This document shows, one piece after another, positions 1 through 64,000 of a stretch of 64,000 nucleotides of DNA. The stretch comes from Clostridia bacterium (GTDB taxonomy: Bacteria > Bacillota > Clostridia > Christensenellales > UBA1242): contig JAFSVX010000010.1 in NCBI GenBank assembly GCA_017444785.1, positions 4,648 through 68,647 of the forward strand, written 5' to 3'. Within the stretch, counting starts at the first letter, position 1. The number at the start of each line of letters is the position of its first letter. Both the position numbers and the translations under genes were made by a program. A model generated the notes under the pieces. The model did no database searches, was not told where the DNA came from, and was given only the letters and a program-made list of their open reading frames with translations.

Positions 1-382
1 GTGCAGGCAGAAGATATAAAACAATGCCGGTCGTGGTGTCCTGATGAAAGAGGATTGTAAGAAGATTTGGGAAACAATAAAGGACAATTGACACAAGCAC
101 GCTGATCGCAAGTGTCACCACCAAACAGGCAGTGATTGTGCTGTGCGCACCCTTTCTGTCGCCCACCGACTTTTTATAGGCTACAGTTCTGCTGGCAACA
201 AGCGGAAGTCCACTTGCAACAAGTGTCATAAAGATACCAAAAATGCTCATTGCCACCTGATAGTGTCCAAGCATTTCTGCGCCAAGTTCTCGCGACAAAA
301 TAATTCGCAAAATAAAGCCAAGCCCACGCGTCAAAACCGAGAATATTGTAACAATCATTGTCGCTTTAAAAAGTCTGTGCAT
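1..382 (-). CDS. MOP-superfamily flippase (SpoVB/MurJ-like), N-terminal 127 codons; gene runs off the window start
   Basis: Not in ORF track (edge-truncated). Reverse strand from ATG 380-382, GGGGAG RBS at about 388-393, reads MHRLFKATMIVTIFSVLTRGLGFILRIILSRELGAEMLGHYQVAMSIFGIFMTLVASGLPLVASR, typical of SpoVB/MurJ-type flippase N-termini. Confidence 0.55.
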   Translation of the reverse strand, partial: MHRLFKATMIVTIFSVLTRGLGFILRIILSRELGAEMLGHYQVAMSIFGIFMTLVASGLPLVASRTVAYKKSVGDRKGAHSTITACLVVTLAISVLVSIVLYCFPNLLTILFHQDTTTGIVLYLLPA

Positions 383-565
383 AAAGTCTCCCCTTTTTCT
401 TTAAAACTTACGCACGGACAGATTTTGCTATGATAATTCATCACTAAAATAGCAAAATTATGCATTTTTTTACAAAAATTGCGCACGAATTTGTTGAATG
501 CTTGCAATATCGCAAATTTTGGCTTAATATATTGTTATACTAAAAATGTAAAAGAAGGCAAAATT

Positions 566-1693
566 ATGATAACTGTCAGACAAATAAACAGCAAAAAAGA
601 CTTTAAAAAATTCGTCAAGTTCCCAGCTTGGCTCTATAAGGGCAATCCATACTATGTTCCACCATTTGAGCAGGACGAACTTGATTTAACAAATCCAAAG
701 AAAAATGCATGCTTTGAAGAATCCGAGGGCGCCTACTTTTTGGCAGAGGACGAAAATGGCAAGGTTGTTGGAAGAATTGCCGGAATCATTTCACACGCAT
801 ATAACCAAAAGAATAACACCAAGCGTGCAAGATTTTCCCGCTTTGAATGCATAGACAACAAAGAAGTTGCAGACAAACTTTTAAAAGCTGCAGAAACTTG
901 GGCAAAAGAGAATGGTATGGACAGTATCCATGGCCCACTTGGTTTCAACGATTTGGAGCGTGAAGGCCTTATGGTTGAAGGCTTTGACACCATGGGTTGC
1001 TATTTGACAAGCTATAACATGCCATATTATCAAAAATTCATCGAGGACAACGGTTACAGGCCTGACGCTCGCTGGGTTGAATGGCGAATTGGCGTTCCGG
1101 ACAAGCAAAACGAACGTGTTGTTAAAGTGGCTGATATGGTTGCAAAACGCTATGGTTTTTATGAAAAGCAATTCAAAACCTCAGGCGAAATCATTGACAA
1201 ATATGGCCTTAAATTCTTTGAACTTTTGGACGAGTGCTATAAGGATATCTATGGCACAATTCCTTTCAATAAAAAACTTGTAGCGCAGACAATCAAAGCG
1301 TTCAAACTTATAATCGATAAAAAATATGTCAGCCTGATTTTCAATAAAGAGGACGAACTGATTGGTTTTGGAATTGGCTTCCCTTCCCTTGCAAAAGCCC
1401 TCAATAAATCAAAAGGAAGATATCTTCCATTTGGAATATTCAGACTGCTTAGAGCAATCAAACACCCAAAAGTTTTGGAGCTTGGACTTATCGCAGTCAA
1501 GCCAGAATATCAAAAGCAAGGCGTGACCGCTCTGATTATCAAAAACATGCAACAGCGCATGATTGAAAACAAGATTGCCTATTGCGACACCGGTTGCCAG
1601 CTTGAAGACAACACGCAAGCCATTGCCGCTCTTGACATGTTCGACCGCGACCTGATCCGAAGAAAGACTTGCTATATAAAAGAAATGAAATAA
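566..1693 (+). CDS. GNAT-family N-acetyltransferase-like protein
   Basis: ORF 479-1693 opens with TTG; ATG 566 follows a GAAGG RBS. C-terminal KPEYQKQGVTALII resembles the GNAT acetyl-CoA motif (Q/R-x-x-G-x-G/A). Confidence 0.6.
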   Translation: MITVRQINSKKDFKKFVKFPAWLYKGNPYYVPPFEQDELDLTNPKKNACFEESEGAYFLAEDENGKVVGRIAGIISHAYNQKNNTKRARFSRFECIDNKEVADKLLKAAETWAKENGMDSIHGPLGFNDLEREGLMVEGFDTMGCYLTSYNMPYYQKFIEDNGYRPDARWVEWRIGVPDKQNERVVKVADMVAKRYGFYEKQFKTSGEIIDKYGLKFFELLDECYKDIYGTIPFNKKLVAQTIKAFKLIIDKKYVSLIFNKEDELIGFGIGFPSLAKALNKSKGRYLPFGIFRLLRAIKHPKVLELGLIAVKPEYQKQGVTALIIKNMQQRMIENKIAYCDTGCQLEDNTQAIAALDMFDRDLIRRKTCYIKEMK

Positions 1694-1709
1694 TATTTAT
1701 ATAAAAAAG

Positions 1710-1757
1710 AAAACATAAAAATGACTTAGCAAACTGCTAAGTCATTTTTATGTTTTT
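1710..1757. terminator. Bidirectional intrinsic terminator between convergent genes
   Basis: Perfect long hairpin AAAACATAAAAATGACTTAGC-aaact-GCTAAGTCATTTTTATGTTTT with A/T runs on both sides. Confidence 0.8.
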
Positions 1758-1764
1758 GCATTTA

Positions 1765-2250
1765 TTAAGCAACTTTTGCAAGAGTTAAAACTATTGTGGT
1801 ATTACCATCAACAATTGTTACAACAATTTTACTGTCTTTATACTCTGCAGTAGCAGTGCCTGAACCAAATGCTGATTCAGATATTGTAAAATTCAATTTG
1901 TTGTCTTTGATTTCCCAAGTTCCACATTCGGTATACTCAGCATTTTCAGCATAAGTTGCAGCTTTCAGTTTGTTATCATCAGTTAATTGATATTTTAAAA
2001 ATACTCCACTTAACTGATTGTATTCATAGTTTTCTGCACCAGTTCTGTCGTCGCCTTTTGTATGCAATTCATTGAATCTTTCATATGTATAGGTTGTTGT
2101 ATCCTCTTCTTGAGTACGTGATACTGATACAGTATACCAGCCACCAACCACATCGGATTTCTTCAAACCATCCTTGTTACATCCAGCAAGACCGAATGCA
2201 AGTGGTAAAACAAGCACAAATGCGAGCAATGAATAAATGAATTTTTTCAT
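1765..2250 (-). CDS. Secreted lipoprotein of unknown function
   Basis: ATG 2248-2250 preceded by GGAGGA; MKKFIYSLLAFVLVLPLAFGLAGC is a lipoprotein signal peptide with lipobox L-A-G-C. The longer ORF start at 2310 lacks an RBS. Confidence 0.7.
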   Translation of the reverse strand: MKKFIYSLLAFVLVLPLAFGLAGCNKDGLKKSDVVGGWYTVSVSRTQEEDTTTYTYERFNELHTKGDDRTGAENYEYNQLSGVFLKYQLTDDNKLKAATYAENAEYTECGTWEIKDNKLNFTISESAFGSGTATAEYKDSKIVVTIVDGNTTIVLTLAKVA

Positions 2251-2406
2251 ATTTTTTTCCTCCTTGAATTGATTGTAGCACTTCAAAAATTTTATGTCAA
2301 ACAAAATCATTGTCTAAATTAAAAAGATTGTAAATTTTTGTATTATTTTATCTTTTTAAAAATTTAGGATTACCTTAAATATTTTTAAATGTAGAGATTT
2401 ATTGGA

Positions 2407-2802
2407 TCACAAAATGTTTTCAAGACTAAATTTAAAATCATCGCTATAGTGCGACACATAGTAAGTCAGGCTTTCAAGTTCGGTCAACGCTTCGGTGAAG
2501 TTATCCTCTTCCACATAGGTTTTTATGCGCGCCATACCAACCTCAATATCTTTCAGACCGCTGTGCCAAATAAGTGATTTCAGCACTTTATTTTTTCCAT
2601 GCCAATAGTCGTGAATATCATCAATATAGGTGATGTTTTCTTCGGTGTCAATCTTGTCCTTAGTCGCCTCAAGCATTGTTTTATAGGTTTCAAGTTTGCC
2701 TTCAAGCACTTCAAACTCTTTGTTGACAAAATGATATTCAAGAGCGCAGGCAACGGCAAGCGACAAAATTATTGCAATCACGACAATCCATTTCTTTACC
2801 AT
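2407..2802 (-). CDS. DUF4363-like membrane-anchored protein
   Basis: Single N-terminal TM helix plus helical domain; overlaps by 7 nt the upstream DUF421 gene, the usual partner of DUF4363 in Firmicutes. Confidence 0.5.
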   Translation of the reverse strand: MVKKWIVVIAIILSLAVACALEYHFVNKEFEVLEGKLETYKTMLEATKDKIDTEENITYIDDIHDYWHGKNKVLKSLIWHSGLKDIEVGMARIKTYVEEDNFTEALTELESLTYYVSHYSDDFKFSLENIL

Positions 2803-3518
2803 TTTCCCACCCCGTCAAATGGCATTTTAAAAGTGAAATATTGCCCAGCATTTTTCCCCTGCAAAAAAACATTACCATTGTTATCAAGGGTAAACAAAAG
2901 CACATTTTTTATCTTCTCAATTTTTGCTTTTTTAAGGCAAGAATGTATAAATTCATCATTTATTCCAGTCAAATTTACATTTTCACGCATCAAAACTCCG
3001 TCCATAATAATATTGACGGGAAGTCCGTTTGGCTGAATCTGCACCTTCATATCTTCACGAGTTGGGGGCTCAATTGTTGCTTTTTTTATCACTGCAATTT
3101 TGCCATTTGTCTCCATTATGGCATAGGCCGTGTCCTCAACATTAAACACCCCATTACCACGAAGTGCTTCAATAAGGTCGTCAAGGTTCATATTCAGTTT
3201 TCGCATTTCGTTATAGTTGATACCTTTAGGGCTGATTATGATTGCCGGCCTGCCCGAAACAAGATAGCGCACACCCATACTCTTTCTGCTTAAAAAACAG
3301 ATGAAAAAGTGAACAACAAGCAGTGTAAAAATAGGCACAATTCCGTGCAAAAGAGGAACAGCCAACTCTTGCATAGGGTTGCAGGCAAGATCTGCGATTA
3401 TAAGCGTTATGACGAACTCAAATGGTTGCATCTCCCCCACTTGACGTTTGCCCATAAGGCGAATCACCACAAGCACAAAAAGATAAATCACCACCGACCG
3501 AATCAGCATTATACTCAT
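2796..3518 (-). CDS. DUF421 (YetF-like) membrane protein
   Basis: N-terminus MSIMLIRSVVIYLFVLVVIRLMGKRQVGEMQPFEFVITLIIADLA matches the conserved YetF/DUF421 N-terminal pattern. Confidence 0.7.
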   Translation of the reverse strand: MSIMLIRSVVIYLFVLVVIRLMGKRQVGEMQPFEFVITLIIADLACNPMQELAVPLLHGIVPIFTLLVVHFFICFLSRKSMGVRYLVSGRPAIIISPKGINYNEMRKLNMNLDDLIEALRGNGVFNVEDTAYAIMETNGKIAVIKKATIEPPTREDMKVQIQPNGLPVNIIMDGVLMRENVNLTGINDEFIHSCLKKAKIEKIKNVLLFTLDNNGNVFLQGKNAGQYFTFKMPFDGVGKW

Positions 3519-3571
3519 ACATCAAGTGTTGACAAATGAATGTGATTTATACTTATTTATTGTCTTGAAAA

Positions 3572-3811
3572 TCAATCATCTAAACTAACCAATTTAAAAT
3601 AATCACGATTAAAAAATTCAGTAAATTCAATTTCTAATCCAGAACATATATCATATATAGTACTCAACTTAACAGTTTTAATTTCACCACTTGCAATCGT
3701 ACTTAATGTAGATTGAGGAACACCTGTTAATCTAAAAAGTGCATATTGAGTCAAATTCTTCTCTTTCAATATTTCTTTGATTCTTTTTGCAACAGCTTCT
3801 TTTAATAACAT
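3572..3811 (-). CDS. XRE-family helix-turn-helix regulator (cassette 1)
   Basis: 79 aa; RIKEILKEKNLTQYALFRLTGVPQSTLSTIASGE is a classic Cro/C1 HTH; divergent from the SLOG-like gene. Confidence 0.8.
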   Translation of the reverse strand: MLLKEAVAKRIKEILKEKNLTQYALFRLTGVPQSTLSTIASGEIKTVKLSTIYDICSGLEIEFTEFFNRDYFKLVSLDD

Positions 3812-3917
3812 ATTTCACCTCTATCGTTGTATTGAAGTATTTATATGTTATGCAAAATTTAAGTTATTATACTTCGACGCATTGATATTTTTGAAAATTT
3901 ATGTTATCATTTAATAT

Positions 3918-4381
3918 ATGAATAATTTATATAAAATCTGTTCGTGTTTTGGTCATCACAAAATTGAGATTGATGAAGAACTTAAAAATAAAATTTTTAA
4001 TATCGCTGAAAGCTTGTTTTAAACGAAAAAGTGGAAACTTTTTTATTTGGTGGATTTGGTATGTTTGACAACCTTTGTCATCAAATTGTCACAAAGTTAA
4101 AAGAAATCTATCCTAATATAAAAAGAGTGTATGTTTTGGAAGAAGAAAAATGGATTGATGAATACAAGCGTCCTAAATATCTATCAAATGACGATTATGA
4201 AGAATTTGTTTATTATTCACCAAGATTTAATGGATTTTACAAGCGAATATATTTCAGAAATCTTGAGATTATCGACCGAAGTGATTTTATTTTGTTCTAT
4301 ATCAGAAACACTGAAAAAAGTGGAGCATATAAAGCCTATAAGTATGCTGAGAAAAACAAAAAGAAAGTCATAAATTTGTGA
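3918..4381 (+). pseudogene. SLOG/DUF1273-like protein, frameshifted paralog of 10107-10562
   Basis: ATG 3918 reads MNNLYKICSCFGHHKIEIDEELKNKIFNIAESLF then TAA at 4020-4022; homology continues in another frame from about 4019 (LNEKVETFLFGGFGMFD...). One extra T in the T4 run 4017-4020 would restore a full-length protein colinear with the paralog. Confidence 0.7.
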
Positions 4382-4414
4382 CTCTCTTCTTTATTTGCTA
4401 CTATATACAATAAT

Positions 4415-5179
4415 TTAAAAAATTATTTCTTTGAATATTTTTACAATTTTTTCCAATTCTCCAGGATTTTTATAGCGATGATTTGCATTTTCAAAGTAAT
4501 AAATTTTATAGTTATCTTTCAATTTTTCCTTGAAAAACTTTTCATTTTTCTTATAATTCACAACATCATCTTTTTTGCCTTGAATTATGTTTAAAAACAA
4601 CTTTTTACTATAAATATTTTCAAGTCTATTTTCTTTTAGCTCTTGCAAAAACTTTTTATCAATATAAAGTGGTTTAGCATAACCAAGATTAATAGCTTTT
4701 GTTTCAAGATTTTTTCCTGAATATCCATGCTCTGGTAAAATAACATTAACAAGCACTTCATCCATATAAATTGCAGGAGCCCGTAAAATAATTGATTTAT
4801 ATTGATTATCACTTTTTTGTATATGAATTAAAGTTAAATAAGCACCAAAACTTGTGGAAAAATAAGAAATTGGAGCTTTGTAATTTTGGGCATAACTTTC
4901 AATTATTTCCACAGCTTTTAAGCAGTCTTTCAATGATAAGATTTTTGCATTATCATTGTTACCATGACAAGGCAAGTCAAATGTAATAAGAAGTGTATTG
5001 TTTTTCATACATTCTTCACCAATAGCCTGCAAAACTGAGCTTTCCTTATCCCCTGCAAACCCATGAACACCAATGACGATCTGATCAATTTTACCAGGGA
5101 TATATTCTGTCGTGCTGATATTATTGATAATTGAGTTTTTAATCATTTGAAACAGGTTCTCCTTCGCTAAACAATTCAT
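4415..5179 (-). CDS. Alpha/beta-fold hydrolase
   Basis: VIGVHGFAGDKESS, nucleophile-elbow-like FSTSFGAY, and C-terminal NANH consistent with a Ser-Asp-His triad. ORF opens TTG 5182 then ATG 5179; ATG 5146 is also possible. Confidence 0.65.
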   Translation of the reverse strand: MNCLAKENLFQMIKNSIINNISTTEYIPGKIDQIVIGVHGFAGDKESSVLQAIGEECMKNNTLLITFDLPCHGNNDNAKILSLKDCLKAVEIIESYAQNYKAPISYFSTSFGAYLTLIHIQKSDNQYKSIILRAPAIYMDEVLVNVILPEHGYSGKNLETKAINLGYAKPLYIDKKFLQELKENRLENIYSKKLFLNIIQGKKDDVVNYKKNEKFFKEKLKDNYKIYYFENANHRYKNPGELEKIVKIFKEIIF

Positions 5180-5204
5180 CAACTAAAGTAATTATCATTC
5201 AACC

Positions 5205-8018
5205 TTAAACTAAAATTGGAGCCAAGGCTTGACCTGTATAAGATTTCTTAACTTTGGCCACCTCTTCTGGGCTGCCTTCGGCGACGATTGTTCCGCCCTT
5301 GTCGCCACCCTCTGGGCCAAGATCAATTATGTGGTCAGCAATTTTAATTATGTCAAGGTTATGCTCTATCACGACAACAGTGTTGCCACCGTCAACAAGA
5401 CGCTGAAGTATCTTTGAAAGTTTATGCACATCATAGGCTGAAAGGCCGGTTGTTGGTTCATCCAAAATATACATTGTCTTGCCAGTTGCACGCTTTGCAA
5501 GTTCGGTTGCAAGTTTAACACGTTGCGCCTCACCACCAGAAAGTGTGGTTGCAGCCTGACCAAGTTTGATATAGCCAAGACCAACATCAAAAAGTGTTTG
5601 CAGTTTATTTGATATTGCAGGGATATTTTCAAACAATTTCAGGGCATCTTCCACCGTCATTTCAAGCACATCATTGATATTTTTCCCCTTGAATTTGACT
5701 TCCAAAGTCTCGCTGTTATAACGCTTTCCATGGCACTCTTCACAAGTGACATACACATCTGGTAAAAAGTGCATTTCAATTTTGTTCACACCATCACCAC
5801 CACATGCTTCACATCTTCCACCCTTTACATTAAAACTGAAACGGCTTGACGTATATCCCCTTGCTTTTGCATCAGAGGTGCTTGCAAAAATGTCTCGGAT
5901 TGGAGTGAACACGCCTGTATATGTTGCCGGGTTAGAGCGTGGCGTTCTTCCAATTGGTGTTTGGTCAATAACAACCACTTTATCAAGAAAATCTATACCA
6001 TCAATTGCTTGACATTTGCCACCCACCAGCTTTGTTGCACCGTTAAGGTGTGTTGCAAGTTCTGGATATAAAATATCATTGACAAGGCTACTTTTTCCAC
6101 TTCCTGAAACACCAGTCACGCAAGTAAGCAGACCAACTGGGAACTTAACGTCAATGTTTTTGAGGTTGTGCTGAGATGCGCCATGGATCGTGATATATCT
6201 TCCGTCTGGCTCTCTGCGTTTTTTAGGAATTTCAATCTTTCTTTCGCCAGACAAGTATTTGCCAGTCAACGATTTTTCGCTGGCGATGATGTCATCAACA
6301 GTGCCTTGTGCAACAATCTGCCCACCATGAACCCCAGCCTTTGGACCAACGTCAACAATGTGGTCCGCCGCCCTTATGGTTTCCTCATCATGCTCAACCA
6401 CAATAACAGAGTTGCCAATATCACGCAGTTTTTCAAGCGTTTTGATAAGTTTCTTTGTGTCGCGTGGGTGAAGTCCAATGCTTGGCTCGTCAAGAACATA
6501 AAGCACACCAACTAAGGCACTTCCAATCTGACTTGCAAGCCTTATTCTTTGTGCCTCCCCACCAGAAAGTGTTCCTGCACTTCGTGAAAGTGTCAAATAG
6601 TCCAGTCCAACATCACTTAAAAATGTCAATCTTGATTTGATTTCTTTGAAAATATCTGCACCAATCTTTTGATCTTTTACAGAAAGGTTAAGTCCATCAA
6701 TCCACTTGATGATTTCTTTCACACTCAGATCTGTGACATCTGCGATATTTTTCTTTTCAATATAAACACTCAGTGCCTCGTCAGAAAGTCTTCTTCCATG
6801 GCATTTTTCACAAGGTTTAGCAATCATAAAACGCTCTATGTCCTGTTTGATAAAATCAGATGATGCCTTGGCATAGCGACGCATAAGGTTGTTGATGATA
6901 CCCTCGTATTCTCCACGATAGCTTCCAGAAAAACGGTCGGTGTTGTATTCAAGATCAATCTCTTCCCCATTTGTGCCATAGAAGATTATATCTTTAATTT
7001 CCCTTGGCAAATCTTTAAATGGAGTGTTCAAACTGAATCCATACTTCTCAGCAAGTGAGCGATAATACATCTTTGAAAATCCACCATCTGTCCAACCAGA
7101 CACATTTATCGCACCCTGATTCAAAGAAAGCTCTGGATCTTTCACAATCAAGTTTTCATCAATTACCATTTTAAAGCCAAGACCAGAACATTCTGGGCAT
7201 GCACCATATGCAGTGTTGAATGAAAACAGTCTTGGGCTGACCTCAGAAAAAGAATATCCACATTTCTCGCACGCATGCTTTGTGGAATAGAGTTTTTCTT
7301 TGCCGTCAGTGTCAATCACAACAAGTCCGTCTGCAAGTTTAAGTGCAGTTTCAATGCTGTCGTTCAGGCGTGATTTTACATCTTCACGAACAACAATACG
7401 GTCAACAACAACGCTGATGTCGTGCTTTTTTTGTTTGTCAAGCCTGATTTCGTCATCAAGGTTGTAAATCTCCCCATCAATTTTCACACGAACATAGCCA
7501 TTTTTCTTGAAACTTTCAAACAGTTTGCCATACTCGCCCTTTTTCCCTCGCACAACCGGAGCAATAACCATAAGTTTGCTTCCCTCTGGCGCCGAGAGTG
7601 CACTTTTAACAATTGCATCAATAGTGCTTGGTTTAATTGGTGTATGACAATTTGGGCAATATGGCGTTCCAACATGTGCAAACAAAAGACGTAAATAGTC
7701 ATAAATTTCAGTGATTGTTCCAACAGTTGAGCGTGGGTTGGCACTGGTTGTCTTTTGGTCGATCGCAATTGCTGGAGAAAGCCCCTCTATCATGTCAACA
7801 TCTGGTTTTTGCATCTGTCCCCAAAACTGGCGCGCATAAGAGGACAACGACTCCATATATCTTCTTTGCCCCTCTGCAAAAATAGTATCAAAGGCAAGTG
7901 ATGACTTACCACTTCCCGAAAGCCCCGTGAACACCACAAGTTTGTTTCGTGGTATTTCAAGGCTGACATTTTTAAGATTGTTTTCTCTTGCACCAACTAT
8001 TTTTATCGTCTTTTCCAT
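5205..8018 (-). CDS. uvrA: Excinuclease ABC subunit A
   Basis: 937 aa; two ABC ATPase modules ([26 protein letters not shown] twice) and Zn-finger Cys pairs. Confidence 0.97.
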
Positions 8019-10021
8019 TTTCCACCTGTATTTTGTTTTTTCACTGGAGCCTCACCTTTAAGCTCCAAAAGTCTGTCACGAAGAATGATCGCCTTTTCAA
8101 AGTCAAGGTCTTTAACAACCATTTCAAGCTGTTTTTCAATCTCTTGAATTTGCAGTTTTCGCTCCTTTTCAGAAAGCGTATCTTTATCCGACAACTTCTT
8201 GGAAATTGTCAGCGTGTCTTTAACTTCTTTTATAATTGTCTTTGGCGTGATGCCATGCTTTTTATTGTATTCTTGCTGGATTTTTCTTCTTCTGTTTGTT
8301 TCGTCAATGGCACGCTGCATACTTCCAGTTATCACGTCACCATACATAATCACACGCCCTTCAGCATTTCTGGCAGCCCTTCCAATGGTTTGAATCAGTG
8401 CACCTTCACTGCGCAAAAATCCTTCCTTGTCTGCATCAAGAATTGCAACAAGCTTGACCTCTGGCATATCAAGTCCCTCACGAAGAAGGTTGATGCCAAC
8501 AATCACATCACACTGACCACTTCGAAGGCTATTGATAATCTCCATACGCTCCATGGTCTTGATTTCGCTGTGAAGATATGTGGTCTTGATGCCATGCTCC
8601 TCTAAATAGGCTGACAGGTTCTCTGCCATCTTCTTTGTAAGCGTGGTCACAAGAGCCCTGCCACCGGTTGCTATGGTCTTGTTCAGCTCGCCCAAAAGGT
8701 CGTCAACTTGGCCTTTGACCGGCTTCACAACAATCTCTGGATCAAGAAGCCCGGTTGGTCTGATAATCTGCTCAGCAACGTTGTCGGCGTGCTCCATTTC
8801 GTAAGGCCCAGGAGTCGCCGAAACACAGATAAGTTGATCAACTTTCTTCTCAAACTCATTGAATTTGAGTGGTCTGTTGTCATAAGCAGACTTCAAGCGA
8901 AAGCCATAGCCCACCAAACTGTCCTTTCTTGCCCTGTCACCATTATACATGGCGCGAATTTGCGGAATGGTCATGTGGCTTTCATCAATAATCATCAAAT
9001 AATCATCTGGGAAATAGTCCAAAAGTGTGTAGGGTGCCTGGCCTGGCTTTCTGCCATCAAAATAGCGCGAATAGTTCTCCACCCCACTGGTATAGCCCAT
9101 CTCTCGCATCATGTCTATATCATACAAGGTTCTTTGACGAAGGCGCGCAGCCTCCACAAGTTTGCCCTGATCTTCAAAGGCCTTGACCTCTTTTTCCATA
9201 TCTTCTTCAATTTGTTTCAGACATGCTTCCATTTTTTCTGGCGAAGAAACATAGTGCGATGCCGGATAGATTGCAACATGGTCAAGTTTTGCAATTGCTT
9301 TGCCAGAAATTGCCTCCACCTCATAGATACCGTCAATCTCGTCACCGAAAAAATCTATGCGAACTGAATGCTCACTTGATGATGCTGGAAATACTTCCAA
9401 AACGTCCCCACGAACACGAAAATCCCCACGATTGAAATCAATGTCATTGCGCATATATTGGTTGTCAACAAGTCTTTCAATCACTTTTTCCCTTGAAATT
9501 TGCTGGCCAGGGCGCAAACTTATTGCAAGTTTTTCATATTCAGCCGGCTCACCAAGGCCATAGATGCAAGAAACTGATGCAACAATTATGACATCTTTTC
9601 GCTCAAACAAACTGCAAGTTGCACTGTGGCGGAGCTTGTCAATCTCGTCATTGATTGCAAGGTCCTTTTCAATATAAGTATCAGAAGACACAATGTATGC
9701 CTCTGGCTGATAGTAATCATAGTATGAAACAAAATAGTTCACGCTGTTTTCTGGGAAAAATTCACGAAGCTCGTTGCAAAGCTGTGCAGCAAGAGTTTTG
9801 TTATGCGCAATCACAATGGTTGGACGCTGGACTTTCTCAATAATATTTGCCATGGTAAAAGTTTTACCGCTTCCGGTAACACCAAGCAAAACCTGCTCCC
9901 TAAGTCCATCTTTTACGCCCTGCACAAGACTTTCAATAGCCTGTGGTTGGTCGCCCGTTGGCTTAAATTTACTGTGAATTTTAAACTCCAACTCTTTGCC
10001 TCTTTTGTTTATTTTTTCCAA
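8003..10021 (-). CDS. uvrB: Excinuclease ABC subunit B
   Basis: 672 aa; [17 protein letters not shown] helicase motifs and C-terminal UVR domain. TTG start; 16-nt overlap with uvrA. Confidence 0.97.
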
Positions 10022-10106
10022 TACGTTTATATTTTACTCTTTTTATTAAATAATTTCAAGTAAAAGAATACCATAAATAAAATTTCTCAAACTTTTGTTT
10101 GTAAAA

Positions 10107-10562
10107 TTAAATACTGATAATTTTTTTCTTACATTTCACAGCATATTTATAGGCTTTATATGCCCCACTTTTTTCTGTGTTTCTTATATAAAATATAACA
10201 AAATCACTTCGGTCAATTATTTCAAGATTTCTGAAGTAAATACGTTTGTAAAACCCGATATATCTTGGTTGATAGTATTCAAATGATTCATAGTCATCAG
10301 TGCTTAAATATTTTGGTCGTTTGTAATCATCAAGCCATTTTTCATCTTCCAAAACATAAACTCTTTTTATGTCAGGAAATTTGGTTTTCAATGTTGTAAC
10401 AATTTGATGACACAAATCATCAAACATTCCAAAACCACCAAATAAAAATATCCTTACATTCTCATTCAGAATAAAATTTTCAATAATATGATAAAGATTT
10501 TCTTTAAGATTTTCAGTTATCTCAATTTTAAGATGTCCAAAGCAGGAACAGGTTTTATACAT
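10107..10562 (-). CDS. SLOG/DUF1273-like (YpsA/YoqJ-type) protein, intact paralog
   Basis: 151 aa; N-terminal CSCFGH and FLFGGFGMFD (GG-x-G-x-x-D-like) resemble SLOG/DUF1273 motifs; GGAG RBS 8 nt upstream of ATG. Family call made from memory and is tentative. Confidence 0.5.
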   Translation of the reverse strand: MYKTCSCFGHLKIEITENLKENLYHIIENFILNENVRIFLFGGFGMFDDLCHQIVTTLKTKFPDIKRVYVLEDEKWLDDYKRPKYLSTDDYESFEYYQPRYIGFYKRIYFRNLEIIDRSDFVIFYIRNTEKSGAYKAYKYAVKCKKKIISI

Positions 10563-10688
10563 TTACGTAACTCCGTAAAAATTATAATAATTTATCAGAA
10601 GTAAGTAAAGTAATTTACCGAATTCAGTAAGATTATTTTTATCATAAAATCTAAAATATTTACCAAACTAAGTAAATATGAGGTTTTT

Positions 10689-10931
10689 ATGAAATTAGAT
10701 GATGCTATAAAAAAGAGAATTTTAGAATTAGCAGAAAATCAAGGTATTTCCTTGACTGCTTTGTGTTTAAACTCAAATTTAACGCCTTCAACAATATTCG
10801 GTTTTATGTATGGTGATAGTAAGTGTCCTAAAGTTATTACTATCAAAAAAATATGTGCAGGTGCAGGAATTACATTACAAGAATTCTTCTCTCCTAAATA
10901 TTTTAATGATAATACTGAAGTTTTTGAATAA
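10689..10931 (+). CDS. XRE-family helix-turn-helix regulator (cassette 2)
   Basis: 80 aa, same architecture as 3572-3811; divergent from the SLOG-like gene; GAGG RBS. Confidence 0.75.
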   Translation: MKLDDAIKKRILELAENQGISLTALCLNSNLTPSTIFGFMYGDSKCPKVITIKKICAGAGITLQEFFSPKYFNDNTEVFE

Positions 10932-10961
10932 ACCCAAATTGCGAATATTACATAAAATCAC

Positions 10962-10990
10962 TTGACAACGTTTGTTTATGGTGCTACAAT
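10962..10990 (+). promoter_or_regulatory. Sigma-A type promoter of the glyQS leader
   Basis: TTGACA (10962-10967), 17-nt spacer, TGcTACAAT extended -10 (10985-10990). Confidence 0.7.
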
Positions 10991-10996
10991 TTCATC

Positions 10997-11162
10997 AATC
11001 TGATAGGCAAAGTGGCGACTTGTCTGGAAATACTCAAATGGTATTCGTACACCTCGCGTAAGTGGGCTAAATTAAGGTGGGATTTATCCAATAAGGGTGG
11101 AACCGCGGTTAAACTGTTAATCGTCCCTTGGCAATTTTATTTATATTGCCTTGGGATTTTTT
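10997..11162 (+). promoter_or_regulatory. T-box riboswitch leader (glycine-type) with terminator
   Basis: AATAAGGGTGGAACCGCGG at 11090-11108 matches the T-box consensus. Its UGGA would pair with a tRNA 3' end UCCA (U73, as in tRNA-Gly). Terminator stem 11125-11135/11145-11155 plus T-run. Lies upstream of glyQS. Confidence 0.8.
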
Positions 11163-11192
11163 AATTGCAAAATAAAAACAGGCAAAATATAA

Positions 11193-11297
11193 GTGTGTCA
11201 TACTGAGCGAACGAAGTGAGTCGAATGTATCTATCATAATTTAAAAAATCGGACAGACCCATTCGGTTCGGCTTACGCCTCTCTCAGGGTGACACAA
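11193..11297. repeat. Imperfect inverted repeat inside the glyQS 5' UTR
   Basis: GTGTGTCATACTGAGCGAACGAAGTGAGTCGAATG (11193-11227) versus reverse complement of 11256-11297 (TTGTGTCACCCTGAGAGAGGCGTAAGCCGAACCGAATGGGTC). Ends match, centre diverged. Confidence 0.5.
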
Positions 11298-11351
11298 TTG
11301 GGAAAATTTATCATTTAAAACAAAAAAACTAAATAAAGGAGATAGAAAAAA

Positions 11352-12725
11352 ATGGAAAAGAAAATAACAATGGACACAATCGTCAATCACTGCAAAACAA
11401 GAGGTTTTGTGTTCCCTGGAAGTGAAATCTATGACGGTTTTGCAAACACTTGGGACTTTGGACCAATTGGTGTGGAGCTTAAAAACAACATCAAGCGTGC
11501 TTGGTGGAAACGCTTCGTTCAAGAGGACAAAAATACCTATGGCGTGGACGCTGCAATCCTTATGAATCCACACGTTTGGGAGGCTTCTGGTCACGTTTCA
11601 AGTTTCAGCGATCCACAAATGGACTGTAAACAGTGTAAGCAACGTTTCCGTGCCGACAACCTTATCGAGGCGCACAGCAAAGGCACAGTTGTTCCAGACA
11701 AAATGACAAACGAAGAAATGGAACAATATATTGCTGACAATAAGATCAAATGCCCACATTGTGGTGGCTTTGACTGGACAAAAATCCGCAACTTCAACCT
11801 TATGTTTGCCACTTCTCGTGGAACAATTGAAGACGCTTCTGCAAAGGTTTATCTTCGCCCAGAAACTTGCCAAGGTGAATATGTGAATTTCCTTAACGTG
11901 CAAAGAACAATGCGTGCAAAAGTACCTTTTGCAATCGCACAGATTGGTAAGTCTTTCAGAAATGAAATCACACCAGGAAACTTCCTTTTCAGAACGGTTG
12001 AGTTTGAACAAATGGAACTTCAAAAATTCTGTCACGAAAAAGATAGTATGAATATCTATGCAGACTATAAGGCACGCGCTCTTAAGTTTATTGAAGATCT
12101 TGGACTTGCGGCAGATCATTTGCGTTATCACGACCATGACAAGCTTGCACACTATGCAAAAGCCGCTTGCGACATTCAATACCTATTCCCTATCGGCTGG
12201 CAAGAGCTTAATGGTATTCACCACCGTGGAACTTGGGACTTATCTCGTCATCAAGAATTCAGTGGAAAAAATATGATCTATACCGATCCATTCACCAACG
12301 AAAAATTCTTGCCAAACGTCATTGAATACTCTATTGGTGCCGACCGTTTGACACTTGCAATCATGTGTGAGGCTTATGATGAAGAACAGCTTGAAAACGA
12401 CACAAGAATTGTTATGCACCTTCACCCTGCCCTTGCCCCATACAAAGTTGCAATTTTGCCACTTCAAAAGAATTTGAGCGAGAAAGCAAATGAAGTGTTT
12501 GCCACACTTTCAAAACAATTTATGTGCACCTATGACGAAGCCGGTTCAATCGGTAAGCGCTATCGCAGACAAGACGAAATTGGAACACCATTCTGCGTGA
12601 CAATCGACTTTGACAGTCTTGAAGACAATACCGTCACAATCCGTGACCGCGACACAATGGAGCAAATCCGCCTTCCAATTGACCAAGTCGCAGAGTACGT
12701 TGAAAAAAGAATTAAGTTTAACTAA
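11352..12725 (+). CDS. glyQS: Glycyl-tRNA synthetase, alpha2 (GlyQS) type
   Basis: 457 aa; conserved class II GlyRS sequence (FVFPGSEIYDG, WKRFV, RPETCQG, FRNEITPGNFLFR); AGGAG RBS. Confidence 0.95.
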   Translation: MEKKITMDTIVNHCKTRGFVFPGSEIYDGFANTWDFGPIGVELKNNIKRAWWKRFVQEDKNTYGVDAAILMNPHVWEASGHVSSFSDPQMDCKQCKQRFRADNLIEAHSKGTVVPDKMTNEEMEQYIADNKIKCPHCGGFDWTKIRNFNLMFATSRGTIEDASAKVYLRPETCQGEYVNFLNVQRTMRAKVPFAIAQIGKSFRNEITPGNFLFRTVEFEQMELQKFCHEKDSMNIYADYKARALKFIEDLGLAADHLRYHDHDKLAHYAKAACDIQYLFPIGWQELNGIHHRGTWDLSRHQEFSGKNMIYTDPFTNEKFLPNVIEYSIGADRLTLAIMCEAYDEEQLENDTRIVMHLHPALAPYKVAILPLQKNLSEKANEVFATLSKQFMCTYDEAGSIGKRYRRQDEIGTPFCVTIDFDSLEDNTVTIRDRDTMEQIRLPIDQVAEYVEKRIKFN

Positions 12726-12750
12726 TTTTAATAAATAATTTTAATAAAAT

Positions 12751-12788
12751 AAAACCAGATGTCCCATGCCATCTGGTTTATTTTTTTA
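12751..12788. terminator. Bidirectional intrinsic terminator
   Basis: AAACCAGATG-tcccatgc-CATCTGGTTT followed by a T-run, preceded by an A-run; lies between convergent genes. Confidence 0.85.
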
Positions 12789-12791
12789 TTC

Positions 12792-13658
12792 TTATCCATT
12801 TACAATTGCGTTGTATTCTGCTTGTAAATCTGCAATTCTTTGCGCAGATGATGATGCGTTTGTTTGATCGTTGACGCTTTCATAATATGTGTGCTTCATG
12901 TTCTCAATTTTAAGCAATGCATAGATGCACATAACTTTTTCTTTGTCAGTTTTTCCAGCATAATCAAGAGCATCAATTTTCTCTGCAATTAAAGTTTCAA
13001 TCGTCTTTTCGCTGACCGCAGTTGACATAAGTGATGACAAGTCAAAGGACTTTTCTTTGCTTATTAAATCAACATAACTTGCAAGTGGAACACTATATTT
13101 ATTTGTGCTTTCTGCAAGGTTTTTTGTGGCGAACTCAAACGCTTTGTCTTTCTTGTTTTGCTTGTAAAGCGCAATCACCTTTTGCTCTGCCAAATAGCTG
13201 TCATAGTCGCCAACATATGCAACATATTTGATGTTTGCCTTTTGAGCCGCCGCCGTATTTACTTGCGCGCAAAAACTTGCATAGTCCTCTTTATTTTGCA
13301 TTTGATCAACATATTTAACAACCTTTGCATAATCTTTATTTGAAATGGCTTTTTCAATCAGGTTATAAAGGTCACTGTTTTTCTTGGACTGCAAATAAAT
13401 CCTCTCATAGCACGCTGTTTCCAAACCCTTAAATCCAAAAGCTTCATTTATTTTCAGCGCAGTTTTTGGGCTTAGGCAAAATATGGCCGTGAAGATAAAA
13501 ATTACACTAACAAAAAGACATAAAAGCGTTTTAAGACACGTGAAAACAATGGTTTTGCTTAAATTTCCTTTTTTATTCACATCACTCTCTTTTTCTGTCT
13601 TATTCAAATTTATGCTTTCCTGATTTTCTTTTTCTATTTGTTTTTTGCTCTTTGCCAT
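12792..13658 (-). CDS. Hypothetical membrane-anchored protein
   Basis: 288 aa; Lys/Glu-rich N-terminus, one TM helix (TIVFTCLKTLLCLFVSVIFIFTAIFCL), helical ectodomain; no family recognised. Confidence 0.5.
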   Translation of the reverse strand: MAKSKKQIEKENQESINLNKTEKESDVNKKGNLSKTIVFTCLKTLLCLFVSVIFIFTAIFCLSPKTALKINEAFGFKGLETACYERIYLQSKKNSDLYNLIEKAISNKDYAKVVKYVDQMQNKEDYASFCAQVNTAAAQKANIKYVAYVGDYDSYLAEQKVIALYKQNKKDKAFEFATKNLAESTNKYSVPLASYVDLISKEKSFDLSSLMSTAVSEKTIETLIAEKIDALDYAGKTDKEKVMCIYALLKIENMKHTYYESVNDQTNASSSAQRIADLQAEYNAIVNG

Positions 13659-13667
13659 TGTTGTTCC

Positions 13668-14132
13668 CTATTCTTTTGCAATTTTGTCCAAAAGTGCAAC
13701 TCGTTTTATGTGTCTGCCAGCCTCATAGCCGGTGTTCAAGAAGGTATCCACCATTCTTGCAGCTTTGCGGTTGCAAGATGCAACCTCTTTGATGCCATCG
13801 CTATAGCCCGCCGCCAAAACAAGCACATTTGCGTCCTCGTGTCTGCGGGCAAAATAAGCGTCCGCCTCACTTTGAGCAAGCACTGCACGCACGCCCTCAA
13901 AACGATTTGCCGCAACAGCCATACCAATACCTGTTCCGCAAAGTAAGATGCCAACGCTGTCTTTTGTTTTAAGCACCTTTTCGCAAACTGCTTTTGCAAT
14001 CACTGGGTAGTCATCATTTTCGCCGCCCTCGTCATATGGCTCATTCACATCATGACCGTCCTCGATCAGTTTTTCAATAAGTTTGTATGCCATCTTAACT
14101 CCGCGATGGTCGTATCCTACAAAAATTTTCAT
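13668..14132 (-). CDS. rpiB: Ribose-5-phosphate isomerase B (RpiB/LacAB family)
   Basis: MKIFVGYDHRG ... LLCGTGIGMAVAANRFEGVRA, typical RpiB motifs. Confidence 0.9.
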   Translation of the reverse strand: MKIFVGYDHRGVKMAYKLIEKLIEDGHDVNEPYDEGGENDDYPVIAKAVCEKVLKTKDSVGILLCGTGIGMAVAANRFEGVRAVLAQSEADAYFARRHEDANVLVLAAGYSDGIKEVASCNRKAARMVDTFLNTGYEAGRHIKRVALLDKIAKE

Positions 14133-14575
14133 TAAATTTTACCTGCCTTTTTCAAGTTCTCAACAATTATATCAGAAGCTTTGTCCAAAACCGCCGCACA
14201 CTCGCTGTAACTTCTTGTGCCAAAGCCAAAAGGATCTGGAACATTGAAGCCAACCGCCTGCCTCATTGAATAGATTTTATATGCACAAATGTTGCCACTT
14301 AAATATTTTTTAATCTCCTCAGTCATGGTGATTACGGTATCTGCCCTCTGCAAGTCTTCCTGTTTAAGCTGAATTGGCTTGTGTCTTATGACAATGTTAT
14401 AACTTTTCAGTGCATTTCTTGCTTCTTGTGTTACTTTGTCGCCCTCGCCAACTGAAACTCCCACGCTTTTCACTTCTACTTTTTTGTCAAATTTTTTCAA
14501 CTTTTCCTTAAGTAGTGCCTGAAGCATAGGGCTTCTGCATGTGTTTCCAGTGCATATAAGTAAAATTCGATACAT
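14132..14575 (-). CDS. Low-molecular-weight protein phosphatase (YwlE-like)
   Basis: N-terminal CTGNTCRS (C-x5-R-S P-loop); sits upstream of rpiB as in the Bacillus ywlE-ywlF pair. Confidence 0.85.
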   Translation of the reverse strand: MYRILLICTGNTCRSPMLQALLKEKLKKFDKKVEVKSVGVSVGEGDKVTQEARNALKSYNIVIRHKPIQLKQEDLQRADTVITMTEEIKKYLSGNICAYKIYSMRQAVGFNVPDPFGFGTRSYSECAAVLDKASDIIVENLKKAGKI

Positions 14576-14640
14576 AATCTTACTCCCTATCTGCTTTCAA
14601 GCATAGCAAATCAAAAAACTTTTGTCAAACAAATGGGAAT

Positions 14641-14661
14641 TTATACTTAAAATAAGTATAA
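14641..14661. promoter_or_regulatory. Perfect 21-bp palindrome, operator-like
   Basis: TTATACTTA-AAA-TAAGTATAA; two further GTATAAA half-sites at about 14687 and 14706, in a divergent intergenic region. Confidence 0.4.
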
Positions 14662-14737
14662 ACTGTCAGATTAAGGTATAAAGTTTGAGCAAAAAGTATA
14701 AAATATTTACAAACAGTTCCTTAAAAGTGAGAAAAAT

Positions 14738-14929
14738 ATGAGTGAAAAGAAACAAACCATTCCGTCAAGTTTTATGGGATACAATAAAGATGCTGTAAGA
14801 AAACTTTTGCAAGAAAAAGATGAGCTTCTTGAAACCCAGCGCCAAGACATAGAGTATCTTCGGAAAGAACTATCAAGATTTGAGAAGAATAAAAAGGACA
14901 GGCCAAACGACAGCGAACCTGAACGCTGA
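14738..14929 (+). CDS. Small coiled-coil protein with DivIVA-like N-terminal motif
   Basis: 63 aa; SFMGYNKDAVRKLL resembles the DivIVA-domain F-x-G-Y-x-x-x-x-V motif; weak RBS. Confidence 0.4.
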   Translation: MSEKKQTIPSSFMGYNKDAVRKLLQEKDELLETQRQDIEYLRKELSRFEKNKKDRPNDSEPER

Positions 14930-15110
14930 TATTAAATAAAGAAATCTCTTTTTCAGCAATTCACAAAACAAGCAATTCACAAAACAAATAACACTAAAAT
15001 ATAACAATACCCACAACAAGTATGAAATTGCACTGCTTTTCATAAATCATCACAAAAAATTTGTTAAAAACTTACAAAAAATTCATGAAAAAATTATATA
15101 AAAACTATGA

Positions 15111-15140
15111 AAAAAATCACAAAATTTTTTGTGATTTTTC
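15111..15140. terminator. Bidirectional A/T-flanked hairpin terminator
   Basis: AAAAAATCACAAAA/TTTTGTGATTTTT palindrome between convergent genes. Confidence 0.6.
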
Positions 15141-15215
15141 TTTCTTTAAATTTTTAAGTAAATTTTTGATAAAATTTTCAATTTTTATCCATTAAAATTG
15201 TCTTACACAATTGTC

Positions 15216-15863
15216 TTATTGATTTGGAGAAACAATCCCGAGTCCCTCTGGTGTCAGCAAAAAGATGTTACCAGCAACGCGCTTTATGCTTCCATTGACA
15301 GCATAAACTGCACCTGACGAAAAGTCCAGCATACGCTGTGCTTCAGCATCAGAGATTCCGTCAAGATTGAGCATCACTGACTCGCCATTTTTAAGATAGT
15401 CAATCAATTTTTGCACTTCGCTGTAACTTTTTGGATAGAAAAATATGATATTTTTGTTTCCATAGTTGCTCATGCTTGTCTGTGAATACATGTTACCGTC
15501 ATAACCACCAAAGCTCTGTTGAGCCTGTCCATATGATGGGTTGTATTCATATTCTGAAGATTGAGTTGGCATCTGTGAAGAAGAAAACGTGGTCTCTGAG
15601 ATTTCTGGTCTTTCTTCAAGACCGCCAGAAAAACTCTCTTGGAAATTCTCATCACGATAAGTTTCAAAAGAAAGCTCTTTCTTATTATTTTTTCTGCGCT
15701 GTTTTTCAAGCTTTTTGTTCAATCTTTCTTGTTTTTTAAGCTCCTTAGCCCTCTTTTTCTCTTGCGCTAAGGATAATTTTTGGTCTTCGATTTGGGAATT
15801 TTCAAGTTCCTGCTCTTCGTTTTCAAATCCAATTCCATTCATAAGCCATTTAAATAAGCCCAT
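15216..15863 (-). CDS. sepF: Cell division protein SepF
   Basis: C-terminal DUF552 core (IIFFYPKSYSEVQKLIDYLKNGESVMLNLDG...RMLDFSSGAVYAVNGSI). ATG 15863 (MGLFKWLMNGIGF amphipathic head) has a GAGGG RBS; ORF-track start 15881 is less likely. Confidence 0.85.
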   Translation of the reverse strand: MGLFKWLMNGIGFENEEQELENSQIEDQKLSLAQEKKRAKELKKQERLNKKLEKQRRKNNKKELSFETYRDENFQESFSGGLEERPEISETTFSSSQMPTQSSEYEYNPSYGQAQQSFGGYDGNMYSQTSMSNYGNKNIIFFYPKSYSEVQKLIDYLKNGESVMLNLDGISDAEAQRMLDFSSGAVYAVNGSIKRVAGNIFLLTPEGLGIVSPNQ

Positions 15864-15951
15864 TTTACGCCCTCGTTTCAATAAGTTTACACATATATTA
15901 TAACAAAAATATATATATTTACAAATAAATTTACAATATTTTTAGCACAAA

Positions 15952-16746
15952 TTATATTTTATTTAATTCTTTTCTCAACGAAATTTCATTTTCACATATG
16001 TCAATAAATAAAAATTTAGTGTAAACTGAAACATTTTCGCCTTTGTATATTTCAGTTTTACAACTTTCAAAGCTGTCTTTAATATAACTTAAACTTGTAA
16101 TAAATTGTTTTTTTATGTTATTTTTATACAAATTATCACAGTTTATATTATTAACATTATTCATCATTTCCTCAATTTGTAAACAATTTTTCACCAAATA
16201 TTTATAAATTTCTCTGATATCAATAGTTGATTGATCAAATGCTGTCGCAAGATTATAAATTTCATTTTCAATTTGGCTTAAAAATTTAAAATAATCTTTA
16301 TAATCACTTATTGAACTGATATATCTTTTAACTCTATTTTTAATTTTGGGAAAATTTTGTGTCAACACCAAAGCTTCAGAAAATGATTTCGACATATTTT
16401 CTTTAACCTTGTTGGCATCACTCTCTGAAAAATATCCAAAAGCTAATATATATTTTGCATCATTTAAACCAAGCACATAGCCTGCTCCATTGATTTTTCT
16501 GACGTCAGCCTGCTTTTCTGTGCTTTGTGAATTGTTCTTAGCCCTCATAATGCTTAAATAATATACATTTTTCTCTGAAAAGTAATCATTTTTATTATAA
16601 AATAATGACATTATTATTGTAACTGAAAAAATAATTATAAATGTAATTGATATAAATATAATTAAAAATTGGCCATGTTCTGAATTTTTGATTTTTTTGC
16701 ACCCTTTATATCTAAAACCCGCCACTGCAAATTGCACAAATTTCAA
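15952..16746 (-). CDS. Membrane-anchored protein, possible SPOR-like domain
   Basis: One TM helix, then YYLSIMRAKN...GAGYVLGLNDAKYILAFGYFSESDANKV resembling a SPOR repeat. ORF opens TTG; GTG 16737 has better RBS spacing. Confidence 0.4.
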   Translation of the reverse strand: MKFVQFAVAGFRYKGCKKIKNSEHGQFLIIFISITFIIIFSVTIIMSLFYNKNDYFSEKNVYYLSIMRAKNNSQSTEKQADVRKINGAGYVLGLNDAKYILAFGYFSESDANKVKENMSKSFSEALVLTQNFPKIKNRVKRYISSISDYKDYFKFLSQIENEIYNLATAFDQSTIDIREIYKYLVKNCLQIEEMMNNVNNINCDNLYKNNIKKQFITSLSYIKDSFESCKTEIYKGENVSVYTKFLFIDICENEISLRKELNKI

Positions 16747-16890
16747 CCTCTATAATATAATTTTTGTGTCAGTGGCAGAGTTTAACTTTATTTTTCAAAA
16801 TATCCTATAAGTCCACAAAAAACTATAAATTTTGATAATAATAATGCACTGCCACTTCAATATAATAAATATGAAAAAGGAGAAACAAGT

Positions 16891-18788
<1,898 letters not shown>

Positions 18789-18841
18789 ACTCAAACAGAT
18801 AAAATGTAGTTTTTAATTTTATTTTTTATTATTTTTTACAA

Positions 18842-18866
18842 ATAAACATGTTTTTCATGTTTATTC
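18842..18866 (+). terminator. AT-rich hairpin downstream of groEL
   Basis: AATAAACATG-ttttt-CATGTTTATT; weak T-run. Confidence 0.45.
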
Positions 18867-19013
18867 ATTTTACCAAACAAATATTTGTTTAAAAAGATTT
18901 TATAAATGTTAAATGAAAATTTGAATAAACTATTTATGAAATAAATAAAAATAATTAGATTACACAACAAAAATCATCACATTAAACAACAAAATAAATC
19001 ATTTGTAAATAAA

Positions 19014-19045
19014 AAAGAGCAACAAAAATGTTGCTCTTTTGCTTT
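19014..19045. terminator. Hairpin terminator downstream of the DivIVA-like gene
   Basis: GAGCAAC-aaaaat-GTTGCTC flanked by A-run and T-run. Confidence 0.65.
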
Positions 19046-19053
19046 ATTTTTTT

Positions 19054-19803
19054 CTATTCATCATCACCAATAAGATCTTTCATGATATCTTCAAGACTGT
19101 CCACCGGATTGAGTGCTTCTTCAAAGTCAAAATCACTGTCGCCTTTTGCTGGATAAACCGGTTTTTGTCTTTGCTTTGATGCTTTGTTTTGCTTTTCAGA
19201 AATCCCCTTGACACTTACGGTTTCACCCTTCTTTGGTCTACCCCTGCCTCTTGTTGCATTGTCGCCAATTTTCATGTTAAATTCAAGCACAAGTCGGTCA
19301 AAACGATCAGAAAGATCACTGTTTTTCTTTTCTTTCACAACTTTAAGCCTGTTGATCTCGTCAAGATGCGACTTTTCCGCTTCAGAAAGTGGTGCATCAT
19401 TAAACCCATCTTCCATTTCAAGCATGTTATCAATGGTCGCAGAAATCTCTTTTTTGAACTCAGACAGCTTTTCTTTATCAACAGCCTCATATTTCTCAGA
19501 AAGCCCTGCAAAAAACTCATCCCATTTATCAGCGAGCCTGGCAAGACGCTCGATTTCTATGGCACACCTGCTTCGAGTTGTCGTTTCAAGATACCTTGCC
19601 TTGCGCTCTGCAATAACAAGCATTCTTGATATTGATTTCTCTTTTTTCTTATACTCCTCCAGCTCTGCAAGGAGTTTTTCTTTCTCTTTACGCTCTTTAT
19701 CAAGCTGTTCTGCCTTATGAGTCAGCGCAATCTCACTGTCTGTCATAAGCTTACGGACATAATCATCAACTTCAGTTTTTGTATAGCTTTTCTTGGTACT
19801 CAT
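19054..19803 (-). CDS. DivIVA-domain coiled-coil protein
   Basis: 249 aa; YTKTEVDDYVRKL head then long Lys/Glu coiled coil; 4-nt overlap with lgt. Confidence 0.55.
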   Translation of the reverse strand: MSTKKSYTKTEVDDYVRKLMTDSEIALTHKAEQLDKERKEKEKLLAELEEYKKKEKSISRMLVIAERKARYLETTTRSRCAIEIERLARLADKWDEFFAGLSEKYEAVDKEKLSEFKKEISATIDNMLEMEDGFNDAPLSEAEKSHLDEINRLKVVKEKKNSDLSDRFDRLVLEFNMKIGDNATRGRGRPKKGETVSVKGISEKQNKASKQRQKPVYPAKGDSDFDFEEALNPVDSLEDIMKDLIGDDE

Positions 19804-20579
19804 TTGGCACTCCTTTTACTTTTTATATTTTTAACAATCAGATATGTAAAGATGATAACTCCGGCTGCAATCATCACAAAGCACATCAGCTGAGACACCG
19901 CCACAGAGCCAAACTTCAGCACATATTCGGCTTGCCTTCTCGTTTCAAGTATTGCACGAATTGTGCCATAGTAAACAAGATATGAAGCCACGCACCAGCC
20001 TTTTTGCTTCACAAACCAGAACATACACATAAGCCAGGCAAAGCCCAAAAGGTCAAGCATACATTCATAAAAAAACAAGGCTTCATAATATGCACCATCA
20101 ATTTCAACCGCAAAAGGCAGATGTTGAAGTGCCGGATTTGTCACCAATTGACCATAAACCTCGCCATTAAAGTAGTTTCCCCACCTGCCAATTCCTTGCG
20201 CCAGAATCAGAACAACAACCAAAAGGTCAGCCACTTCAAAAAAGTTATGTTTTCTGACTAAGCAAAGGATGACAATGCCGACAAACCCGCCAATAATGGC
20301 GCCAATAATACTCATTCCACCGCCCGCAAAATCGAAATAGTCCGCAATGGTAAGCCCAGGCTCAAAGATCACCGAAAACAATCTTGCAGAGAGTATGCCA
20401 AGTGGCAAAATGGCAATCAAAATCTCGTATGGACGATTAGAGCTCAATTTTCTGCGTTTTGCAAGCACAAAAGCAAGCACAAAGGCCAAAATAATGGCGC
20501 ATGTGATAATAATTCCATACCAATAGATATTTCTCCCAAAAAGCGTGAAGGCCACGCGGGATAACATTAAATTTGTCAT
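19800..20579 (-). CDS. lgt: Prolipoprotein diacylglyceryl transferase
   Basis: IYWYGIIIT, GGMSIIGAIIGG, GRWGNYFNGEVYG motifs. Confidence 0.93.
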   Translation of the reverse strand: MTNLMLSRVAFTLFGRNIYWYGIIITCAIILAFVLAFVLAKRRKLSSNRPYEILIAILPLGILSARLFSVIFEPGLTIADYFDFAGGGMSIIGAIIGGFVGIVILCLVRKHNFFEVADLLVVVLILAQGIGRWGNYFNGEVYGQLVTNPALQHLPFAVEIDGAYYEALFFYECMLDLLGFAWLMCMFWFVKQKGWCVASYLVYYGTIRAILETRRQAEYVLKFGSVAVSQLMCFVMIAAGVIIFTYLIVKNIKSKRSAK

Positions 20580-20585
20580 AATATT

Positions 20586-20614
20586 ATTATATTAAACTGC
20601 AATCTTGTTGTCAA
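20586..20614 (-). promoter_or_regulatory. Consensus promoter placed for a leaderless lgt mRNA
   Basis: Reverse strand TTGACA (20609-20614), 17 nt, TATAAT (20586-20591), then only AATATT before ATG 20577-20579; no Shine-Dalgarno. Confidence 0.6.
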
Positions 20615-20635
20615 CATAAAATAACGCAAATAAAA

Positions 20636-20672
20636 ACAAAAATTCCGCAGAAAAAATATTTTTCTGCGGAAT
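20636..20672 (-). terminator. Intrinsic terminator of the 82-aa gene
   Basis: ATTCCGCAGAAAAA-tat-TTTTTCTGCGGAAT followed by a T-rich run on the minus strand. Confidence 0.8.
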
Positions 20673-20691
20673 ACTTGATATTCAATTTTGC

Positions 20692-20940
20692 TTAGGCACC
20701 CATTTCCTCTTCCACTTCACAGGAAGATTTCCTTGCGGCTTCTTTTGCAAGCCTTGCCTCACGGCGTTCTTTCTTGCCAACAATGTCGGACTCAGTCAAT
20801 TTGTTAATAAGATTCATTCTTGCAATCCAACCATTTTTTGCATCTTCTTGATATTCTTTTTGAGTGATAGAATCTTCGTATGCCCTCAGTGCCTTGTCAG
20901 CGTCAAGCCATACCATTTTAGTTTGTGTTTGATTTTCCAT
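20692..20940 (-). CDS. Hypothetical 82-aa protein
   Basis: GGAGGTGG RBS, own promoter and terminator; no family recognised. Confidence 0.55.
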   Translation of the reverse strand: MENQTQTKMVWLDADKALRAYEDSITQKEYQEDAKNGWIARMNLINKLTESDIVGKKERREARLAKEAARKSSCEVEEEMGA

Positions 20941-20969
20941 AAATCCACCTCCAAACTTTTGTTGGGCAG

Positions 20970-20998
20970 ATTATACTATGAAAATTTTGATTTGTAAA
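20970..20998 (-). promoter_or_regulatory. Promoter of the 82-aa gene
   Basis: Reverse strand TTTACA, 17 nt, TATAAT. Confidence 0.5.
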
Positions 20999-21036
20999 TA
21001 CCTTTTTGAAAAATTTTTTATTTTTATTTTCACAAA

Positions 21037-24000
21037 TTAACTATTCTTCACATATTTCTTATATCCAGCTTTGTCACTTTCTGATTGCAAAGTGAAACCA
21101 GTAATGCCATCAGGACAAATTGCATCTTCATTAACATAAATAACACTTGCCTTGCCTGTAAGGTGTCCAGAAGAATCTGGGACAGAAGCTATCTCATGAC
21201 CGATGAAAGTTACCGTAAGGTTAGAGCACTGATTAAATATATTAGCAAAATTGACTGAAATTCTATTTTTATTTTCTGGTAATATCACAGTAATTTCTTC
21301 TATATTAGGATCATTATAGAACATTCCACTGCCTAATTGAAGTACATTAGAACCATTAATGACTTCACCATTGATAACAACTTTGGTCAATAAACTATTC
21401 ATATGTGCATTCCATGAAACAAGGCTATCATAATTTTCTGATGCACCTGAAATTATAAATGTTGTCATGTTATACACATAAGTAAATGATTCTTGATTTA
21501 TTATTGCAATACTACCCGAAATTTCCACACTTACCAGCTTATCACATTGAAAGAAGGCACGAGTAGGAATTTCTACTCCATCTTTATTAATATTTAAGTT
21601 GATTACTGAACTTGATGTTGGTAAATACTCTTGTGACAAAATTGGTCCAGTAATATCTTTTAAAGCACTGAAGCTATTAAGTAAAGTATTTTGAATTACA
21701 CAATCGCCAGGTATTACGATTCCTTTTAATAAGGTAACATCTGATACTGATATACTTGTTATCTCTGTACATCCTTCAAAACTAAATGGATTTATAATAT
21801 CTGTACAATCATTATCAAAAGCATATACTGTTGCACTTGGATCCACAATACCATATGCAATTTTATAAGAACTATCACTACTTTTAAAATATTTTATGTT
21901 GTTTGATTCAATTTCACTCCAACTGTGGAATACATGTGAAAAATCATCACTTATGACAACCGCATATTTTGCAATATAGCCATTTTCAGAACTGCCCTTT
22001 TCCATTGTTATTGCTGACAAATTCACGATTTCAAGAATCATTTGTCCTTTAAATGCCTCAGATCCAATACTTGTCACTCCATTTGGTATTGCTATTGTCT
22101 TAAGACCAGTCCAATTTGGATCTTGCTGTTTTGCATAGTCTGTCAATTTAAACGCACCTGCACCAATGCTTGTCACACTGGATGGGATTGTGATACTTGT
22201 AAGCCTTGTGCAATTATAGAATGCAGAACTTCCAATACTTGTCACACTATCCGGGATTGTCACACTGGTAAGCCCACTGCAATCGTAGAATGCATGCTGA
22301 TTAATCTCTTTACATCTTGAATCCAATGTTATGTTTGCTATACCGCTATCTGCCAAACCAACAGCTATGTAATCCGTTTCACTCTCTTTGTAATATATCA
22401 CATTATTTATTGTTGTTAATCTGCTTGGAATATCTGCGCTTGTATTTATCACTTTTGCGCGATATCCTGCATATCCATTATCCGAACTTCCTGCCGTGAT
22501 TGTTAAACTTGATAAATTATATACTTCCACCAATCTGTAACAAGCATCAAATGCCCTCTCTCCAATGCTTGTCACACTGGCTGGAATTGTGATACTTGTA
22601 AGTCCTGTGCACTCATAGAATGCATCACTTCCAATGCGTGTAAGAGTGCTTGGCAATGTTACTGATCCTGTTATTCCTTGTGGCACTTGTATAATTGATG
22701 TCTTCGCTTTGTTATATAATATTCCATCTTGTGATGCATATACTGTGTTATTCTCATCAACTGTAAATTGGGTAAGTCCACTGCACTCATCAAATACTCT
22801 ATCACCAATTGTCTGCACTCCTGCACCAATCGTCACTGTTTCAAGAGACGAACATCTCATGATTGCCCTTGCTCCAATGCTTGTTATGTTGTCAGACAAT
22901 GTCACACTTGTAAGACCACTGTTGAAATAAAATGCCCAGTCTGGAATCTCTGTAATTCCATTTGGAAATGCAAGATTTGTTACCGCTGTGTTATTTATGT
23001 AAAGAGTCCAATCTGCCAAAATCCAATAATTACCAAAACTAATGTTTGTTAAGTAATCATTTAATGAGCCAGAATAATAAAGCGAAATTGCAGGGCCTGT
23101 ACCATCATCTTTTGTCCTGAATGCATTGTTTCCAATACTCTCAATTCCAGCCCCAAAATTAATTCTTGTTAATGTGCAATTATGGAATGCATCTTTACCT
23201 ATTGTTTCAACACTGTTTGGAATTGTTATGCTTGTCAATCCTGTGCAACTGTTGAATGCAGATTCACCAATGGTCACAAGGCTTGTTGGCAAAGAGATGT
23301 TGCTTAAACTTGTGCAACCATAAAATGCAACATAGCCAATGCTTGTTATACTGTTCGACCAAGTTACAGATTCAAGTTCAGAACATTGATAGAATAAATA
23401 AGATCCAATATTTGTTACTCCACTGCCAATTCTTACAGTTTCCAAATCAAAACATCTGTAAAATACAGTATTGCCAAGTGATGTCACACTGTCTGGAATA
23501 ACCACGTCAGTAAGTGATTCACAACGAGCAAATGCTGCCCCATCAATTGTCACAAGCCTATTTGGCAATATCAAATTTTCAAGGCCTGTACATCCTTCAA
23601 ATGCACTTGAATGAATTGTTGTCAAAGTGTCTGGCAATGTCAAAGTTGTAAGATTTGAACAGTTATAAAACGCCTTTTCACCGATTTCTGTCACACCTGA
23701 GCCCAATGTTACACTATAAAGACCAGTGCCGAAAAACGCACGCGATCCAATTGTAACATTGCCTGACGTGGTTACTTGTGCCAAACCACTAAAACCTTCA
23801 AATGCAGAACTACTGATATTTATATCACCGATAAGTTCAAGATTAACATCATAAATTTGAACACCACCAGTAACAAATGAACTTCTGTTTAAAGTCCCAT
23901 TACCAATTACAGAAACATTATTTACAAAGCAGGTGAGAGTGTTTGTATAAGACCAGGAACCATTATACGTAACAAGTGACATAATGAGTTTGTTAGGGTT

Positions 24001-25075
24001 ATATACCATTAATGCCGCTGTATTATAAATTTCAGTTACACTATCTGGCAAAACCAAGTCATTTTCAATCTTTGTATCATAAAATCCAACAGTTCTTAAA
24101 CTACTTGGTAAAGTAAGAGAATCACAATATAACGAATCACACTCCACTTGGTGACATGTATATAGTTCCCCATCCACAAATTGTCTTGGAACAACGATGT
24201 TCGTCTTAGCATTCGTTAAATAAACTAATTCACCTCCACATATAGTGTTATCTATAAGCTCTGGAGTTGCAGTTTTTGTGTAAAGATTATAAATTGCAAA
24301 ATTTTGATTTGATGCAACTGCACTTTGTGCAACTGGGGCAAGAGCCTCGCCATCTTCAATGCCTGTTAAAAGTATTTCCTCTTTAAAGTATCCACAACAT
24401 TCAGTATAAGGGAGAGGGGCATCTGAAAGATTAAATGTTGTGCTGTTTCCAAGACTTACCGATCTTGCAAGTACTCCATCTACATAAAAGTCTATGTAAT
24501 TTCCATAAAGCTGGGTATAGTTGTTCACAATGTTACATCCATCAACAACAAGTGTTCCACCATCTTCAACATAAACTGCTGTGGCTTCCTCACTGGCATT
24601 TCCTGTGATTGATCCACCAAGAAGATGGCAGGTTCCACCTGCCTCAACATAAATGGCACCTCCCCATTTTGCTTGGTTATAGGCAATAACTCCACCTGTC
24701 ATTGTGAATGTCCCACCATTGGCAACATAAATTGCTCCACCATACTCGGCAGAGTGTGACCTTATTGCACCTTGTGACATTGTAAAGCTACTGCCACTGC
24801 CAACATAGATTGATCCGGCCTTTGCTGTCAGTGGCGCCTGCGATGCACCACTATCTTCATTCTCTGAAGCATAATAAACACCAGGGATATCATATCTCTC
24901 TGGTGTTGTTTCTTCAACTTCCACTGGTGTGGAAGGTTTATTATTTCCTCTATTTACAAAGATTAACCCTATCGTAAGGGCAACGGCAAAGACCGCAAGT
25001 ATGATACTTGTTAAAAGTCTATACCCCCCCCCCCATGACGGTTTTGTTCTTATTTGACTTATTTGTCATTGCCAT
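21037..25075 (-). CDS. BspA-like leucine-rich-repeat surface protein with GGAIY beta-helix head; N-terminal signal-anchor exon out of frame at a poly-G tract
   Basis: ORF 21037-24924 (1295 aa): GGAIYV repeats, then many about 23-aa LRR_5-type repeats (IPxSVTSIGxxAFxxCxxLTS). RBS GGAGAGG plus ATG 25073-25075 encode MAMTNKSNKNKTVM. The main frame encodes YRLLTSIILAVFAVALTIGLIFV right after the tract. The two frames differ by 1 nt. Confidence 0.75.
25024..25034 (-). repeat. Homopolymeric G11 tract (C11 on plus strand) inside the 5' coding region
   Basis: Counted directly: C at 25024-25034. G10 would be in frame. Confidence 0.95.
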
Positions 25076-25167
25076 AATTTTATCCTCTCCTTCGTGTATT
25101 ATTTGGCTTTATTTTGCCTGTTTTTATCCGTTTTTATACACTTTTATTTTTTTATTGAACAATTATC

Positions 25168-25196
25168 ATTTTATACATTTATAAAAATCTTGTCAA
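25168..25196 (-). promoter_or_regulatory. Promoter of the 1295-aa LRR protein gene
   Basis: Reverse strand TTTGACAAG with TTGACA (25191-25196), 17 nt, TAAAAT (25168-25173). Confidence 0.6.
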
Positions 25197-25215
25197 ATGA
25201 TTTTTATCATTTTTT

Positions 25216-25740
25216 TTAATTTACTCCATAAAAAGATTTTATTTTTCGTAGCACTTCGCTGGCAATTTTAAGAACTGATTGATCATAAATGTCAATCACT
25301 ATGTCAGCATCAGTCAAAAGGTGATTATCTCTTCTTTGAATAGCATTTGGAGATGCATAGTAAAACGCTTTCAATATCTCATCTTTAAATTCCTTTTTGT
25401 TCATTGTCTGCAAAAAATCGCGTATATCCTGGCGAAGATATATAACCAAACAGTTTGTTTTAAGCTCCTTTAAGTTGCCACCAAACTCTGCTGCGCCACT
25501 CTCTATGTTTATCACACTGTTGGTAAATCCGGTAACATATTTGATTGTTCCCTTCTCTTTTTGCCTGAAATATCTTATACCAAACTGGCTCAACATTTCG
25601 CTTAATGTCCTTGGTTTGTTGTCAAATTCGAACAAATCAATAGTATCAAGAAAGTGCATCTCAAGTTGATTTGCAACCATTTTTGAAACTTCGTATGCAA
25701 CATCTCTGTCCAGCCCAATTATAGCAATGTTTTGAACCAT
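25216..25740 (-). CDS. Shikimate-kinase-like fold protein with degenerate P-loop
   Basis: 174 aa; layout IAIIGLDRDVAYEVSKMVA...FLDTIDLFE...FRQKEK resembles shikimate kinase, but G-x-x-G-x-GKS/T is replaced by GLDRDVAY; strong RBS. Confidence 0.35.
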   Translation of the reverse strand: MVQNIAIIGLDRDVAYEVSKMVANQLEMHFLDTIDLFEFDNKPRTLSEMLSQFGIRYFRQKEKGTIKYVTGFTNSVINIESGAAEFGGNLKELKTNCLVIYLRQDIRDFLQTMNKKEFKDEILKAFYYASPNAIQRRDNHLLTDADIVIDIYDQSVLKIASEVLRKIKSFYGVN

Positions 25741-25904
25741 ACCCCTTTCTCCTTTTTTCAGTGATATACTTGCTGAAATATCAATTTATAATTTTTACGT
25801 ATTGATTTGATTTCCTTATATTTTGCATGAAAATTTTGCTGTAATATGTTATTTTGCCTATAAACTAAATCACATATAAATTCATGCAAAACGAATACAA
25901 ACGT

Positions 25905-27239
25905 TTATTTGTATTTCTTCACCTTATTTACCACTCTTTTTGTCGTTGCATGCACATTTTTAGTAAATTTCACGCTGATAATAACCACTGTGACAACGAC
26001 AAAAATCCCAAGCGCAATCTCCCACCAATAAACAGTGATAGCGTTTCCTGAACCCGCCTGCGATGCATAGTATAACAAACTGCCGTCCTCAGAGTATCCA
26101 AAGACAATATCCCCCATTTTGTCAGTGCGAAGCAAATAGTCGTTCACATCATGTGAAAGATTTTCGAGCCTTTGAACAAAGGCCTCTGACGGATGCTTGT
26201 ATTTATTGTTAAGCCCACAACTTACAACAACATATGTTGGCTGAATAAGATTAAGGAACTCTTCAGAATTGCTTGTCTCGGCGCCATGATGTCCAGCCTG
26301 AAAAACATTAACTTTTTCAAATCTTGCTCTTTCAGATGCTGTCAAAGAATCTCTTACATCATCTTCCACAAGATTTGTTGCGTCACCGGTGAATAAAAAC
26401 GAATTTTCTTTATACTCAAGCAGCATCACGCCCGAGCAAGAATTTTTTGTTACACCTGATGCAACTTTATGACCTTCCCTGTCCTCGTCATAAATTTTGG
26501 TTGGATAGCCATATGTTTGTGTTGATTCATAATCAAAGGCCGTTGTTGAACGAATAAGAGGAGCAAAAAATTCAAACGTAAAGTTCACATCGGTATTGTT
26601 TGCTATGATTTTAAGTCCATCATATGAAACTGTTACCTTGGCCTGTTTTTCCACCCCATTTTCAGTATATTTCTCACCATAGGCGGCGGTTATGAAATTT
26701 CTGTAAACATTTGTTGTAACAAGACTGTATTTTTCTGATTCGTGCGAAGTGTAATAGCTTGCAAGTTTTTCGTCTGCGTAAGGAATTGTGCTGTTTGAAG
26801 CATCCATGGCAATTTCAAAAGGACGATAAATATTTTTTATTTCAAAAGCATCAAAAATCTTCTTTGCCCCACCACAATGATCGCTGTCGCTGTGTGTTAA
26901 AATAAAATAGTCAATCTGCGTTACCCCAAGAGCCGTCACATATTCAATAATGTGATCTGCCTTGCTTGAAAGTGATGCATCGATCATCATATTGGTTCCG
27001 TCTGGCAAACAAATAAATGTGCAATCCCCTTGCCCTACATCAAGATAATGAATCGTAAGGTCATCTTCAACAATCTGTGTTTTGTCCGCATATGATGATA
27101 TTTTTTCTTTATCGCCAATACCAAGCGCTGTTTCTATTTTTGCAGAGAAAAACAGAGAGGTGCCAAGTATCGCACCAAGCAAAACTATTAAAATAAGTTT
27201 AAAAGCAATGACTTTTTTATTTACAGTTTTCCTTCTCAT
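25905..27239 (-). CDS. Membrane-anchored MBL-fold hydrolase (ComEC C-terminal-domain-like)
   Basis: IHYLDVGQGDCTFI and ILTHSDSDHCGG metallo-beta-lactamase motifs; N- and C-terminal TM helices. Confidence 0.7.
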   Translation of the reverse strand: MRRKTVNKKVIAFKLILIVLLGAILGTSLFFSAKIETALGIGDKEKISSYADKTQIVEDDLTIHYLDVGQGDCTFICLPDGTNMMIDASLSSKADHIIEYVTALGVTQIDYFILTHSDSDHCGGAKKIFDAFEIKNIYRPFEIAMDASNSTIPYADEKLASYYTSHESEKYSLVTTNVYRNFITAAYGEKYTENGVEKQAKVTVSYDGLKIIANNTDVNFTFEFFAPLIRSTTAFDYESTQTYGYPTKIYDEDREGHKVASGVTKNSCSGVMLLEYKENSFLFTGDATNLVEDDVRDSLTASERARFEKVNVFQAGHHGAETSNSEEFLNLIQPTYVVVSCGLNNKYKHPSEAFVQRLENLSHDVNDYLLRTDKMGDIVFGYSEDGSLLYYASQAGSGNAITVYWWEIALGIFVVVTVVIISVKFTKNVHATTKRVVNKVKKYK

Positions 27240-27290
27240 TTATTAGTTCCTTTGTATCTTTTTATATTATTTATGTAAAAATTTTACAAT

Positions 27291-28202
27291 TTACTCATCA
27301 ACTTTATTTTTATGTTTTTTGTTTTTATAATTAAGTTTAAGCCTGCTGAGTTTACGTGAAAGCCTTGTTATTTTGAACGCTGGTCTTTCTGTCAGGTATC
27401 TTACGATCAAATCTTTTTGCGACATAACCGCATCATATCCTGCCTGAACCATAGCATCTATGTCGCCAATTTTGGATGAGCTGAACATCTCAAGCCCCGG
27501 CAAAATAAGCAGGTCTGCAAACTCCAATCGCTTTTGGACATTCGCTTGCATAACCATTCCAAGTGAAGCCCTGAGAACATCAAGGGTTTTCATAGACTCT
27601 ATGCCATGACCACGACCACGGTTGACATCAATCGCAAAGACAACATTTGCCCCCATATTTCTGACAACATCAGCAGGCACATTGTTTTTAAGCCCTCCAT
27701 CAACAAGGTGCATGTCCTCATATTCCACCGGCTTGAAAATCCCCGGCACAGCCGAACTTCCACTGCAAGCTTTTGCAACACTACCACCTTTGATTTCCAC
27801 CTCAATACCTTTGCGTATGTCCGTTGCAACGACCGTAAATGGAATCTTCAGCTCTGAAAACATCAAATCTTTTTGAAAGATTTTTTTAAGCATTGACTCT
27901 ATATTTTCTGAATCAGATGGACACCAAATAAAAAAGCTGTTTTTAATATCGCGCACACGAAGTTTTTTAACTTCCTCAAGCATCTGAGCACTTGTAAAGC
28001 CTGCCGCATAAAGAGCGCCAACAATACTGCCAGCACTTGTTCCTGCGGTAAAGTCCGGTTTCACTCCAAGTTCTTCAAAAGCTTTAATGACACCAATATG
28101 CCCAATGCCACGAAGTCCACCACCGCCAAAAGCCACGCCAAGCCGAACTTTTTTGTTTACTATAATTTTTCCACTACTGTCAAACTTTTTGCGCCCAAAC
28201 AA
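27291..28202 (-). CDS. Patatin-like phospholipase
   Basis: GGGGLRG oxyanion motif, GTSAG nucleophile, DGG. Preferred TTG start 28200-28202 has a GGAGAA RBS 7 nt upstream. The ORF-track start 28256 would overlap a TGtATAAT -10 box (28227-28234). Confidence 0.8.
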   Translation of the reverse strand: MFGRKKFDSSGKIIVNKKVRLGVAFGGGGLRGIGHIGVIKAFEELGVKPDFTAGTSAGSIVGALYAAGFTSAQMLEEVKKLRVRDIKNSFFIWCPSDSENIESMLKKIFQKDLMFSELKIPFTVVATDIRKGIEVEIKGGSVAKACSGSSAVPGIFKPVEYEDMHLVDGGLKNNVPADVVRNMGANVVFAIDVNRGRGHGIESMKTLDVLRASLGMVMQANVQKRLEFADLLILPGLEMFSSSKIGDIDAMVQAGYDAVMSQKDLIVRYLTERPAFKITRLSRKLSRLKLNYKNKKHKNKVDE

Positions 28203-28418
28203 TGCAATTTTCTCCTCTATATAATTATTATACAATAAAACTTCAACTAAAATCAAACCAAGTACACATTTTTAACAAATTGTATTAAAAATAATTTATT
28301 TATTCAATGAATATTCCAATTTTTTATAATATAACCAATGAAAAGTTTAAATGCACTACTAAATATTACTTATACCACTATTTTCAAGCCACATAAAAAA
28401 TTAAATATTTTATAAGAA

Positions 28419-28450
28419 CAAAAAAATCCAGGTAAATTATATTACCTGGA
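28419..28450 (-). terminator. Intrinsic terminator at the distal end of the rplQ downstream spacer
   Basis: Minus strand TCCAGGTAA-tataat-TTACCTGGA followed by T8. Confidence 0.6.
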
Positions 28451-28855
28451 ACAAAGGAAAGTGAGATATACGGCAACAACAACACTCCGCATATCTATAA
28501 GTATTATAACATGAATACTTAAATATTGCAATACCCTTTTTAAAATTTCTTTAATTTTTTTACAAATATTTCAGCCCGCTCGCTCACTCGCTGACCTACC
28601 CACCGCATCTTCAGTTATCTTTTTGTTTTATCCTTTAAAAAACCATTTATTATACGCAAAAATATCTGACTAACATTTTTATAATACTACCCAATTCAAA
28701 TAACATTGTTTAAAGACGAACTTATAGTGATAATTATTAAACAAAATCCGTATATGGTTAAATAAAAATGCAGAAGAAGGCATAAAACATATAAAATTTT
28801 ATTTATTCATATAACGTTGTTTAAAGGCGAAAATTGACGATTAGACAAGGCTCAT

Positions 28856-28904
28856 AAAAAAATCCAGGCACGACTTTATTTTCATAAATGAGTGTTTGGA
28901 TTTT
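28856..28904. repeat. Conserved-core hairpin module, copy A
   Basis: A-run, ATCCAGGCAC, core GACTTTATTTTCATAAATGA, GTGTTTGGAT, T-run; two G.U pairs on the plus strand. Confidence 0.8.
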
Positions 28905-29016
28905 GAATATGTTTATTCAAATAACGTTGTTTAAAGGCGAAAATTGTGCTGTTGACTTTTATATTTATTCATATAACGTTGTTTCAGGGTGCAAGTTTGC
29001 GTATATAACAAGGCAA

Positions 29017-29070
29017 CAAAAAATCGCGACGCTCGATTTTATTTTTCATAAATGAGTGTGTCGCGATTTC
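29017..29070. repeat. Conserved-core hairpin module, copy B
   Basis: ATCGCGACGC, core TCGATTTTATTTTTCATAAATGA, GTGTCGCGAT. Confidence 0.8.
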
Positions 29071-29120
29071 GTAGTTAACGCAGTTATTTAATTCACGATT
29101 TACTCAATTCAAATAACGTT

Positions 29121-29248
29121 GTTTAAAGGCGAAAATTGTGCCAATAACGAGGCACAAAAAAATTCCAACGCATGATTTTATTTTCATAAATGAGTGTGTT
29201 GGAATTTTTTTAGTAACATAGTTAGTGGTGCAATTTTCGCCTTTAAAC
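29121..29248. repeat. Complete nested palindrome unit abutting and overlapping the rplQ stop codon (contains hairpin copy C, 29156-29211)
   Basis: Outer arms GTTTAAAGGCGAAAATTGTGCC (29121-29142) and GGTGCAATTTTCGCCTTTAAAC (29227-29248): 22/22 pair on the plus strand with two G.U. Inner ATTCCAACGC/GTGTTGGAAT flanks the conserved core. Confidence 0.85.
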
Positions 29249-29752
29249 CAATTCGACAATAGCAAGTTGTGCATTATCCCCACGTCTTACAGAAGTCTTA
29301 ATAACGCGAGTATATCCACCAGCTGTGCCTTTTTCAGTTGCACGGTTTACATATTTTGGTGCAAGATCTTCAAACAATTTTACGATAAGTGGATATTTGA
29401 TATCCCCTTTTCTTGCCTTGAATGCAGCTTTTTTCTCGCCCTTAACACGTTGTTCTTGGCGATCTTCAAGCATACCAAGTAACTTTCTTCTTGCAGCAAG
29501 TTTTGCAGGACCATCTTTTGAAATTGTAACTTTCTTTTCTTTTCCGCTGGCATCTTTAGTAGCTTTTTCTTCAGTTACAACATCTTGATAGTTCTTCACA
29601 GCCAAAGTGATGCATTTTTCAGCATATCTTGCAGCTGCTTTTGCTCTGTCAAGAGTGGTTTCTATTCTGCCATACCAAAGTAAATCACTTGCAAGTCCGC
29701 TTACCAGTGCAAGTCTTTGGTCTGTTGGTTTACCTAATTTTTGTGTATTCAT
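29243..29752 (-). CDS. rplQ: 50S ribosomal protein L17 (169 aa, with internal/C-terminal expansion)
   Basis: QRLALVSGLASDLLWYGRIETTLDRAK... and GGYTRVIK; last gene of the alpha operon. Confidence 0.95.
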   Translation of the reverse strand: MNTQKLGKPTDQRLALVSGLASDLLWYGRIETTLDRAKAAARYAEKCITLAVKNYQDVVTEEKATKDASGKEKKVTISKDGPAKLAARRKLLGMLEDRQEQRVKGEKKAAFKARKGDIKYPLIVKLFEDLAPKYVNRATEKGTAGGYTRVIKTSVRRGDNAQLAIVELV

Positions 29753-29762
29753 AATATTCTCC

Positions 29763-30716
29763 TTATTCTTCTCTGGCTTTCAGACTTAATCCAAGACCTT
29801 CAAGTTTATTGATAACTTCGTCAAGAGATTTACGTCCAAGATTTTTAACTTTAAGCATATCATCTTCAGTTCTGCGGATAAGATCTTCAACGATGTTGAT
29901 TCCTGCACGTTTTAAGCAGTTGTATGAACGAACTGACAAGTCCATATCCTCAATACTCATAGTCATAAGTTTGTGTACTTTATCTTCTTCACGGCTTACA
30001 AGAATTGATACATTTTCCATTGATGCAACAAGCTCAACATAAAGGTTGATGTGTTCATTCAATAATTTTGCAGCAAGACTTACAACTTCTTTACCTGAAA
30101 TTGTGCCATTTGTTGTAACATCCAAAATAAGCTTATCAAAGTCAGTGTTTTGACCTACACGAGTGTTCTCAACTTCATAAGAAGCTCTGCGAACTGGTGT
30201 GAAGATACTGTCAATAGCGATATATCCGATTGGAAGTGAAACATCTTTATTGTGGTCAGCAGAAACATAACCACGGCCTCTTCCAACCAAGATTTCCATA
30301 TCAAGAACACCATCAGCTTCAAGAGTGCAGATATACATTTGAGGGTTAAGGATTTTTACCTCATCATCTTCTTCAATGTCCGCAGCTGTAACAACGCAAG
30401 GACCTTTTTTCTTAAGATGCAAAACCTTTTTGAATGAAGGTTTAGTATCTTCAGTTTTAACAGCAAGACCTTTCATGTTTAAAACGATCTCAGTAACGTC
30501 CTCTTTAACACCTTTAACGGTTGTAAATTCATGAGAAACGCCTTCAATTTTAATGTTTGTAACAGCAGCGCCAGGAAGACTTGACAAAAGCATTCTTCTG
30601 AGAGCATTACCAATGGTAACACCAAAGCCACGCTCAAGTGGTTCCAAAACAAATTTACTTGTTACACCGCCATCTTCTTCTATACATTCAATTCTTGGTC
30701 TTTCGATTTCTAACAT
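29763..30716 (-). CDS. rpoA: DNA-directed RNA polymerase subunit alpha
   Basis: 317 aa; LERGFGVTIGNALRRMLLSSLPGAA and C-terminal LSVRSYNCLKRAGI. Confidence 0.97.
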   Translation of the reverse strand: MLEIERPRIECIEEDGGVTSKFVLEPLERGFGVTIGNALRRMLLSSLPGAAVTNIKIEGVSHEFTTVKGVKEDVTEIVLNMKGLAVKTEDTKPSFKKVLHLKKKGPCVVTAADIEEDDEVKILNPQMYICTLEADGVLDMEILVGRGRGYVSADHNKDVSLPIGYIAIDSIFTPVRRASYEVENTRVGQNTDFDKLILDVTTNGTISGKEVVSLAAKLLNEHINLYVELVASMENVSILVSREEDKVHKLMTMSIEDMDLSVRSYNCLKRAGINIVEDLIRRTEDDMLKVKNLGRKSLDEVINKLEGLGLSLKAREE

Positions 30717-30737
30717 AACATATCCTCCTTTCAGTTA

Positions 30738-31358
30738 TTACTTAGAATAAAGCTCGACAATTAAGTGCTCTTCAATGTTAAGATCAATATCATCACGTGC
30801 TGGAAGCGCTTTAACAATTCCAGACAATTTTTCGGTATCAAACTCAAGCCATTTAGGCATAACAATTCGAGATTTTCTTACAGCCTCGAAAGGAGCCTTT
30901 TTAGTTTTGTTCTCTTTTACAGAGATTGTATCGTTAACTTTAACCAAATATGAAGGTATAGTTACACGTTTTGCGTTAACACAAATGTGTCCGTGGTTAA
31001 CAAGTTGTCTTGCAGCAGCACGGCTTGTTGCAATACCCATTCTGTATACAACGTTGTCAAGTCTGCGTTCAAGCAAGCTGAGCATGTTTTCACCAGTTTT
31101 ACCTTTCATTCTTTCAGCTTCGATATAGTAGCCATGGAATTGTTTTTCCAAAAGGCCATAAGCTCTTTTAACTTTTTGTTTTTCACGAAGCTGAGTTAAA
31201 TACTCAGATGGTTTCTTTCTTGCGTTTGGATGTTGACCAGGGATAGCAGGTCTTCTTTCCATAGCACATTTCTTAGAAAGACATCTGTCGCCTTTCAAAA
31301 ATAATTTTACGCCTTCACGTCTGCAAAGTCTGCAGTCAGCATCAGTATATTTTGCCAT
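30738..31358 (-). CDS. rpsD: 30S ribosomal protein S4
   Basis: [26 protein letters not shown]...; operon position. Confidence 0.97.
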
Positions 31359-31369
31359 ATTCTTACTCC

Positions 31370-31762
31370 TTAAATCCTTCTACGCTTTGGTGGACGACAT
31401 CCATTGTGAGGTATTGGTGAAACATCACGAATCAAAGTTACTTCAATATCCTCAGCAGCAAGAGATCTTATAGCAGACTCACGGCCGTTACCAGGTCCCT
31501 TGATATAAACTTCAACAGATTTAATTCCAAATTCCTTAGCTTTTTTAGCAGCCTTTTCAGCAGCTTGACCTGCAGCAAAAGGAGTGCTTTTACGGTTACC
31601 ACGATATCCAAGTTCACCAGCAGAGCAAGATGCCAAAGCATTACCCTGAGTGTCAGTTATAGTGATAATAGTGTTGTTGAAAGAAGATTGAACGTGAACA
31701 ATACCCTTGTCAACATTAGTGGTTACTTTACGTTTTTTTGTTGTTTTCTTTACTTGTGCCAT
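31370..31762 (-). CDS. rpsK: 30S ribosomal protein S11
   Basis: [18 protein letters not shown]...; operon position. Confidence 0.97.
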
Positions 31763-31777
31763 TCTCTTTTATCTCCC

Positions 31778-32143
31778 TTATTTCTTCTTAACACCAGTAT
31801 TTCTTGGTCCTTTTCTTGTTCTTGCGTTGGACCTTGTTGACTGTCCTCTTACAGGAAGTCCTTTTCTGTGTCTTACACCACGGTAAGAACCAATTTCCAT
31901 AAGTGCTTTAATGTCCATGGCAACTTCACGTTTTTTGTCACCTTCAACACTTAAGTTTTTGTCAATGTATTCACGGATTTTACTTACGTCAGCCTCGGTC
32001 AAATCTTTACATCTTGTATCAGGATTAATTTTTGTTGCCTCCAAAATTTTATTAGAAGTAACTCTTCCAATTCCAAAGATGTAAGTCAAACCAATTTCAA
32101 CTCTTTTTTCGTTTGGTAAATCCACACCAGCAATACGTGCCAT
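31778..32143 (-). CDS. rpsM: 30S ribosomal protein S13
   Basis: [26 protein letters not shown]. Confidence 0.97.
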
Positions 32144-32257
32144 TTTTATCCTCCAAAGATAATATTTTAATTTTTTATTGTTTTTGATTTATTTTTACAC
32201 AGTCGGGTAAAAGTTTCCTTTTATGCCGCCCCGAGTGCGATAATTTTCGAACTTAAA

Positions 32258-32371
32258 TTAACCCTGAACTTGTTTGTGTTTAGGATTCTTACAAATAACT
32301 CTTACTTTACCTTCACGTTTGATAACTTTGCAGTTCTCACACATAGGTTTTACACTTGCTCTTACTTTCAT
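32258..32371 (-). CDS. rpmJ: 50S ribosomal protein L36 (Cys-containing form)
   Basis: Not in ORF track (37 aa). Reverse strand reads [37 protein letters not shown]; GGAGATAAGGA RBS. Confidence 0.93.
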
Positions 32372-32397
32372 TATCCTTATCTCCTTAAAGTAAAATT

Positions 32398-32616
32398 TTA
32401 CTTACTTCTCCAAATAATTCTGCCCTTGCTCAAATCATATGGGCTCATTTCAAGTTTAACTGAATCTCCCTCATAAATATGGATATAGTTTTTCCATAGC
32501 TTACCAGACAAATATGCAGTTACCACATGACCGCCGGCAATTTGAACTTTGAATGTAGCACCGGGCATAGCCTCCACCACGGTTCCTTCTGTTACGATAA
32601 CATCATCTTTACTCAA
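32398..32616 (-). CDS. infA: Translation initiation factor IF-1
   Basis: 72 aa S1-like fold sequence; position between map and rpmJ. Confidence 0.95.
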
Positions 32617-32633
32617 TGGTTTTTGCCTCCAAA

Positions 32634-33377
32634 TTAAATCATTGTTAGAATTTCGACTGAATCTGATTTGATAAGCACAGTATTTTCATAATGTGCGCTC
32701 GGTTGTCCATCCTCTGTTCTGCAATCCCAGCCATTAAGTTTGATTTTGTATGTTCCCATATTTATCATAGGCTCGATCGCAAGAGTCATACCCTCTTTCA
32801 GTTTCATACCAGTTCCTTCAGTTCCATAGTTACACACCGCTGGATCTTCGTGCATATGCGCTCCGATTCCGTGTCCAACCATTTCCCTTACAACACCATA
32901 GCCATGTTTTTCGGCATGATGCTGAATCCTGGCACCGATATCACCAAGTCTGCTTCCGTCTTTAAGGCCTTTTATTGCCTCGAAAAAGCATTCCTTAGTA
33001 ACCTCAACAAGTTTTCTTTTTTCTTCACTGACATTTCCAATCAAATATGTTCTTGTTGCGTCCGCGTGATAGCCGTCAAGGCTGAGCACGATGTCAACGC
33101 TCACGATCATACCGTCTTTAAGTATGTCAGTTGCCTTAGGTATTCCATGCACAACCACATTATCAATAGATGTGCAGATTGTGTTTGGATATCCCTGATA
33201 GTGCAAACACGATGGTTTTGCACCATGTTTAATTATATATTCATACGCAAATTTGTCAAGTTCTAGCGTAGAAATTCCTGGTTTTATGAACTTTGAAATC
33301 TCTTCAAACAGCTCTGCCAACAATTTTCCCGCCTTTCGCATCTTCTCAATTTGCGCCGGCGTCTTAATTGTTATCAT
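32634..33377 (-). CDS. map: Methionine aminopeptidase type I
   Basis: MITIKTPAQIEKMRKAG start overlaps the adk stop (TAATG); metal ligands in conserved context (D..D..H..E..E). Confidence 0.93.
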   Translation of the reverse strand: MITIKTPAQIEKMRKAGKLLAELFEEISKFIKPGISTLELDKFAYEYIIKHGAKPSCLHYQGYPNTICTSIDNVVVHGIPKATDILKDGMIVSVDIVLSLDGYHADATRTYLIGNVSEEKRKLVEVTKECFFEAIKGLKDGSRLGDIGARIQHHAEKHGYGVVREMVGHGIGAHMHEDPAVCNYGTEGTGMKLKEGMTLAIEPMINMGTYKIKLNGWDCRTEDGQPSAHYENTVLIKSDSVEILTMI

Positions 33378-34009
33378 TAGTTTTCCTTCTGGGCACAATC
33401 AAGAGCGTCAATAGCGTTTTTAAAAGTATCCATTGGATCATCCATACCTTTAACGGTTTTTAAGATACCTTTATCTTGATAATATTTGATAAGTGGTTTA
33501 GTGTTTTTCTCGTATGTTTCAAAGCGAATAGCGATTGCTTCTGGCTTATCATCATCACGAACATAAAGTTCACCACCACACTCACAAGTTGTTTCCTTGT
33601 AAGTTTTTGAGTTATAAATTTTTCCACAATCTCTGCAAGTTATTCTTCCGCTGAGTCTGTCAACAATAACGTCTTTGTCTACATCAAGGTAAAGACAAGC
33701 ATCAATGTCGGCAATATTCTCAAGAAGCTGTGCCTGTTCAATTGTTCTTGGAAATCCGTCAAGGATATATCCATTTTTTGTATCACTTTCACCAAGTCTG
33801 GCTTTAAGCATTTCAAGTACTGTTTCGGTTGATACCAAACCTCCGCTTGCCATAGTCTCCTTAATTTTGTTGCCAAATTCAGTTCCAGATGCTGCAGTTT
33901 TTCTTAAAAGATCACCAGTTGAAATTGTTGGAATATTAAGTTCATCAACAAGTTTACCTGCAAGTGTTCCTTTTCCGCTTCCTGGAGCCCCAAGTAATAC
34001 AATTTTCAT
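33377..34009 (-). CDS. adk: Adenylate kinase (Zn-lid form)
   Basis: MKIVLLGAPGSGKGT start at 34009 with GGAGAA RBS; lid CRDCG...CECGG. Confidence 0.95.
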   Translation of the reverse strand: MKIVLLGAPGSGKGTLAGKLVDELNIPTISTGDLLRKTAASGTEFGNKIKETMASGGLVSTETVLEMLKARLGESDTKNGYILDGFPRTIEQAQLLENIADIDACLYLDVDKDVIVDRLSGRITCRDCGKIYNSKTYKETTCECGGELYVRDDDKPEAIAIRFETYEKNTKPLIKYYQDKGILKTVKGMDDPMDTFKNAIDALDCAQKEN

Positions 34010-34085
34010 AAATATTCTCCTTTTATTTTGTTTTTTATAAACCGCATCTACGCCTTGGAGTGTATCCAAGGCGAGATGAAATTTA

Positions 34086-35393
34086 TTATAAGATGTTTTT
34101 ATGTCTTATTGCCATCAATCTTGAATCAAGCATAGTGTTGATTTCAATTGCGACACTTACGACAATCAGCATACCGGTTGCAGTGAATGCATTGATAAGA
34201 CCAAGCGAACCACCAGCAACATATCTGAATGCAATAGATGGAACTATTGCAATGAATGCAAGGAATACTGCTCCAAATAATGTTATTCTTCTTGATACCT
34301 TAGTTAAATAATCTGTTGTTGGTCTGCCAGGACGAATACCTGGGATAAATCCACCCTGTTGTTGAATATTTAAGCTTACATCAGCAGGATTGAATTGAAT
34401 TTGAGCATAGAAGAATGAGAAAAACAGAATGAGTAAACCAACAAGTATAGTATAGATAACACCACCAGCACCAATATAATCATAATAGAATCTTGCGAAC
34501 CAGCCGCTATCCCTTGTAACGCCACAAAGTTGCATTATAAGGTTTGGAAGTGTGATAATAGCTGTTGCGAAGATGATTGGAAGCACGCCACTTGCATTGA
34601 CTTTAAGTGGAATATATGAAGATTGACCACCATACATTTTTCTTCCCTTGATTTGTTTTGCGTATTGCACAGGAATCTTTCTCTCAGCAAGATCGAAGAA
34701 CACGATAAGTGAGAATACGATAAATGCCATTGCAAGAAAACCAAAGAGTTCCCAAATAGCACTTGTAACCCCTGCGAAGATATTTCCGATAGAGTTTGCA
34801 AGTGAAAGACCAGCAGTAGCAATGATACCAATAAAGATTATAAGTGAAAGGCCGTTGCCTACTTTTTGTTCAGTAATTCTGTCGCCAAGCCACATAGTGA
34901 ATGAAGCACCAGCAACAAGCGTTACAATAACAAACAGATATGCAAGCCATTTAAGGTTTTCACCAAATATTGGTTGAATTGAATCTTGGAAACCAAGAAC
35001 GATACCAACACCTTGTGCAATTGCAAGAACAAGAGCAACAATTTTTGTGATCATATCAATTTTCTTTTTTCCTTCATCACCTTGTTTGCTTAATCTTTCA
35101 AGAGCTGGAATACCAACAGTCAAAAGTTGCATTATGATTGATGCATTGATATAAGGTGTAACACCAAGGGCGAAGAACGCACCATTTGAAAGCGCACTAC
35201 CTGTTACCGCATTCAAAAGCGATAAGATTCCTGTTCCGTTTTCATTTGCGACAGCATCAGAATAGATTGATGCATCAAGACCAGGGACTGGCAAATAGCA
35301 TCCCAAACGATAAACCAAAAGAAGCAACAATGTAATTAAAATGTTTCTTCTTATATCTTTGTTCTTTAAAGCGCCTGCTAGTGTTTTAAACAT
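34086..35393 (-). CDS. secY: Preprotein translocase subunit SecY
   Basis: 435 aa polytopic membrane protein with conserved SecY sequence; operon position. Confidence 0.97.
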   Translation of the reverse strand: MFKTLAGALKNKDIRRNILITLLLLLVYRLGCYLPVPGLDASIYSDAVANENGTGILSLLNAVTGSALSNGAFFALGVTPYINASIIMQLLTVGIPALERLSKQGDEGKKKIDMITKIVALVLAIAQGVGIVLGFQDSIQPIFGENLKWLAYLFVIVTLVAGASFTMWLGDRITEQKVGNGLSLIIFIGIIATAGLSLANSIGNIFAGVTSAIWELFGFLAMAFIVFSLIVFFDLAERKIPVQYAKQIKGRKMYGGQSSYIPLKVNASGVLPIIFATAIITLPNLIMQLCGVTRDSGWFARFYYDYIGAGGVIYTILVGLLILFFSFFYAQIQFNPADVSLNIQQQGGFIPGIRPGRPTTDYLTKVSRRITLFGAVFLAFIAIVPSIAFRYVAGGSLGLINAFTATGMLIVVSVAIEINTMLDSRLMAIRHKNIL

Positions 35394-35836
35394 TATTTCA
35401 CCTCTACAGTTCCGCCCACAGCGTTGATTTTTTCAACAGCACTGGCAGTAAATTTTTCAGCTCTTACTGTTAATGCTTTTGTTAAAGTTCCGTTTCCAAG
35501 AACTTTAAGGCCATAAGGCTGTATCTTAGCAATAACACCTTTGCTCTTAAGCATTTCAGCAGTAACAACTGTTCCGTTATCAAATTTTTCCAAATCTGAA
35601 ACATTGATAGTTGTATACTCTTTGCGCCAATTATTTGTAAATCCACGCTTTGGAAGTTGACGGATAAGTGGCATTTGTCCACCTTCAAATCCTGGACGAA
35701 CTCCACCGCCACTTCTTGCATTTTGTCCTTTGTGACCTTTACCACTGGTTTTACCAGTGCCAGAGCCGATACCACGGCCGAGTCTTTTTGTGCCCCTTAC
35801 AGAGTTAGGAGCTGGAGACATTTGATGTAATTTCAT
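35393..35836 (-). CDS. rplO: 50S ribosomal protein L15
   Basis: [26 protein letters not shown]. Confidence 0.97.
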
Positions 35837-35837
35837 A

Positions 35838-36275
35838 TTAGTTCTCCTTTACGCTTGTAAATTCAACAAGGTGTTTTACTACGAAAATCATACCTCTTGT
35901 GCAAGCGTTATCTGGTTTAACGGTCTCACTTCCGATTTTTGTAAGTCCAAGAGCAGCAACTGTTTTTTGTTGTTTCTCAAGTCTGCCACTTACACTTTTA
36001 ACAAGCTTAATCTTAAGCATAGGACCTTTAACTTTCTTTTCTGCTTTAGGTGCTGCAGCTTTAACTTCTGCTTTAACCTCTTCAGCAACAGTTTTAACTA
36101 CTGGAGTTTCAACAACTTCTTCCTTAGCAGCAGTTGTCTTTTTTACTGCAGGTTTTGTTGCAGCTGCCTTTGCTGTTGTTTTCTTAGCAGCTTCAGTCTT
36201 AGGAGCAGCTTTCTTAGCAGGAGCTTTTGCTGTTGTTGTTTTTGCTTTTGTAGCTGTAGTTTTTGTTTCTGCCAT
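35838..36275 (-). CDS. rpmD: 50S ribosomal protein L30 with 85-aa Lys/Ala/Thr-rich N-terminal extension
   Basis: C-terminal 60 aa ([26 protein letters not shown]...) is L30. The long form starts at an ATG with a GGAGGAAG RBS, 11 nt after the rpsE stop. Confidence 0.85.
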
Positions 36276-36286
36276 GATGCTTCCTC

Positions 36287-36913
36287 CTATCTGATTTCCT
36301 CTATGGCTTTACCACGAAGAGCAGCGATTTTTTCAGCACTTCTGAGTTTCATAAGTCCATCAAAAGTTGCTTTAACACTGTTCACTGGATTGTTTGAGCC
36401 ATAAAGTTTTGTTGTAATATCTTTAATTCCGGCAAGTTCCACAACATCACGAACTTTACCACCGGCGATAACACCATTACCTTCCTTAGCTGGCATCAAG
36501 ATAACTCTTGTTGTCTCGAACTGACCAACCACTTCATGAGGTATTGTTGTTCCGTTTAATGCAATGTCAACCATATGACGTTTAGCATCAACACTTGCCT
36601 TTTCAATAGCAAGAGTAACTTCAGTAGCTTTGCCCATACCAACGCCAACTCTTCCCTTTTTGTCTCCGGCAACGACAACTGCGTTGAAACGCATTTTACG
36701 TCCGCCTTTAACAGTTTTGGAAATACGGTTTACATTAACCATTTTCTTGTCAATTCCGTCACTTACTTTCTCGCCTCTGCCTTCACGTTTGCCTCTTGGA
36801 CCTCTTTGACCATTTTTATTGAATTTTCTTTCATTTTTGTTTGCTGGTTCGCTTGTTTCTGTATTTTCTACAGTCTCAACAGCTTCAACAGTTGCTATAA
36901 TTTCTTCTGCCAT
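36287..36913 (-). CDS. rpsE: 30S ribosomal protein S5 (208 aa, extended N-terminus)
   Basis: VNRISKTVKGGRKMRFNAVVVAGD core; acidic/basic N-terminal extension of about 45 aa. Confidence 0.95.
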   Translation of the reverse strand: MAEEIIATVEAVETVENTETSEPANKNERKFNKNGQRGPRGKREGRGEKVSDGIDKKMVNVNRISKTVKGGRKMRFNAVVVAGDKKGRVGVGMGKATEVTLAIEKASVDAKRHMVDIALNGTTIPHEVVGQFETTRVILMPAKEGNGVIAGGKVRDVVELAGIKDITTKLYGSNNPVNSVKATFDGLMKLRSAEKIAALRGKAIEEIR

Positions 36914-36922
36914 AAATACCTC

Positions 36923-37291
36923 CTAAAACTCCAAACCAGCTGATCTTGCGCCTTCAGCAAGACTCTGAACGCGACCGGTGTAAATATATCCACCACGATC
37001 AAAAACGACTTGTTTTACTTTTGCTTTTGCAGCTTTCTTAGCGATTGCTTCACCAACTACATAAGCTTGTTCTTTCTTATTTTTACCTTCAAGTTTAGAA
37101 GCAAGTTCTTTATCCAAAGTACTTGCGGAGCAGAGTGTTTTTCCAGTGGAATCATCAATAACTTGAACATAAATATTTGCAACTGATCTGTAAACATTAA
37201 GTCTTGGTTTTTCAGTTGTTCCAACCAAAGTATGTCTTATACGATCATGTTTTGCTTTTCTTAATTTATTTTTATCTTCCTTTTTAAACAT
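36923..37291 (-). CDS. rplR: 50S ribosomal protein L18
   Basis: [18 protein letters not shown]... Confidence 0.97.
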
Positions 37292-37305
37292 ACGTCTTCT
37301 CCTTA

Positions 37306-37860
37306 TTACTTCTTACCTTTCTTAACTTCTTTCAAGTGAACAGGCTCGCTTGTGTAGTGTATGCCATATCCATGGTATGGTTCGATAGGTTTGATTGCTT
37401 TAATATCAGCAGCAAACTGACCAACCTTTTCCTTATCAATACCTGAAACCAAGATTTCAAGTGCAGAAGGACAAGTTACTGTCAAACCTTCTGGAATGGT
37501 AACGTTTACTGGATGAGAAAGTCCAAGGCTCATTGTAAGTTTGTTGCCAGCTACAGAAACTTTGTAACCAACGCCATCAACTGTCAATGACTTAGAGTAT
37601 CCTTCAGTAACACCTTTAACCATGTTTGCGATTAAAGCTCTGTATAAACCATGTTTAGCTTTTGTTTCATTTTCTTCGTTATCACGAGTGAGGATAACTG
37701 CAGGTTTACCAGCATGTTCACCTTTTGTTAATTTGATTGAAGGAGCAATCCACTGACGAAGTGTTCCCTTAGGTCCAGCAACGATAACAGTGCCATCAGT
37801 TGTTTGATCTACAGTAACATTTGCAGGGAGTTCAACAGGTAATCTACCAATACGACTCAT
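37306..37860 (-). CDS. rplF: 50S ribosomal protein L6
   Basis: [17 protein letters not shown]. Confidence 0.97.
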
Positions 37861-37871
37861 AATTCTCCTCC

Positions 37872-38270
37872 TTACCAGATATAGGCAAGCACTTCGCCGC
37901 CGATACCAAGTTTTCTGGCATTTTTATCAGTCATAACACCCTTAGATGTGCTGATTATGGCAATACCGAGGCCACCGAGAACTTTAGGGAGTTCTTCTGC
38001 ACCGGCATAGATTCTCAAGCCTGGGGTTGAGATTCTTTTTAAACCGGTAATAACTTTTTCTTTCTTTGGTCCATATTTTAAATTGATTACAAGATTTGTA
38101 AACTTGCCATCATTAACCTCTTCGAAAGAAGAGATATAACCTTCATCAAGTAAGATTTGTGCAATATCCTTTTTCATACGTGAGGTCTGCATAGAAACAC
38201 TATCTTTTCTTGTTACTTGGGCGTTTCTTATTCTTGTAAGCATATCTGCAATAGGGTCTGTTGTTAACAT
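37872..38270 (-). CDS. rpsH: 30S ribosomal protein S8
   Basis: [13 protein letters not shown]. Confidence 0.97.
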
Positions 38271-38289
38271 ATTCGTTGTCCTCCTTATC

Positions 38290-38475
38290 CTACCAACTAG
38301 ATTTCTTTACGCCAGGTATTTGACCTTTATACGCAAGATCTCTGAAACAGATTCTGCAGATACCATATTTTCTGAGAACTGCATGAGGTCTGCCACAGAT
38401 TGAACATCTTGTGTATTCACGCGTTGAAAATTTTTGTTGTTTTTGTTGTTTGTTTATCATAGATTTCTTAGCCAT
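38290..38475 (-). CDS. rpsN: 30S ribosomal protein S14, short Zn-binding (type Z) form
   Basis: 61 aa; [20 protein letters not shown]. Confidence 0.95.
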
Positions 38476-38492
38476 ATCTATCTCCTTCCGCC

Positions 38493-39035
38493 TTACGCCT
38501 TGAATGGCATGCCCATGTATTTAAGAAGGGCTCTTGCCTCATCATCAGTTTTTGCAGTTGTAATAAATGCAACGTCAAAACCACGGATCTTCTCAATTTT
38601 ATCATAGACAATTTCAGGGAATATAAGTTGTTCTTTTACACCATAGGCATAGTTTCCTCTTCCGTCAAAAGAAGATGGATTAAGGCCTCTAAAGTCACGA
38701 ACTCTTGGAAGAGCGATTGCCATGAATTTATCCATAAACTCATACATTCTTGTTCCACGAAGAGTAACCTTAGCACCTATTTTCATGTTTTGTCTTACTT
38801 TGAAGTTTGCGACACTTTTCTTAGCAGTTGTAACAATTGGTTTTTGACCAGCGATAACTGCAAGTTCATCAACAGCAAGGTTGAAGCTTTTGCTGTTGTC
38901 TTTAACATCACCAAGTCCCATGTTAAGCACGATTTTATCAAGCTTTGGAACTTCATTGACGTTTTTATAACCAAACTCTTTGACAAGTGCTGGCACTACT
39001 TCATTTTTATATTTTTCTTTAAGTCTGTTTGCCAT
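38493..39035 (-). CDS. rplE: 50S ribosomal protein L5
   Basis: 180 aa; [15 protein letters not shown]... Confidence 0.97.
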
Positions 39036-39038
39036 AAA

Positions 39039-39548
39039 TTACACTCCTCTCTGAGATTTTCTTGCTGCAGTAGGTTTTGCTGCTTCCTTATTAACTGAGG
39101 TTGCTTTAACCTTTTTCTCTGCAGTTTTCTTAACAGCTTCTGGTTTCTCTGCCTTTGCTTTCTCAGCTTTTTCAGCCTTTACTTCTTCAGCTGTTTGTTT
39201 CTTTATTTTCTTGGTTTCTTTAACAAATTTTTTGTCAAGAGATGCACCACATTTGCAAATTCTTACGTTTTTGCCTTCTTCATTGATCATGTGTTTAACT
39301 CTTGTAGCTTTGCCACATACAGGACAAACTACCATAACATTTGAAACATCGATAGAGCCTTCTTTCTTAACAATAGAGCTTTTTTCTTGAGCTTTTCTTG
39401 CTTTTTGATGACGACTTACAATGTTTACGCCCTCAACAACAATTCTGTTTTTAGAAGGATTAACACTTAAAACTTTTCCTTGTTTTCCAGCGTCTTTACC
39501 AGTTATAACAACAACGGTATCGCCAGTTTTTACGTTCAAATTTTTCAT
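39039..39548 (-). CDS. rplX: 50S ribosomal protein L24 with Cys4 cluster and Lys/Ala/Glu-rich C-terminal tail (169 aa)
   Basis: KOW head VKTGDTVVVITGKDAGKQGKV; CPVCG...CKC; about 60-aa low-complexity tail. Confidence 0.9.
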   Translation of the reverse strand: MKNLNVKTGDTVVVITGKDAGKQGKVLSVNPSKNRIVVEGVNIVSRHQKARKAQEKSSIVKKEGSIDVSNVMVVCPVCGKATRVKHMINEEGKNVRICKCGASLDKKFVKETKKIKKQTAEEVKAEKAEKAKAEKPEAVKKTAEKKVKATSVNKEAAKPTAARKSQRGV

Positions 39549-39558
39549 AAGTATCCTC

Positions 39559-39927
39559 CTAAATTACTTCTGGCGCAAGTGAAATGATTTTCATGTAATC
39601 TTTATCACGAAGTTCACGTGCGATAGGCCCAAAGATACGAGTTCCTCTTGGTTGCTTTTGGTTATCAATGATAACTGCAGCATTGTCATCAAATCTTATA
39701 TGACTTCCATCAGGACGACGAATACCTTTGCTTGTTCGAACGATGACAGCCTTAACGACATCACCTTTCTTAACGTTTCCGCCAGGAGTTGCAACTTTTA
39801 CAGAAGCGATAATAACATCACCAATGTTACCACTTCTTCTGAAAGAACCGCCAAGAACACGGATACACATAATTTCTTTAGCACCAGTGTTATCAGCAAC
39901 CTTTAATCTTGTTTGTGGTTGAATCAT
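39559..39927 (-). CDS. rplN: 50S ribosomal protein L14
   Basis: [27 protein letters not shown]. Confidence 0.97.
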
Positions 39928-39945
39928 AATACTCGCTCCTTTAAG

Positions 39946-40218
39946 TTACTTAACTTTTTCAACGATTCTAACTAAGCGCCATCTTTTGCTTTTGCTAAGA
40001 GGACGTGTTTCAGCGATTTCGACTGTATCACCGATATCACATTCGTTTTTCTCGTCATGAGCAACGAACTTAGTTGTTTCGTTAATTGTCTTTTTATAGA
40101 TTGGGTGTTTAACTTTTGTATGCACCTCTACAACAATTGTCTTGTCCATTTTATTTGATGAAACAATACCAATTCTTGTTTTTCTTAAACTTCTTTCTTT
40201 GCTTTCAACATTTGCCAT
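39946..40218 (-). CDS. rpsQ: 30S ribosomal protein S17
   Basis: [21 protein letters not shown]. Confidence 0.95.
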
Positions 40219-40227
40219 AACTCACCT

Positions 40228-40479
40228 TTAACCTCTAACCTTTTTGGTTACTTTTTTAGTCTCAGCAGGAGCTGGACTAGTCTTAGCAATCCCAAGTTCT
40301 CTTTCACGAATGACAGTTTTAACTTGAGCAATATTTCTTTTGCAAGCACGAAGAGCAAGAGGATTTGTTAAGTTACCAGTAGCATGTGTGAATCTTAAGT
40401 TGAAAAGTTCAGCTTTGAGATCACTGAGCTTTGTTGCAAGCTCTTTATCAGTCATTGACGCATAGTTCTCTGATTTCAT
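40228..40479 (-). CDS. rpmC: 50S ribosomal protein L29 (83 aa, C-terminal extension)
   Basis: [13 protein letters not shown] core; extra roughly 18 aa at the C-terminus. Confidence 0.93.
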
Positions 40480-40916
40480 TACTTATCCTCCCCTTCATTT
40501 GAGGCCACAGCCTCTTTCTTTACGACTTTTACTTTGCAAGGAAGTTTATAAGAAGCACGTCTTAAAGCTTCCACGCATATTTCCTCTTTCAAACCGCCGA
40601 TTTCAAATAAAACTCTGCCTGGTTTTACAACAGCGACCCAGAATTCTGGAGAACCTTTACCTGAACCCATACGAGTTTCAGCAGGTTTCTTTGTAACTGG
40701 TTTGTGAGGGAATATATTGATCCAAACTTGTCCGCCACGTTTTGTATATCTTGTCATAGCAATACGTGCAGCTTCAATTTGGTTTGATGTGATCCAACAT
40801 GGTTCTTCTGCAACAAGGCCAAACTCACCATGGCAAATTGTATTACCACGAGTAGCTTTACCTGTCATTCTTCCACGTTGAACCCTTCTTCTTTTAACTC
40901 TTTTAGGCATCAACAT
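40479..40916 (-). CDS. rplP: 50S ribosomal protein L16
   Basis: [17 protein letters not shown]. Confidence 0.97.
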
Positions 40917-41577
40917 GATTGTTTCCTCCCTTTTTTGCAGTTAAGTTTTGTTTACCAAAAACTTCACCCTTGTAAATCCAAACTTTTACGCCAAGTTTTC
41001 CTGAAACGTGAGCCTCAGCAAAACCATAGTCAATATCAGCACGAAGAGTTTGAAGAGGAAGTGATCCATCTTGGTAAAATTCACTTCTTGCAATTTCAGC
41101 GCCATCAAGACGACCGCTAAGCATGATTTTAACACCTTTAACGCCGGCTTTTTGGCATCTTGCAAGACCTTGTTTCATTGCACGGCGGAAACCAACACGT
41201 TGGTCAAGTTGTTGAGCAATTCCCTCAGCAACAAGCTGTGCATCAAGGTCTGGATTTTTGATTTCAATAACGTTAATGTTTACATCTTTACCAGTAAGAC
41301 GAGCAAGTCTTGCTTTCATATTTTCAACTTCAGCACCTTTCTGTCCAATAACCATTCCTGGTCTTGCAGTGTAAAGAGAAACAGTAACTTGTTTTGCAGT
41401 TCTTTCAACAACTACTTTTGAAATACCGCAATTTTTGTAATTTTTCTGAATAAATTCACGAATTTGGTGATCTTCAAGCAGATTTACAGCAAAATCTTTC
41501 TTGTTTGCGTACCAATTGCTGTCCCAAGACTTAATAACACCAACTCTGAGTCCATGTGGATTAACTTTTTGTCCCAT
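40903..41577 (-). CDS. rpsC: 30S ribosomal protein S3
   Basis: [13 protein letters not shown]. Confidence 0.97.
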
Positions 41578-41587
41578 AATATCCTCC

Positions 41588-41977
41588 TTAAGCCTTAGCC
41601 TCGTCCAAAATGACGGTTATATGACTTGTACGCTTTTTGATTGAATGTGCTCTGCCTTTGCTTACTGGTTGGAATCTCTTAAGAGTTGGGCCACCATCAA
41701 CAAAAGTTTCAGCGACTATAAGATCTGCCTTGTTAAGTCCAAGATTGTTTTCAGCGTTTGCGCCTGCACTCTCGAGAACTTTAACAACATATTCTGCGCC
41801 AGAATTTGGCATATTTTTAAGAATTGCAACAGCATCTTCATACTTCTTTCCGCGAATCACGTTAAGAACAATTCTTACTTTAGATGGAGAAATTCTTACA
41901 AATCTGGCTACAGCTTTAGCGCGTTTATCAGCATTTGCTTTTCTTGCAGCAGTTTTTTCACGAATTCTGGTTGCCAT
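41588..41977 (-). CDS. rplV: 50S ribosomal protein L22 (129 aa, extended N-terminus)
   Basis: [21 protein letters not shown] core preceded by a roughly 20-aa basic extension. Confidence 0.95.
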
Positions 41978-42261
41978 TATTTATCTCCTCCCTTTGTTGT
42001 CTTTGCACCTTTATGACCTTTGAAGGTTCTTGTTGGCGCAAATTCACCAAGTTTATATCCTACCATTTCAGAGGAAATATAAACTGGAACATGTTTCTTT
42101 CCATCATACACGCCAATAGTATGTCCAACCATTGAAGGTATAATAGTTGATGAACGAGACCATGTTTTAATTACATGTTTTTCATTTGAGGCGTTCATTG
42201 CATCGATTTTCTTAACAAGACTTTCAGCAACGAAAGGGCCTTTTTTAACACTTCTACTCAT
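41977..42261 (-). CDS. rpsS: 30S ribosomal protein S19
   Basis: [11 protein letters not shown]. Confidence 0.97.
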
Positions 42262-42272
42262 ATTTTCCTCTC

Positions 42273-43100
42273 CTAATTGATACGTTTAACAATAAACTTG
42301 TCAGTTTGATTTTTCTTTTTTCTTGTCTTAAGACCCATTGCAGGTTTACCCCAAGGAGTCATTGGACCAGCATGTCCGACTGGTGATTTACCTTCACCAC
42401 CACCATGTGGGTGATCCACAGGGTTCATAACTGAACCACGAACTGTTGGACGAACGCCCATATGACGTTTTCTTCCGGCTTTACCAAGAGAAACGATTTC
42501 GTGTTCGACATTGCCAACTTGACCAAGAGTGGCACGGCAAGTAACAAGAACTTTTCTCATTTCGCCAGATGGCATACGAAGTGTAGCATATTTTCCTTCT
42601 TTAGCCATATATTGTGCAGAAATACCTGCACTTCTTGCGATTTGACCACCACGACCAGGATGGAACTCGATGTTGTGAACAACTGAACCAATTGGGATAA
42701 GGTCAAGTGCAAGTGTGTTACCAACTTTAATTTCTGCATTATCACCACTCATAACGGTGTCGCCAACGTTAAGGCCAACAGGAGCCAAGATATATCTCTT
42801 TTCACCATCGGCATAGTTTAAAAGTGCGATGTAAGCAGATCTGTTTGGATCGTATTCAATAGATGCAACACGTGCAGGAATACCATCTTTATTTCTTTTA
42901 AAGTCGATTGTTCTGTATTTTTGACGGTTTCCGCCACCAATGTGACGAACTGTAATTTTACCGGCATGGTTTCTACCACCAGTTTTCTTCTTTGTTTCAA
43001 GAAGTGATTTCTCAGGGGCAGATTTTGTTATCTCGTCAAAAGACGCAGCTTTTCTTTGTCTTTGACCAGGTGTTGTCGGCTTAAATGTTTTAAGTGCCAT
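42273..43100 (-). CDS. rplB: 50S ribosomal protein L2
   Basis: 275 aa; [14 protein letters not shown]. Confidence 0.97.
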
Positions 43101-43121
43101 AATTATCCTTTTCCCCCTTTA

Positions 43122-43412
43122 TTATGATAAGCTGTCGAAGAACTCAATAGATTTGCTGTCAGCTGTAAGTTGAACGATTGCCTTCTTATAGCTTCCAGTT
43201 AAGCCTTCATGCTTTCCTTGTCTTTTTATTTTTCCGTAAACGTTAGAAATATTAACGCTTTCAACTTTTACTTTGAAAATTGTTTGAACCGCATCTTTAA
43301 CCATTGATTTATTAGCATCAGCAGCAACCTCAAAAGTATATTTTTTGTTTGCGATGTCTGCATAGCTCTTCTCTGAAAGAATAGGTCTTATAATAATGTC
43401 ATGTGCTACCAT
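43122..43412 (-). CDS. rplW: 50S ribosomal protein L23
   Basis: ATG 43410-43412 overlaps the rplD stop (TAATG) and has a GAGGAGG RBS. The ORF-track start 43421 is TTG inside rplD. Confidence 0.93.
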   Translation of the reverse strand: MVAHDIIIRPILSEKSYADIANKKYTFEVAADANKSMVKDAVQTIFKVKVESVNISNVYGKIKRQGKHEGLTGSYKKAIVQLTADSKSIEFFDSLS

Positions 43413-44032
43413 TATTTGCAAGCCTCCTCAATAGCCTTAACTGCGTCCTTAGTGATAAGAACTTTATCAGAAACAACCAATTCGTAAGTGTTAAGCATGT
43501 CAGCAGTTGTAACATTTACAAGTGGCAAGTTAGCCGCTGAAAGAACAACATTTTCGTTAACGCCGTTTGTTACGATAGTTACTCTCTTATCAAGTTTAAG
43601 GTTATTTAAAATTTGTGCCATTTCTTTTGTCTTTGGAGCTTTAAACTCAAGCTCATCAACAATCACAAGACATTTCTCTGCCAATGCAGTTGAAAGTGCG
43701 GAAACAAATGCGCCTTTTTTCATTTGTTTGTTGATCTTTTTACTGAAATCTCTTGGTTTTGGAGCGAACACAACTCCACCTTTGATCCATTGTGGAGCAC
43801 GAATAGAACCTTGTCTTGCGTTACCAGTTCCTTTTTGCTTCCATGGTTTTCTTCCACCACCACGAACTTCTGTGCGTGTGAGTGTGCTTTTTGTTCCTTG
43901 ACGTTGATTTGCAAGATATGCAACAACGATCTGATGAATAAGTGATTCATTGTAAGGCGCTTTGAAAACTTCATCACTTAAAGTAATTTTGCCAACTTCT
44001 TCGCCTTTGATATTTAAAACTTTAGTTTGCAT
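43412..44032 (-). CDS. rplD: 50S ribosomal protein L4
   Basis: 206 aa; EVRGGGRKPWKQKGTGNARQGS. Confidence 0.97.
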   Translation of the reverse strand: MQTKVLNIKGEEVGKITLSDEVFKAPYNESLIHQIVVAYLANQRQGTKSTLTRTEVRGGGRKPWKQKGTGNARQGSIRAPQWIKGGVVFAPKPRDFSKKINKQMKKGAFVSALSTALAEKCLVIVDELEFKAPKTKEMAQILNNLKLDKRVTIVTNGVNENVVLSAANLPLVNVTTADMLNTYELVVSDKVLITKDAVKAIEEACK

Positions 44033-44049
44033 AGCTTTCTCCTCCCGCC

Positions 44050-44679
44050 TTATGCCTTAACTGCAGTGCAGATGGTAACAAGTCCGCCTTTAGCTCCAGG
44101 TATAGCACCTTTAACATAAAGGAGATTTCTTTCAGCATCTACTTTTGCAATTTCAAGATTTTGGATGGTCACTTTCTCATTACCATATTGTCCAGGGAGT
44201 TTTCTGTTTTTGAATACTCTTGATGGATCACTGTTTGCTGAAAGTGAACCTGGTTCACGATGAACAGGACCAGTACCGTGTGTCATTTTCAAACGATGGG
44301 CATTCCATCTTTGAATAACGCCGCTGAATCCGCGACCACGAGTATAGCCTGAAACATCAACTTTGTCGCCAACCGCAAAGATATCACATTTAACCTCACT
44401 GCCAAGAGCAAGTCCCTCAGCAGAGATGCTGAATTCTTTAAGATATTTCTTTGGGGCGATGCCAGCCTTTTTGAAGTGGCCAGCTTCTGGTTTGTTAACG
44501 CGGTTTGCTTTTGCATCAACGAAAGCAAGTTGAACTGCGCTGTAGCCATCTTTTTCTTCTGTTTTGATTTGTGAAACTTGGCATGGGCCAGCTTCCACAA
44601 CGGTCACAGGGATTACAAGACCAGAGTCTGTGAAAATCTGTGACATGCCAATTTTTTTGCCTAATATTGCTTTATCCAT
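44050..44679 (-). CDS. rplC: 50S ribosomal protein L3
   Basis: 209 aa; ILGKKIGMSQIF. Confidence 0.97.
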   Translation of the reverse strand: MDKAILGKKIGMSQIFTDSGLVIPVTVVEAGPCQVSQIKTEEKDGYSAVQLAFVDAKANRVNKPEAGHFKKAGIAPKKYLKEFSISAEGLALGSEVKCDIFAVGDKVDVSGYTRGRGFSGVIQRWNAHRLKMTHGTGPVHREPGSLSANSDPSRVFKNRKLPGQYGNEKVTIQNLEIAKVDAERNLLYVKGAIPGAKGGLVTICTAVKA

Positions 44680-44701
44680 AATTTACGCTTTTCCTCCGAC
44701 C

Positions 44702-45010
44702 TTATAATTTTATATTGATATCAACGCCAGCAGGAAGGTCGATTTTCATAAGCGAGTCAACCGTCTTAGATGATGGATTATAGATATCAATCACTCTTTT
44801 ATGAGTTCTCATTTCAAATTGTTCTCTTGAATCTTTATGTTTGTGAACTGAACGAAGTATTGTTACAACTTCCTTTTCAGTTGGCATTGGGATAGGCCCA
44901 GATACCTTTGCACCTGCTTTCTTAGCAGTCTCCACAATTCTTGCAGCAGATTCATCAACAAGGTTGTGGTCATAAGCTTTTAACTTAATTCTTATTTTTT
45001 GTGTTGCCAT
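44702..45010 (-). CDS. rpsJ: 30S ribosomal protein S10
   Basis: [16 protein letters not shown]. Confidence 0.97.
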
Positions 45011-45184
45011 TTAATTTCCTCCAAGTAAATATTTTCAGACCGGATCAATCCCCGCACTTGCAATACATTCCGCGGTGAACACTGGATTGAATTTCTGTCG
45101 CCAAAATCGTTGTTTTGACTTGTCCACGGAAGTTATCCCAATCAAGGCTCATGGGTAACCTTCCGCATCTTCCCATATTGCAGC
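45011..45184 (-). promoter_or_regulatory. Structured roughly 175-nt S10-operon leader
   Basis: Lies between the consensus promoter and the rpsJ RBS. Contains bulged hairpin CGGAAGGTTACCCA...TGGGATAACTTCCG on the minus strand. Regulatory role is inferred only. Confidence 0.4.
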
Positions 45185-45190
45185 GTAGCT

Positions 45191-45219
45191 ATTATACTAT
45201 ACACACGGCGCCGTGTCAA
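45191..45219 (-). promoter_or_regulatory. S10 operon promoter (perfect consensus)
   Basis: Reverse strand TTGACA (45214-45219), 17 nt, TATAAT (45191-45196). Confidence 0.8.
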
Positions 45220-45335
45220 GAGTTTTTCATTTATTTTTTAAAACTTTTTCAAATATTTTTTTTAAGAGCACATAAAACTTATTTAAACCTCATTAAAAAA
45301 GATAAATCACATCGATTTATCTCTTTTAAATATCA

Positions 45336-46265
45336 CTATTTAGTCAACTCATCGCAAGACATAAGTTCTGCATTTTCAAAACATTTAGGCATATTTAAAT
45401 CCGCTTTTCTAAATCCTAGTATCTCAAAATTACCAGTAGCTTCTATATCCGTTACGTCTTTATATTCCCCACTGTAATTTTTAATTTGTATGTTCCCATA
45501 AACTTTCTTTATTTTGCAATCTCTATGCAAAAAACTACTATGCATATCTCCAACAATATATTTGATATTTTTACCATTCCCATAATACTTCCCCACATAT
45601 AAGTCACATGTGTGACAGTTTAAAAATTTGGCAATCATAGGACGTAAAGCTGATTCACTAAATAAAGCCTTTTTCACTTTTGGATAATACCTTTTTCCTT
45701 TTTCAAAAACATCAGCATTATCTGCCTGCCCTTTTCTATGAAGAGAGAATCCATTATAGCCTATGTCATCAACAAGTTGACCAACATCAATTTGCGAGTA
45801 TTTTTTGTTTTGAAAATAACATTTATAATGTCTTAATCTTTCAATCCAGTTAATATGGTATTTCCAACACTCCGCATTTATCAGCCCTGAATTTTTGTTC
45901 AAAAATTCATTCGCTACTTCTATAAAGTCACTGGATATGTTTTGTTCATACCCATCAACCGTACCTCTGAAATAATCAAGATACATTCCCATACAGGTAT
46001 TTCCAACTATCTGTGGCTGACCATAATTATCAACAAACACAAAAAATGGATCTTGTGACAGGTATTCCACCACATGAGCCTTATCGCATAAGCATACATT
46101 CTTATAGTTTTTAAATAATTCACATAAAGTTTCACAATTTTCTTCAAAGTTTTCTGCATCAAAAATCCGAGACGGAAAATATATCCATCTGCCCTTTCCA
46201 AAGGTATTTAAGTTTTTTAAATTCAACATGGTTAAAAGTATACCACTTAAAATCACATATTTCAA
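45336..46265 (-). CDS. Cys-rich hypothetical protein (orphan)
   Basis: 309-aa ORF opening with TTG; first ATG at 46229. 17 Cys, no signal peptide or recognised motif. Sits between the lysK terminator and the S10 promoter. Confidence 0.5.
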   Translation of the reverse strand: MKYVILSGILLTMLNLKNLNTFGKGRWIYFPSRIFDAENFEENCETLCELFKNYKNVCLCDKAHVVEYLSQDPFFVFVDNYGQPQIVGNTCMGMYLDYFRGTVDGYEQNISSDFIEVANEFLNKNSGLINAECWKYHINWIERLRHYKCYFQNKKYSQIDVGQLVDDIGYNGFSLHRKGQADNADVFEKGKRYYPKVKKALFSESALRPMIAKFLNCHTCDLYVGKYYGNGKNIKYIVGDMHSSFLHRDCKIKKVYGNIQIKNYSGEYKDVTDIEATGNFEILGFRKADLNMPKCFENAELMSCDELTK

Positions 46266-46285
46266 TAGGAATTTTAAAAGCTAAA

Positions 46286-46324
46286 TAAAAAGAACCGCAA
46301 AGCAAGCACATTGCGGTTTTTAAA
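46286..46324. terminator. Intrinsic terminator downstream of the lysyl-tRNA synthetase gene
   Basis: AACCGCAA-agcaagcaca-TTGCGGTT with flanking A/T runs. Confidence 0.8.
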
Positions 46325-46339
46325 ATAAATTTAAAGATC

Positions 46340-47905
46340 TTAAAACTTCAAAAGTTGCATCAATTTATCTTTCTCAATAGCCATAAGGAAAATACCAAGT
46401 TTTGGACCTTGACCTTTGCCAAGAAGAAGATTGTAAAGAATCTCAAAAAATCTCTTTTGAGTTTTCTTTAATACATCAGGTTCAAGGTTAAGGTATTTGA
46501 CAACTGCGTAAAGCTCTGTCATAAGCTCATCGCTTGTTGCAAAGTCTTTGTTTACAAGCTCAATGGTTTTTGCAACCCAAGATTTTTCATCGTCATTAAG
46601 AGTTGCATAAAATTCATTGTTTCTGTCCTCAAGCAAGTTAACTTGATATTCTTCACCATAGTTTTCCACCCAATACTCAGCTTTTGCAAGTCTTTCTTTA
46701 TAATATTTTGTTGTGGTGTCGATATTTTCTTTTTTCATCAACTTTTCAAGCATCTGCTTATTGAAGTTGTCAATAGGAAGGAATGTTGCAAGGTTGCTGA
46801 ATGATGGATAATTTAAATAATCCTCGGTAACACCTGTAAAATCAAGAATGTCTTTATTGCCTTGGTCAATTCTGCCATCGAAATACATTTTTACCCAACG
46901 GTCATATTCACTGTAATAGCGGATAACATCATTGTCAAAAGCAAGTGAAAACTGTTGCATAGGCTTATATTTTGAATAGAACCAAAGAAGTAAATGTGCA
47001 TCATAAACATTCAGCATCTTAGTTATTGTGAGAACCCCACCTTTTGAGGAACTCATCTTCGCTCCGCCGCCTTTAATACCTATAAAGTTATAAGGTTCAG
47101 CAACCGGAGGCTCAAATCCGAAGATTTTTCTTGAAACGACTTCGGCAACATCATGGCTACCATTTTTTGTGAAGTGATCCATACCACCACTTTCAAATGT
47201 AACATTTTCTTGTTGCCAACGCATTGGCCAGTCAACTTTCCACTGAAGCTTGATATCTCTGCAAGTTTCAACATTAACAGTCTCTTCATGACCACAAGCA
47301 CATCTGTAAGTTATATCCCCTGTCGCATCATCATAGTTTACAATCTTTGCTTCTTTTCTACATTTTGAGCAATACACATTTGCAGGGAAAAAGCTGTCGC
47401 GTTCACCAAGCTCTGCATCTTGAGTTCGGAAGCTGTCGATGATGTCGAAAATCTCTTTTCTTTTTTCAAGTGACAGGCGGATTTTATCCACATATCTTCC
47501 ACTTCTATACTCTTGTGCCTGATATCTGAAATCAACTTCATGTTCGACATCAATCCCCATCTTTTTAAGTTCACCCTTAAAAACAGTTTCAAAATAATGA
47601 GCATAGCTTTCATTTTCAGAAAAAGGACTTGGCATATCTGAATAGTTCATACCAATATATTTCTCATATTCAGCAGGGATATCTGCAGGAACTTTACGGA
47701 ATCTGTCAAAGTCATCAAATGAGAATAAAAACCTTACTTTTTTTCCAAGGTTTTTGAGAGCCTTTGCAACAAAGTAAGGTGTTATAACCTCTCTGAAATT
47801 TCCAATATGAATAAAACCAGAAGGACTTACACCTGTTGCAATTGTGTAAACCTCTTCATTTGGTCTTTCGTTTATTATTCTTTGTGCAATATCATATGCC
47901 CACAT
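46340..47905 (-). CDS. lysK: Lysyl-tRNA synthetase, class I (archaeal type)
   Basis: GVSPSGFIHIGNFRE (HIGH-like HIGN) and KMSSSKG (KMSKS). ATG 47905 has an AAGGA RBS; the ORF-track start 47965 is less likely. Confidence 0.85.
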   Translation of the reverse strand: MWAYDIAQRIINERPNEEVYTIATGVSPSGFIHIGNFREVITPYFVAKALKNLGKKVRFLFSFDDFDRFRKVPADIPAEYEKYIGMNYSDMPSPFSENESYAHYFETVFKGELKKMGIDVEHEVDFRYQAQEYRSGRYVDKIRLSLEKRKEIFDIIDSFRTQDAELGERDSFFPANVYCSKCRKEAKIVNYDDATGDITYRCACGHEETVNVETCRDIKLQWKVDWPMRWQQENVTFESGGMDHFTKNGSHDVAEVVSRKIFGFEPPVAEPYNFIGIKGGGAKMSSSKGGVLTITKMLNVYDAHLLLWFYSKYKPMQQFSLAFDNDVIRYYSEYDRWVKMYFDGRIDQGNKDILDFTGVTEDYLNYPSFSNLATFLPIDNFNKQMLEKLMKKENIDTTTKYYKERLAKAEYWVENYGEEYQVNLLEDRNNEFYATLNDDEKSWVAKTIELVNKDFATSDELMTELYAVVKYLNLEPDVLKKTQKRFFEILYNLLLGKGQGPKLGIFLMAIEKDKLMQLLKF

Positions 47906-48043
47906 TTTTACAGTATCCTTATCTTTAGATATAAGTAATATACCCCTTGCACGCGAATTTGTCAACTCTTTCTTGAAATAGCCTGAATTTCTAACTCATA
48001 AATCAAAAAATTTAAAAATATACTTTTCATATAAAGGAGCATT

Positions 48044-50680
48044 ATGGATTTTTATACCACCCCGCTTGAAAAGATATATAAAGAGTTTAAGTCTGGTAAA
48101 AATGGTCTTTCTTCTGACAGCGTAAAAACAAATCAAGAAAAGTATGGAAATAATCAACTGAAAGGTCAAAAGAAAGTCAGTTTTGCGGCTCGTTTTTTTG
48201 CCCAGTTTAAAAACATCATGATAATTGTGCTTCTTATAAGTGCAGTTATCTCCACAACAATTTCCATCACAAAACACGAATACAGCGATCTGTTTGAGGG
48301 TGGACTTATTTTTTTAATAGTCATCATGAACTCACTTATCGGAGCTCTGCAAGAAAAGCGCGCAGAAGACGCCCTTGAACTTTTAAACAAAAAGACTGAG
48401 CCATTTTGCAAAGTCATACGTGATGGGAAACTTATAAAAATTCCTACAACAGAGGTTGTGGTTGGCGATATTGTAAACTTAAATGCTGGCGATTTTGTCC
48501 CTGCCGACATCCGCCTTATATCCTCTGCAAATCTTAAATGCGATGAAAGCACACTTACAGGCGAAAGTCATGCAGTTTTTAAAAATGCTGATAAAACACT
48601 TTTAAATAACACCCCACTCGCCGAACAAGAGAACATGTGTTTTTCTGGGACCACATGCACCTATGGAAACGGCACAGGCATTGTCGTTCGCGTGGGGCAA
48701 AACACCGAGATTGGCAAGATTGCAGGCATGCTTTCAAATAATAAAAGAGAGAAAACACCGCTTGAAAAAAACATAGACAAAATTGGCAAGCTGATAACCT
48801 ATGGAGTGCTTATTATTGTTGCCATTGTTTTTGTAATACAGCTGATATTTTCTCGCCAGACAAATATGCTCGAAGCTTTTTTGATTGCCATAGCCCTTGC
48901 CGTTGCTGCCATACCTGAAAGCCTGCCCGCAGTGATCACTATTGTCATGGCACTTGGAGTGGAACGTCTTGCGAAACAAAGAGCGATTGTCAAAACCCTA
49001 AGCAGCACTGAAACGCTTGGCTGTTGCAATGTCATTTGCAGTGATAAAACCGGAACATTGACACAGAACAAGATGACGATAAAACATGTCTTCTTTGACA
49101 GAAAAATGATTGACAATTTCCAAGACAAAGACAACTTAAATCAACTTTATTTACCCATGCTTCTTTGCAATAACGCAAAATTCTCAGATGATGGAAAAAT
49201 CATTGGTGATGCAACAGAAAGCTCCATGTTGTTTCATCTTAAAACTTACTGTGATGACATCTTTGAAAAAGTTAATGCTTGCCCAAGAATAAAAGAATTT
49301 CCGTTTGACAGCTCACGCAAAATCATGAGCACAGTAAATAAAGTTAATGGGCAAAATTTTCTTTTCAGCAAAGGTGCATATGACTATCTTATTGACAAAT
49401 GCACAAAGATTTTAATAAATGGAGCGGAAACAGTCCTCTCCCCTTCGCTTCGATCAGAGATTGACAAAGCAATAAGCCACATGACTAAACGGGCAGAGCG
49501 CGTGCTTGCTGTGACCATGAAAAAAGTTGACAGCGAAGATGACATGATTGAAAATGGCCTTACTTTCGTTGGTCTTATTGGAATTATTGATCCACCGCGC
49601 CCTGAGGCCAAGTCCGCAATAAAAGAGTGCCACAAAAGCGGGCTTAAACCAGTCATGATCACCGGCGATCACCCAGACACCGCTTTTGCCATTGCCAAAG
49701 AGCTTGGAATTGCAAGCAAAAAAGAAGAGGTCGTCACCGGAAGCCAAATTGACAAACTTGACATAAAAAATCTTTCAAAAGTCATAGAAAATTTCAGTGT
49801 CTTTGCAAGGGTTACTCCCGAGCATAAAGTAAAGATAGTCAAAGCGTTTAAGAAAATTGGAAAGATTGTTGCCATGACAGGAGACGGCGTCAATGATGCC
49901 CCAAGCATAAAAGAGGCAAACATTGGAACATGCATGGGAATAAATGGAACTGATGTCACCAAAAGCGTTGCGGACCTTATCATCACTGACGACAATTTCC
50001 AGACTATTGTTGTCGCCATAAAAGAAGGCCGAACAATCTATAACAATATTCAGAAAATAATTTTATTTCTGCTTTCCACAAACCTTGTGGAAGTACTTGG
50101 AATATTTGTTGCAACAATAATCATGCGCGACCAGATTTTCTTAAGCCCCGCACAAATATTGTTTATCAATCTTGTAACTGACAGCTTCCCAGCTTTTGCA
50201 CTTGGTCTTGAGCCACCCGAACATGACATCATGCAAAAGCCACCAAGAAATGCAAACGACAACCTTTTCAGCGGAAGAGTGGGCACAAGCATACTCTATC
50301 AGTCGTTTGTGCAAACTATGCTGGTTCTTGTGATATTTGTTGTTGGCGTTCACAAATGGGGAAACGCAGTCGCAAGCACTATGGTCTTTTTAATCATCTG
50401 CCTGATGCAAATAATTCATGCGGTCAACTGCAAGACGCTTGAAAGCATCTTCAAAATCAATATTTTAAGCAACAAAAGTTTCAATATAAGTTTTATTGGA
50501 CTTTTTGCACTGATACTTCTTGTTGCCTTCGTGCCACTTCTTCAAACCGCCTTTGGAATTGTCGCTTTAAACAAAGTTCAATGGCTGACAGTCGCACTTG
50601 CCAGCATATCAATAATACCACTTGTTGAAATATGCAAATATTTCGTAAACAAGTGGTATCAAAAACACAATCTTTATTAA
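48044..50680 (+). CDS. P-type ATPase, Ca2+-transporting (P2) type
   Basis: 878 aa; CSDKTGTLT phosphorylation site, TGES, MTGDGVNDAP, 10 TM pattern. Confidence 0.88.
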   Translation: MDFYTTPLEKIYKEFKSGKNGLSSDSVKTNQEKYGNNQLKGQKKVSFAARFFAQFKNIMIIVLLISAVISTTISITKHEYSDLFEGGLIFLIVIMNSLIGALQEKRAEDALELLNKKTEPFCKVIRDGKLIKIPTTEVVVGDIVNLNAGDFVPADIRLISSANLKCDESTLTGESHAVFKNADKTLLNNTPLAEQENMCFSGTTCTYGNGTGIVVRVGQNTEIGKIAGMLSNNKREKTPLEKNIDKIGKLITYGVLIIVAIVFVIQLIFSRQTNMLEAFLIAIALAVAAIPESLPAVITIVMALGVERLAKQRAIVKTLSSTETLGCCNVICSDKTGTLTQNKMTIKHVFFDRKMIDNFQDKDNLNQLYLPMLLCNNAKFSDDGKIIGDATESSMLFHLKTYCDDIFEKVNACPRIKEFPFDSSRKIMSTVNKVNGQNFLFSKGAYDYLIDKCTKILINGAETVLSPSLRSEIDKAISHMTKRAERVLAVTMKKVDSEDDMIENGLTFVGLIGIIDPPRPEAKSAIKECHKSGLKPVMITGDHPDTAFAIAKELGIASKKEEVVTGSQIDKLDIKNLSKVIENFSVFARVTPEHKVKIVKAFKKIGKIVAMTGDGVNDAPSIKEANIGTCMGINGTDVTKSVADLIITDDNFQTIVVAIKEGRTIYNNIQKIILFLLSTNLVEVLGIFVATIIMRDQIFLSPAQILFINLVTDSFPAFALGLEPPEHDIMQKPPRNANDNLFSGRVGTSILYQSFVQTMLVLVIFVVGVHKWGNAVASTMVFLIICLMQIIHAVNCKTLESIFKINILSNKSFNISFIGLFALILLVAFVPLLQTAFGIVALNKVQWLTVALASISIIPLVEICKYFVNKWYQKHNLY

Positions 50681-50689
50681 ATTTAAAAT

Positions 50690-51610
50690 TTAATTTACAG
50701 TAAGAATAAAACCTTTCAAGCCTTGAGCATTGATTTGATTTTCAAATGAAATGTTGCCCAAATAGCCAAGACCTTGAGGGATAATCTTTTCAAATTCAGC
50801 AATGAGTTTTGCAGTTGTCATTTCATCTTGCTCTGGGAAGATAAATCCAATAAGCATATCAAGAAGAATTTGGCTTTGCTGCGCGGTGCGATTGTTTATA
50901 CCAACCGTTCCGTTTGTCATGGTATAAGTTCCGTCATCTTCAATTGTGATGTTAAACTCTGTCGTGATATAGATCACTTTTGGCAAAATCATATTCAAAA
51001 GAAACATTGGCGTATCCATTTCTTCTGCTATTTTATTTCGGACAGCAGAGGTGTCAAATTTGAATATAAATTTCACATCAGCACTTTTTTGTGAATAAGT
51101 TGTTTCGCCATCACCCTCTATCTTTTGAGGATAAATATCCACCTCAAGCACACTGATACTTGTTGTGTCAATATATTGAAGATATGGAAGCTTGTTTTCA
51201 AGAATGCCGCTGTGAAGCATTTGATTTATAATGGCAGCAAGTTCCTTGTCTGTAAACTTATATTCGCCGGCATGAAGAGTATAATTACCGCCGTCTGCAA
51301 TGGCTTGATAGTCAATGCTGTTATCATGAGTGGTTGGAAAGCCTGCCGCAATAAGTTTTTCAGTTGCCAAGTTTTCATCAGCTTTATTAAACCCATTGGT
51401 GATCATCTTATCTTCTTTTGGGCTTGTGTAAAGAGTTTTCATTGTTGTAACAAGCTCTTGCATGTTGTTTATGCCATAGGCTTTAAAGTATTTTGGAACG
51501 ACCCATTTGTCAAGAGCAAAATACACAGAAAAAACCACTGCCGAGATGACAGCAAGCACAACAAAAAGTCTTATAAAAAGATTGATAACTTTATTCTTTT
51601 TTCTCATCAA
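50690..51610 (-). CDS. Hypothetical membrane-anchored protein
   Basis: 306 aa; N-terminal TM helix; no family recognised. Confidence 0.5.
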   Translation of the reverse strand: MMRKKNKVINLFIRLFVVLAVISAVVFSVYFALDKWVVPKYFKAYGINNMQELVTTMKTLYTSPKEDKMITNGFNKADENLATEKLIAAGFPTTHDNSIDYQAIADGGNYTLHAGEYKFTDKELAAIINQMLHSGILENKLPYLQYIDTTSISVLEVDIYPQKIEGDGETTYSQKSADVKFIFKFDTSAVRNKIAEEMDTPMFLLNMILPKVIYITTEFNITIEDDGTYTMTNGTVGINNRTAQQSQILLDMLIGFIFPEQDEMTTAKLIAEFEKIIPQGLGYLGNISFENQINAQGLKGFILTVN

Positions 51611-51615
51611 TTTAC

Positions 51616-51732
51616 CTAGTTCACAATGTTATAGTTTATTTGTCCGCGAAGAAGAAAATACAAACAAACTCCGGCAATAACGATACCAAGAATAAGTCTT
51701 ATGATACTAAAACGTTTTTTGAAAAGTCCCAT
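51616..51732 (-). CDS. Candidate 38-aa single-TM micro-protein
   Basis: Not in ORF track. Reverse strand AGAGGAAAA RBS plus ATG 51730-51732: MGLFKKRFSIIRLILGIVIAGVCLYFLLRGQINYNIVN; stop lies 5 nt before the next gene's start. Confidence 0.4.
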   Translation of the reverse strand: MGLFKKRFSIIRLILGIVIAGVCLYFLLRGQINYNIVN

Positions 51733-51828
51733 AGTTTTTCCTCTTGTATAAAGTATATATTAAATTTTAAAATCTTGTCAAGCACAATGGCTTACAATAT
51801 TTCATGTAAAAAAAGTTTTTATAAACTG

Positions 51829-53160
51829 TTATTTTGAATATGAAATTTTTGCGATCTTATCAGTTCCTGAAGTTATTTTGACGCTGTCAGAGATATCGTA
51901 TCCTGCCACAACCAAAACCTTATTGCCACTTGCAAGAACCATTATTTCATCTCTCAGCCTCAGTGGTATTTTTTTGTCAGTAAAATAGTCGTTCAGTTTT
52001 TTACTTCCACTTCCGATCTTGGAAAACATGTCGCCGTCTTGACGTGTTCTCCACACGGCAGTTGCAGGGATACTTTCAAAATCCACATAGTGATTTCCAT
52101 CACCAAACACGGGCATCTCATCATCAGAAAGAAGCTTGATTTCAATGGCACCAAAATTTTCAATGTTTGTCTTGCCTGTTTTAAATTCATAGTATCCATT
52201 TTTAAGATCTGGTTTATTTTGAGTGAGCACCACGCCGTCATACTCTTTGAACGCAGTGATTTTGAAAGGCAAACTTATCTTGCTTGAATTTTTCATCTTG
52301 AAAAGATTAAGCACTTCGAAGATATGCTTTTCCTCTATGTCAAAGAAAGCCCCAAGTTGCTCAAATGCACGCTTAACAAGCCTTGTCTTGATTGCAAGAT
52401 GCAGACTGTCCACCTCATTTAAAAGTTTCACAGTTTTCTCTGAGCTCACAATCAATTTGTATGGAATTTGGCTTTGGATAAAGTCCTCATCAACTGCACA
52501 CTTTGAAGCGAACTTGCAAAGCGAGTTGACCACATCAGGATAAGCTTTCTCCACCACAGGAATAACTTTATGCCTTACATAATTTCTGTTATAGTTCACA
52601 TCATCATTTGAAGAGTCTTTGATGCTTGGAATTTTGTTTGCTTTGTTATACTCTTCAATATCTTTCCTTGTAAAATTAAGCAGAGGACGAATAATATTTC
52701 CACTCTTTATTTGCATACCTGTTGCGCCCTTCAAACTGCTTCCGCGAGCAATATGCATAAGCACAGTCTCTGCCTGATCGTCTTTGTGGTGAGCAACTGC
52801 CAAAACAGTTGCTTTTTCTTTTTGCATAATTTTTTCAAACGCCAAATAGCGCAACTCTCTTGCAGCCTGCTCTGTGGTCTTACCATACTTTTTGGCATGC
52901 TTTAACACGTCAACACTTTCACAAATAAATTTAATATCGTTTTTCTCGCAATATTTTTTGACAAAATTCTCATCTCTTTCAGATTCCTGCCCGCGAAGAT
53001 TGTGATTTATGTGGACGGCAAGAAGCTGAAATCCCATTTGAGACTTGGCTTTTAAAAGCATGCTCAAAAGACACATACTGTCTGTGCCACCGCTGACGCC
53101 AACCAAAACCTTATCAGTTTTTGTTATCAGTCCCTCTAAAACTTTGCAAGAAATTTCCAT
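51829..53160 (-). CDS. tilS: tRNA(Ile)-lysidine synthetase
   Basis: PP-loop VGVSGGTDSM; ATG 53160 has a GGAGA RBS (ORF-track start 53193 also possible); follows spoIIE as in many Firmicutes. Confidence 0.88.
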   Translation of the reverse strand: MEISCKVLEGLITKTDKVLVGVSGGTDSMCLLSMLLKAKSQMGFQLLAVHINHNLRGQESERDENFVKKYCEKNDIKFICESVDVLKHAKKYGKTTEQAARELRYLAFEKIMQKEKATVLAVAHHKDDQAETVLMHIARGSSLKGATGMQIKSGNIIRPLLNFTRKDIEEYNKANKIPSIKDSSNDDVNYNRNYVRHKVIPVVEKAYPDVVNSLCKFASKCAVDEDFIQSQIPYKLIVSSEKTVKLLNEVDSLHLAIKTRLVKRAFEQLGAFFDIEEKHIFEVLNLFKMKNSSKISLPFKITAFKEYDGVVLTQNKPDLKNGYYEFKTGKTNIENFGAIEIKLLSDDEMPVFGDGNHYVDFESIPATAVWRTRQDGDMFSKIGSGSKKLNDYFTDKKIPLRLRDEIMVLASGNKVLVVAGYDISDSVKITSGTDKIAKISYSK

Positions 53161-53213
53161 AAAAGTATCTCCATCACTCTCTATTATAACCAAATTCTTG
53201 CAAAGTGCAACAA

Positions 53214-55523
53214 TTATGCAAAGTTTTGATTAAGTTTAAATACAATAACTGTCATATCGTCAGGGTGCGCAGTTCTGCTTTCCGCTTCTTCCAAGATGCT
53301 GTCCGCAAGCATTTGCACATTGATGAACATTTCATTATTGACAAAATCTGCAAAGTTTTCAGGGGAAGAAAATGCGTCCACAATTCCGTCCGAGGCTATC
53401 ACAACAATATCCCCCACCTGCAAAACTTTTTTCTCGACCGTTGGATAGATCTTTTCCATAACTCCAAGTGGCAGACTGCTACAACTGATCACGGCACATT
53501 GATTTTTTTGCTTAATCACACTCACGCTTGCCCCAATCTTGACAAAATCCGCCATACCGGAGGAAAGATCAACCACAACGGCATCAAGAGTGGTAAAGTT
53601 TTCCTCCCCCGCAGGAATTAAAATCTTGTTAACACTGTGAACAATGGTCTCAGATGAAAACTGAGATTTATAAAAGCTCTCCACTATGGAAAGCGCAGAT
53701 GAGGAAATTTGATTTGCTTTCACCCCATGTCCCTTGCCATCAGCAATTGCAAAAAGATACCTTCCACTCCCAATCTTTTTATAGGAATAGACATCTCCGC
53801 TGAGCCCATCAACCGACTTTTGAGCAAACCCAATTGCAAGCGAATATTTATCTGCTGGCTCAAACTGAAGAATACTCCAACCAGAAAGTCTTGCAAATGT
53901 CTGTCTTATAAGCACCATACTCATCTTCAAAACAGTTTTCAGATCCTCAGAAATTTTTGGATTGACAATGTCACTGTTACGAACTGCAAGCACCACCTTT
54001 TTGACACCACTGTTTCCACTTATGACTTCACATTCATTGACCACAACTTTATCCGAAGTCAGCTGATCCAAAACAGCTTTTGCTTGCTTTTTATCAAAAA
54101 TCTCATCTTCAGAAATCGCAAGTGCAAGCTCACTAAAAATCTTTCCAGTTGCCCCCATCTGAGCACTGACAAGCATTTTCCCATTGTCAGAGGAAGCAAC
54201 CTGCTCTTGATATTTAAAGTAAAGTTTCAGTGCCTCGTTGACCTCGCCAATAAGCACGCTGAACTTATCACAACTGCCTGTTAAAAGATTGTTGGCATCA
54301 AGGATTGTAACTTTGCCCTTCTCCATACCAAAATCTATCAGCTGGTATATCGCCGAGTGTATCTGCGCATTTTCACTGCAATTATTTTTATTGATGCACG
54401 CACAACAAATTTTTGACTCAATCTCGTTTGTCAGCATCTGGCAATATTCATCTTTGTTGACTTTTCCAATACTGAGATTTCGGTATTCCACCTGCATAGA
54501 CCTAAACAGCTGAGACATACCGGTCAGTCTGCTTTTAAGTTCTTCCCTCCTTCCACTTATAAGGTATTCGCTGACAAGATTTCCGTCATAGTCAAAGCCA
54601 AATCCTTGAAGATAGACAAATAGCTTGCTTGGCACACACAAAAACAGAAAAAGACAACAAAGCGTGGCCAAAAGACACACATAGTTATAAACCGGATAGG
54701 CATTTAAAAACATACCAAATACCAAGTCTGCCAAAGCTGCCAAAACAGCAGGGAAAAATCTGCTGTTTTGTGCAAAACAAGAAAAGATTAGACCAAAAGT
54801 TACAAATACAGCAATAAAAGTTACATTTGCATTCACAAAAGAAAATCCAAGCCCAGCAAGAGCAGAAAAATAAACATTTGCACTTTTTGTCAAAATCCTT
54901 GACATACATGCAAGAAAAAATATCACCATAAGATAGCTTAGATTAACCATACCCACAAACACACCGGCGATGCCACTGAAAAATGCTATCAAAAAGATGC
55001 CAAAGCAGATGCTTTCATCAAGTGTGAACCTGCTTTGAAGTCCACGATAAAAAAGAGCCCCAAACGCAACAACCACGATATACATAAAGCAAAGCCCAAC
55101 CACAATTGAAACCAAGCTTATGATGATCTGCTTTGTGGAATAAATGTTGAAATACAAAAATCCCACTTGACTGAGCGCACAAAAAATCAGTGCAACAAAA
55201 AGAGGCATCTTCTTCTTAGAAATTTTGAAGATAAGATAAAGCAAAATTGCAAAAGACACCACGCTGACACTGATAATCAAATTCTGCAGTGTAAAACCAT
55301 AAATCAACGATATAAGCAAATAAAAAATGCAAAGTAAGACAGCATTTTTGTTAAGATAAATAAGCGCAAACAAAAAGCTAAAGGCAAAGGGATAAAGAAT
55401 ATGCATCACATTTGCACGCGCCAAAACAAGCATAATCAAGAAAACACCAAAATACAACAAAATTTGCTTCTTATTTGCAATCGTCCACTTTCTTAAATTT
55501 TTCATACAAGCATAATAGCACAT
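53214..55523 (-). CDS. spoIIE: Stage II sporulation protein E-like PP2C phosphatase with polytopic membrane domain
   Basis: About 10 TM helices, then the SpoIIE/PP2C domain (GDVYSY...FAIADGKGHGVKA...IASDGIVD). Start ambiguous (TTG 55535, ATG 55523, ATG 55505). Confidence 0.8.
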   Translation of the reverse strand: MCYYACMKNLRKWTIANKKQILLYFGVFLIMLVLARANVMHILYPFAFSFLFALIYLNKNAVLLCIFYLLISLIYGFTLQNLIISVSVVSFAILLYLIFKISKKKMPLFVALIFCALSQVGFLYFNIYSTKQIIISLVSIVVGLCFMYIVVVAFGALFYRGLQSRFTLDESICFGIFLIAFFSGIAGVFVGMVNLSYLMVIFFLACMSRILTKSANVYFSALAGLGFSFVNANVTFIAVFVTFGLIFSCFAQNSRFFPAVLAALADLVFGMFLNAYPVYNYVCLLATLCCLFLFLCVPSKLFVYLQGFGFDYDGNLVSEYLISGRREELKSRLTGMSQLFRSMQVEYRNLSIGKVNKDEYCQMLTNEIESKICCACINKNNCSENAQIHSAIYQLIDFGMEKGKVTILDANNLLTGSCDKFSVLIGEVNEALKLYFKYQEQVASSDNGKMLVSAQMGATGKIFSELALAISEDEIFDKKQAKAVLDQLTSDKVVVNECEVISGNSGVKKVVLAVRNSDIVNPKISEDLKTVLKMSMVLIRQTFARLSGWSILQFEPADKYSLAIGFAQKSVDGLSGDVYSYKKIGSGRYLFAIADGKGHGVKANQISSSALSIVESFYKSQFSSETIVHSVNKILIPAGEENFTTLDAVVVDLSSGMADFVKIGASVSVIKQKNQCAVISCSSLPLGVMEKIYPTVEKKVLQVGDIVVIASDGIVDAFSSPENFADFVNNEMFINVQMLADSILEEAESRTAHPDDMTVIVFKLNQNFA

Positions 55524-55659
55524 AAAATTTTGCAAACAAAATAAGCAAAAATCTAACTTTGTCGCAAATTGTCTTTTAATAAGTAATGCTTAAAAATAAT
55601 TATTTATTATTCTTGAAATTTACAAAAAATAATGCTAGAATAAAGCAAAGGAAAAATAT

Positions 55660-56802
55660 ATGGCAATTTCAGTTGACTTTAAAGATCTTATAAATAAAGA
55701 CAAAGATGCATATGACATCATTGACATCAGAAGCAGTGATGACTTTGATTTTGGACACATTCCCGGCGCAATCAACATACCTGAAACAGTGCTTGAAAAC
55801 TTTTCAAAACTGAATAAAAACAAAGAATACTATATCTGTTGCAAAAGCGGAGTGAAAAGCGAAGATGTTGCAGACACTCTTTGTGAAAACGGATTTAAAG
55901 CATTCAGCCTTAATGCCGGTTATATTGGTTACTTGCGCTCTCAAATAAAAGAGGTGAAAAATGGCACAATTGCCAGCAATGCAGAGCTCAGCCTTCAAAA
56001 AAAATTCAGAAAAGAAATACTAAGTAAGTTTTTAAAAGCAATCAAAACCTATGACCTTATCCAGCCAAACGACAAAATTGCAGTCTGCATTTCTGGTGGA
56101 AAAGACAGCTTCCTTATGGCAAAACTTTTTCAGGAGCTTTTGCGCTTCACTGAAATTCCTTTTGAAGTGGTATTTTTGTGCATGGATCCGGGATACAGCA
56201 AAGAAAATCGAGAGCTTATTGAAGTCAACGCAAAAAACCTGAACATTCCCCTCACCTTCTTTGAAACTGACATTTTTGACAGCGTAGTCAATGTGGACAA
56301 ATCCCCTTGCTATCTTTGTGCAAGGATGAGGCGTGGTCATCTTTACAGTGCTGCCGAGAAGCTTGGTTGCAATAAAATAGCCCTTGGCCACCACTTTGAT
56401 GATGTGATTGAAACAATACTTATGGGCATGCTTTATGGTGGACAAATTCAAACCATGATGCCAAAACTCCACAGCGACAACTTTGGAAACATGCAGCTTA
56501 TTCGCCCACTCTATCTTATTCGTGAAAAAGATATCAAGCACTGGCGCGATTATAATAATCTTCACTTTCTTCAATGCGCCTGCAGATTCACCGCAACTTG
56601 CTCTATTGATGGGGGAAATGACCAAACTGCAAGCAAGCGCAAAAAGGTCAAACACATCATCGCAAACATTGCCAAAGACGATCCTTGCATAGAGCAAAAC
56701 ATTTTCAAAAGCATAGAAAATGTCAACCTTGCCACCGTCATCGCCTATAAAGACAAGCACGGCACCCACCACAGCTTCCTTGATGATTATGATGAAAAAT
56801 AA
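55660..56802 (+). CDS. Rhodanese domain fused to TtcA-like PP-loop tRNA thiolase
   Basis: N-terminal rhodanese (IIDIRSSDDFDFGHIPGAINIP, active-site CCKSGVKS). C-terminal part has SGGKDS PP-loop and CYLCARMRRGHLY, as in TtcA. Confidence 0.7.
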   Translation: MAISVDFKDLINKDKDAYDIIDIRSSDDFDFGHIPGAINIPETVLENFSKLNKNKEYYICCKSGVKSEDVADTLCENGFKAFSLNAGYIGYLRSQIKEVKNGTIASNAELSLQKKFRKEILSKFLKAIKTYDLIQPNDKIAVCISGGKDSFLMAKLFQELLRFTEIPFEVVFLCMDPGYSKENRELIEVNAKNLNIPLTFFETDIFDSVVNVDKSPCYLCARMRRGHLYSAAEKLGCNKIALGHHFDDVIETILMGMLYGGQIQTMMPKLHSDNFGNMQLIRPLYLIREKDIKHWRDYNNLHFLQCACRFTATCSIDGGNDQTASKRKKVKHIIANIAKDDPCIEQNIFKSIENVNLATVIAYKDKHGTHHSFLDDYDEK

Positions 56803-56815
56803 AATTTAAGTTATA

Positions 56816-56845
56816 AAAAATGTAAGACGCCTGTCTTACATTTTT
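56816..56845. terminator. Intrinsic terminator after the TtcA-like gene
   Basis: TGTAAGAC-gcct-GTCTTACA flanked by an A-run and a T-run. Confidence 0.8.
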
Positions 56846-56858
56846 ATTTTCCAACTCA

Positions 56859-56897
56859 GTGCACAGAGGAAATATTGGGAAGGGTGCCTCTGTGCAC
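56859..56897. repeat. GC-rich 11-bp hairpin without U-run
   Basis: GTGCACAGAGG-17 nt-CCTCTGTGCAC, immediately downstream of the 724-aa LRR gene stop. Confidence 0.6.
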
Positions 56898-56903
56898 CGA
56901 ATG

Positions 56904-59223
56904 TTATGAATTCTTTATATATTTATTATACCCTGCTCTGTCACTTGTCGTTTGAGTGAATGAATCTGTGATATATGTTCCAACGCTTGTGATTGTGTCT
57001 TTCACATAAACTGTTGTGGCATTTGCGAGCAAATAGGAATCTGATGAATTTAGACCTGCTATCGTTGATGAATCTATTATTACTTCTGTAAGGCTACTGC
57101 AACCCAAAATTGCGCTATCTCCTATGTTGATCAAACCACTTCCTATTGTTATTTTTGTAAGACTACTACAACCGTTAAATATCCAACCAGCAATACTTGT
57201 TACACTATCCGGAATTGTAATTTCAATAAGTGAACTGCAACCTTCAAATGCAACAGTTCCAATACTTGTTAAAGTATTTGATAATATGACTTCTGTAAGA
57301 CCACTGCAACCGTTGAAAGCAGAAACTCCAATGCTAAGTACACCACTTGGAATATTTATGCTTGTAAGTCCAGTACAATTTTGAAATGCATTATTACGAA
57401 TAAACCTGGTATTTCCATTTATTCCACACGATGTTATAGAATTATTTTTTGCATAAATAAGCAATATATATGCATTTATATTGTTTCCAAGATATTTTGC
57501 ATTATCATATTCATTACAAATCAATGATGTGCAACCATTAAATACATAATCTCCAATACTTATAAGGCTGTTTGGAATCGTAACATTTGTAAGTGAACTG
57601 CAATCCCTAAATACTGAATCTCCTATACTTGTCACACCTTCTGGTATAATAACACTCGTCAGGTCTGAACAACTCCAAAATGCACACTCTCCAATGCTTG
57701 TCACACTGCTTCCAATTGTCACACTGCTTACTTTTGGGCTGTATGATGAGTTTGTGACATAAAACAAATTTGCCGGTATGCTTTCAACATTATTACCAAA
57801 TACAACTCCAATTCCATCCCCGTTTGCGCCTGCCCTATAGAATAAATTTTGTGGTACTGAGGCTATGTTAATTGCATTATAATATATGGTTTCTAGACCA
57901 TAACAACCACGGAATGCACCTGTGTCAATGCTTGTCACACTGTCTGGGATTGTTATACTTGTCAGTCCACTACAACTGCTGAATCCCCAAGATTTAATCC
58001 TTGTCACACCATCTGGAATTCTCAATGCCCCAGTAAGCCCGCTACAAGAAGAAAATACGCCATTTTCAATTCTTGTCAAACCACTTCCAAATTTCAGACC
58101 TGTAAATCCTGTGCAACCACCAAATGCAGAATCTTCAATAACTATCACACTGTTTGGAATTGTCAATGTCCCTGTAAATCCTGTGCAATGTAGAAATGCA
58201 CTCCATCCAATTTTTTTAATACAACCGGGAATTATCAATGTCCCAGTAATCTCACTGCAGTTTTGAAAGGCACCACCTTCAATGCTTGTCACATCTTGAT
58301 TTTCATGTTGCCTTGGAATAACAACTTCACCAGTTGGTGTTCCTTGTTTACTTACAAAATGCACATTATTACTTATATAAAAATATAATTTATCAAGTGT
58401 TGCAGTTTTTGTATAAAGTCTTACTGTTTCAAAATTATTTACTGTGGCACTTTGAACTGCCGTTGGAGTATAAATTGTGTCACCGTCTTCCAGATACTGT
58501 GTGCATTCTGCATCTTTGAAATATCCAGGACAATTGTTATAATCAAGTGGTAAAACATCTGTGTCGTAAACAAACTTACCATCTGTTAAATCCAATGCTG
58601 AAACCGCAGCAACTTTTCCATCAACATAATATACAACATAACTGTCATAAAGTTGTGAACTGTTGCTGTTTATTGTTGTCGTTGTTGTTTGTCCTTCAAT
58701 AACTGTTCCACCTGCATTATATATCGCAGCACCAGTTTCCGCTGCATTTCCGACAATCGCCCCGCCATTAAGATTAACTGTTCCACCTTCTTCAACATAG
58801 ATTGCACCACCACAAATTGCTTGGTTAAACATTATTGTTCCGCCATTCATGGTAAAAGTACCACCACTTGCAACATATACTGCCCCACCATATGTCGCTG
58901 ATGAACCTTTATATGTTCCACCATTCATCACATATGAACTTCCTGCACCAACATAAATTGCTCCGCCCTTTTCAGACATTGGGGCAAGTGCTGTACCATT
59001 TTCTTCAACTTCCTGCGCTGATGCATAATAAACACCAGGGATAGTTCTATCCTTGGTGTCCTGCTGGTTCTCAACCACTGTTGGTGATGTGGTTGCCTTG
59101 TTGTTATTAACAATTTTTACGGAAAAAGTAAAGATAAGCGCAGCAACAACTATCGCTATACTTATTAGTATCTTATTAAGCTGCCCCCCCCCCGATTTTT
59201 GCTGTTTTTACCTTGTTTTTCAT
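56904..59223 (-). CDS. BspA-like LRR surface protein (paralog 2); N-terminal signal-anchor exon out of frame at a poly-G tract
   Basis: ORF 56904-59078 (724 aa) has the same head (GGAIYV repeats) and tail (AGYNKYIKNS) as the 1295-aa paralog. RBS GGAGAAGG plus ATG 59221-59223 encode MKNKVKTAKI, then G10. The main frame continues QLNKILISIAIVVAALIFTFSV. Confidence 0.75.
59184..59193 (-). repeat. Homopolymeric G10 tract (C10 on plus strand) in the 5' coding region
   Basis: Counted directly: C at 59184-59193. G9 would be in frame. Confidence 0.95.
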
Positions 59224-59319
59224 ACCTTCTCCCTGCCTTTTGTGTTCCCACAATATTTTTCTGCCAACGGCTTTTCTGGGTTTTTCACCCCAACTTATTG
59301 ACATCTTTTGGATACCTAT

Positions 59320-59348
59320 ATTCTATATTTTTATTCTGCCCTTGTCAA
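59320..59348 (-). promoter_or_regulatory. Promoter of the 724-aa LRR protein gene
   Basis: Reverse strand TTTGACAAG with TTGACA (59343-59348), 17 nt, TAGAAT (59320-59325); same -35 context as the paralog promoter. Confidence 0.6.
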
Positions 59349-59442
59349 ACAATTTTTATCAATTTTGACAAAATTTTTATGAAATTTTTCGCCTCTCTAC
59401 CGAACCGGCGAAGAAAACTCGCCGCATCTTTGGCAAAATTTA

Positions 59443-59516
59443 TGTATATAACAAGGCATAAAAAAATTCCAACGCTCGATTTTATTTTCATAAATGAGTG
59501 TATCGCGATTTTGTAG
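59443..59516. repeat. Conserved-core module, copy D (arms no longer complementary)
   Basis: Close to 28999-29074 by eye (roughly 85-90 percent). However the 5' arm ATTCCAACGC is of copy-C type and the 3' arm GTGTATCGCGAT is of copy-B type. Confidence 0.75.
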
Positions 59517-59570
59517 TATATACATATAACGTGAATTAAGGTGAAAATTTTGATGCAGAAGAAGGCACTA

Positions 59571-59620
59571 AAAAATCCCAGGCAAGCGCATATTTACATA
59601 CGTAACTGTCTGGGATTTTT
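59571..59620. repeat. Hairpin module, copy E (variant core)
   Basis: ATCCCAGGCA/TGTCTGGGAT arms (one G.U on plus) around AGCGCATATTTACATACGTAAC; preceded by ATGCAGAAGAAGGCA, also seen at about 28768. Confidence 0.7.
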
Positions 59621-59648
59621 ATAGTAACAAATTTCTTTTTCACGTCAA

Positions 59649-59790
59649 TTCATACAAATAACGTTGTTTAAGGTTTAGAAAATGTGCAATAAGAAAGAAA
59701 CAAAAAAGTTCCACGCCCGATTTTACTTTCGTAAATGAGTGTGTGGAACTTTTGCAGTTTCTGCACTTAGTGTGCGTTTTGTAAGCCTTA
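59649..59790. repeat. Complete nested palindrome unit abutting the rplA stop codon (copy F)
   Basis: Box TTCATACAAATAACGTTGTTTAAGG; outer arms 59670-59701 / 59757-59789; inner AGTTCCACGC / GTGTGGAACT around CCGATTTTACTTTCGTAAATGA. Confidence 0.8.
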
Positions 59791-60468
59791 AACTTTGACT
59801 TTAATTCCTGGGCCCATTGTAGAAGCAACAACTATACTCTTTAAATATGTTCCCTTTGCAGCTTGTGGTTTTGCTTTAACAATTGCATCAAGAAGCACAT
59901 CAAAGTTCTCTTGAAGTTTCGCAGCACCAAAGCTCTTTTTACCGATAACGCAGTGAATGATACCAAATTTGTCAAGACGATACTCAACTTTACCAGCTTT
60001 GATATCCTTTATTGCTTTTGCAACGTCAGGTGTAACTGTTCCACTTTTTGGGTTTGGCATAAGACCACGAGGTCCAAGAACTCTTGCAGCTCTACCAACA
60101 ATACCCATCATGTCAGGTGTTGTAACGCAGGCGTCAAAGTCAAGCCAACCTTCTTTAACGATTTTATCAACCATTTCTTCAGCACCAACATAGTCAGCAC
60201 CTTCAGCTTTGGCGATATCAGCCTTATCACCTTTTGCGATAACAAGGACTTTCTTTGATTTACCAGTTCCGTTTGGAAGAACTATTGAACCTCTTACTTG
60301 TTGGTCAGCGTTCTTAGGGTCAACGCCAAGCTTAATATGAACTTCAATAGACTCATCAAATTTTGCAGTTGCAGTTTCAACAGCAAGGGCAAGACCTTCG
60401 TTCACATCATACTGCTTTTGAGCTTCGATTTTTGAAGCAGAAGCGTTATAATTTTTTCCGTGTTTCAT
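59788..60468 (-). CDS. rplA: 50S ribosomal protein L1
   Basis: 226 aa; [15 protein letters not shown]... conserved L1 sequence. Confidence 0.97.
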
Positions 60469-60482
60469 AGCATAGTCCTCCC

Positions 60483-60914
60483 TTAGTCAACCACAACAAT
60501 TCCCATAGATCTTGCAGTACCAGCGATCATGCTTTCAGCGGCCTCAAGGCTTGCAGCGTTAAGGTCAGGCATTTTTTGCTCTGCGATCTTACGAACTTGT
60601 TCTTTTGTGATTTTTCCGACTTTTTCTTTGTTTGGTTTTCCACTTGCCGTTTCAATACCAATAGCTTTCTTAATTAAAACTGCTGCAGGAGGAGTTTTAA
60701 GAACGAAAGTGAATGAACGGTCTTCATAGATTGTCATCTCAACAGGGATAATAAATCCGTCTTGAGCTGCAGTTTTGTCGTTAAACTCTTTAACGAAAGC
60801 TGGAATGTTGATACCATGAGGTCCAAGTGATGAACCAACTGGAGGACCAGCGGTTGCCTTACCAGCTTGAAGTTGAAGTTTAACTACGGCTTTAATTTTT
60901 TTAACAGGTGCCAT
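60483..60914 (-). CDS. rplK: 50S ribosomal protein L11
   Basis: ATG 60914 ([27 protein letters not shown]) with AAGGAGAA RBS; the ORF-track start 60977 is upstream of the RBS. Confidence 0.95.
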
Positions 60915-61148
60915 ATTCAATTCTCCTTTAAGTTTTTCTGTGGTCTGTGTGAGGCATACAAAATTTACCTCTGCCACATATATTTAAAACATTTAGCTTA
61001 CACCCTACTGCAAGTCAAATGATTTAAAACTAAATAATTTATTTCAATCCATTCTCGAATATAAATATCGATAACGGGATTTAAAGGCTAAATTCAGATT
61101 AAGAACAATCTTATTTACTAGAATTCATAGATTTAATTACGCATTTAG

Positions 61149-61264
61149 GGCGTCAGAATGGTGCAATAAGAAAGAAACAAGAAAGCTGAACGCACGACTT
61201 TATTTTTATAAACGAGTGTGTGAAACTTTCGCAGTTTCTGCACTTAGTGTGCCGTTATCACGCC
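61149..61264. repeat. Nested palindrome unit abutting the nusG stop codon (copy G, inner stem decayed)
   Basis: Outer arms GGCGTCAGAATGGTGCAATAAGAAAGAAAC / GTTTCTGCACTTAGTGTGCCGTTATCACGCC; core GACTTTATTTTTATAAACGAGTG; ends 1 nt before TAA 61265-61267. Confidence 0.75.
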
Positions 61265-61801
61265 TTAAATTACTTCGATTTGGGCGAAGTCAAGGTCAAC
61301 CGGCGTCTGACGTCCAAACATCTCTACCGAAACCTTGCATTTTTGATTAGCAGTGTCAACTGAAAGGACATCACCAACGAAACTCTCAAGTGGACCAGCA
61401 ATAACTTTAACTTTATTGCCAACCTCAATTTTGAGGTCAATAACAATCTTTTCAAGTTGCATCTTTCTTACTTCCTCATCAGGAAGTGGAAGAGGTCGTC
61501 CCGCAGGGCCAACGAATCCAGTAACTCCACGAGTGTTTACAATTGTGTGCCACAAATTGTCAGTATAGCGCATCTTGATAAACACATAGCATGGAAACAT
61601 TTTTCTTTGCACAACTTTTTTCTTGCCATTTTTCTCTTCAATGGCATCTTCCATAGGTATCTTTACTTCAACAATGAAATCTTGAAGTTTGTTATGGTCG
61701 ATTGTCTTATAAAGATTCTCTTGAACCATACTTTCATAGCCAGAATAAGTGTGAAGCACATACCACTTTGGATCTTCTTTTAAAACATCACTATCACTCA
61801 T
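61265..61801 (-). CDS. nusG: Transcription termination/antitermination factor NusG
   Basis: 178 aa; WYVLHTYSGYE NGN domain and C-terminal KOW. Confidence 0.95.
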   Translation of the reverse strand: MSDSDVLKEDPKWYVLHTYSGYESMVQENLYKTIDHNKLQDFIVEVKIPMEDAIEEKNGKKKVVQRKMFPCYVFIKMRYTDNLWHTIVNTRGVTGFVGPAGRPLPLPDEEVRKMQLEKIVIDLKIEVGNKVKVIAGPLESFVGDVLSVDTANQKCKVSVEMFGRQTPVDLDFAQIEVI

Positions 61802-61811
61802 AATTCACTCC

Positions 61812-62081
61812 TTAAATATTGCTTATAAGCTTCAAAATCCAGTTAAGCAAACTGTCGATACCAAGAGTAACAAGCATGAAAAGAGCAACAACCGAGATAA
61901 CCATGCCCGTTTGTTTCATAGTCTTTTTAAATGAAGGCCAAGTTACTTTTTTAAGTTCGCCAAAAGTTTCCTTAACTTTGTTTCTTTTAGGGGCTTGATT
62001 AGCCTGAGCTTTTTTGTTTTTCTTCTGTGTTTTTTGAGCTTTTACGCTGTCCTTAGCAAGAGTTTTTTCTGCTTTTGCCAT
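61812..62081 (-). CDS. secE: Preprotein translocase subunit SecE
   Basis: Basic N-terminus, then ELKKVTWPS and one TM helix; position between rpmG and nusG. Confidence 0.85.
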   Translation of the reverse strand: MAKAEKTLAKDSVKAQKTQKKNKKAQANQAPKRNKVKETFGELKKVTWPSFKKTMKQTGMVISVVALFMLVTLGIDSLLNWILKLISNI

Positions 62082-62100
62082 AAATAAAGTTCCCCCTTAA

Positions 62101-62250
62101 TTACTTAGCTTCTTTATGAACTGTGTGTTTTCCGCAGAATCTGCAATATTTAGTCAATTGGATTCTGTCAGGATCGTTCTTTTTATTCTTATAGTTGTCA
62201 TAGTTTTTTTGTTTGCATTCTGTGCATTCAAGAGTAATCTTAGTTCTCAT
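62101..62250 (-). CDS. rpmG: 50S ribosomal protein L33 (Cys4 form)
   Basis: Not in ORF track (49 aa). Reverse strand reads [49 protein letters not shown]; GGAGAA RBS. Confidence 0.92.
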
Positions 62251-62300
62251 AAAAAATTTTCTCCTAAAAAATTACACCCTACAACGAGGAGTGTGAATAT

Positions 62301-62330
62301 ATAATAACACACGGCCAAGTTGTTGTCAAG
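62301..62330 (-). promoter_or_regulatory. Promoter of rpmG-secE-nusG
   Basis: Reverse strand TTGACA (62325-62330), 18 nt, TATTAT (62301-62306). Confidence 0.55.
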
Positions 62331-62372
62331 CATGATTTTAATATTTTTATAATATTTTATTATATTTTCAGG

Positions 62373-63407
62373 TCATAACTGAACTGTTGCGCTTGGGGCA
62401 AGAGTAAACGGATCGGCAATGTTCTTGTTTTCAATGAAACAGAAGTAGCCTGCTGATGCAATCATTGCGGCATTGTCAGTGCAAAGTGAAATGTCCGGAT
62501 AAAAAACATCAATGCCATTTTTCTTACCCTCATCTGTCATGGCCTGACGAAGTCTTTTGTTTGCGCTTACCCCTCCGGCCAAAACAAGCGTTTTAAGTCC
62601 AAACTTTTTGCAAGCCTCTATACTTTTATAAACAACCTGTCCAACAGCTTCTTCTTGAAAAGAGTGGCAAACATTTGCAATGTTGATTTCCTCTCCACGT
62701 TGACGCTTGTTGTGAAGATAGTTAATAACCGCCGTCTTAAGCCCGCTGTAACTGAAATTAAAATCTTTAAGTTTCTCGTGTGGTTTCACCACAAAGTTAA
62801 TTGTCTTTTTTCCTTTTTCTGCCATACGTTGAACATTTGGCCCACCAGGATACTCCAGTCCACACTCGCGTGCAACTTTATCAAAGCACTCACCAATCGC
62901 ATCATCTGTTGTCGTGCCAATAAGTGATCTGTTTGTAAAAGATTCCATTTTGCAAAGCGCCGTGTGTCCACCACTGACAATAAGACAAGCAAATGGTGGT
63001 TTCAGGTCATGATGAGCAATATAGTTTGCCGCGATATGTCCCTCTATATGATTGACAGCAATAAGTGGTTTGTTGTTCGCATAAGCAAGGGCCTTTGCAA
63101 AGTTGACACCCACAATCAGTGCACCCAAAAGACCTGCGCCATAGGTCACAGCTATTGCATCAATGTCATCAAGAGTCACACCAGAGGCTTTCAATGCCTC
63201 ATCAAGCACAGTGTCAATGTTTATAACATGATTACGTGAAGCAATCTCTGGCACAACTCCACCATAAAGCTTGTGTATGTCTATCTGGCTGGAAATCACA
63301 TTTGAAAGCACTTCTCTTCCATTTTTTACCACACTTATACTTGTTTCATCACAAGAGGACTCTATACCAAGTATCAAAATATCTTTCTTTTTCATAATTT
63401 TATCCAT
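62373..63407 (-). CDS. tsaD: tRNA N6-adenosine threonylcarbamoyltransferase
   Basis: ILGIESSCDETS, HIEGH, GGVSAN motifs; alternative ATG at 63395. Confidence 0.93.
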   Translation of the reverse strand: MDKIMKKKDILILGIESSCDETSISVVKNGREVLSNVISSQIDIHKLYGGVVPEIASRNHVINIDTVLDEALKASGVTLDDIDAIAVTYGAGLLGALIVGVNFAKALAYANNKPLIAVNHIEGHIAANYIAHHDLKPPFACLIVSGGHTALCKMESFTNRSLIGTTTDDAIGECFDKVARECGLEYPGGPNVQRMAEKGKKTINFVVKPHEKLKDFNFSYSGLKTAVINYLHNKRQRGEEINIANVCHSFQEEAVGQVVYKSIEACKKFGLKTLVLAGGVSANKRLRQAMTDEGKKNGIDVFYPDISLCTDNAAMIASAGYFCFIENKNIADPFTLAPSATVQL

Positions 63408-63498
63408 TTTTTATCATTATTTTACATTTTTGGTCGATTTTAGTCAATTTTGCATCTTTTTTATGACAAAATTTCCTATTTTTTTGAATATTTATCAA

Positions 63499-64000
63499 TT
63501 ATTTATCGTTATTTTCACTGTTTGTTTTGATAAGGTTTGCAGTGATAAACTCTTCAATATCTCCACCAAGGAATTTGTCTACATCAGAGGTCTCTGCACC
63601 TGTTCTTAAATCCTTGATCATCTTATAAGGATAAAGCACATAGCTTCTTATCTGACTGCCCCACTCATTCTTTTGTTGAGTACCAAGTTTTGCCTGCCTT
63701 TCCTTTTCCTTTTGTTCTTCTTCAAGTGCCTTTAAACGAGAAAGCATCATCTGCATCGCCATCTCTTTATTTTGAAGCTGGCTGCGTTCGTTTTGGCACT
63801 GCACCACGATACCAGTTGGAATGTGAGTGATACGAATAGCCGTCTCAACTTTATTGACATTTTGTCCACCAGCACCGCCACTTCGGTAGGTGTCGATCTT
63901 CAAATCCGACATGTTAAGATTGACATCTTTTTCTTCCACGACCGGCGAAACTTCCACACTCGCAAATGAGGTATGCCTGCGCTTGTTTGCATCAAAAGGG
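63499..64000 (-). CDS. prfB: Peptide chain release factor 2, C-terminal part (runs off window end)
   Basis: Frame stays open to the window edge ([17 protein letters not shown]...). [35 protein letters not shown] and [21 protein letters not shown] are RF2-type. Confidence 0.88.

Follow-up and report, generated by a model that had tools for sequence, protein, structure and literature searches.

In a 64-kb window of DNA (the whole 64,000-nt stretch that was analysed, and to which all coordinates refer), we observed 2 minus-strand genes for BspA-like LRR proteins, A and B, each of which carries a long poly-G tract between a basic n-region and a hydrophobic signal-anchor helix, and in each of which the assembled tract length places the start codon out of frame with an intact gene body. 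Judged from their sequence, these tracts look like a slippage ON/OFF (phase-variation) switch of the kind known from other bacteria. Independent slipped-strand switching of at least 2, and probably 3, paralogs appears to be the best explanation of our observations, and we would give it a probability of about 0.7. The features of the 2 genes are as follows.

Gene A
25189..25209, minus strand: promoter module TGATAAAAATCATTTGACAAG, with -35 TTGACA at 25196-25191, -10 TAAAAT at 25173-25168 and a 17-nt spacer
25035..25075, minus strand: true start ATG 25075 and basic n-region MAMTNKSNKNKTVM, with RBS GAAGGAGAGG at ~25093-25084
25024..25034, minus strand: G11 homopolymer, the proposed slippage switch; OFF as assembled, with an 18-aa peptide ending at TAG 25021-25019
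24925..25023, minus strand: signal-anchor helix YRLLTSIILAVFAVALTIGLIFV and short linker, readable in the ON frame only
24175..24924, minus strand: head, consisting of a GGAIYV/GGTFTM beta-helix (body residues ~36-160) and then a small beta-grasp-like domain (YVDG...CGYF...LYTKTAT)
21235..24174, minus strand: BspA-type LRR_5 array with non-LRR insertions, in 8 Pfam stretches
21037..21234, minus strand: C-terminal 65-aa tail module ending AGYKKYVKNS, and stop codon

Gene B
59341..59361, minus strand: promoter module TGATAAAAATTGTTTGACAAG, with -35 at 59348-59343 and -10 TAGAAT at 59325-59320
59194..59223, minus strand: true start ATG 59223 and n-region MKNKVKTAKI
59184..59193, minus strand: G10 homopolymer; OFF as assembled, with a 15-aa peptide ending at TAA 59178-59176
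59079..59183, minus strand: signal-anchor helix ILISIAIVVAALIFTFSVKIV and linker, readable in the ON frame only
58293..59078, minus strand: head, consisting of a beta-helix and a beta-grasp-like domain
57102..58292, minus strand: LRR_5 solenoid, in 5 Pfam stretches, with ~18 rungs in the AF2 model
56904..57101, minus strand: C-terminal tail module ending AGYNKYIKNS, and stop codon

Poly-G tracts and the reading frame

The G11 tract of gene A (25024-25034) and the G10 tract of gene B (59184-59193) are the sole G/C homopolymers of 6 nt or more in the 64 kb. At ~37% GC, 0.3 G/C runs of at least 8 nt would be expected by chance in a sequence of this length, and we have rejected a chance origin on these grounds; TRF found no further noteworthy SSR in the window. 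The 2 tracts occupy an equivalent site, between the n-region and the TM helix and 2-5 residues before the h-region, even though the DNA that flanks them is not conserved between A and B and the proteins are only 32% identical overall (BLASTP, E = 3e-79). An earlier, sequence-only reading of this DNA had pointed out the succession of n-region, poly-G and TM helix, and we find it in both genes; that reading mentioned the poly-G in passing only and did not remark that the genes are out of frame at both tracts.

As assembled, the ATG frame meets a stop after 18 codons in A and after 15 in B. Editing of the tracts in silico gave a 1345-aa protein from A at G10 or G13 and a 772-aa protein from B at G9 or G12; that is, loss of 1 G or gain of 2 restores both ORFs, with a canonical n-region and TM helix, and the remaining lengths tested, in the range from -2 to +1 G, run into a stop within 15-21 codons. 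Past the tracts the ORFs remain open for 1295 (A) and 724 (B) codons, which argues against pseudogene decay. GGG is the rarest Gly codon (9%) and is used at none of the 22 codons in seven other Gly-Gly-Gly runs of the window ORFs, so that the homopolymer is not a by-product of Gly coding. The 2 genes display 2 of the features looked for in an SSR contingency locus, an over-represented homopolymer in 5' coding sequence and a reading frame set by its length. Both tracts are exactly 1 G too long, as they would be, too, if their lengths had been systematically over-called.

Tract A is G11 in the window and in the metagenome contigs L043 and L044, which together are all the assemblies that span it, and tract B in contig L002 reads G8-T-G, of equal total length, at the very end of the contig inside the tract. 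No tract-length polymorphism was observed in these comparisons (window, L043 and L044 for tract A; window and L002 for tract B), in which the contigs may share study or samples with the MAG and are not fully independent. Three of 4 short contigs end in one of the tracts or within ~40 nt of it. In a relative, contig L042, the promoter is the same, the equivalent site carries a decayed tract (GGGGGGAGGG), and the gene stops prematurely after 191 codons. More distant homologs have no G tract at the site; a scan of JGI metagenomes gave head homologs of at most 47% identity, none with a 5' G tract, and a search of genome contigs gave 5 distant matches only and no close relative.

Promoters, protein architecture and family members

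The promoters of A (TTGACA-17-TAAAAT; 25196..25168, minus strand) and B (TTGACA-17-TAGAAT; 59348..59320, minus strand) each agree with the consensus at 11/12 positions. The common -35 context with 17-nt spacing described by the sequence-only reading is present, and the similarity proved to be longer: a 21-nt module, TGATAAAAAT-NN-TTTGACARG, has 2 matches in the window against 0.02 expected, and these are at 25189-25209 and 59341-59361 only. A degenerate tandem copy of the module is present at gene B, at 59363-59383. Rfam gave no match at gathering score in the 64-kb window, and no credible match in the spacer between rplA and gene B.

Downstream of each tract lies a single hydrophobic helix (Kyte-Doolittle mean over 19 residues, 2.5-2.7), and it is the only strongly hydrophobic segment of either protein; we found no anchor made up of LPXTG and a C-terminal TM in A or B. 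The earlier proposal that the N-terminal helix is the tether agrees with these observations. An identity as LPXTG wall-anchored, internalin-like proteins was rejected, there being no LPXTG/TM at the C-terminus, and the tail module, which has no hydrophobic segment, was likewise rejected as a known sorting signal. The NCBI annotation starts both genes at an internal GTG and omits the signal anchor; in gene A this GTG (24924) coincides with the upstream end, by highest coordinate, of the head span 24175..24924.

In their first ~300 aa, 43% of residues agree between A and B, and the motifs IPGVYYAS, YGGA.YVA.GGTFTM and GGAIYVE are invariant, which bears out the claim of a common GGAIYV-type head. 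In the model, the GGAIYV-type motifs, which return at intervals of about 26 residues, build a right-handed beta-helix. The matches of the head in Pfam and NCBIfam (Beta_helix, POMP and tapirin) were all marginal: Beta_helix (PF13229) scored 26.6 against a cut-off of 25.9, in A only; TIGR01376 (POMP repeat) scored 15.7 against 15 with A; and Chlam_PMP scored 16.8 (A) and 11.9 (B) against 20.6. A profile search of the head against PDB sequences found no match, and Foldseek against the PDB found none at E < 1e-3, the best local matches being the InlB B-repeat and Rhombotarget A. It had been suggested that a known enzymatic family would speak against a stalk or adhesin; we found instead a beta-helix of non-enzymatic appearance.

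The remainder of each protein is dominated by LRR_5 repeats (PF13306), which scored 431.3 bits in A and 323.4 bits in B against a gathering cut-off of 27.7, and which include 14 (A) and 10 (B) strict xF..C..L units, mostly 23 residues apart. Both proteins thus pass as BspA-type LRR_5 by profile. The AF2 model of B (mean pLDDT 72.6) has the solenoid fold; Foldseek matched it to 4fs7 (E = 1e-14), 4gt6, PcpA 4cp6, TpLRR 6mlx and gut-bacterial LRR surface proteins. The LRR cores differ in length about two-fold, as the sequence-only reading had it, and its near-identical terminal peptides AGYKKYVKNS and AGYNKYIKNS belong to a similarity that spans ~65 aa at 45% identity.

A and B are genuine paralogs of an N-terminally anchored BspA-like LRR family that have promoter module, head and tail in common, in keeping with the family first claimed. 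Our search for further members found P0001 (MBQ7466987.1) and, from other samples, P0141, P0128, P0121 and P0002. MBQ7466987.1, with an accession near the accessions of both genes, is very probably from the same MAG; its annotated start is the equivalent internal GTG, which implies that there, too, no in-frame start codon lies upstream.

Proposed slipped-strand switching and its alternatives

We propose that A, B and probably the third paralog are membrane-tethered, BspA-type LRR surface proteins, which most likely act in adhesion or bind ligands. Each gene has a strong sigma-70-type promoter with the common upstream module. In coding order there follow a basic n-region of few residues, the G10-11 tract, which encodes Gly-Gly-Gly, one hydrophobic helix as signal anchor, a beta-helix stalk, likewise short, a small domain of beta-grasp-like type, an LRR_5 solenoid whose length differs from gene to gene, and the 65-aa C-terminal module. 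The G tract would be hypermutable, gaining or losing G by slipped-strand mispairing at replication, and the start codon would be joined to the gene body in 1 length class of 3 (G10/G13 for A, G9/G12 for B). With the majority genotype of the assembly, G11/G10, translation would end after 18/15 codons and no protein would be exported; a one-base contraction would turn either gene ON independently of the other. A clonal population could in this way come to display mixed surface phenotypes, which may help it to escape antibodies of the host or phage, or to cope when attachment targets change. We infer that tract length varies in the population and that the switch is reversible and selected.

It is unlikely, in our estimation, that the homopolymers have been miscalled, so that the true tracts are G10 and G9, the genes are intact and constitutive, and the G run is neutral or a structural Gly3 hinge. 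Consensus lengths of G10-11 tracts are error-prone and reference G-tract lengths unreliable (PMC9187656), and our OFF/OFF call could for that reason be one base wrong; each tract is over by the same single G, and the T within tract B at the end of contig L002 looks like an error. However, G11 was reproduced in 3 assemblies, and a miscall would still leave 2 runs of at least 9 Gs to be explained, at one site in paralogs that are old and whose genome is low in GC. The lack of any other G/C run of 6 nt or more in the window, together with the avoidance of GGG in Gly runs, points to selection acting on the homopolymer as such, and runs of this length slip, miscalled or not. Long homopolymers also promote slippage by RNA polymerase, and A and B need an equal correction, the loss of 1 G; slippage in transcription, or a frameshift by the ribosome at the G run, could supply a fixed, low level of full-length protein with no heritable switching. 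Transcriptional slippage is mentioned in PMC9187656. Yet there is no conserved frameshift-stimulating context around the tract in A and B, and the G/C tracts of this length that have been studied by experiment act at the DNA level (PMC9187656; 10.1101/2020.09.16.300947); expression from the OFF state could coexist with DNA slippage rather than replace it, and as the whole explanation we hold it to be very unlikely. That A and B are plain pseudogenes, inactivated by frameshift and decaying, would agree with their out-of-frame state and with the early stop in the L042 relative, but is scarcely credible given that the tract is the sole lesion in each gene, that the long downstream frames are free of stops, that strong promoters and RBSs are kept and that the domains score well.

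The sequence-only reading had taken another view of variation, in which paralogs recombine through their heads and tails and so swap, lengthen or shorten their LRR cores, with antigenic variation as the result. Head, tail and promoter are indeed common to A and B, their cores are of unequal length, and the MAG very probably has at least one further paralog. The DNA gives little purchase to such exchange, however. Over 270 nt the heads agree at only 69% of positions, A and B nowhere share an exact match longer than 22 nt, the LRR repeats within a gene reach 87.5% identity over 80 nt at best, and mosaic blocks of high identity are absent; where another assembly covers 787 codons of gene A, it differs by 3 substitutions and no indel. 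A gene-conversion or cassette system, for which long near-identical flanks are lacking, was rejected from the same values. Nor are the constant ends a private feature of an antigenic-variation family; >100 other proteins carry the head module too, joined to DUF6273, Flg_new or Chlam_PMP regions, and the tail module is found in 156 protein clusters, Treponemataceae included. Both ends being generic, in hundreds of proteins with unrelated cores, their conservation reflects domain function rather than a cassette system. We consider recombination quite improbable as the source of variation, and the sequence points to the poly-G tract, which would switch the frame, and not to the LRR core, as the variable element.

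Known systems and implications

The slippage mechanism is well established elsewhere, with 3 experimental precedents of like design, and the conceptual advance here is modest. In B. breve UCC2003, the sortase-dependent pilus genes bbr_0113 and bbr_1889 have an intragenic G11/G10 replication-slippage switch and are annotated as split ORFs (PMC9187656). Both hosts are Gram-positive gut commensals, and the resemblance extends to a G10-G11 tract in the 5' part of surface-structure genes, to a reference annotation that splits or truncates the ORF, to the fusion of frames by a one-base change, and to the 4 phenotypes that 2 independent loci would give. However, the B. breve proteins are LPXTG-sorted pilins of a high-GC actinobacterium, whereas those described here are N-terminally anchored BspA-type LRR proteins of low-GC uncultured Clostridia, with the tract inside the signal-anchor coding region and with a length variation that is predicted. 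Gardnerella nanH3 has a C8-14 tract that is ON at 9 or 12, other lengths giving ~40-aa peptides (bioRxiv 10.1101/2020.09.16.300947); there, too, the homopolymer lies near the stretch that encodes the signal peptide of a surface protein of the cell, but the product is a sialidase, the tract follows the signal peptide, and variation was shown experimentally.

SSR phase variation of BspA-like genes has been described in Ca. Mycoplasma girerdii (PMC5476646), likewise in a multigene LRR family with frameshift switching detected in metagenomic data, and with a majority genotype that is often OFF, as the assembled majority genotype is here. That wall-less Mollicute has dinucleotide repeats and at least 28 copies, in contrast to the G homopolymers, 2-3 copies seen and beta-helix head of the present family. 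With the BspA, TpLRR and PcpA LRR_5 proteins (PF13306; 4fs7, 4gt6, 4cp6, 6mlx) A and B share the repeat sequence and the predicted solenoid, but proteins of that type use lipoprotein, choline-binding, T9SS or other anchors, and none of the solved LRR_5 structures has a GGAIYV beta-helix head or a 65-aa tail module. The GGAIYV-type motifs and modelled right-handed beta-helix recall the GGA[ILV] repeats of chlamydial Pmp/POMP proteins, although this is a resemblance of repeat type only: the scores are marginal, the host is monoderm, and Pfam and NCBIfam scans found no autotransporter beta-barrel at the C-terminus, which consists of LRR and tail module.

At a little worse than even odds, these genes could represent a small 'phasome' of a lineage of uncultured ruminant-gut Clostridia, with several paralogous BspA-like adhesin genes, in each a gating G tract at the n-/h-region junction that predates paralog divergence, one conserved promoter module and a combinatorial, mostly OFF surface display. 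Commensal Clostridia would then have their first described contingency-locus system, and one whose genes are systematically truncated in public MAG annotations. MBQ7466559.1, MBQ7466601.1 and probably MBQ7466987.1 have been deposited with an internal GTG start and no signal anchor, and would therefore be misclassified as cytoplasmic; comparable switches have likely been overlooked in MAG catalogues. If the tracts do slip, an uncultured gut Clostridia species varies its adhesin repertoire stochastically, as do pathogens and Bifidobacterium, which would bear on evasion of host IgA or phage and on the heterogeneity among strains within rumen and gut communities.

Start regions and G tracts of the 2 genes

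For the 2 BspA-like genes at 21037-25075 (gene A) and 56904-59223 (gene B), a mechanical ORF list contained nothing but body ORFs that start at GTG. Upstream reading of the DNA gave the same 5' layout for each: a near-consensus promoter, a Shine-Dalgarno sequence, an ATG, a lysine-rich n-region of 10-13 codons, a G run and a hydrophobic helix, so that the order of n-region, poly-G and helix noted in the sequence-only reading was upheld in both genes.

24924..21037, minus strand: gene A body ORF, internal GTG start, 1295 aa (ORF list)
59078..56904, minus strand: gene B body ORF, internal GTG start, 724 aa (ORF list)
25075 and 59223, minus strand: ATG start codons of A and B (upstream reading)
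25196..25168, minus strand: gene A promoter, TTGACA-17-TAAAAT, 11/12 consensus positions (promoter scan)
59348..59320, minus strand: gene B promoter, TTGACA-17-TAGAAT, 11/12 consensus positions (promoter scan)
25024-25034, minus strand: G11 tract of gene A (homopolymer scan)
59184-59193, minus strand: G10 tract of gene B (homopolymer scan)

The promoter similarity claimed earlier, TTGACA with a 17-nt spacer in both genes, was confirmed, and the common context proved longer than had been given: the module TGATAAAAAT-NN-TTTGACARG occurs twice in the window, at the A and B promoters (0.02 expected), and was found again 5' of a related gene on contig L042, which comes from another metagenome. The 21-nt promoter module is tandemly duplicated at gene B (59342-59383; second copy 76% identical) and present in one copy at gene A. 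Also, the rplA-gene B spacer is unusually long (560 nt) and contains the following elements.

59448-59533 and 59689-59774: 86-nt direct repeat, 72% identity
59704-59753: terminator-like hairpin, inside one copy of the 86-nt repeat
59571-59620: separate 14-nt hairpin

Rfam searches gave no credible match in this spacer, and no family at gathering score in the window (1-64000), although rplK and rplA, which encode ribosomal proteins, lie within it.

The 2 tracts are the sole G/C homopolymers of 6 or more bases in the 64-kb window, which is ~37% GC, and both are out of frame as assembled; the ATG frame reads MAMTNKSNKNKTVMGGGV-stop in gene A (G11) and MKNKVKTAKIGGGAA-stop in gene B (G10). By in-silico tract editing, we observed that removal of one G or addition of 2 joins n-region, helix and body ORF (the ON frame) in both genes, giving products of 1345 aa (G10) or 1346 aa (G13) for A and 772 aa (G9) or 773 aa (G12) for B, and that the remaining lengths tested, from 2 G's fewer to one more, lead to a stop within 15-21 codons (OFF). 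The G homopolymer is not a by-product of glycine coding, since GGG is the least used of the Gly codons in this DNA (9%) and occurs in none of the 22 codons of 7 other Gly-Gly-Gly runs in window ORFs. Tract position is equal in A and B, 2-5 residues before the h-region; the DNA flanking the tracts is not alignable between the 2 genes, which are old paralogs.

The body ORF products are identical to MBQ7466559.1 and MBQ7466601.1 (record MAG: Clostridia bacterium), annotated from the internal GTG codons (24924 and 59078, minus strand); as these proteins lack the n-region and signal-anchor helix, they would be predicted to be cytoplasmic. The closest other protein, MBQ7466987.1 (72% identity to the head of A), is very probably from the same MAG, as its accession lies near those of A and B. 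It is annotated from the equivalent GTG (MEVEQ...), which implies that no in-frame start codon lies upstream and thus that its 5' end is probably frameshifted too.

Protein architecture and distribution of the head and tail

In each ON-frame protein, residues ~20-40 form the sole strongly hydrophobic segment (Kyte-Doolittle 19-residue mean 2.5-2.7), a predicted uncleaved N-terminal signal anchor. We found no lipobox, LPXTG motif or C-terminal TM segment in either protein, in agreement with the earlier view that the N-terminal helix stands without an LPXTG anchor. The similarity noted at the 2 ends also held: the heads share 43% identity and the invariant blocks IPGVYYAS, YGGA.YVA.GGTFTM and GGAIYVE, and the tails are 45% identical over 65 aa, ending in AGYKKYVKNS and AGYNKYIKNS (whole proteins, 32% identity, E = 3e-79). 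The core is unambiguously of the BspA-type LRR_5 class (431 bits in 8 stretches for A, 323 bits in 5 for B), and by Foldseek the B model resembles solved LRR_5 structures: surface proteins from gut bacteria, PcpA and TpLRR.

The AF2 model of the head (mean pLDDT 75.8; >85 over most of residues 30-130 and 150-190) predicts a short right-handed beta-helix with ~26-residue rungs, followed, less confidently, by a small beta-rich domain. Profile matches were marginal for Beta_helix (26.6, cut-off 25.9) and POMP_repeat (15.7, cut-off 15) and under the cut-off for Chlam_PMP; the head of B weakly matched the tapirin adhesin helix. Foldseek against PDB gave no significant global match; the best local matches were to Rhombotarget A (probability 0.99, 88 columns) and, for the second domain, to the InlB B-repeat (0.96). 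No convincing enzyme family was found in Pfam or NCBIfam, the few enzyme-named NCBIfam rows lying far under their cut-offs.

The head also precedes DUF6273, Flg_new or Chlam_PMP regions in >100 other proteins, mostly from gut metagenomes, whose N-termini are ordinary among those with sequence read. The tail profile matched 156 protein clusters (27 at E 1e-10 or better), Treponemataceae MAG proteins among them, and in most the match reaches the extreme C-terminus. The module recurs internally in some large proteins (P0134, 5 stretches; P0135, 7 stretches), which suggests a domain boundary or capping unit rather than a C-terminal peptide alone. In P0134 a conserved segment, '...LVFQPINT...NTTEG..HVAY..G.GS', comes after every tail copy. 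The earlier view of a real surface-protein family is supported, and its head and tail are modular; given the spread of both modules, the constant ends, earlier likened to the layout of antigenically variable adhesin families, reflect domain modularity of a broad superfamily and no private cassette system. The record names XIEF21-1, WILK20-1 and RGIG goat MAGs, taken purely as names, suggest a ruminant-gut source.

Comparison with other contigs

The comparison set comprised short contigs from 2 ENA assemblies, matching the window at >=99.9%, which may depend on the MAG's own data. L043 crosses tract A and reads G11; L044 terminates directly after the G11 of tract A; L002 terminates nine bases into the tract B region, reading G8-T-G; and L001 terminates 5 nt short of the gene B start codon, ~35 nt before tract B. 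No tract-length variant was seen among these 4, and exact lengths of G10-11 runs are unreliable in assemblies. Three of the 4 break at or beside a tract, which fits either heterogeneity or poor read quality there, and proves neither.

Recombination between the paralogs, as had been proposed, was not supported: mosaicism was not seen, and there is no useful substrate for homologous exchange, the head DNA showing 69% identity over 270 nt, exact A/B matches anywhere reaching 22 nt at most, and internal repeats being <=87.5% identical over 80 nt. L043 has no indels relative to gene A over 787 codons. Its sole 3 differences from the window in 3.2 kb (23529, 22750 and 22722) all lie in the gene A LRR region, with none in aroK or the spacer; all are non-synonymous by codon reading (A>T, N>K, I>L), and the 2 that lie near the contig end could be assembly noise caused by repeats.

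A more distant relative, the B-like gene at L042:533-1108, has a near-identical promoter and a tract decayed to GGGGGGAGGG, interrupted but in frame; its ORF runs for 191 codons to a stop that leaves 37 nt of contig, and the gene may be a pseudogene or truncated variant. P0141 (contig L045), a full-length member with head and tail, has no G tract. From these 2 relatives, the tract is lineage-specific, and its retention in this genome's paralogs is what would be expected for a selected mutable site. Separately, in Ca. Limnocylindrus (Chloroflexota, 64% GC), a G11 tract (L005:5084-5094) precedes the ATG of a signal-peptide gene by ~70 nt. The protein encoded by that gene contains a distant homolog of the head, and the tract may act as a homopolymer switch, in a promoter or 5'UTR, or may be there by coincidence.

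Proposed switching at the G tracts

In a limited literature search, we found no account of switching of this kind in Clostridia from gut or rumen. The design of A and B matches that of established homopolymer switches elsewhere: the B. breve pilus genes, in which G11/G10 tracts give annotated split ORFs, G9 fuses the frames and four combinatorial phenotypes result (PMC9187656), and Gardnerella nanH3, in which C8-14 adjoins the signal peptide and expression is ON at 9 or 12 (bioRxiv 10.1101/2020.09.16.300947). Also, A and B belong to the same protein class as the BspA-like proteins of Ca. Mycoplasma girerdii that are switched by SSRs (PMC5476646). Although no length variation was seen, we consider ON/OFF phase variation by slipped-strand mispairing at the G tracts the most likely mechanism (probability roughly 0.7), in which slippage at tract A or tract B would turn the respective surface-protein gene ON or OFF.

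Follow-up and report, generated by a model that had tools for sequence, protein, structure and literature searches.

Poly-G tracts between leader and signal anchor in two BspA-type surface-protein genes of a Clostridia bacterium: candidate slipped-strand contingency loci

In the 64-kb stretch of DNA that was analysed (the window; 37% GC, ~57 genes), which comes from an uncultured Clostridia bacterium of the gut, two genes encoding proteins with BspA-type leucine-rich repeats (LRRs), here called loci A and B, are each interrupted by a long run of G located between the start codon with its charged n-region and the hydrophobic helix of the signal anchor, and at both loci the run as assembled is one G above the ON frame (+1). 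These loci are most readily understood, with a probability that we place at about 0.7, as slipped-strand simple-sequence contingency loci which toggle the synthesis of surface proteins. The grounds for this are the geometry of the tracts, their non-random occurrence, their recurrence in a paralog, the conservation of their position, and the architecture of the encoded proteins.

Architecture of loci A and B

Locus A is read from the minus strand and its elements follow each other closely (Table 1). The codons of its leader run from ATG GCA ATG ACA AAT to ACC GTC ATG and are translated as MAMTNKSNKNKTVM, with the third base of the last ATG (25036-25034) being the first G of the tract. At the assembled length of 11, the start frame proceeds as GGG GGG GGG GTA TAG, while the frame lying past the tract (TAT AGA CTT ...) encodes the helix YRLLTSIILAVFAVALTIGLIFV and continues into a 1295-codon open reading frame (ORF) at 21037-24924. 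Locus A is thus OFF at 11 G and would be ON at 7, 10 or 13, which would give 2 to 4 Gly. The first-pass annotation of this DNA had described these elements, and on re-reading the ATG, the tract, and the TAG were all found at the coordinates that it had given. Its claim that one G fewer fuses the n-region, the helix, and the LRR protein is likewise borne out, as G10 results in a continuous, uninterrupted 1345-aa translation, and so is its statement that the frame of the long ORF has no start codon before GTG 24924, downstream of the helix: between the tract and this GTG no ATG, GTG or TTG occurs in that frame, and no Shine-Dalgarno sequence was read in front of the GTG. The same annotation had held that tract length decides whether the protein receives its export signal. 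The dependence on length stands, but a mere loss of export does not, since with no usable start upstream of the helix and no ribosome-binding site at the downstream GTG the OFF state should leave protein A absent altogether and not mislocalized.

Table 1. Coordinates of the features of loci A and B in the window, and of the promoter-proximal tracts on contigs of more distant relatives
Feature	Coordinates	Strand	Basis or remark
Promoter-like site A	25168..25196	-	TTGACA, 17 nt, TAAAAT; 11/12 matches
Ribosome-binding site A, GGAGAGG	25084..25090	-	8 nt before ATG; read from sequence
Start codon (25075-25073) and charged n-region A, MAMTNKSNKNKTVM	25035..25075	-	net charge +3 (+3/0)
Poly-G tract A, 11 G on sense strand (C11 on plus strand)	25024..25034	-	sequence and run count
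Premature stop TAG, start frame of A at G11	25019..25021	-	18-aa OFF product, MAMTNKSNKNKTVMGGGV
Predicted signal-anchor helix A, YRLLTSIILAVFAVALTIGLIFV	24955..25023	-	sole hydrophobic segment of protein A
Body of protein A	21037..24954	-	N-terminal beta-helix-like domain with GGAIYV repeats (PF13229, weak PF02415), then BspA-type LRRs (PF13306)
Promoter-like site B	59320..59348	-	TTGACA, 17 nt, TAGAAT; 11/12 matches
Start codon (59223-59221) and n-region B, MKNKVKTAKI	59194..59223	-	sequence and translation
Poly-G tract B, 10 G on sense strand (C10 on plus strand)	59184..59193	-	run count and sequence
Predicted signal-anchor helix B, ILISIAIVVAALIFTFSV	59118..59171	-	translation and hydropathy
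Body of protein B (772 aa when ON)	56904..59117	-	N-terminal domain and BspA-type LRRs as in protein A, to which it is 33% identical
Promoter-proximal tracts	L018 2701-2729; L019 2523-2534; L029 2682-2694		sense-strand G; sequence

A second poly-G locus, which is absent from the first-pass annotation, repeats the design of the first on the same strand at 56904-59348. Its ATG is also preceded by a ribosome-binding site, and the locus is OFF at 10 G and would be ON at 6, 9 or 12. At G10 the tract is followed by GCA GCT TAA, such that translation gives GGGAA before the TAA at 59178-59176 ends the frame; at G9 the frame continues with QLNKILISIAIVVAALIFTFSV... into the 772-aa protein.

Alignment of the two proteins extends across ~740 residues, and they have in common a lysine-rich n-region and a single hydrophobic segment at residues 18-40, for which the mean Kyte-Doolittle hydropathy is 2.5-2.7, all other segments remaining at or below 1.6. 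In protein A the best 19-mer of this segment, LLTSIILAVFAVALTIGLI, reaches a mean of 2.68, consistent with the hydrophobic signal-anchor helix that had been called there from the letters alone. The LRR assignment made at the same time is upheld by matches to LRR_5 (PF13306) with E = 5.3e-131 in eight stretches of protein A and E = 4.4e-97 in five stretches of protein B. Repeats of the GGAIYV type are present in the N-terminal domain of both proteins, while the Beta_helix match, as well as a weak match to Chlam_PMP, was obtained with A only. Neither an LPXTG motif nor another anchor was found in A or B besides the N-terminal hydrophobic segment with its positive n-region. Both proteins end in a C-terminal motif, (K/R)AGY(K/N)KY(V/I)KNS (A, 21037-21070; B, 56904-56937), which may be a sorting or interaction signal; the C-termini of the two homologs from the closest genome found, described below, are unlike it.

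Within the window the two tracts are the only runs of G or C longer than 5, against an expectation from the base composition of ~0.002 runs of at least 11 and ~0.008 runs of at least 10. As uninterrupted G/C homopolymers of at least about 8 they belong with the repeats regarded as hypermutable. Both are located 30-41 nt past the start codon of the only two members of the family among the ~57 genes, so that in the window the tracts are confined to one surface-protein family, and at each of them one G less joins the start to the long ORF, with the other lengths running into a stop within 5 codons. Downstream of them the frames are open for 1295 (A) and 724 (B) codons in a 37% GC genome. A coding preference does not account for GGG-GGG-GGG, since GGG is the rarest glycine codon in the window (8% of 1303 Gly codons). 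TRF reported no notable simple-sequence repeat in the window besides the poly-G tracts, and Rfam and tRNA scans of the window gave no match.

The neighbors of loci A and B are housekeeping genes, namely ribosomal protein operons, rpoA, groEL, lgt, and spoIIE, with locus B directly downstream of rplA. The SpoIIE gene and these neighbors indicate that the host is a spore-forming Firmicute and that both loci reside in the core chromosome. Among the ribosomal-protein genes there are also intergenic repeats of ~65-125 nt that are 66-90% identical to each other (28688-29225, 59448-59533, 59689-59774, and 61166-61251), several of which follow rplQ and others of which are found around rplK and rplA. 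Some of the copies are present in contigs of related species (L161 and L162, see below), none has a match in Rfam, and they could be terminator or REP-like elements.

Proteins A and B are both missing from a database of 5.8 billion proteins, which suggests that the genes have been annotated as pseudogenes; proteins of the window that are on record include MBQ7466560, MBQ7466564, and MBQ7466602. A further record, MBQ7466987.1 (P0001), is 72% identical to A and, going by the accession series to which it belongs, appears to represent a third paralog from this metagenome-assembled genome (MAG). This protein has been called from a GTG that is equivalent to 24924, a hint that its N-terminus may be disrupted as well.

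Relatives of the two genes and the question of decay

Members of the family were sought by scanning a single genome of each species with a degenerate pattern, and were found mainly in uncultured gut Clostridia, with weaker matches in several other phyla and in Methanobrevibacter. The scan of genome contigs revealed no ortholog above 46% identity, and that of metagenome contigs returned distant human-gut homologs only, none of which has a G run of at least 8. The closest genome found, MAG-R002, has its RpoA in the same 90% cluster as the host, ribosomal genes with ~87% nucleotide identity, and an L1 protein that is 96% identical. One of its contigs (L005) encodes an intact 600-aa homolog with GGGGGGTGGTGG in frame at the position of the tract, the N-terminus being ...SVH GG WW LKRSLISFGVVIALLVF... 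from the codons CAT GGG GGG TGG TGG (G6TGGTGG), and a metagenome contig (L003) has GGGGGGAGGG at this position (G6AG3). In an alignment of the four 5' regions (A, B, L003, and L005) the G columns form the conserved core, with G11 in A and G10 in B standing opposite the interrupted runs of L005 and L003, and the latter two look like tracts that have been locked by substitution. The first-pass annotation had proposed a comparison of tract lengths in related genomes or MAGs as a check, and this comparison, through paralog B, the interrupted tracts, and the promoter-proximal runs described below, points in the same direction as its original suggestion.

A second contig of MAG-R002 (L004) carries the positional ortholog of B, a gene for a 1016-aa protein located after rplA and 41% identical, which has an ordinary signal and no tract; tracts therefore seem to be both gained and lost. 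In the window (59223-60468) as in L004 (1499-5964) the gene occupies the slot after rplA that is usual for rplJ-rplL. Judging from the sequences, this slot holds a fast-diverging surface-protein gene, given the 41% identity of the MAG-R002 occupant vs 96% for L1. On L003, the homolog (533-1108, P0012) meets a stop at 191 aa, has ATA where ATG would be expected, and retains as its sole in-frame canonical start a TTG that lacks a ribosome-binding site; it is probably a decayed copy. Two other homologs, P0009 and P0080, were considered as OFF alleles on account of N-termini that seemed truncated, and were rejected when their DNA was found to contain an ordinary GTG start and no tract.

The region upstream of the tract is also shared within the family. 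A promoter module, ...GATAAAAAT(C/T)(A/G)TTTGACA(A/G)G..., is common to locus A, locus B, and L003, while L005 has only its TTTGACAG core. In addition, the 5' UTRs of the family contain a conserved box, TGTCAATAAGT, 20-40 nt downstream of the -10 hexamer (window ~59285-59300, L003 ~520-532, and L005 ~2803-2813), with a weaker version, TGTTCAATAAAA, at locus A (~25140-25152); the box may act as an operator or form a leader element. In two contigs from different assemblies (L161 and L162), assigned to related species via the RpoA cluster, the synteny of rpoA, rplQ, and the patatin, metallo-beta-lactamase, and shikimate kinase genes is kept, and both contigs end at the 3' end of the shikimate kinase gene (equivalent to ~25230 in the window), just before the site of locus A, as would be the case if the promoter module were present in several copies or the region were variable there.

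In three more distant gut Clostridia MAGs a tract of a different placement was encountered, with G10 (L018), G12 (L019), and G13 (L029) located directly 3' of a TTGACA -35 hexamer, with homologous surface-protein genes following 150-300 nt further downstream. The whole spacer before a -10-like hexamer is taken up by the run in L018 and L029, L019 being ambiguous in this respect: G10 in L018 yields TTGACA-17-TATCAT, with 11/12 matches, and G13 in L029 yields a 20-nt spacer, which is too long. These are the only G/C runs of at least 9 in 151 kb of clade loci, and 613 kb of distant homolog loci contain a single such run, in a 62% GC genome. All five tracts (A, B, L018, L019, and L029) have G on the sense strand. 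The geometry of the hexamers suggests that the promoter-proximal tracts could be a transcriptional version of the same switch.

It has to be considered, against a contingency locus, that A and B could be plain pseudogenes, in which a frameshift arose at a mutation-prone run and the genes are decaying with no selected switching. Both genes are OFF and neither product is in the protein database, observations with which recent pseudogenes are equally compatible, and the L003 relative is cut to 191 aa and devoid of an ATG start. Moreover, the copy of gene A on a contig from another assembly (L001) differs from that of the window by 3 SNPs only (23529, 22750, and 22722), and all three are non-synonymous (A->T, N->K, and I->L), a pattern that fits diversifying selection or relaxed constraint. 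However, neither gene has a lesion other than the tract, no stop interrupts the 1295- and 724-codon frames in this AT-rich genome, and promoters as well as ribosome-binding sites come close to the consensus. Substitutions should also erode a run that is not under selection, as has happened in L003 and L005, whereas two paralogs that are only 33% identical both keep an uninterrupted run of at least 10 G made up of the rarest Gly codon. On this balance, we regard pseudogenes as an unlikely explanation.

Tract length in other assemblies

Exact-protein look-ups with the flanking shikimate kinase and L1 genes recovered four short contigs from two ENA assemblies, while the 444-aa neighbor, P0001, and the 724-aa OFF-form product of B gave no match in these look-ups, and no closer strains were present in the collections searched. 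L001 (ERZ27256806), the contig with the three SNPs, spans tract A with G11, and L002 (ERZ28653717), which is identical to the window, also has G11 and ends one base past the run. For locus B, L077 stops ~35 nt short of the run, and L078 reads G8-T-G, a total length of 10, with the end of the contig 6 nt past the run; the T, falling within the last 15 bases of the contig, is probably an end error. No polymorphism of tract length was therefore seen at A, with G11 in 3/3 assemblies, or at B, with a total length of 10 in both of the assemblies covering it, although the assemblies may share a source sample, or come from related ones, and may thus not be independent.

These data bear on the possibility that the homopolymers have been miscounted in assembly, the true lengths being G10 and G9, such that the genes would be intact and constitutive, with tracts that are nonetheless mutable. 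In favor of a miscount, Illumina sequencing is error-prone in long G runs, both loci are off by exactly +1, as a systematic bias could produce, and contigs break at the tracts, 3/4 of the short-read contigs nearing a tract ending within ~35 nt of it. Such breaks would be expected if the reads disagreed on length, and they can also result from the promoter module that the paralogs have in common, or from the low quality of Illumina bases in G runs. On the other hand, the three assemblies that cover A, for which two or more assemblers were used, all have G11 there, and both of those that cover B agree on its total of 10. In short-read assemblies, consensus miscounts at 10-11 nt are uncommon. The occurrence of G11 in two assemblies besides that of the window, one of them with SNPs elsewhere, disfavors a one-off assembly error in particular, and altogether a miscount is judged to be quite improbable, somewhat more so than pseudogenes. 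The dark-cycle artefact of Illumina chemistry, which also generates poly-G, was considered separately and rejected, as the runs are internal, are flanked by coherent coding sequence, and have in-frame remnants in an independent MAG.

A proposed scheme of switching

The candidate slipped-strand switch of the first-pass annotation, OFF as assembled, thus finds support in the geometry of the tract, in the paralog, in the relatives, and in the concordant assemblies; the switching, its rate, the surface location of the products, the biological benefit, and the selective agent are what we infer from them. In the proposed scheme, each gene would be transcribed from its own sigma-70-type promoter with a 5' UTR of ~90 nt, and translated from an ATG with a strong ribosome-binding site into a short n-region rich in lysine and asparagine; where this n-region meets the helix, the poly-G tract would supply Gly-Gly-Gly. 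A G would be gained or lost when the strands slip and mispair in the course of replication. At lengths of 3n+1 (A) or 3n (B) the ribosome would read through the tract into the membrane-anchor helix, fusing it to the leader via Gly3-4, and the protein made and exported would be a surface protein with type II anchoring, in which a beta-helix domain is combined with an LRR domain of the BspA type. At the other lengths a stop 2-5 codons past the tract would allow only a 15-18-aa peptide to be made. The placement of the tract would be favorable in that extra glycines are harmless at this site and the OFF state is the cheapest possible. The subset of the family that a given cell lineage expresses would then be set stochastically and be heritable yet reversible, and the likely gain would lie in varied adhesion and in evading phage or host antibody (IgA).

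Recoding, either by slippage of RNA polymerase or by a +1 ribosomal frameshift on GGG-G, would result in constitutive low expression instead of an OFF state and is the least probable of the explanations considered, very unlikely in our estimate. In its favor, both loci require the same correction (an mRNA shorter by one G, or a +1 shift), and runs of at least 9 identical bases are known slippage sites of bacterial RNA polymerase. Against it, the well-documented cases of bacterial transcriptional slippage are on A/T runs, with G:C hybrids slipping less, and no stimulatory element (an internal Shine-Dalgarno sequence, or a stop codon occupying the A site beside the run) was visible at A. The promoter-proximal tracts in relatives cannot work in this way, and they point to a change of length at the DNA level as the mechanism in common.

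If slipped-strand contingency loci are extended from A and B to the relatives, a broader proposal is arrived at, in which a clade of uncultured spore-forming gut Clostridia (of ruminants and rabbits) would possess a family-wide poly-G phasome with two interchangeable placements of the tract, one transcriptional and adjacent to the -35 hexamer and the other translational and within the signal anchor, with tracts being gained, lost, and locked. This proposal is put forward tentatively, with odds that we see as a little short of even.

Relation to known systems and significance

ON/OFF switching of surface proteins through simple sequence repeats (SSRs) is classical in Neisseria, Haemophilus, Campylobacter, Helicobacter, and the mycoplasmas, the opa genes of Neisseria, for example, having CTCTT repeats in the region coding for the signal peptide. 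Phase variation of gut commensals has mostly been studied via invertible promoters, such as those of Bacteroides and Clostridioides difficile. In line with that, the switches given for Clostridia in a recent review are inversion-based only, and are those of C. difficile (PMC11868660). Our literature search found no SSR-based contingency system for commensal Clostridia, the phase variation that it did turn up there being inversion-based. The mechanism proposed for loci A and B is a textbook one, and what would be new is its occurrence in spore-forming gut Clostridia, an advance in breadth more than in concept.

Closest in protein family is Candidatus Mycoplasma girerdii, in which eight BspA-like genes contain dinucleotide repeats of variable length, with a majority state that is often OFF, as determined at read level (PMC5476646). 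As with A and B, the genes constitute a multigene family of LRR surface proteins of the BspA/TpLRR type in which an intragenic repeat sets the frame, and the organism, like the host here, was found in metagenome data, is host-associated, and is affiliated with the Firmicutes (PMC5476646). It differs in being a wall-less mollicute with (CA)n repeats whose variants were counted in reads (PMC5476646), while here a G homopolymer is found in a spore-former and is known from assemblies; also, in A and B the repeat occupies precisely the point where the n-region and the helix of the signal anchor meet, unlike in Ca. M. girerdii.

With regard to placement, the nearest parallels are the outer-membrane protein genes of Helicobacter pylori, sabA and its relatives, which have CT repeats in the region coding for the signal peptide (sabA, PMC2715451), together with Neisseria opa as introduced above. 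As in A and B, the repeat in these genes lies in the 5' code for the export signal, the OFF state yields a short peptide, the ON variants are distinguished by a few residues at a place where the signal tolerates change, and the families are adhesin-like. The repeats of sabA and opa are, however, di- and pentanucleotides in genes for cleaved outer-membrane proteins of Gram-negative pathogens, whereas in A and B a homopolymer encodes Gly3-4 before an anchor that is apparently uncleaved.

With regard to the repeat itself, the poly-G/C contingency loci of Campylobacter jejuni and Neisseria (PMC6321876, PMC5953494) are similar to A and B in that G/C homopolymers of at least 8, intragenic or intergenic and in a low-GC genome, govern surface determinants by slipped-strand mispairing, and homopolymeric tracts have been reported to be in excess near the 5' ends of prokaryotic genes and proposed as a general device (PMC2831843). 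The phasomes of C. jejuni and Neisseria have been established from many genomes and by experiment, and mostly comprise glycosyltransferase, capsule, LOS, and restriction-modification genes; A and B, unlike these, have tracts in one protein family only and come from a single 64-kb window. For the promoter-proximal tracts of L018, L019, and L029, comparable cases are the poly-G tracts upstream of the tpr genes of Treponema pallidum (PMC7864442) and the poly-C tracts of the fim promoters of Bordetella pertussis (PMC1891110), where a G/C homopolymer beside or between promoter elements tunes the transcription of a surface family through its length. This promoter mode has no representative in the window, and in the relatives it is suggested by the geometry of the hexamers.

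If the contingency-locus reading of A and B is true, the annotation of such genes as pseudogenes in MAGs under-counts functional adhesins, and the ON and OFF states of the family would be readable from tract lengths by strain-level metagenomics. SSR-driven bet-hedging would then also reach a large and little-known part of the animal gut flora.

Follow-up and report, generated by a model that had tools for sequence, protein, structure and literature searches.

What is the repeated sequence downstream of rplQ in this Clostridia contig, and how did it come to lie there? In the stretch of DNA analyzed (64,000 nt in all, hereafter the window), the first-pass annotation had described boxes and hairpin modules between rplQ and a patatin gene as an array of one structured repeat, and had offered a REP- or PATE-like element, a 3'-UTR module or a family of small RNAs as candidate explanations.

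Copies of the repeat in the window

All five boxes and three hairpin modules were present at the coordinates reported, and their arm sequences had been read correctly: the arms vary by copy and complementarity is kept. The spacer measures 986 nt by the ORF limits (28257-29242), but a start of the patatin gene near 28197 is more probable and would give ~1045 nt. The repeats downstream of rplQ are real, but the orientation in which they had been described is antisense to this gene, which lies on the minus strand. The array is not regular, and the family is not confined to the rplQ spacer: Tandem Repeats Finder detected no regular tandem array in the window or in the locus L131, the units being irregular and mosaic, and a covariance model placed the family at rplA and nusG as well, with seven copies in the window at three loci, all on the plus strand.

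Exact matches to the box core TTTAAAGGCGAAAATTG are found on the plus strand at 28820, 28930 and 29122. With up to three mismatches the core has five matches in the window versus 1.3 expected, a number reached by none of 100 shuffles; degenerate boxes lie near 28695 and 28968 (repeat families D1 and D2). We also found a sixth, inverted box at 29231-29248 (I1, I6, I7), which is 100% complementary to the 18-nt box core and overlaps the stop codon of rplQ. This makes unit 1 (29121-29248) an imperfect palindrome of 128 nt that carries the hairpin module at its tip; the last codon of rplQ and its stop codon (29243-29245) fall within the outer stem. The features are as follows.

29243-29752, minus strand: rplQ (L17, 169 aa), ORF with PF01196 homologues
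29121-29248, plus strand: unit 1, full-length 128-nt imperfect palindrome, 84 bits (covariance model)
29121-29148 / 29221-29248: outer arms of unit 1, 28 nt, 89% complementary (I1)
29156-29211: inner terminator-like hairpin of unit 1, conserved apex at ~29170-29197 (I2)
29156-29181 / 29186-29211: arms of hairpin I2
29108-29138, plus strand: box of unit 1, TTCAAATAACGTT outside the palindrome, then the 18-nt outer 5' arm GTTTAAAGGCGAAAATTG
28968-29098, plus strand: unit 2, older copy, 84.7 bits
29021-29042 / 29048-29069: arms of hairpin I8
28916-28958, plus strand: unit 2b, solo box with 5' arm and no hairpin, arm 100% complementary to 29231-29248 (D1, I7)
28806-28915, plus strand: unit 3, 67.5 bits (D1, I6, I11)
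28859-28879 / 28884-28904: arms of hairpin I11
28695-28725, plus strand: degenerate solo box TTCAAATAACATTGTTTAAAGACGAA (D2, I17)
59443-59536, plus strand: chimeric copy, 72.3 bits
59552-59641, plus strand: weak variant copy, 25.3 bits, E = 0.0018
59666-59793, plus strand: full-length element abutting rplA, 75.5 bits
61143-61270, plus strand: full-length element abutting nusG, between nusG and rplK, 63.4 bits

In the rplQ array both outer arms survive only in the gene-proximal unit. Unit 2 has a decayed 5' arm (GTTTCAGGGTGCAAGTTTG), an inner hairpin (29017-29070) and a conserved 3' motif (GTAGTTAACGCAGTTA), and the outer 3' arm is missing; comparison with L054 identified the intact unit next to rplQ in Clostridiales MAG-R002 as the counterpart of unit 2. 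Unit 3 consists of a box with a 5' arm (28806-28836), again 100% complementary to 29231-29248, and an inner hairpin (28856-28904) containing two G.T pairs, and it has no outer 3' arm. A 26-nt segment of box and arm is identical in three units, whereas the adjoining sequence is only 50-65% alike, an identity that needs gene conversion or selection and weighs against the main reading given below.

At the other two loci, the stop codons of rplA (59788-60468, minus strand; stop 59788-59790) and nusG (61265-61801, minus strand; stop 61265-61267) also fall within the outer stem of the abutting element, and the rplA copy is preceded by the same AAATAACGTT box as unit 1 (59655-59665). The copy at 59443-59536 combines a 5' arm of the unit 1 type (ATTCCAACGC) with a 3' arm of the unit 2 type (GTATCGCGAT), which do not pair, and looks like a product of recombination within the conserved apex. 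The weak variant at 59552-59641 retains the AAGGCAC/TAGTAAC flanks and the succession of A-run, stem and T-run around a different apex. Taken as a whole, the rplQ repeats probably represent a dispersed, MITE-like, terminator-bearing palindromic element, of which the rplQ spacer holds one intact and several broken copies.

Structure, dispersal and probable mobility of the element

An intact element is an imperfect palindrome of 125-150 nt (128 nt in the intact copies of the window) with long terminal inverted arms, which are found also at rplA, at nusG and in the copies from other genomes; the GC content of the window copies is 28-39%. It contains a conserved internal loop, in which CAAGGC faces GTAACGCAG, an inner stem of variable sequence and 10-16 bp, and a conserved apex, (C)GAT-TTTAY-loop-RTAAA-TGAGTG. 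What had been taken for a loop of roughly 20 nt is, in the predicted fold, this internal loop together with a 5-bp A/T mini-stem closed by a loop of 4-5 nt. The proposed covariation of the arms around a conserved core was upheld by the covariance model across 24 copies: 82.8% of the inner-stem cells form standard pairs, versus 38-57% with slid partner columns, 98 cells are double changes, versus 36 in shuffles, and 13 of 17 inner-stem pairs show changes on both sides. The model thus confirms covariation of the inner stem, the structure of which would be under constraint.

Whole-element folds of the plus strand gave z-scores of about -5 to -11. The predicted energies on the plus and minus strands were -62.4 and -51.2 kcal/mol for unit 1 (z about -10), -58.8 and -38.7 for the rplA copy and -49.3 and -34.3 for the nusG copy. 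The plus (pattern) strand folds better than the gene-sense strand in 28 of 31 copies, by ~10 kcal/mol and in both phyla in which copies were found (Clostridia and Bacteroidota, see below), and the advantage is at least 5 kcal/mol in 25 of those copies and holds with RNA and DNA parameters alike. G.T wobble pairs occur on the plus strand in all three hairpins of the rplQ spacer, and one G.T pair is conserved at alignment columns 33-62. A terminator gives no account of this asymmetry, which therefore counts against our main reading. So does the distribution of conservation, which is highest at the apex and not at the termini, since a transposon moved by a DDE enzyme would show the opposite.

A loose pattern run over genome contigs returned at least 114 matches, mostly due to chance; the true relatives were picked out with BLAST and by visual inspection. 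A stricter pattern found nine matches in metagenome contigs, six of them real copies (five distinct), and none in viral contigs, which gives no hint of a phage connection. Further copies were located in MAG-R002 (L049, L054 and L111) and in Clostridia RGIG4762 (L024 and L110). In related Clostridia MAGs they follow rpoC, rpsP, an rluA-like gene and others, as well as rplQ in relatives with an L17 protein 85-87% identical (L129 and L131), and, among the matches listed, the element is present in about a dozen genomes or contigs of Bacteroidota. Exact-protein look-ups yielded no match for rplQ, and for rpsK and rplK only the same strain or contigs ending before rplQ.

The nusG copy of the window and the MAG-R002 copy behind the rluA-like gene share 87.5% identity, which extends to the outer arms, and in L133 (L17 83% identical) the rplQ TAA is followed only by a plain terminator, which constitutes an empty site. 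Since near-identical copies follow different genes in two related genomes and an rplQ site is empty, the element is probably mobile, and the earlier suggestion of a mobile-element-like repeat gains from the related copies dispersed in the window and in other genomes. Two units follow rplQ in MAG-R002, and three units with two solo boxes do so in the window, where an extra unit of ~150 nt has been inserted next to rplQ relative to MAG-R002. The array may have arisen by local duplication, insertion beside an older copy and recombination between copies. TA, TTAA or TTTAAA is found at both ends of eight gene-proximal copies. These flanks are palindromic, and at the homologous positions of the rpoC copy the sequence is TTTCAA...TTGAAA, inverted rather than direct; they may belong to the inverted repeat itself. 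In agreement with the first-pass annotation, a Pfam scan of the 30 large ORFs of the window detected no transposase, and neither a transposase nor a parent IS was seen there or beside the other copies examined.

Movement would probably depend on a putative enzyme acting in trans and reading the folded apex on one specific strand, which would explain why a conserved apex and a strand-asymmetric fold occur in two phyla. A more specific proposal, which we regard as unlikely, is that an HUH-type nuclease (Y1/RAYT-like or a MOBV-type relaxase) mobilizes or processes the element as ssDNA or a cruciform, binding the apical mini-hairpin and nicking beside GAGTGTG on the plus strand; the palindrome would aid extrusion of the apex, and terminator function would be a secondary benefit. 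It would fit the strand-specific fold, seen with DNA parameters too, and the conserved G.T pair, the conservation of a hairpin and the unpaired bases beside it rather than of the termini, and the crossover of the chimeric copy inside the apex. The layout of the apex also resembles hairpin IR3 (CACACACTTTATGAATATAAAGTATAGTGTG/TT) of the oriT of plasmid pMV158, recognized on one strand as an extruded hairpin by the MOBV1 relaxase MobM: in each, a loop of 4 nt closes a TTTAT/ATAAA mini-stem, and the right arm has a bulge of 3 nt and then a GTGTG that, at the nick in oriT, pairs with the left arm. This resemblance, judged by eye and with a spacing different by 2 nt, is a lead only. The pMV158 oriT is present once per plasmid beside the relaxase gene, whereas the copies of the element are numerous, chromosomal and not accompanied by a relaxase gene. 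Neither the window nor the neighborhood of any copy examined contained an HUH or relaxase gene, and blastn against 72,556 plasmids gave no convincing similarity (no match for the window copy, and only E 0.03 or weaker for a Bacteroidota copy). GAGTGTG is, moreover, partly paired within the inner stem, and the orientation of the element tracks the gene and not replication; gene-following orientation is not the known pattern of IS200/IS605 elements. We consider it quite improbable that the copies form an undescribed class of chromosomal palindromes that are handled as folded ssDNA or cruciforms by an HUH-type nuclease related to relaxases or Y1 enzymes, home to gene 3' ends in Bacteroidota and Clostridia, and supply stop codons and terminators to rplQ, rplA, nusG and rpoC.

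Placement at gene ends and terminator layout

In the Clostridia clade the element lies directly at gene 3' ends, usually overlapping the stop codon, and its orientation relative to the abutting gene is always the same. Stop codons fall within the outer stem at rplQ, rplA and nusG as well as at the orthologues of rplQ in L129 and L131. Ten independent gene ends all show the plus (pattern) strand in antisense orientation to the gene; at ~8 of them the element is inserted exactly at the stop codon or at most 3 nt from it. This placement counts against a dispersed mobile element, as random insertion into AT-rich spacers would not give it. L049 has a pair of convergent genes, 1.5 kb apart, and at each of them the element is antisense to that gene; the direction of replication is therefore no explanation of the orientation bias.

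In eight of nine AT-rich Clostridia copies the stem is preceded on the pattern strand by A6-7, so that in the gene-sense RNA a 10-bp stem is followed by U6-7, as in an intrinsic terminator; on the pattern strand itself the T-run after the stem is just 3-4 nt long, or seven in unit 1. The loop of an intrinsic terminator is short (3-8 nt) and needs no conserved sequence, whereas the stem of the element is capped by the conserved internal loop and mini-hairpin, and a scan with a simple terminator consensus did not flag the hairpins because their loop exceeds 8 nt. A simple terminator had been judged insufficient, and it does leave the apex, the outer arms and the dispersal unaccounted for, but the U6-7 tract after the inner hairpin on the gene-sense strand makes terminator function part of the answer and not an alternative to it. 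The transcript of the gene would carry the inner hairpin and 6-7 U, and the element is most likely the intrinsic terminator of the operon, a role that fits the transcription-unit ends of rplQ, rplA, nusG, rpoC and rpsP. The Bacteroidota copies have no U-tract, box or T-run and occur in both orientations; in L003 and L008 they lie just upstream of start codons.

The overlap with stop codons could also be explained by a cis-acting RNA device of the 3'-UTR, although we hold this to be improbable. Only in read-through transcripts would the distal arm, located beyond the U-tract, pair with the stop-codon region, and the resulting ~28-bp duplex would be cut (e.g. by RNase III) or block the stop codon, a safeguard against read-through where operons are transcribed very strongly. 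In addition to the outer stem over the stop codons named above, the 3' arm is indeed positioned beyond the U-tract, each of three downstream arms in the window matches the stop region of rplQ with 100% complementarity while the neighboring sequence has diverged, and L131 has independently four such arms, each after a plain terminator. REPs within 15 nt of a stop codon have been reported to affect translation (PMC12306157). However, the gene-sense RNA has the weaker fold of the two strands and contains C.A mismatches at the positions of G.U pairs on the other, the conserved box reaches 8-13 nt past the pairing region, and the orientations and the start-codon positions in Bacteroidota do not suit such a device. 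The presence of the element at non-orthologous genes in related genomes points to mobility and not to evolution in place.

The better fold of the plus strand, the conservation of the box just 5' of the hairpin and the T7 after the hairpin of unit 1 would also be compatible with a family of small antisense RNAs, transcribed from a promoter in the box, terminated at the hairpin and overlapping the 3' ends of core genes. We consider this very unlikely, and the small-RNA genes proposed earlier found no backing, because a consistent sigma-70-type promoter is lacking within the boxes and ahead of them, the plus-strand T-run is limited to T3-4 in most copies, and an RNA ending at the T-run would miss the outer 3' arm, whose complementarity is kept; the Bacteroidota copies lack box and T-run, and no Rfam family matches. 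Hardly credible, and regarded by us as refuted because the start codon of the only small ORF is ATG, ACG or ATA depending on the copy (so that the element is non-coding) and is absent in Bacteroidota, is a type I toxin-antitoxin system of the Sib/Ibs kind, with the gene-sense hydrophobic peptide MKIKSCVGIFLCLVIGTIFAFKQRYLN of unit 1 (27 aa, from the apex ATG through the box, inside the 59-aa ORF 29104-29283) as the toxin and the plus-strand RNA as the antitoxin: the frame is kept up to 'KQRYL' in the rplA and L054 copies, but homology at the nucleotide level without indels is enough to keep it, a Shine-Dalgarno sequence is absent, and unit 2 is frameshifted and unit 3 truncated.

Relation to known elements

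With Rfam 15, a search that had been proposed for this repeat, the whole window gave no match at gathering score, including to the L17 downstream element; the region 27500-30500 gave only chance-level microRNA matches at E <= 10, and the element had no match at nine other copy-bearing loci. These searches rule out the L17 downstream element and other catalogued RNAs. A literature search for the core sequence returned only unrelated primers. The REP-like nature considered earlier, with a RAYT partner, does not agree with the element, as REPs/REPINs are 20-40 nt long and GC-rich with a 5' GTAG, and the element is AT-rich, 125-150 nt long and without the GTAG motif. PATEs derived from IS200/IS605 have two different subterminal hairpins and no terminal inverted repeats, and insert 3' of a fixed 4-5-nt target; the ends of the element are inverted copies of each other and form a single long palindrome. 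The hairpin of an integron attC site has R'' (RYYYAAC) and R' (GTTRRRY) boxes at its base, and there is one site per cassette ORF. The stem base of the element, GTTTAAAGGC...GCCTTTAAAC, has the reverse arrangement and no ORFs lie between the units, which excludes attC/CALIN. On reading the sequence, neither an IHF site nor parS nor dif fits. The apex TACTTTTG of Bacteroidota copies fits TAnnTTTG, the -7 promoter motif of that phylum; a promoter was rejected, as TACTTTTG is absent from the Clostridia copies and from two Bacteroidota copies and follows from the composition of stem and loop.

As a dispersed element with probable terminator function, the repeat has several features of a MITE (miniature inverted-repeat transposable element): small size (under ~300 bp), no coding capacity, terminal inverted repeats, and dispersed copies with presence/absence differences (seven in the window, nusG versus the rluA-like gene, and the empty site in L133). 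If this is true, a mobile repeat and not home-grown terminators defines the ends of the strongest operons in an uncultured Clostridia clade, among them those of ribosomal proteins, nusG and rpoC. The element would account for breaks in assemblies and for the variable length of the region downstream of rplQ, and its covariance model would improve the annotation of intergenic regions and operon ends in gut and rumen MAGs. Three properties go beyond the known families, i.e. an apex conserved between Bacteroidota and Clostridia, a consistent strand asymmetry of the fold and the placement at stop codons, and they could lead to the mobilizing enzyme.

Among known repeats, BOX of pneumococcus and the BIMEs/REP clusters of E. 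coli share with the element a modular build, a variable number of sub-units, irregular intergenic clusters and some copies near stop codons. The BOX modules (A, B and C) and the GC-rich REPs of 20-40 nt with a RAYT partner are unrelated to it in size, composition and motif, and its 'modules', unlike theirs, are truncated copies of one palindrome.

Closest in kind are SPRITE, RUP, Correia and ERIC. RUP of pneumococcus, Correia/NEMIS of Neisseria and ERIC/IRU of enterobacteria are non-coding imperfect palindromes of 100-150 bp that form one long hairpin, are flanked by TA, lie in transcribed intergenic DNA and affect co-transcribed mRNA (reviews PMC10969869, PMC3184786). The element is like them in size, palindromy, dispersal and TA flanks. 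Their termini are conserved, however, whereas in the element the apex is conserved and the arms vary and covary, and a matching IS of the IS630 type has been proposed for RUP, whereas the element has no known parent IS.

A precedent for a terminator-like repeat at gene ends is SPRITE, which is interspersed in pneumococcus, is similar to a Rho-independent terminator and shows enrichment near gene 3' ends (PMC3049150). SPRITE and the element are both small, AT-rich and interspersed, have a terminator-like fold, are thought to have been co-opted as terminators, have neither a known transposase nor an established target duplication, and cluster with other repeats (PMC3049150). SPRITE differs in its 18-bp duplex with a long U-rich tract, in terminal repeats that are only AAAA/TTTT and in being confined to S. 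pneumoniae and S. mitis (PMC3049150). The element, compared by description, is a palindrome of 125-150 nt with long outer arms, a conserved apex and overlap with stop codons, and is present in two phyla. Our best reading is a new family of interspersed repeats, set apart from SPRITE by description and common to uncultured Clostridia and Bacteroidota, which, if true, would take the concept of mobile, co-opted terminators beyond SPRITE, into another phylum and onto essential genes.

Architecture and distribution of the repeat element

Since rplQ is encoded on the minus strand, its downstream side lies at lower coordinates, and the + orientation in which the first-pass annotation had read its boxes is antisense to the gene. 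In the rplQ spacer, the five boxes of that annotation (repeat families D1 and D2) and its three hairpin modules (inverted repeats I2, I8 and I11) were confirmed at their positions. Four exact copies of the 17-nt box core were found within the window, and 5 matches were found with up to three mismatches, compared with 1.3 expected by chance. One of the exact core copies is inverted, which was unnoticed in that annotation; it is located at 29231-29248 and spans the final codon of rplQ together with its stop codon (GTT TAA). Its pairing with the box of unit 1, the unit closest to rplQ, makes that unit a 128-nt imperfect palindrome (29121-29248), tipped by the hairpin module. Folding did not bear out the proposed 20-nt loop, which is really an internal loop followed by a 5-bp A/T mini-stem (TTTAY/RTAAA) with a 4-5-nt loop.

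When the units were compared with the whole window by BLAST, copies were also located beyond the rplQ spacer, after rplA and nusG; the three loci are:

29243-29752, minus strand, rplQ (ORF); outer arms of the element GGCGAAAATTG
59.4-59.8 kb, copies directly after rplA (59788-60468, minus strand); outer arms GGCTTACAAAACG
61.2 kb, copy directly after nusG (61265-61801, minus strand); outer arms GGCGTGATAACGG

As at rplQ, the stop codons of rplA and nusG lie inside the outer stem of the element. The outer arms are unlike among the three loci, yet complementary within each of them.

A core-pattern scan of the genome collection returned mainly noise, but the matches listed included true relatives in Clostridiales bacterium MAG-R002 (loci L049, L054 and L111) and Clostridia RGIG4762 (L024 and L110). 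Unexpectedly, they also included carriers in at least about ten Bacteroidota genomes, with the same layout: an outer stem around CAAGGC, an inner stem, (C)GATTTTACTTTTGTAAATGAGTG, the second arm of the inner stem and AGTAACGCAG. In the metagenome scan, six contigs were found to carry real copies, five of which are distinct and one of which lies in a tandem cluster. When 24 copies were used to build a covariance model, the model matched 7 copies in the window, each of them on the + strand, and detected further copies that the pattern had missed, indicating that the conservation of ...TAAATGAGTG... is not solely a product of the search pattern. No copies were found in the viral contigs scanned. 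The element has no match in Rfam, a comparison proposed in the first-pass annotation, and thus belongs to no family catalogued there.

On the Bacteroidota-type metagenome contig PDWI01042888.1 (L121, 1-560), the element is repeated head to tail with a period of ~130 nt; two exact-core copies are 393 nt apart, with degenerate copies in between. Clustering is therefore not peculiar to Clostridia.

Probable mobility and history of the rplQ spacer

The element probably moves. The nusG copy is 87.5% identical across 128 nt, including the outer arms, to a MAG-R002 copy that sits after an rluA-like pseudouridine synthase gene, not after nusG. Among the rplQ loci of relatives, L133 (L17 83% identical) has the rplQ TAA followed by an ordinary terminator without the element, and L129 and L131 (L17 85-87% identical) have the element after rplQ with arms that are different again.

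In MAG-R002, two units follow rplQ, and the intact unit proximal to the gene corresponds to unit 2 of the window (28968-29098), with which it shares the ATCGCGAC stem and flanks; unit 1 is an extra unit of ~150 nt between unit 2 and rplQ. The comparison suggests that unit 1 employs the resident 3' arm and that the 5' arm of unit 2, left partnerless, has decayed. The copy at 59443-59536 combines a 5' stem arm of the unit 1 type with a 3' stem arm of the unit 2 type and appears to be a recombinant with a crossover within the apex. The 26-nt box and arm are identical across units 1, 2b (28916-28958) and 3 (28806-28915), and the adjoining sequence is only ~50-65% alike. No regular array was detected in the window by Tandem Repeats Finder. 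Based on the locus comparisons, the recombinant copy and this last result, the rplQ 'array' is best interpreted as a single intact copy and several truncated ones, piled up irregularly.

Eight gene-proximal copies have TA at their flanks, often as TTAA or TTTAAA. These flanks may represent a TA duplication, as in IS630/Tc1-type elements, or, judging from the inverted TTTCAA...TTGAAA at the homologous positions of the rpoC copy, part of the terminal repeat.

Within this clade, the region following rplQ seems to be a hot spot for arrays of this kind. In L131 (10510-11798; L17 85% identical), a 1.3-kb spacer contains four repeats of a ~290-nt unit, each with a plain terminator (AACACAGGATAATAAATCTTGTGTT plus a T-run) and then an arm (GGCACAAACTATGCCCTCTAGAGG) complementary to the sequence around the rplQ stop codon. 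L135 (10510-10660; L17 77% identical) has a different GC-rich repeat of short hairpins in tandem, with GAATTATACTC ahead of each one (REP-like), and several GC-rich repeated blocks further downstream.

Two more features were observed in the rplQ spacer of the window. A candidate stand-alone small-RNA gene (28420-28531, minus strand) has a strong match to a promoter (TTGCAA, 17 nt, TATAAT and a TG upstream; 10/12) and a canonical terminator (28450-28427 plus T7) that has the 13-mer AAAAAAATCCAGG in common with unit 3. The putative ~78-nt RNA comprises a 5' hairpin and a single-stranded C/U-rich UCACUUUCCUUUGUU (anti-Shine-Dalgarno-like), with a fold of -25.4 kcal/mol (z = -5.2); no Rfam family matches it, and neither MAG-R002 nor any of the other fetched loci has it. 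A GC-rich island of ~45 nt (28573-28615; CAGCCCGCTCGCTCACTCGCTGACCTACCCACCGCATCTTCAG), in a spacer of roughly 25% GC, does not fold significantly on the + or the minus strand, and nothing in the other loci matches it.

Elsewhere in the window, a gene for a BspA-type leucine-rich-repeat surface protein (56904-59078, minus strand) is preceded, ~105 nt before its start, by a ten-C run (59184-59193), which is poly-G on the gene strand. The same organism in another sample (L127) has CACCCCCCCC at this position, and the run is a candidate phase-variation tract. L17 is 169 aa throughout the clade, with nearly all of the closest 120 homologues listed (P0001-P0120) of equal length. Typical bacterial L17 is ~115-130 aa, and the clade's protein presumably carries a lysine-rich internal insertion. 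The protein encoded between rpsE and rplO, the L30 position (window 35838-36275; L124 5491-5925; L135 3325-3960), appears extended and variable, with 144-211 aa and no Pfam match in some relatives and 115-133 aa with Ribosomal_L30 in others. The lysyl-tRNA synthetase (46340-47965, minus strand) is of the class I type (PF01921, E = 3e-107), which is uncommon in bacteria.

Structural constraint, gene ends and strand asymmetry

Pairing statistics, computed on a hand-set structure, bore out the covariation claimed earlier: 82.8% of cells were standard pairs, compared with 64.9% in shuffles and 38-57% with partners slid, and 98 cells were changed on both sides, compared with 36 in shuffles. Changes on both sides affected 13 of the 17 inner-stem pairs. 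In a palindromic DNA element, complementary arms alone are no proof of RNA function.

In Firmicutes-type genomes, ten independent gene ends all have the element placed so that its + strand is antisense to the adjoining gene:

Window: rplQ, rplA, nusG
L049: rpoC and a second gene
L111: rluA-like gene, SpoIIP-like gene
L024: rpsP
L110 and L122: one gene each

Two convergent genes of L049, separated by 1.5 kb, each have an element antisense to themselves, indicating that the orientation bias tracks transcription, not replication. In the gene-sense RNA of the AT-rich Clostridia copies, the inner hairpin is followed by U6-7 in 8 of 9 cases; on the + strand only T3-4 follows the stem, except for T7 in unit 1. 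The hairpin with its U-tract suggests that intrinsic termination at these operon ends is the most likely cellular role. The earlier statement that a simple terminator is insufficient holds for the element as a whole, with terminator function as one part of the explanation.

In Bacteroidota, the copies lack a U-tract and are found in either orientation; those of L003 and L008 are a few bases upstream of a start codon. On the better-folding strand of the Bacteroidota copies (e.g. L081 1918-2009 and L115 1423-1514), the apex reads TACTTTTG, a fit to the Bacteroidetes -7 promoter motif TAnnTTTG, and a TTTC is found 21 nt upstream. In L003 and L008, 6-15 nt separate the end of the element from the start codon, in an orientation that could drive the gene, which makes a mobile promoter a possible role in Bacteroidota.

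At ~8 of the 10 gene ends the element is on the stop codon or within 3 nt of it, and in L131 four distal arms are complementary to that locus's own rplQ stop region, independently of the window. This placement and the repeated arms, including the 26-nt identity of units 1, 2b and 3, fit either gene conversion or a pairing function in read-through transcripts, the only ones in which outer pairing is possible, since the 3' arm is located past the U-tract.

In 28 of 31 copies, the + strand has a more stable fold than the gene-sense strand, by at least 5 kcal/mol in 25; this applies to both phyla and to RNA and DNA parameters alike. The difference arises from G.T(U) pairs on the + strand at positions that are A.C mismatches on the opposite strand. 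A G.U at alignment columns 33-62 is conserved in 17 of 24 copies, the outer stem has a conserved tandem U.G/G.U, and the folds of the rplA and nusG arms contain independent wobble pairs. Cytosine deamination is commoner on the non-template and leading strand, and the asymmetry is opposite to that predicted from this mutation bias; therefore, some process appears to select for the fold of the + strand alone. The target of such selection could be DNA in single-stranded or cruciform form during mobilisation or, alternatively, an RNA, for which no promoter was seen. The asymmetry could point to a new mobilisation mechanism. The layout of the apex resembles that of the pMV158 oriT hairpin IR3, which we keep as a lead; no relaxase or other HUH genes were found among the 30 large ORFs of the window scanned with Pfam, and blastn gave no convincing plasmid match.

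Relation to known repeat families

We consider it rather probable that the element is a mobile, terminator-bearing, MITE-like repeat. It is best classed as a new, well-supported family within a known kind of repeat, in uncultured bacteria. Its three unusual traits are the apex conserved across phyla, the one-strand fold and the stop-codon placement. The first-pass interpretation stands as regards structure and mobile-repeat nature, and its specific REP/PATE and small-RNA readings do not. The element fails the defining features of REP/RAYT and IS200/IS605 PATE, as well as those of integron attC sites and type I toxin-antitoxin systems. In function it is closest to SPRITE, a terminator-like repeat of pneumococci with enrichment at the 3' ends of genes (PMC3049150). 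In build, the closest are RUP, Correia and ERIC, which are palindromic MITEs of 100-150 bp, and its modular clusters are best matched by those of BOX and BIME.

Follow-up and report, generated by a model that had tools for sequence, protein, structure and literature searches.

A palindrome at the rplQ stop codon of a Clostridia bacterium as a member of an apparently undescribed family of mobile hairpin repeats

A conserved structure directly downstream of rplQ is described in Rfam as the L17DE RNA motif. Among the bacterial MITEs, ERIC/IRU, Correia/NEMIS, RUP and YPAL fold from end to end, and ERIC inserts downstream of genes with orientation-dependent effects (PMC2229807). REP sequences have a 5' GT[AG]G and a short conserved hairpin, and REPINs are built from a pair of inverted REPs that enclose a variable spacer; such elements are presumed to be mobilised in single-stranded form by a single-copy domesticated HUH enzyme (PMC3116915, PMC6006769). 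Members of the IS200/IS605 family carry two different subterminal imperfect hairpins and no terminal inverted repeats (PMC5027513, PMC3201880, PMC5934647), and their orientation is tied to the lagging-strand template (PMC5027513).

The palindrome analysed here overlaps the end of rplQ in a 64,000-nucleotide stretch of DNA from a Clostridia bacterium (contig JAFSVX010000010.1), which as a whole is called the window. It belongs to an apparently undescribed family of mobile hairpin repeats of about 128 bases, referred to below as rods. Literature searches for the motif and for stop-codon-associated repeats returned only general papers on MITEs, REPs and IS200. No Rfam family, L17DE included, matched the window or 11 loci at the gathering threshold, and at E <= 10 the only hits were generic long-hairpin miRNA-precursor models, far below threshold.

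The rplQ palindrome and the other rods of the window

In the plus-strand fold, positions 29121-29248 form a 128-nt hairpin that is paired from end to end, positions 1-23 pairing with 106-128; arm positions 19-20 hold a tandem U.G/G.U. An earlier note, made from the sequence alone, had quoted outer arms at 29121-29142 and 29227-29248 that pair with wobbles on the plus strand; the arms are as quoted, and the fold confirms their pairing. The better folding of the plus strand that it had claimed was found with RNA parameters (minimum free energy, MFE, -61.6 kcal/mol on the plus versus -49.8 on the minus strand) as well as with DNA parameters (-40.4 versus -33.7), and the plus-strand MFE has a z-score of -12.4 against 200 dinucleotide shuffles. 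The ORF coordinates of rplQ likewise bear out that its TAA stop and last codon, GTT, lie inside the 3' arm. The inner CGC/GTG wobble, which the note took to be conserved, is G.U in 22 of the 23 copies, and the gene-side ends of the rods at the three window loci read GCC(T)TTAAA(C/T), as it had described. Its proposal of two mutually exclusive folds was not upheld: the local alternative pairing of GTGCC with GGCAC is present in the rplQ copy only, is missing from the other aligned family members and is used in neither the MFE nor the centroid fold. A riboswitch-like pair of folds, specific to this one copy, is not supported.

The rplQ copy is the gene-proximal member of a nested array (about 28695-29248), and the window holds three full copies and about seven partial ones, with more in related loci. 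The features are as follows.

29121..29248, plus (the better-folding strand): complete 128-nt rod-like hairpin, gene-proximal copy at rplQ (CM score 90.9 bits)
29121..29143, plus: 5' (gene-distal) arm of the rplQ rod in the dot-bracket fold, starting GTT-TA-AAGGCG; its sequence is found again at 28819 and 28929
29226..29248, plus: 3' (gene-proximal) arm of the rplQ rod, holding the reverse complement of GTT + TAA (29243-29245)
29156..29211, plus: inner hairpin of the rplQ rod (A7, co-varying stem, conserved apex, stem, T7), terminator-like on either strand
29174..29197, plus: conserved apex motif GAYTTTAYTTTYRTAAAYGAGTGT, with tandem G.A/A.G, a Y.Y mismatch, a 5-bp stem and a tetraloop
29105..29120, plus: unpaired leader CAATTCAAATAACGTT 5' of the rod (one subfamily only)
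28964..29104, plus: older array unit 3, with leader, 5' arm GTTTCAGGGTGCAAGTTTGCG, inner hairpin (tcgcgacgc type) and 3' loop to GTTA
28912..28963, plus: array unit 2, leader and 5' arm only
28802..28911, plus: array unit 1, with leader, 5' arm and inner hairpin (tccaggcac type), no 3' arm
28695..28718, plus: most distal remnant, a leader-like stretch and the start of a 5' arm
29243..29752, minus: rplQ (L17, 169 aa; Pfam PF01196 on homologues), stop and last codon inside the rod
59666..59793, plus: complete rod on the rplA stop (GTT TAA), by fold and CM match
59533..59651, plus: older degenerate rod of a subfamily with a different apex (CM 41 bits)
59432..59532, plus: partial unit without outer 3' arm, chimeric, its inner-stem halves coming from different subfamilies
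61143..61270, plus: complete rod on the nusG stop (ATT TAA), the start of its 5' arm, ATTTAG, matching the local last codon
61070..61095, plus: 5' arm remnant GATAACGGGATTTAAAGGCTAAATTC

Array unit 3 lacks the gene-proximal arm and recurs as the same unit in strain L027, where the tccaggcac type of unit 1 is found as a complete gene-proximal copy. The degenerate rod at 59533..59651 has lost its strand asymmetry, and its subfamily occurs at rplQ in L033/L034. In the sense of the gene, the leader CAATTCAAATAACGTT is a tail that comes after the rod. The genes next to the rods lie on the minus strand at all three window loci. A weak CM match at 56801-56863 was rejected as an ordinary terminator between convergent genes.

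Conserved structure, insertion sites and strand asymmetry

Rods measure 115-131 nt and consist of arms that pair over 22-23 nt from the very ends, a sequence-conserved apex and a TA at both feet. The stem base reads TA-RGGCG...CGCCY-TA, and an asymmetric, conserved internal loop has YRAGRC on its 5' side and GTAAC-R on its 3' side. Conservation peaks at the centre (the apex) and is lowest at the termini. Related rods were found in MAGs of related Clostridia and also, though with different arms, in one from the Bacteroidota, a 24-nt apex being common to the two phyla. The stem co-varies: paired cells make up 94.7%, compared to 74.7% in shuffles and 35-60% with slid partners; cells with double changes number 82, against 25, and compensatory changes are found at 11 of the 19 inner-stem pairs. 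In L002 the foot TA has become CA, balanced by a change to TG on the opposite arm, and rpoC is longer by two codons; we count this case in favour of selection on pairing. One subfamily has an unpaired leader or tail of 16-25 nt on one side only, which is not predicted by a symmetric cut-and-paste model.

Comparison with relatives shows that the rods are inserted, multi-copy DNA. Relatives with 83-88% identical L17 have an empty site at rplQ that reads GTT TAA T..., which settles a doubt raised in the earlier note, namely whether the sequence at the stop is ancestral: the element was inserted, and GTTTAA is the only native part. Empty sites were found at rplQ in L020/21 and L029/30, at nusG in L022 and at rplA in L022, L024 and L025, and filled sites in the window and in L003, L016, L018, L026, L027, L032, L033 and L035. 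Moreover, the arrays at rplQ differ among strains with 99% and 95% identical L17; together with the empty sites this indicates insertion and fast turnover. At least five rod subfamilies occur at the rplQ stop in relatives, and other, unrelated rod-bearing genes include rpoC, spoIIP, pnp and those for a P-type ATPase and a pseudouridine synthase. Within arrays the gene-proximal arm is kept by the gene-proximal unit only, older units always being truncated on the gene-proximal side, which shows that repeated arrivals give rise to arrays with one proximal arm. Filled sites are without the plain terminator that empty relatives carry 15-50 nt past the stop.

The placement of the rods is closely linked to the host gene. 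Of the 11 full Clostridia-lineage rods listed, nine lie on the stop of a convergent gene with an overlap of 1-18 nt. The remaining two are likewise antisense to their neighbours, so the better-folding strand is always antisense to the gene; L002 has two oppositely oriented rods 1.3 kb apart, each facing its own gene. The insertion site of this type is mostly the TA of a TAA or TAG stop, mostly in the context RTT|TAR, and the stop is re-created by the first purine of the element, giving TAG for TAA where the element begins with G (L016/L018 versus the empty L020). The ending RTT TAA is found in all three rod-bearing window genes, versus about 10% of the 67 window genes. Nearly all copies of both lineages have TA at both feet. 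This TA, the typical target-site duplication of MITEs, may instead be part of the palindrome: in the informative cases, L008 and L016, the flanking tetranucleotides form inverted copies, and in L011 direct ones. The distal foot matches the local last codon, i.e. AAC/GTT at rplQ and rplA, AAT/ATT at nusG, ATC/GAC in L002 and GA/TC in L018 and L026. Read in gene sense, the element comes after the host RTT-TA, to which this distal foot is complementary, in a geometry unlike that of IS608. Neither the uniform antisense orientation of Clostridia-type copies nor their frequent placement on stops follows from a simple TA or RTTTAR target.

The strand asymmetry observed at rplQ is general rather than specific to that copy: when both strands of the 16 full copies were folded, all 16 preferred the same strand, by 9-20 kcal/mol. 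At the other two window loci the RNA MFE is -57.6 on the plus and -37.2 on the minus strand, and -47.5 and -31.7, respectively; the corresponding DNA-parameter energies are -30.6/-21.1 and -23.2/-14.6. Wobbles are unequally distributed between the strands, arm comparisons giving 92 differences of G.U type versus 36 of A.C type. In Bacteroidota-type copies, which lie in either orientation relative to neighbouring genes, the asymmetry is present regardless of that orientation. It is therefore a property of the element and fits a single-stranded form, as the earlier note had considered, and the strand-biased folding suggests spread through a single-stranded intermediate. Two other sources of the asymmetry were rejected. 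A mutation bias behind the wobble excess needs C>T changes on the template strand and predicts a positive plus-strand GC skew, the opposite of what is seen, and is also contradicted by the asymmetry being kept in copies sense to their neighbours. An explanation from the replication strand is ruled out by GC skew, together with the opposite pair of rods in L002: GC skew is negative for the folding strand across the window, where that strand is lagging-strand sequence and thus the leading-strand template, and the sign of the skew on the rod strand differs between loci.

Explanations for the origin and spread of the rods

We consider it probable that the rplQ palindrome is the newest, gene-proximal copy of a set of non-coding, non-autonomous mobile hairpins, similar to MITEs or REPINs, that use a strand-specific single-stranded intermediate. 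Such elements would spread in a single-stranded form of fixed polarity, presumably ssDNA and less likely RNA, in which the rod would bring its own two feet together. The conserved apex and internal loop may provide the handle for a putative trans-acting enzyme, and the target might be chosen or held with the help of pairing between the distal foot and the last codon plus TA of the host gene. In Clostridia copies the core of A-run, stem and T-run probably also acts as a bidirectional terminator of the host gene, which would explain the loss of native terminators at filled sites. Among about 50 ORFs scanned in the window and beside copies, no transposase, HUH enzyme or reverse transcriptase was found, so that the enzyme is purely inferred.

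A more radical proposal, which we put forward only tentatively and hold to be unlikely, is that rods are a new kind of mobile element, in which a module of leader, distal arm and core would integrate in single-stranded form beside a complementary anchor to which the gene-proximal arm, the stop codon and the last codon all contribute. Here, pairing of the hairpin foot and arm would take the place of protein-DNA recognition in choosing the target, and the enzyme could be either an HUH nickase or a reverse transcriptase making antisense cDNA from the 3' UTR of the host mRNA. Integration by pairing would explain why arrays have one proximal and many matching distal arms, why truncation is always gene-proximal and why the distal foot matches the last codon.

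Functions of the host rather than mobility were considered as well. Rods could be cis-elements, i.e. bidirectional terminators or 3'-UTR stabilisers of highly expressed operons, that were duplicated in place or arose convergently; their location is always the 3' end of a gene, Clostridia-type copies have A7 and T7 around the inner hairpin on both strands, and filled sites miss the plain terminator of empty relatives. Termination, however, needs the inner hairpin only and leaves unexplained the compensatory outer arms of 22 bp, the 24-nt apex shared by two phyla and the better folding of the antisense strand. In addition, the stem of Bacteroidota-type copies is followed by a T-run on neither strand, near-identical cores occur at unrelated genes and different cores in close strains, and a simple terminator scan of 28600-29400, for which the loop of the inner hairpin is too large, found none; we regard immobile cis-elements as rather unlikely. 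Similarly doubtful is that the rod is the gene for a structured plus-strand antisense sRNA, convergent with the host gene and acting on its 3' end or in trans, which the earlier note had offered as one reading of the asymmetry. The G.U pairs, the tandem G.A and the conserved G.U beside the apex are typical of RNA, covariation is strong, and rods of the Clostridia lineage are always antisense to the gene. Nevertheless, no promoter-like site was found upstream of the window copies, where neighbours at all three loci are on the minus strand, nor was a plus-strand promoter found in the leader by consensus scan or by eye in aligned leaders, and leaderless subfamilies share no upstream sequence. A plus-strand transcript would moreover stop short of the 3' arm, at the T7 that follows the inner hairpin, and could then not form the outer stem; Bacteroidota-type copies face either way, no Rfam family matches, and filled and empty sites, arrays and truncated copies are typical of mobile DNA. 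That the gene strand encodes a small hydrophobic peptide (MKIKSCVGIFLCLVIGTIFAFKQRYLN), for instance a type I toxin with the palindrome as regulatory fold, is almost certainly wrong. The minus-strand frame is open through the rod in three copies (ending ..KQRYLN, ..KQRCLNKL and ..QRYLYELT), but its ATG reads ACG in the rplA copy, a Shine-Dalgarno sequence is absent, other copies have frameshifts, and the peptide is changed completely where the stem co-varies with base pairing kept; rods have no conserved ORF.

Several kinds of mobile DNA other than the proposed MITE- or REPIN-like hairpins could also be envisaged. Rods might be palindromes from the IS200/IS605 world, or REP/REPIN substrates, moved as one DNA strand by a Y1 HUH transposase (TnpA or RAYT). 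This possibility, which we judge to be low, is favoured by the strand-specific DNA hairpin, by conserved hairpin features that may serve as a protein handle, by tandem arrays of one orientation at one target, and by fixed orientation with a foot complementary to the last codon and TA, which recalls the pairing of guide and cleavage site in IS608 (PMC3201880, PMC5934647); furthermore, Y1 HUH enzymes with 'atypical secondary structures' are described for Bacteroidetes and class 1.1 for Clostridia (PMC6006769). Against it, the rod is one end-to-end inverted repeat instead of two different subterminal hairpins, and the 5' GTAG and REP-centred conservation of REPs are not seen (PMC6006769, PMC3116915). 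Orientation is not linked to replication, given the opposite L002 rods 1.3 kb apart, and in the window the folding strand is the leading-strand template, the opposite of IS608 and ISDra2 (PMC5027513); no Y1 gene was found in the window or beside any copy, with 40 ORFs near copies scanned for TnpA. The IS200/IS605 membership hinted at in the earlier note is not supported, given a single long terminal inverted repeat, an orientation that follows the gene and no TnpA seen near copies. That rods are integron-like attC sites, whose folded bottom strand is recombined by an integrase and whose arrays are cassette arrays, is highly improbable, even though they are imperfect palindromes of attC-like length that overlap the stop of an ORF, fold on the strand antisense to it and form same-orientation arrays growing at one end. 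The R''/R' core boxes (RYYYAAC...GTTRRRY) are absent from the stem base, and these missing core sites largely refute the attC reading; also, rods are conserved at the apex, the variable part of an attC, their 'cassettes' have no ORFs, their neighbours are the essential chromosomal genes rplQ, rplA, nusG and rpoC, and the window has no integrase. An origin from phage or plasmid was rejected, since the apex motif was found in no viral contig and no plasmid matched the rods.

If the interpretation as mobile hairpins is correct, active, undescribed hairpin repeats in uncultured Clostridia of gut or rumen and in a Bacteroidota lineage rewrite the 3' ends of the core genes rplQ, rplA, nusG and rpoC. 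They would be able to replace a stop codon, extend an ORF and displace native terminators, and would vary among strains whose rplQ loci are otherwise about 99% identical. Rods would accordingly be sensitive strain markers, a likely cause of assembly breaks at ribosomal operons, and a natural experiment in which a selfish hairpin turns into a host terminator. The combination of placement on stop codons, orientation set by the gene and folding of the antisense strand is explained by no known transposition pathway, and points to an enzyme or intermediate worth seeking.

Comparison with known systems

The rod differs from L17DE in that it folds on the opposite strand, follows many unrelated genes and is missing in close relatives. 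With attC sites it has in common that structure is conserved over sequence, that the folded strand is antisense to the upstream ORF, whose end is overlapped by the site, and that arrays grow at one end. It differs from them in having neither R/L boxes nor cassette ORFs nor an integrase, in its conserved apex and in having essential core genes as hosts. The IS200/IS605 elements resemble rods in their strand-specific hairpins and orientation-specific insertion, and rods may also share with them the recognition of an adjacent target by base pairing and the lack of a classical duplication. Rods, on the other hand, form one 60-bp rod, their folding strand is the template strand of the gene, their orientation follows that gene, and no TnpA was seen near the copies.

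Like REPs and REPINs, rods are hairpin-forming, non-autonomous, intergenic repeats that cluster into arrays, with different families in one genome. The two differ in that rods have no GTAG at their feet and are conserved in the middle, and single-orientation placement on stop codons, as seen for rods, is not reported for REPINs. With MITEs, rods share a size below 200 bp, non-coding and AT-rich sequence, multiple copies, terminal inverted repeats, TA at the termini, a long stem-loop from 5' to 3' end, and filled and empty sites, although neither the window nor the loci examined yielded a parent IS whose ends match. A difference lies in the distribution of conservation, which in rods falls on the centre, with termini that vary and co-vary, and in a classical transposase-bound MITE is the other way round. 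Rods are further distinguished by the strict orientation and mostly stop-codon placement in one of their lineages, by arrays with a single proximal arm, that of the gene-proximal unit, and by a distal foot that matches the last codon of the host gene.

Architecture of the hairpin repeats

The sequence at 29121-29248 is as described in the earlier note. Its plus strand folds as a single unbranched 128-nt hairpin (here termed a rod); positions 1-23 are paired with 106-128, and these pairs include a tandem U.G/G.U. The claim of better folding on this strand is borne out by the predicted minimum free energy (MFE), both for RNA (-61.6 kcal/mol, z = -12.4 against dinucleotide shuffles, versus -49.8 for the reverse complement) and with DNA parameters (-40.4 versus -33.7). 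Given the position of the rplQ ORF, the TAA stop and the last codon GTT indeed fall within the 3' arm. The only part of that observation not upheld is the alternative local stem GTGCC/GGCAC, which is confined to the rplQ copy. Altogether the observation is real, with more to it than had been noticed.

Rods and the rplQ gene in the window
29121-29248, plus strand: rod on the rplQ stop codon
29243..29752, minus strand: rplQ ORF
59666-59793, plus strand: rod on the rplA stop codon, same architecture; MFE -57.6 versus -37.2
61143-61270, plus strand: rod on the nusG stop codon, same architecture; MFE about -48 versus -32

A 24-nt apex (GAYTTTAYTTTYRTAAAYGAGTGT) is common to all copies. From its base upward, a conserved stack of C-G, G.U and C-G is succeeded by a variable mismatch, tandem G.A/A.G pairs, a mismatch of two pyrimidines, a 5-bp stem and a tetraloop; in half of the copies the 5-bp stem has C-G in place of U-A. 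The G.U adjoining the apex, the inner plus-strand wobble (CGC/GTG) already recognized as conserved, is found in 22 of 23 copies. The stem under the apex (9-13 bp) is subfamily-specific in sequence with its pairing preserved: in the 23 copies 94.7% of cells are paired, compared to 74.7% in shuffles and 35-60% with partners slid, and double-change cells number 82 versus 25. Outside this stem lies an asymmetric internal loop, conserved in sequence as YRAGRC on the 5' side and GTAAC-R on the 3' side, followed by outer arms of 20-25 bp. In one subfamily the rod is preceded on its 5' side by an unpaired leader (TTCAWATAACGTT), which within the window occurs beside rods only. Next to these Clostridia-type copies there is a Bacteroidota-type lineage, which keeps the apex and the GTAAC loop and has unrelated arms (GGTGATCTCTAAAAA...).

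Among about 185,000 species representatives, the exact apex is present in only two, 'Clostridiales bacterium MAG-R002' and 'Bacteroidota bacterium MAG096' (phylum by name), and in six metagenome contigs, while other relatives carry variant apexes. The motif was not found in viral contigs, and no Rfam family matched the rods. A weak covariance-model match at 56801-56863 (26 bits) corresponds to an ordinary bidirectional terminator where two convergent genes meet, and does not belong to the family.

Insertion at stop codons

Comparison with related loci (designated L002-L035) shows that the rods are inserted, mobile DNA, dispersed in multiple copies and polymorphic between strains. In relatives with 83% and 88% identical L17, the rplQ product, the gene lacks the element and ends in GTT TAA TATTAACC... 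or GTT TAA TTTTTACG..., with an ordinary terminator downstream; only GTTTAA is native there and AGGCGAAAATTG... is not, so the element is not ancestral gene sequence. Empty sites are also found in relatives at nusG (ATT TAA TTTGG) and rplA. The same rplQ stop codon is occupied by different subfamilies in L003, L016/17, L018/19, L033/34 and L035, and has become TAG in L016/17 and L018/19. Even close strains have different arrays of units, which means that turnover of the rplQ locus occurs on the timescale of strains. Two chimeric partial units (59432-59532; L003:6689-6776) combine inner-stem halves of different subfamilies, indicative of gene conversion between copies.

Array order outward from rplQ in close strains
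Window: other-type rod, unit 3 (28964..29104), lone distal arm, truncated 'tccaggcac' unit
L027 (L17 99%): complete 'tccaggcac'-type rod, then unit 3
L032 (L17 95%): third arrangement

The rods prefer stop codons with flanking TA, most often within RTT|TAR. TA is present at both feet (TA|RGG...CCY|TA) in almost every copy of both lineages; in stop-codon copies the stop consists of this TA and, as third base, the first purine of the element, which accounts for the change from TAA to TAG. The preceding host bases are mostly RTT, and an RTT TAA end is shared by all three rod-bearing genes of the window, compared to about 10% of its 67 genes. The element-borne distal foot (away from the gene) complements these host bases (AAC/GTT, AAT/ATT, GA/TC), in the case of ATC and GAC with a wobble on the plus strand. 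In L002 a foot has changed from TA to CA, with a compensating TG in the other arm. There (L002:644-703) an rpoC-like ORF ends in ...PVSR*, its last two codons and stop lying within the rod (GTT TCA AGG TAA); the element has thus altered the C-terminus of a core protein.

Orientation is gene-directed in one lineage. Of the 11 full Clostridia-lineage rods listed, nine overlap a convergent gene's stop codon, by 1-18 nt (the overlap with the stop-bearing gene end being 6 nt in all three window copies), and the remaining two (L005b, L007) are likewise antisense to their neighbours. The host genes are unrelated (rplQ, rplA, nusG, rpoC, spoIIP, and genes for a P-type ATPase, a CofE-like ligase and a pseudouridine synthase). 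Since L002 carries two rods 1.3 kb apart in opposite orientations, each toward its own gene, and GC skew of the rod strand is positive or negative depending on the locus, orientation follows the gene and not replication. Placement is looser among the Bacteroidota-type copies: only four out of nine directly adjoin a stop codon, and the copies lie in either orientation to their neighbours. At nusG in L024 (4528-4600) the gene ends in ATC TAG, directly followed by a different, unrelated hairpin (GCACGCGTACGTAT...ATACGTGTGC), suggesting that other hairpin families may share the stop-codon niche.

Arrays of units

Units are stacked in the same orientation after rplQ (28695-29248) and rplA (59432-59793) in the window, and in L003, L014, L016, L018, L027 and L032. 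In every truncated unit (at least ten) the gene-proximal side is missing, and never the distal side. Several arrays have many distal arms complementary to a lone gene-proximal arm: those of window units 1, 2 and 4, of three units in L014 and of four or five in L018. This pattern is not predicted by random decay and points to a directional process adding units at the gene end.

Other features of the arrays were also observed. In L014:125-352 (PDWI01042888.1) a rod of a tandem array is split exactly in its apical loop by an insert of ~140 bp with its own inverted repeat (CTGATAATCA...TGATTATCAG) and duplicated ACTTTT at the junctions; hence another small element can target the conserved apex. 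The 1.3-kb array after rplQ in L018 (10640-11700; also L019) is built from composite repeats of ~290 bp. At the end of each there is a plain terminator together with a distal arm that complements the array's only gene-proximal arm, and nested inside are GC-rich CCGAGCCTT modules, also present at nusG in L026. Metagenome contigs of close relatives (L028, L031) end exactly within the proximal arm (…GGTTTAAAGGCGAAAATTG), and the repeats apparently interrupt short-read assembly where the alpha operon ends. At about 28400-28530 on the minus strand, between the window array and a patatin-like gene, a segment of ~80 nt that ends in a hairpin and T-run (CCAGGTAATATAATTTACCTGG TTTTTTT) is preceded by a good sigma-70-like promoter (TTGCAA-17-TATAAT); the segment is conserved in L027 and could be a leader/attenuator or small RNA.

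Strand polarity, mechanism and known systems

In all 16 full rods compared by strand, the apex-motif strand folds 9-20 kcal/mol better. Among 21 rods, transition differences between arms are 92 of G.U type versus 36 of A.C type (binomial p 8e-7, indicative only as the copies are related). Pairing on this one strand is under purifying selection. Mutation bias is an unlikely cause, as it requires C>T on the template strand and hence positive plus-strand GC skew, while the observed skew is negative. As Bacteroidota copies lying sense to their neighbours show the same asymmetry, it is intrinsic to the element, and we infer that the unit of selection is a single-stranded form of fixed polarity. The earlier note had considered that such folding fits either an antisense RNA or a single-stranded DNA substrate. 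A plus-strand RNA is hard to sustain: no promoter-like site was found upstream of the rods, every neighbouring gene at the window loci is on the minus strand, and a transcript would end at T7, short of the 3' arm. Single-stranded DNA seems the more likely form.

We propose that the rods are probably non-autonomous mobile hairpins of the MITE/REPIN kind, moved by a putative trans-acting enzyme. Movement would proceed through a single-stranded intermediate, the conserved apex and loop may serve as a handle for the enzyme, and foot pairing with the last codon and TA may contribute to target choice; the A7-stem-T7 core could be used secondarily as terminator of the host gene. It seems rather improbable that the arrays, with many arms to one anchor, and the foot-codon matching reflect an undescribed mechanism of pairing-guided integration.

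Integron attC sites are resembled in position and polarity only, and the rods differ from REP/REPIN sequences (PMC3116915, PMC6006769) in having neither GTAG nor an end-conserved layout. The suggested likeness to IS200/IS605 substrates (PMC5027513, PMC3201880, PMC5934647) holds in part: the strand-specific hairpin and the putatively base-paired target are somewhat similar, but in structure and replication orientation the rods do not fit that family. With general bacterial MITEs (PMC2229807) they share size, inverted repeats, TA ends and filled and empty sites; they differ in that they have no known parent IS, are most conserved in the middle, keep a strict orientation and lie mostly on stop codons.
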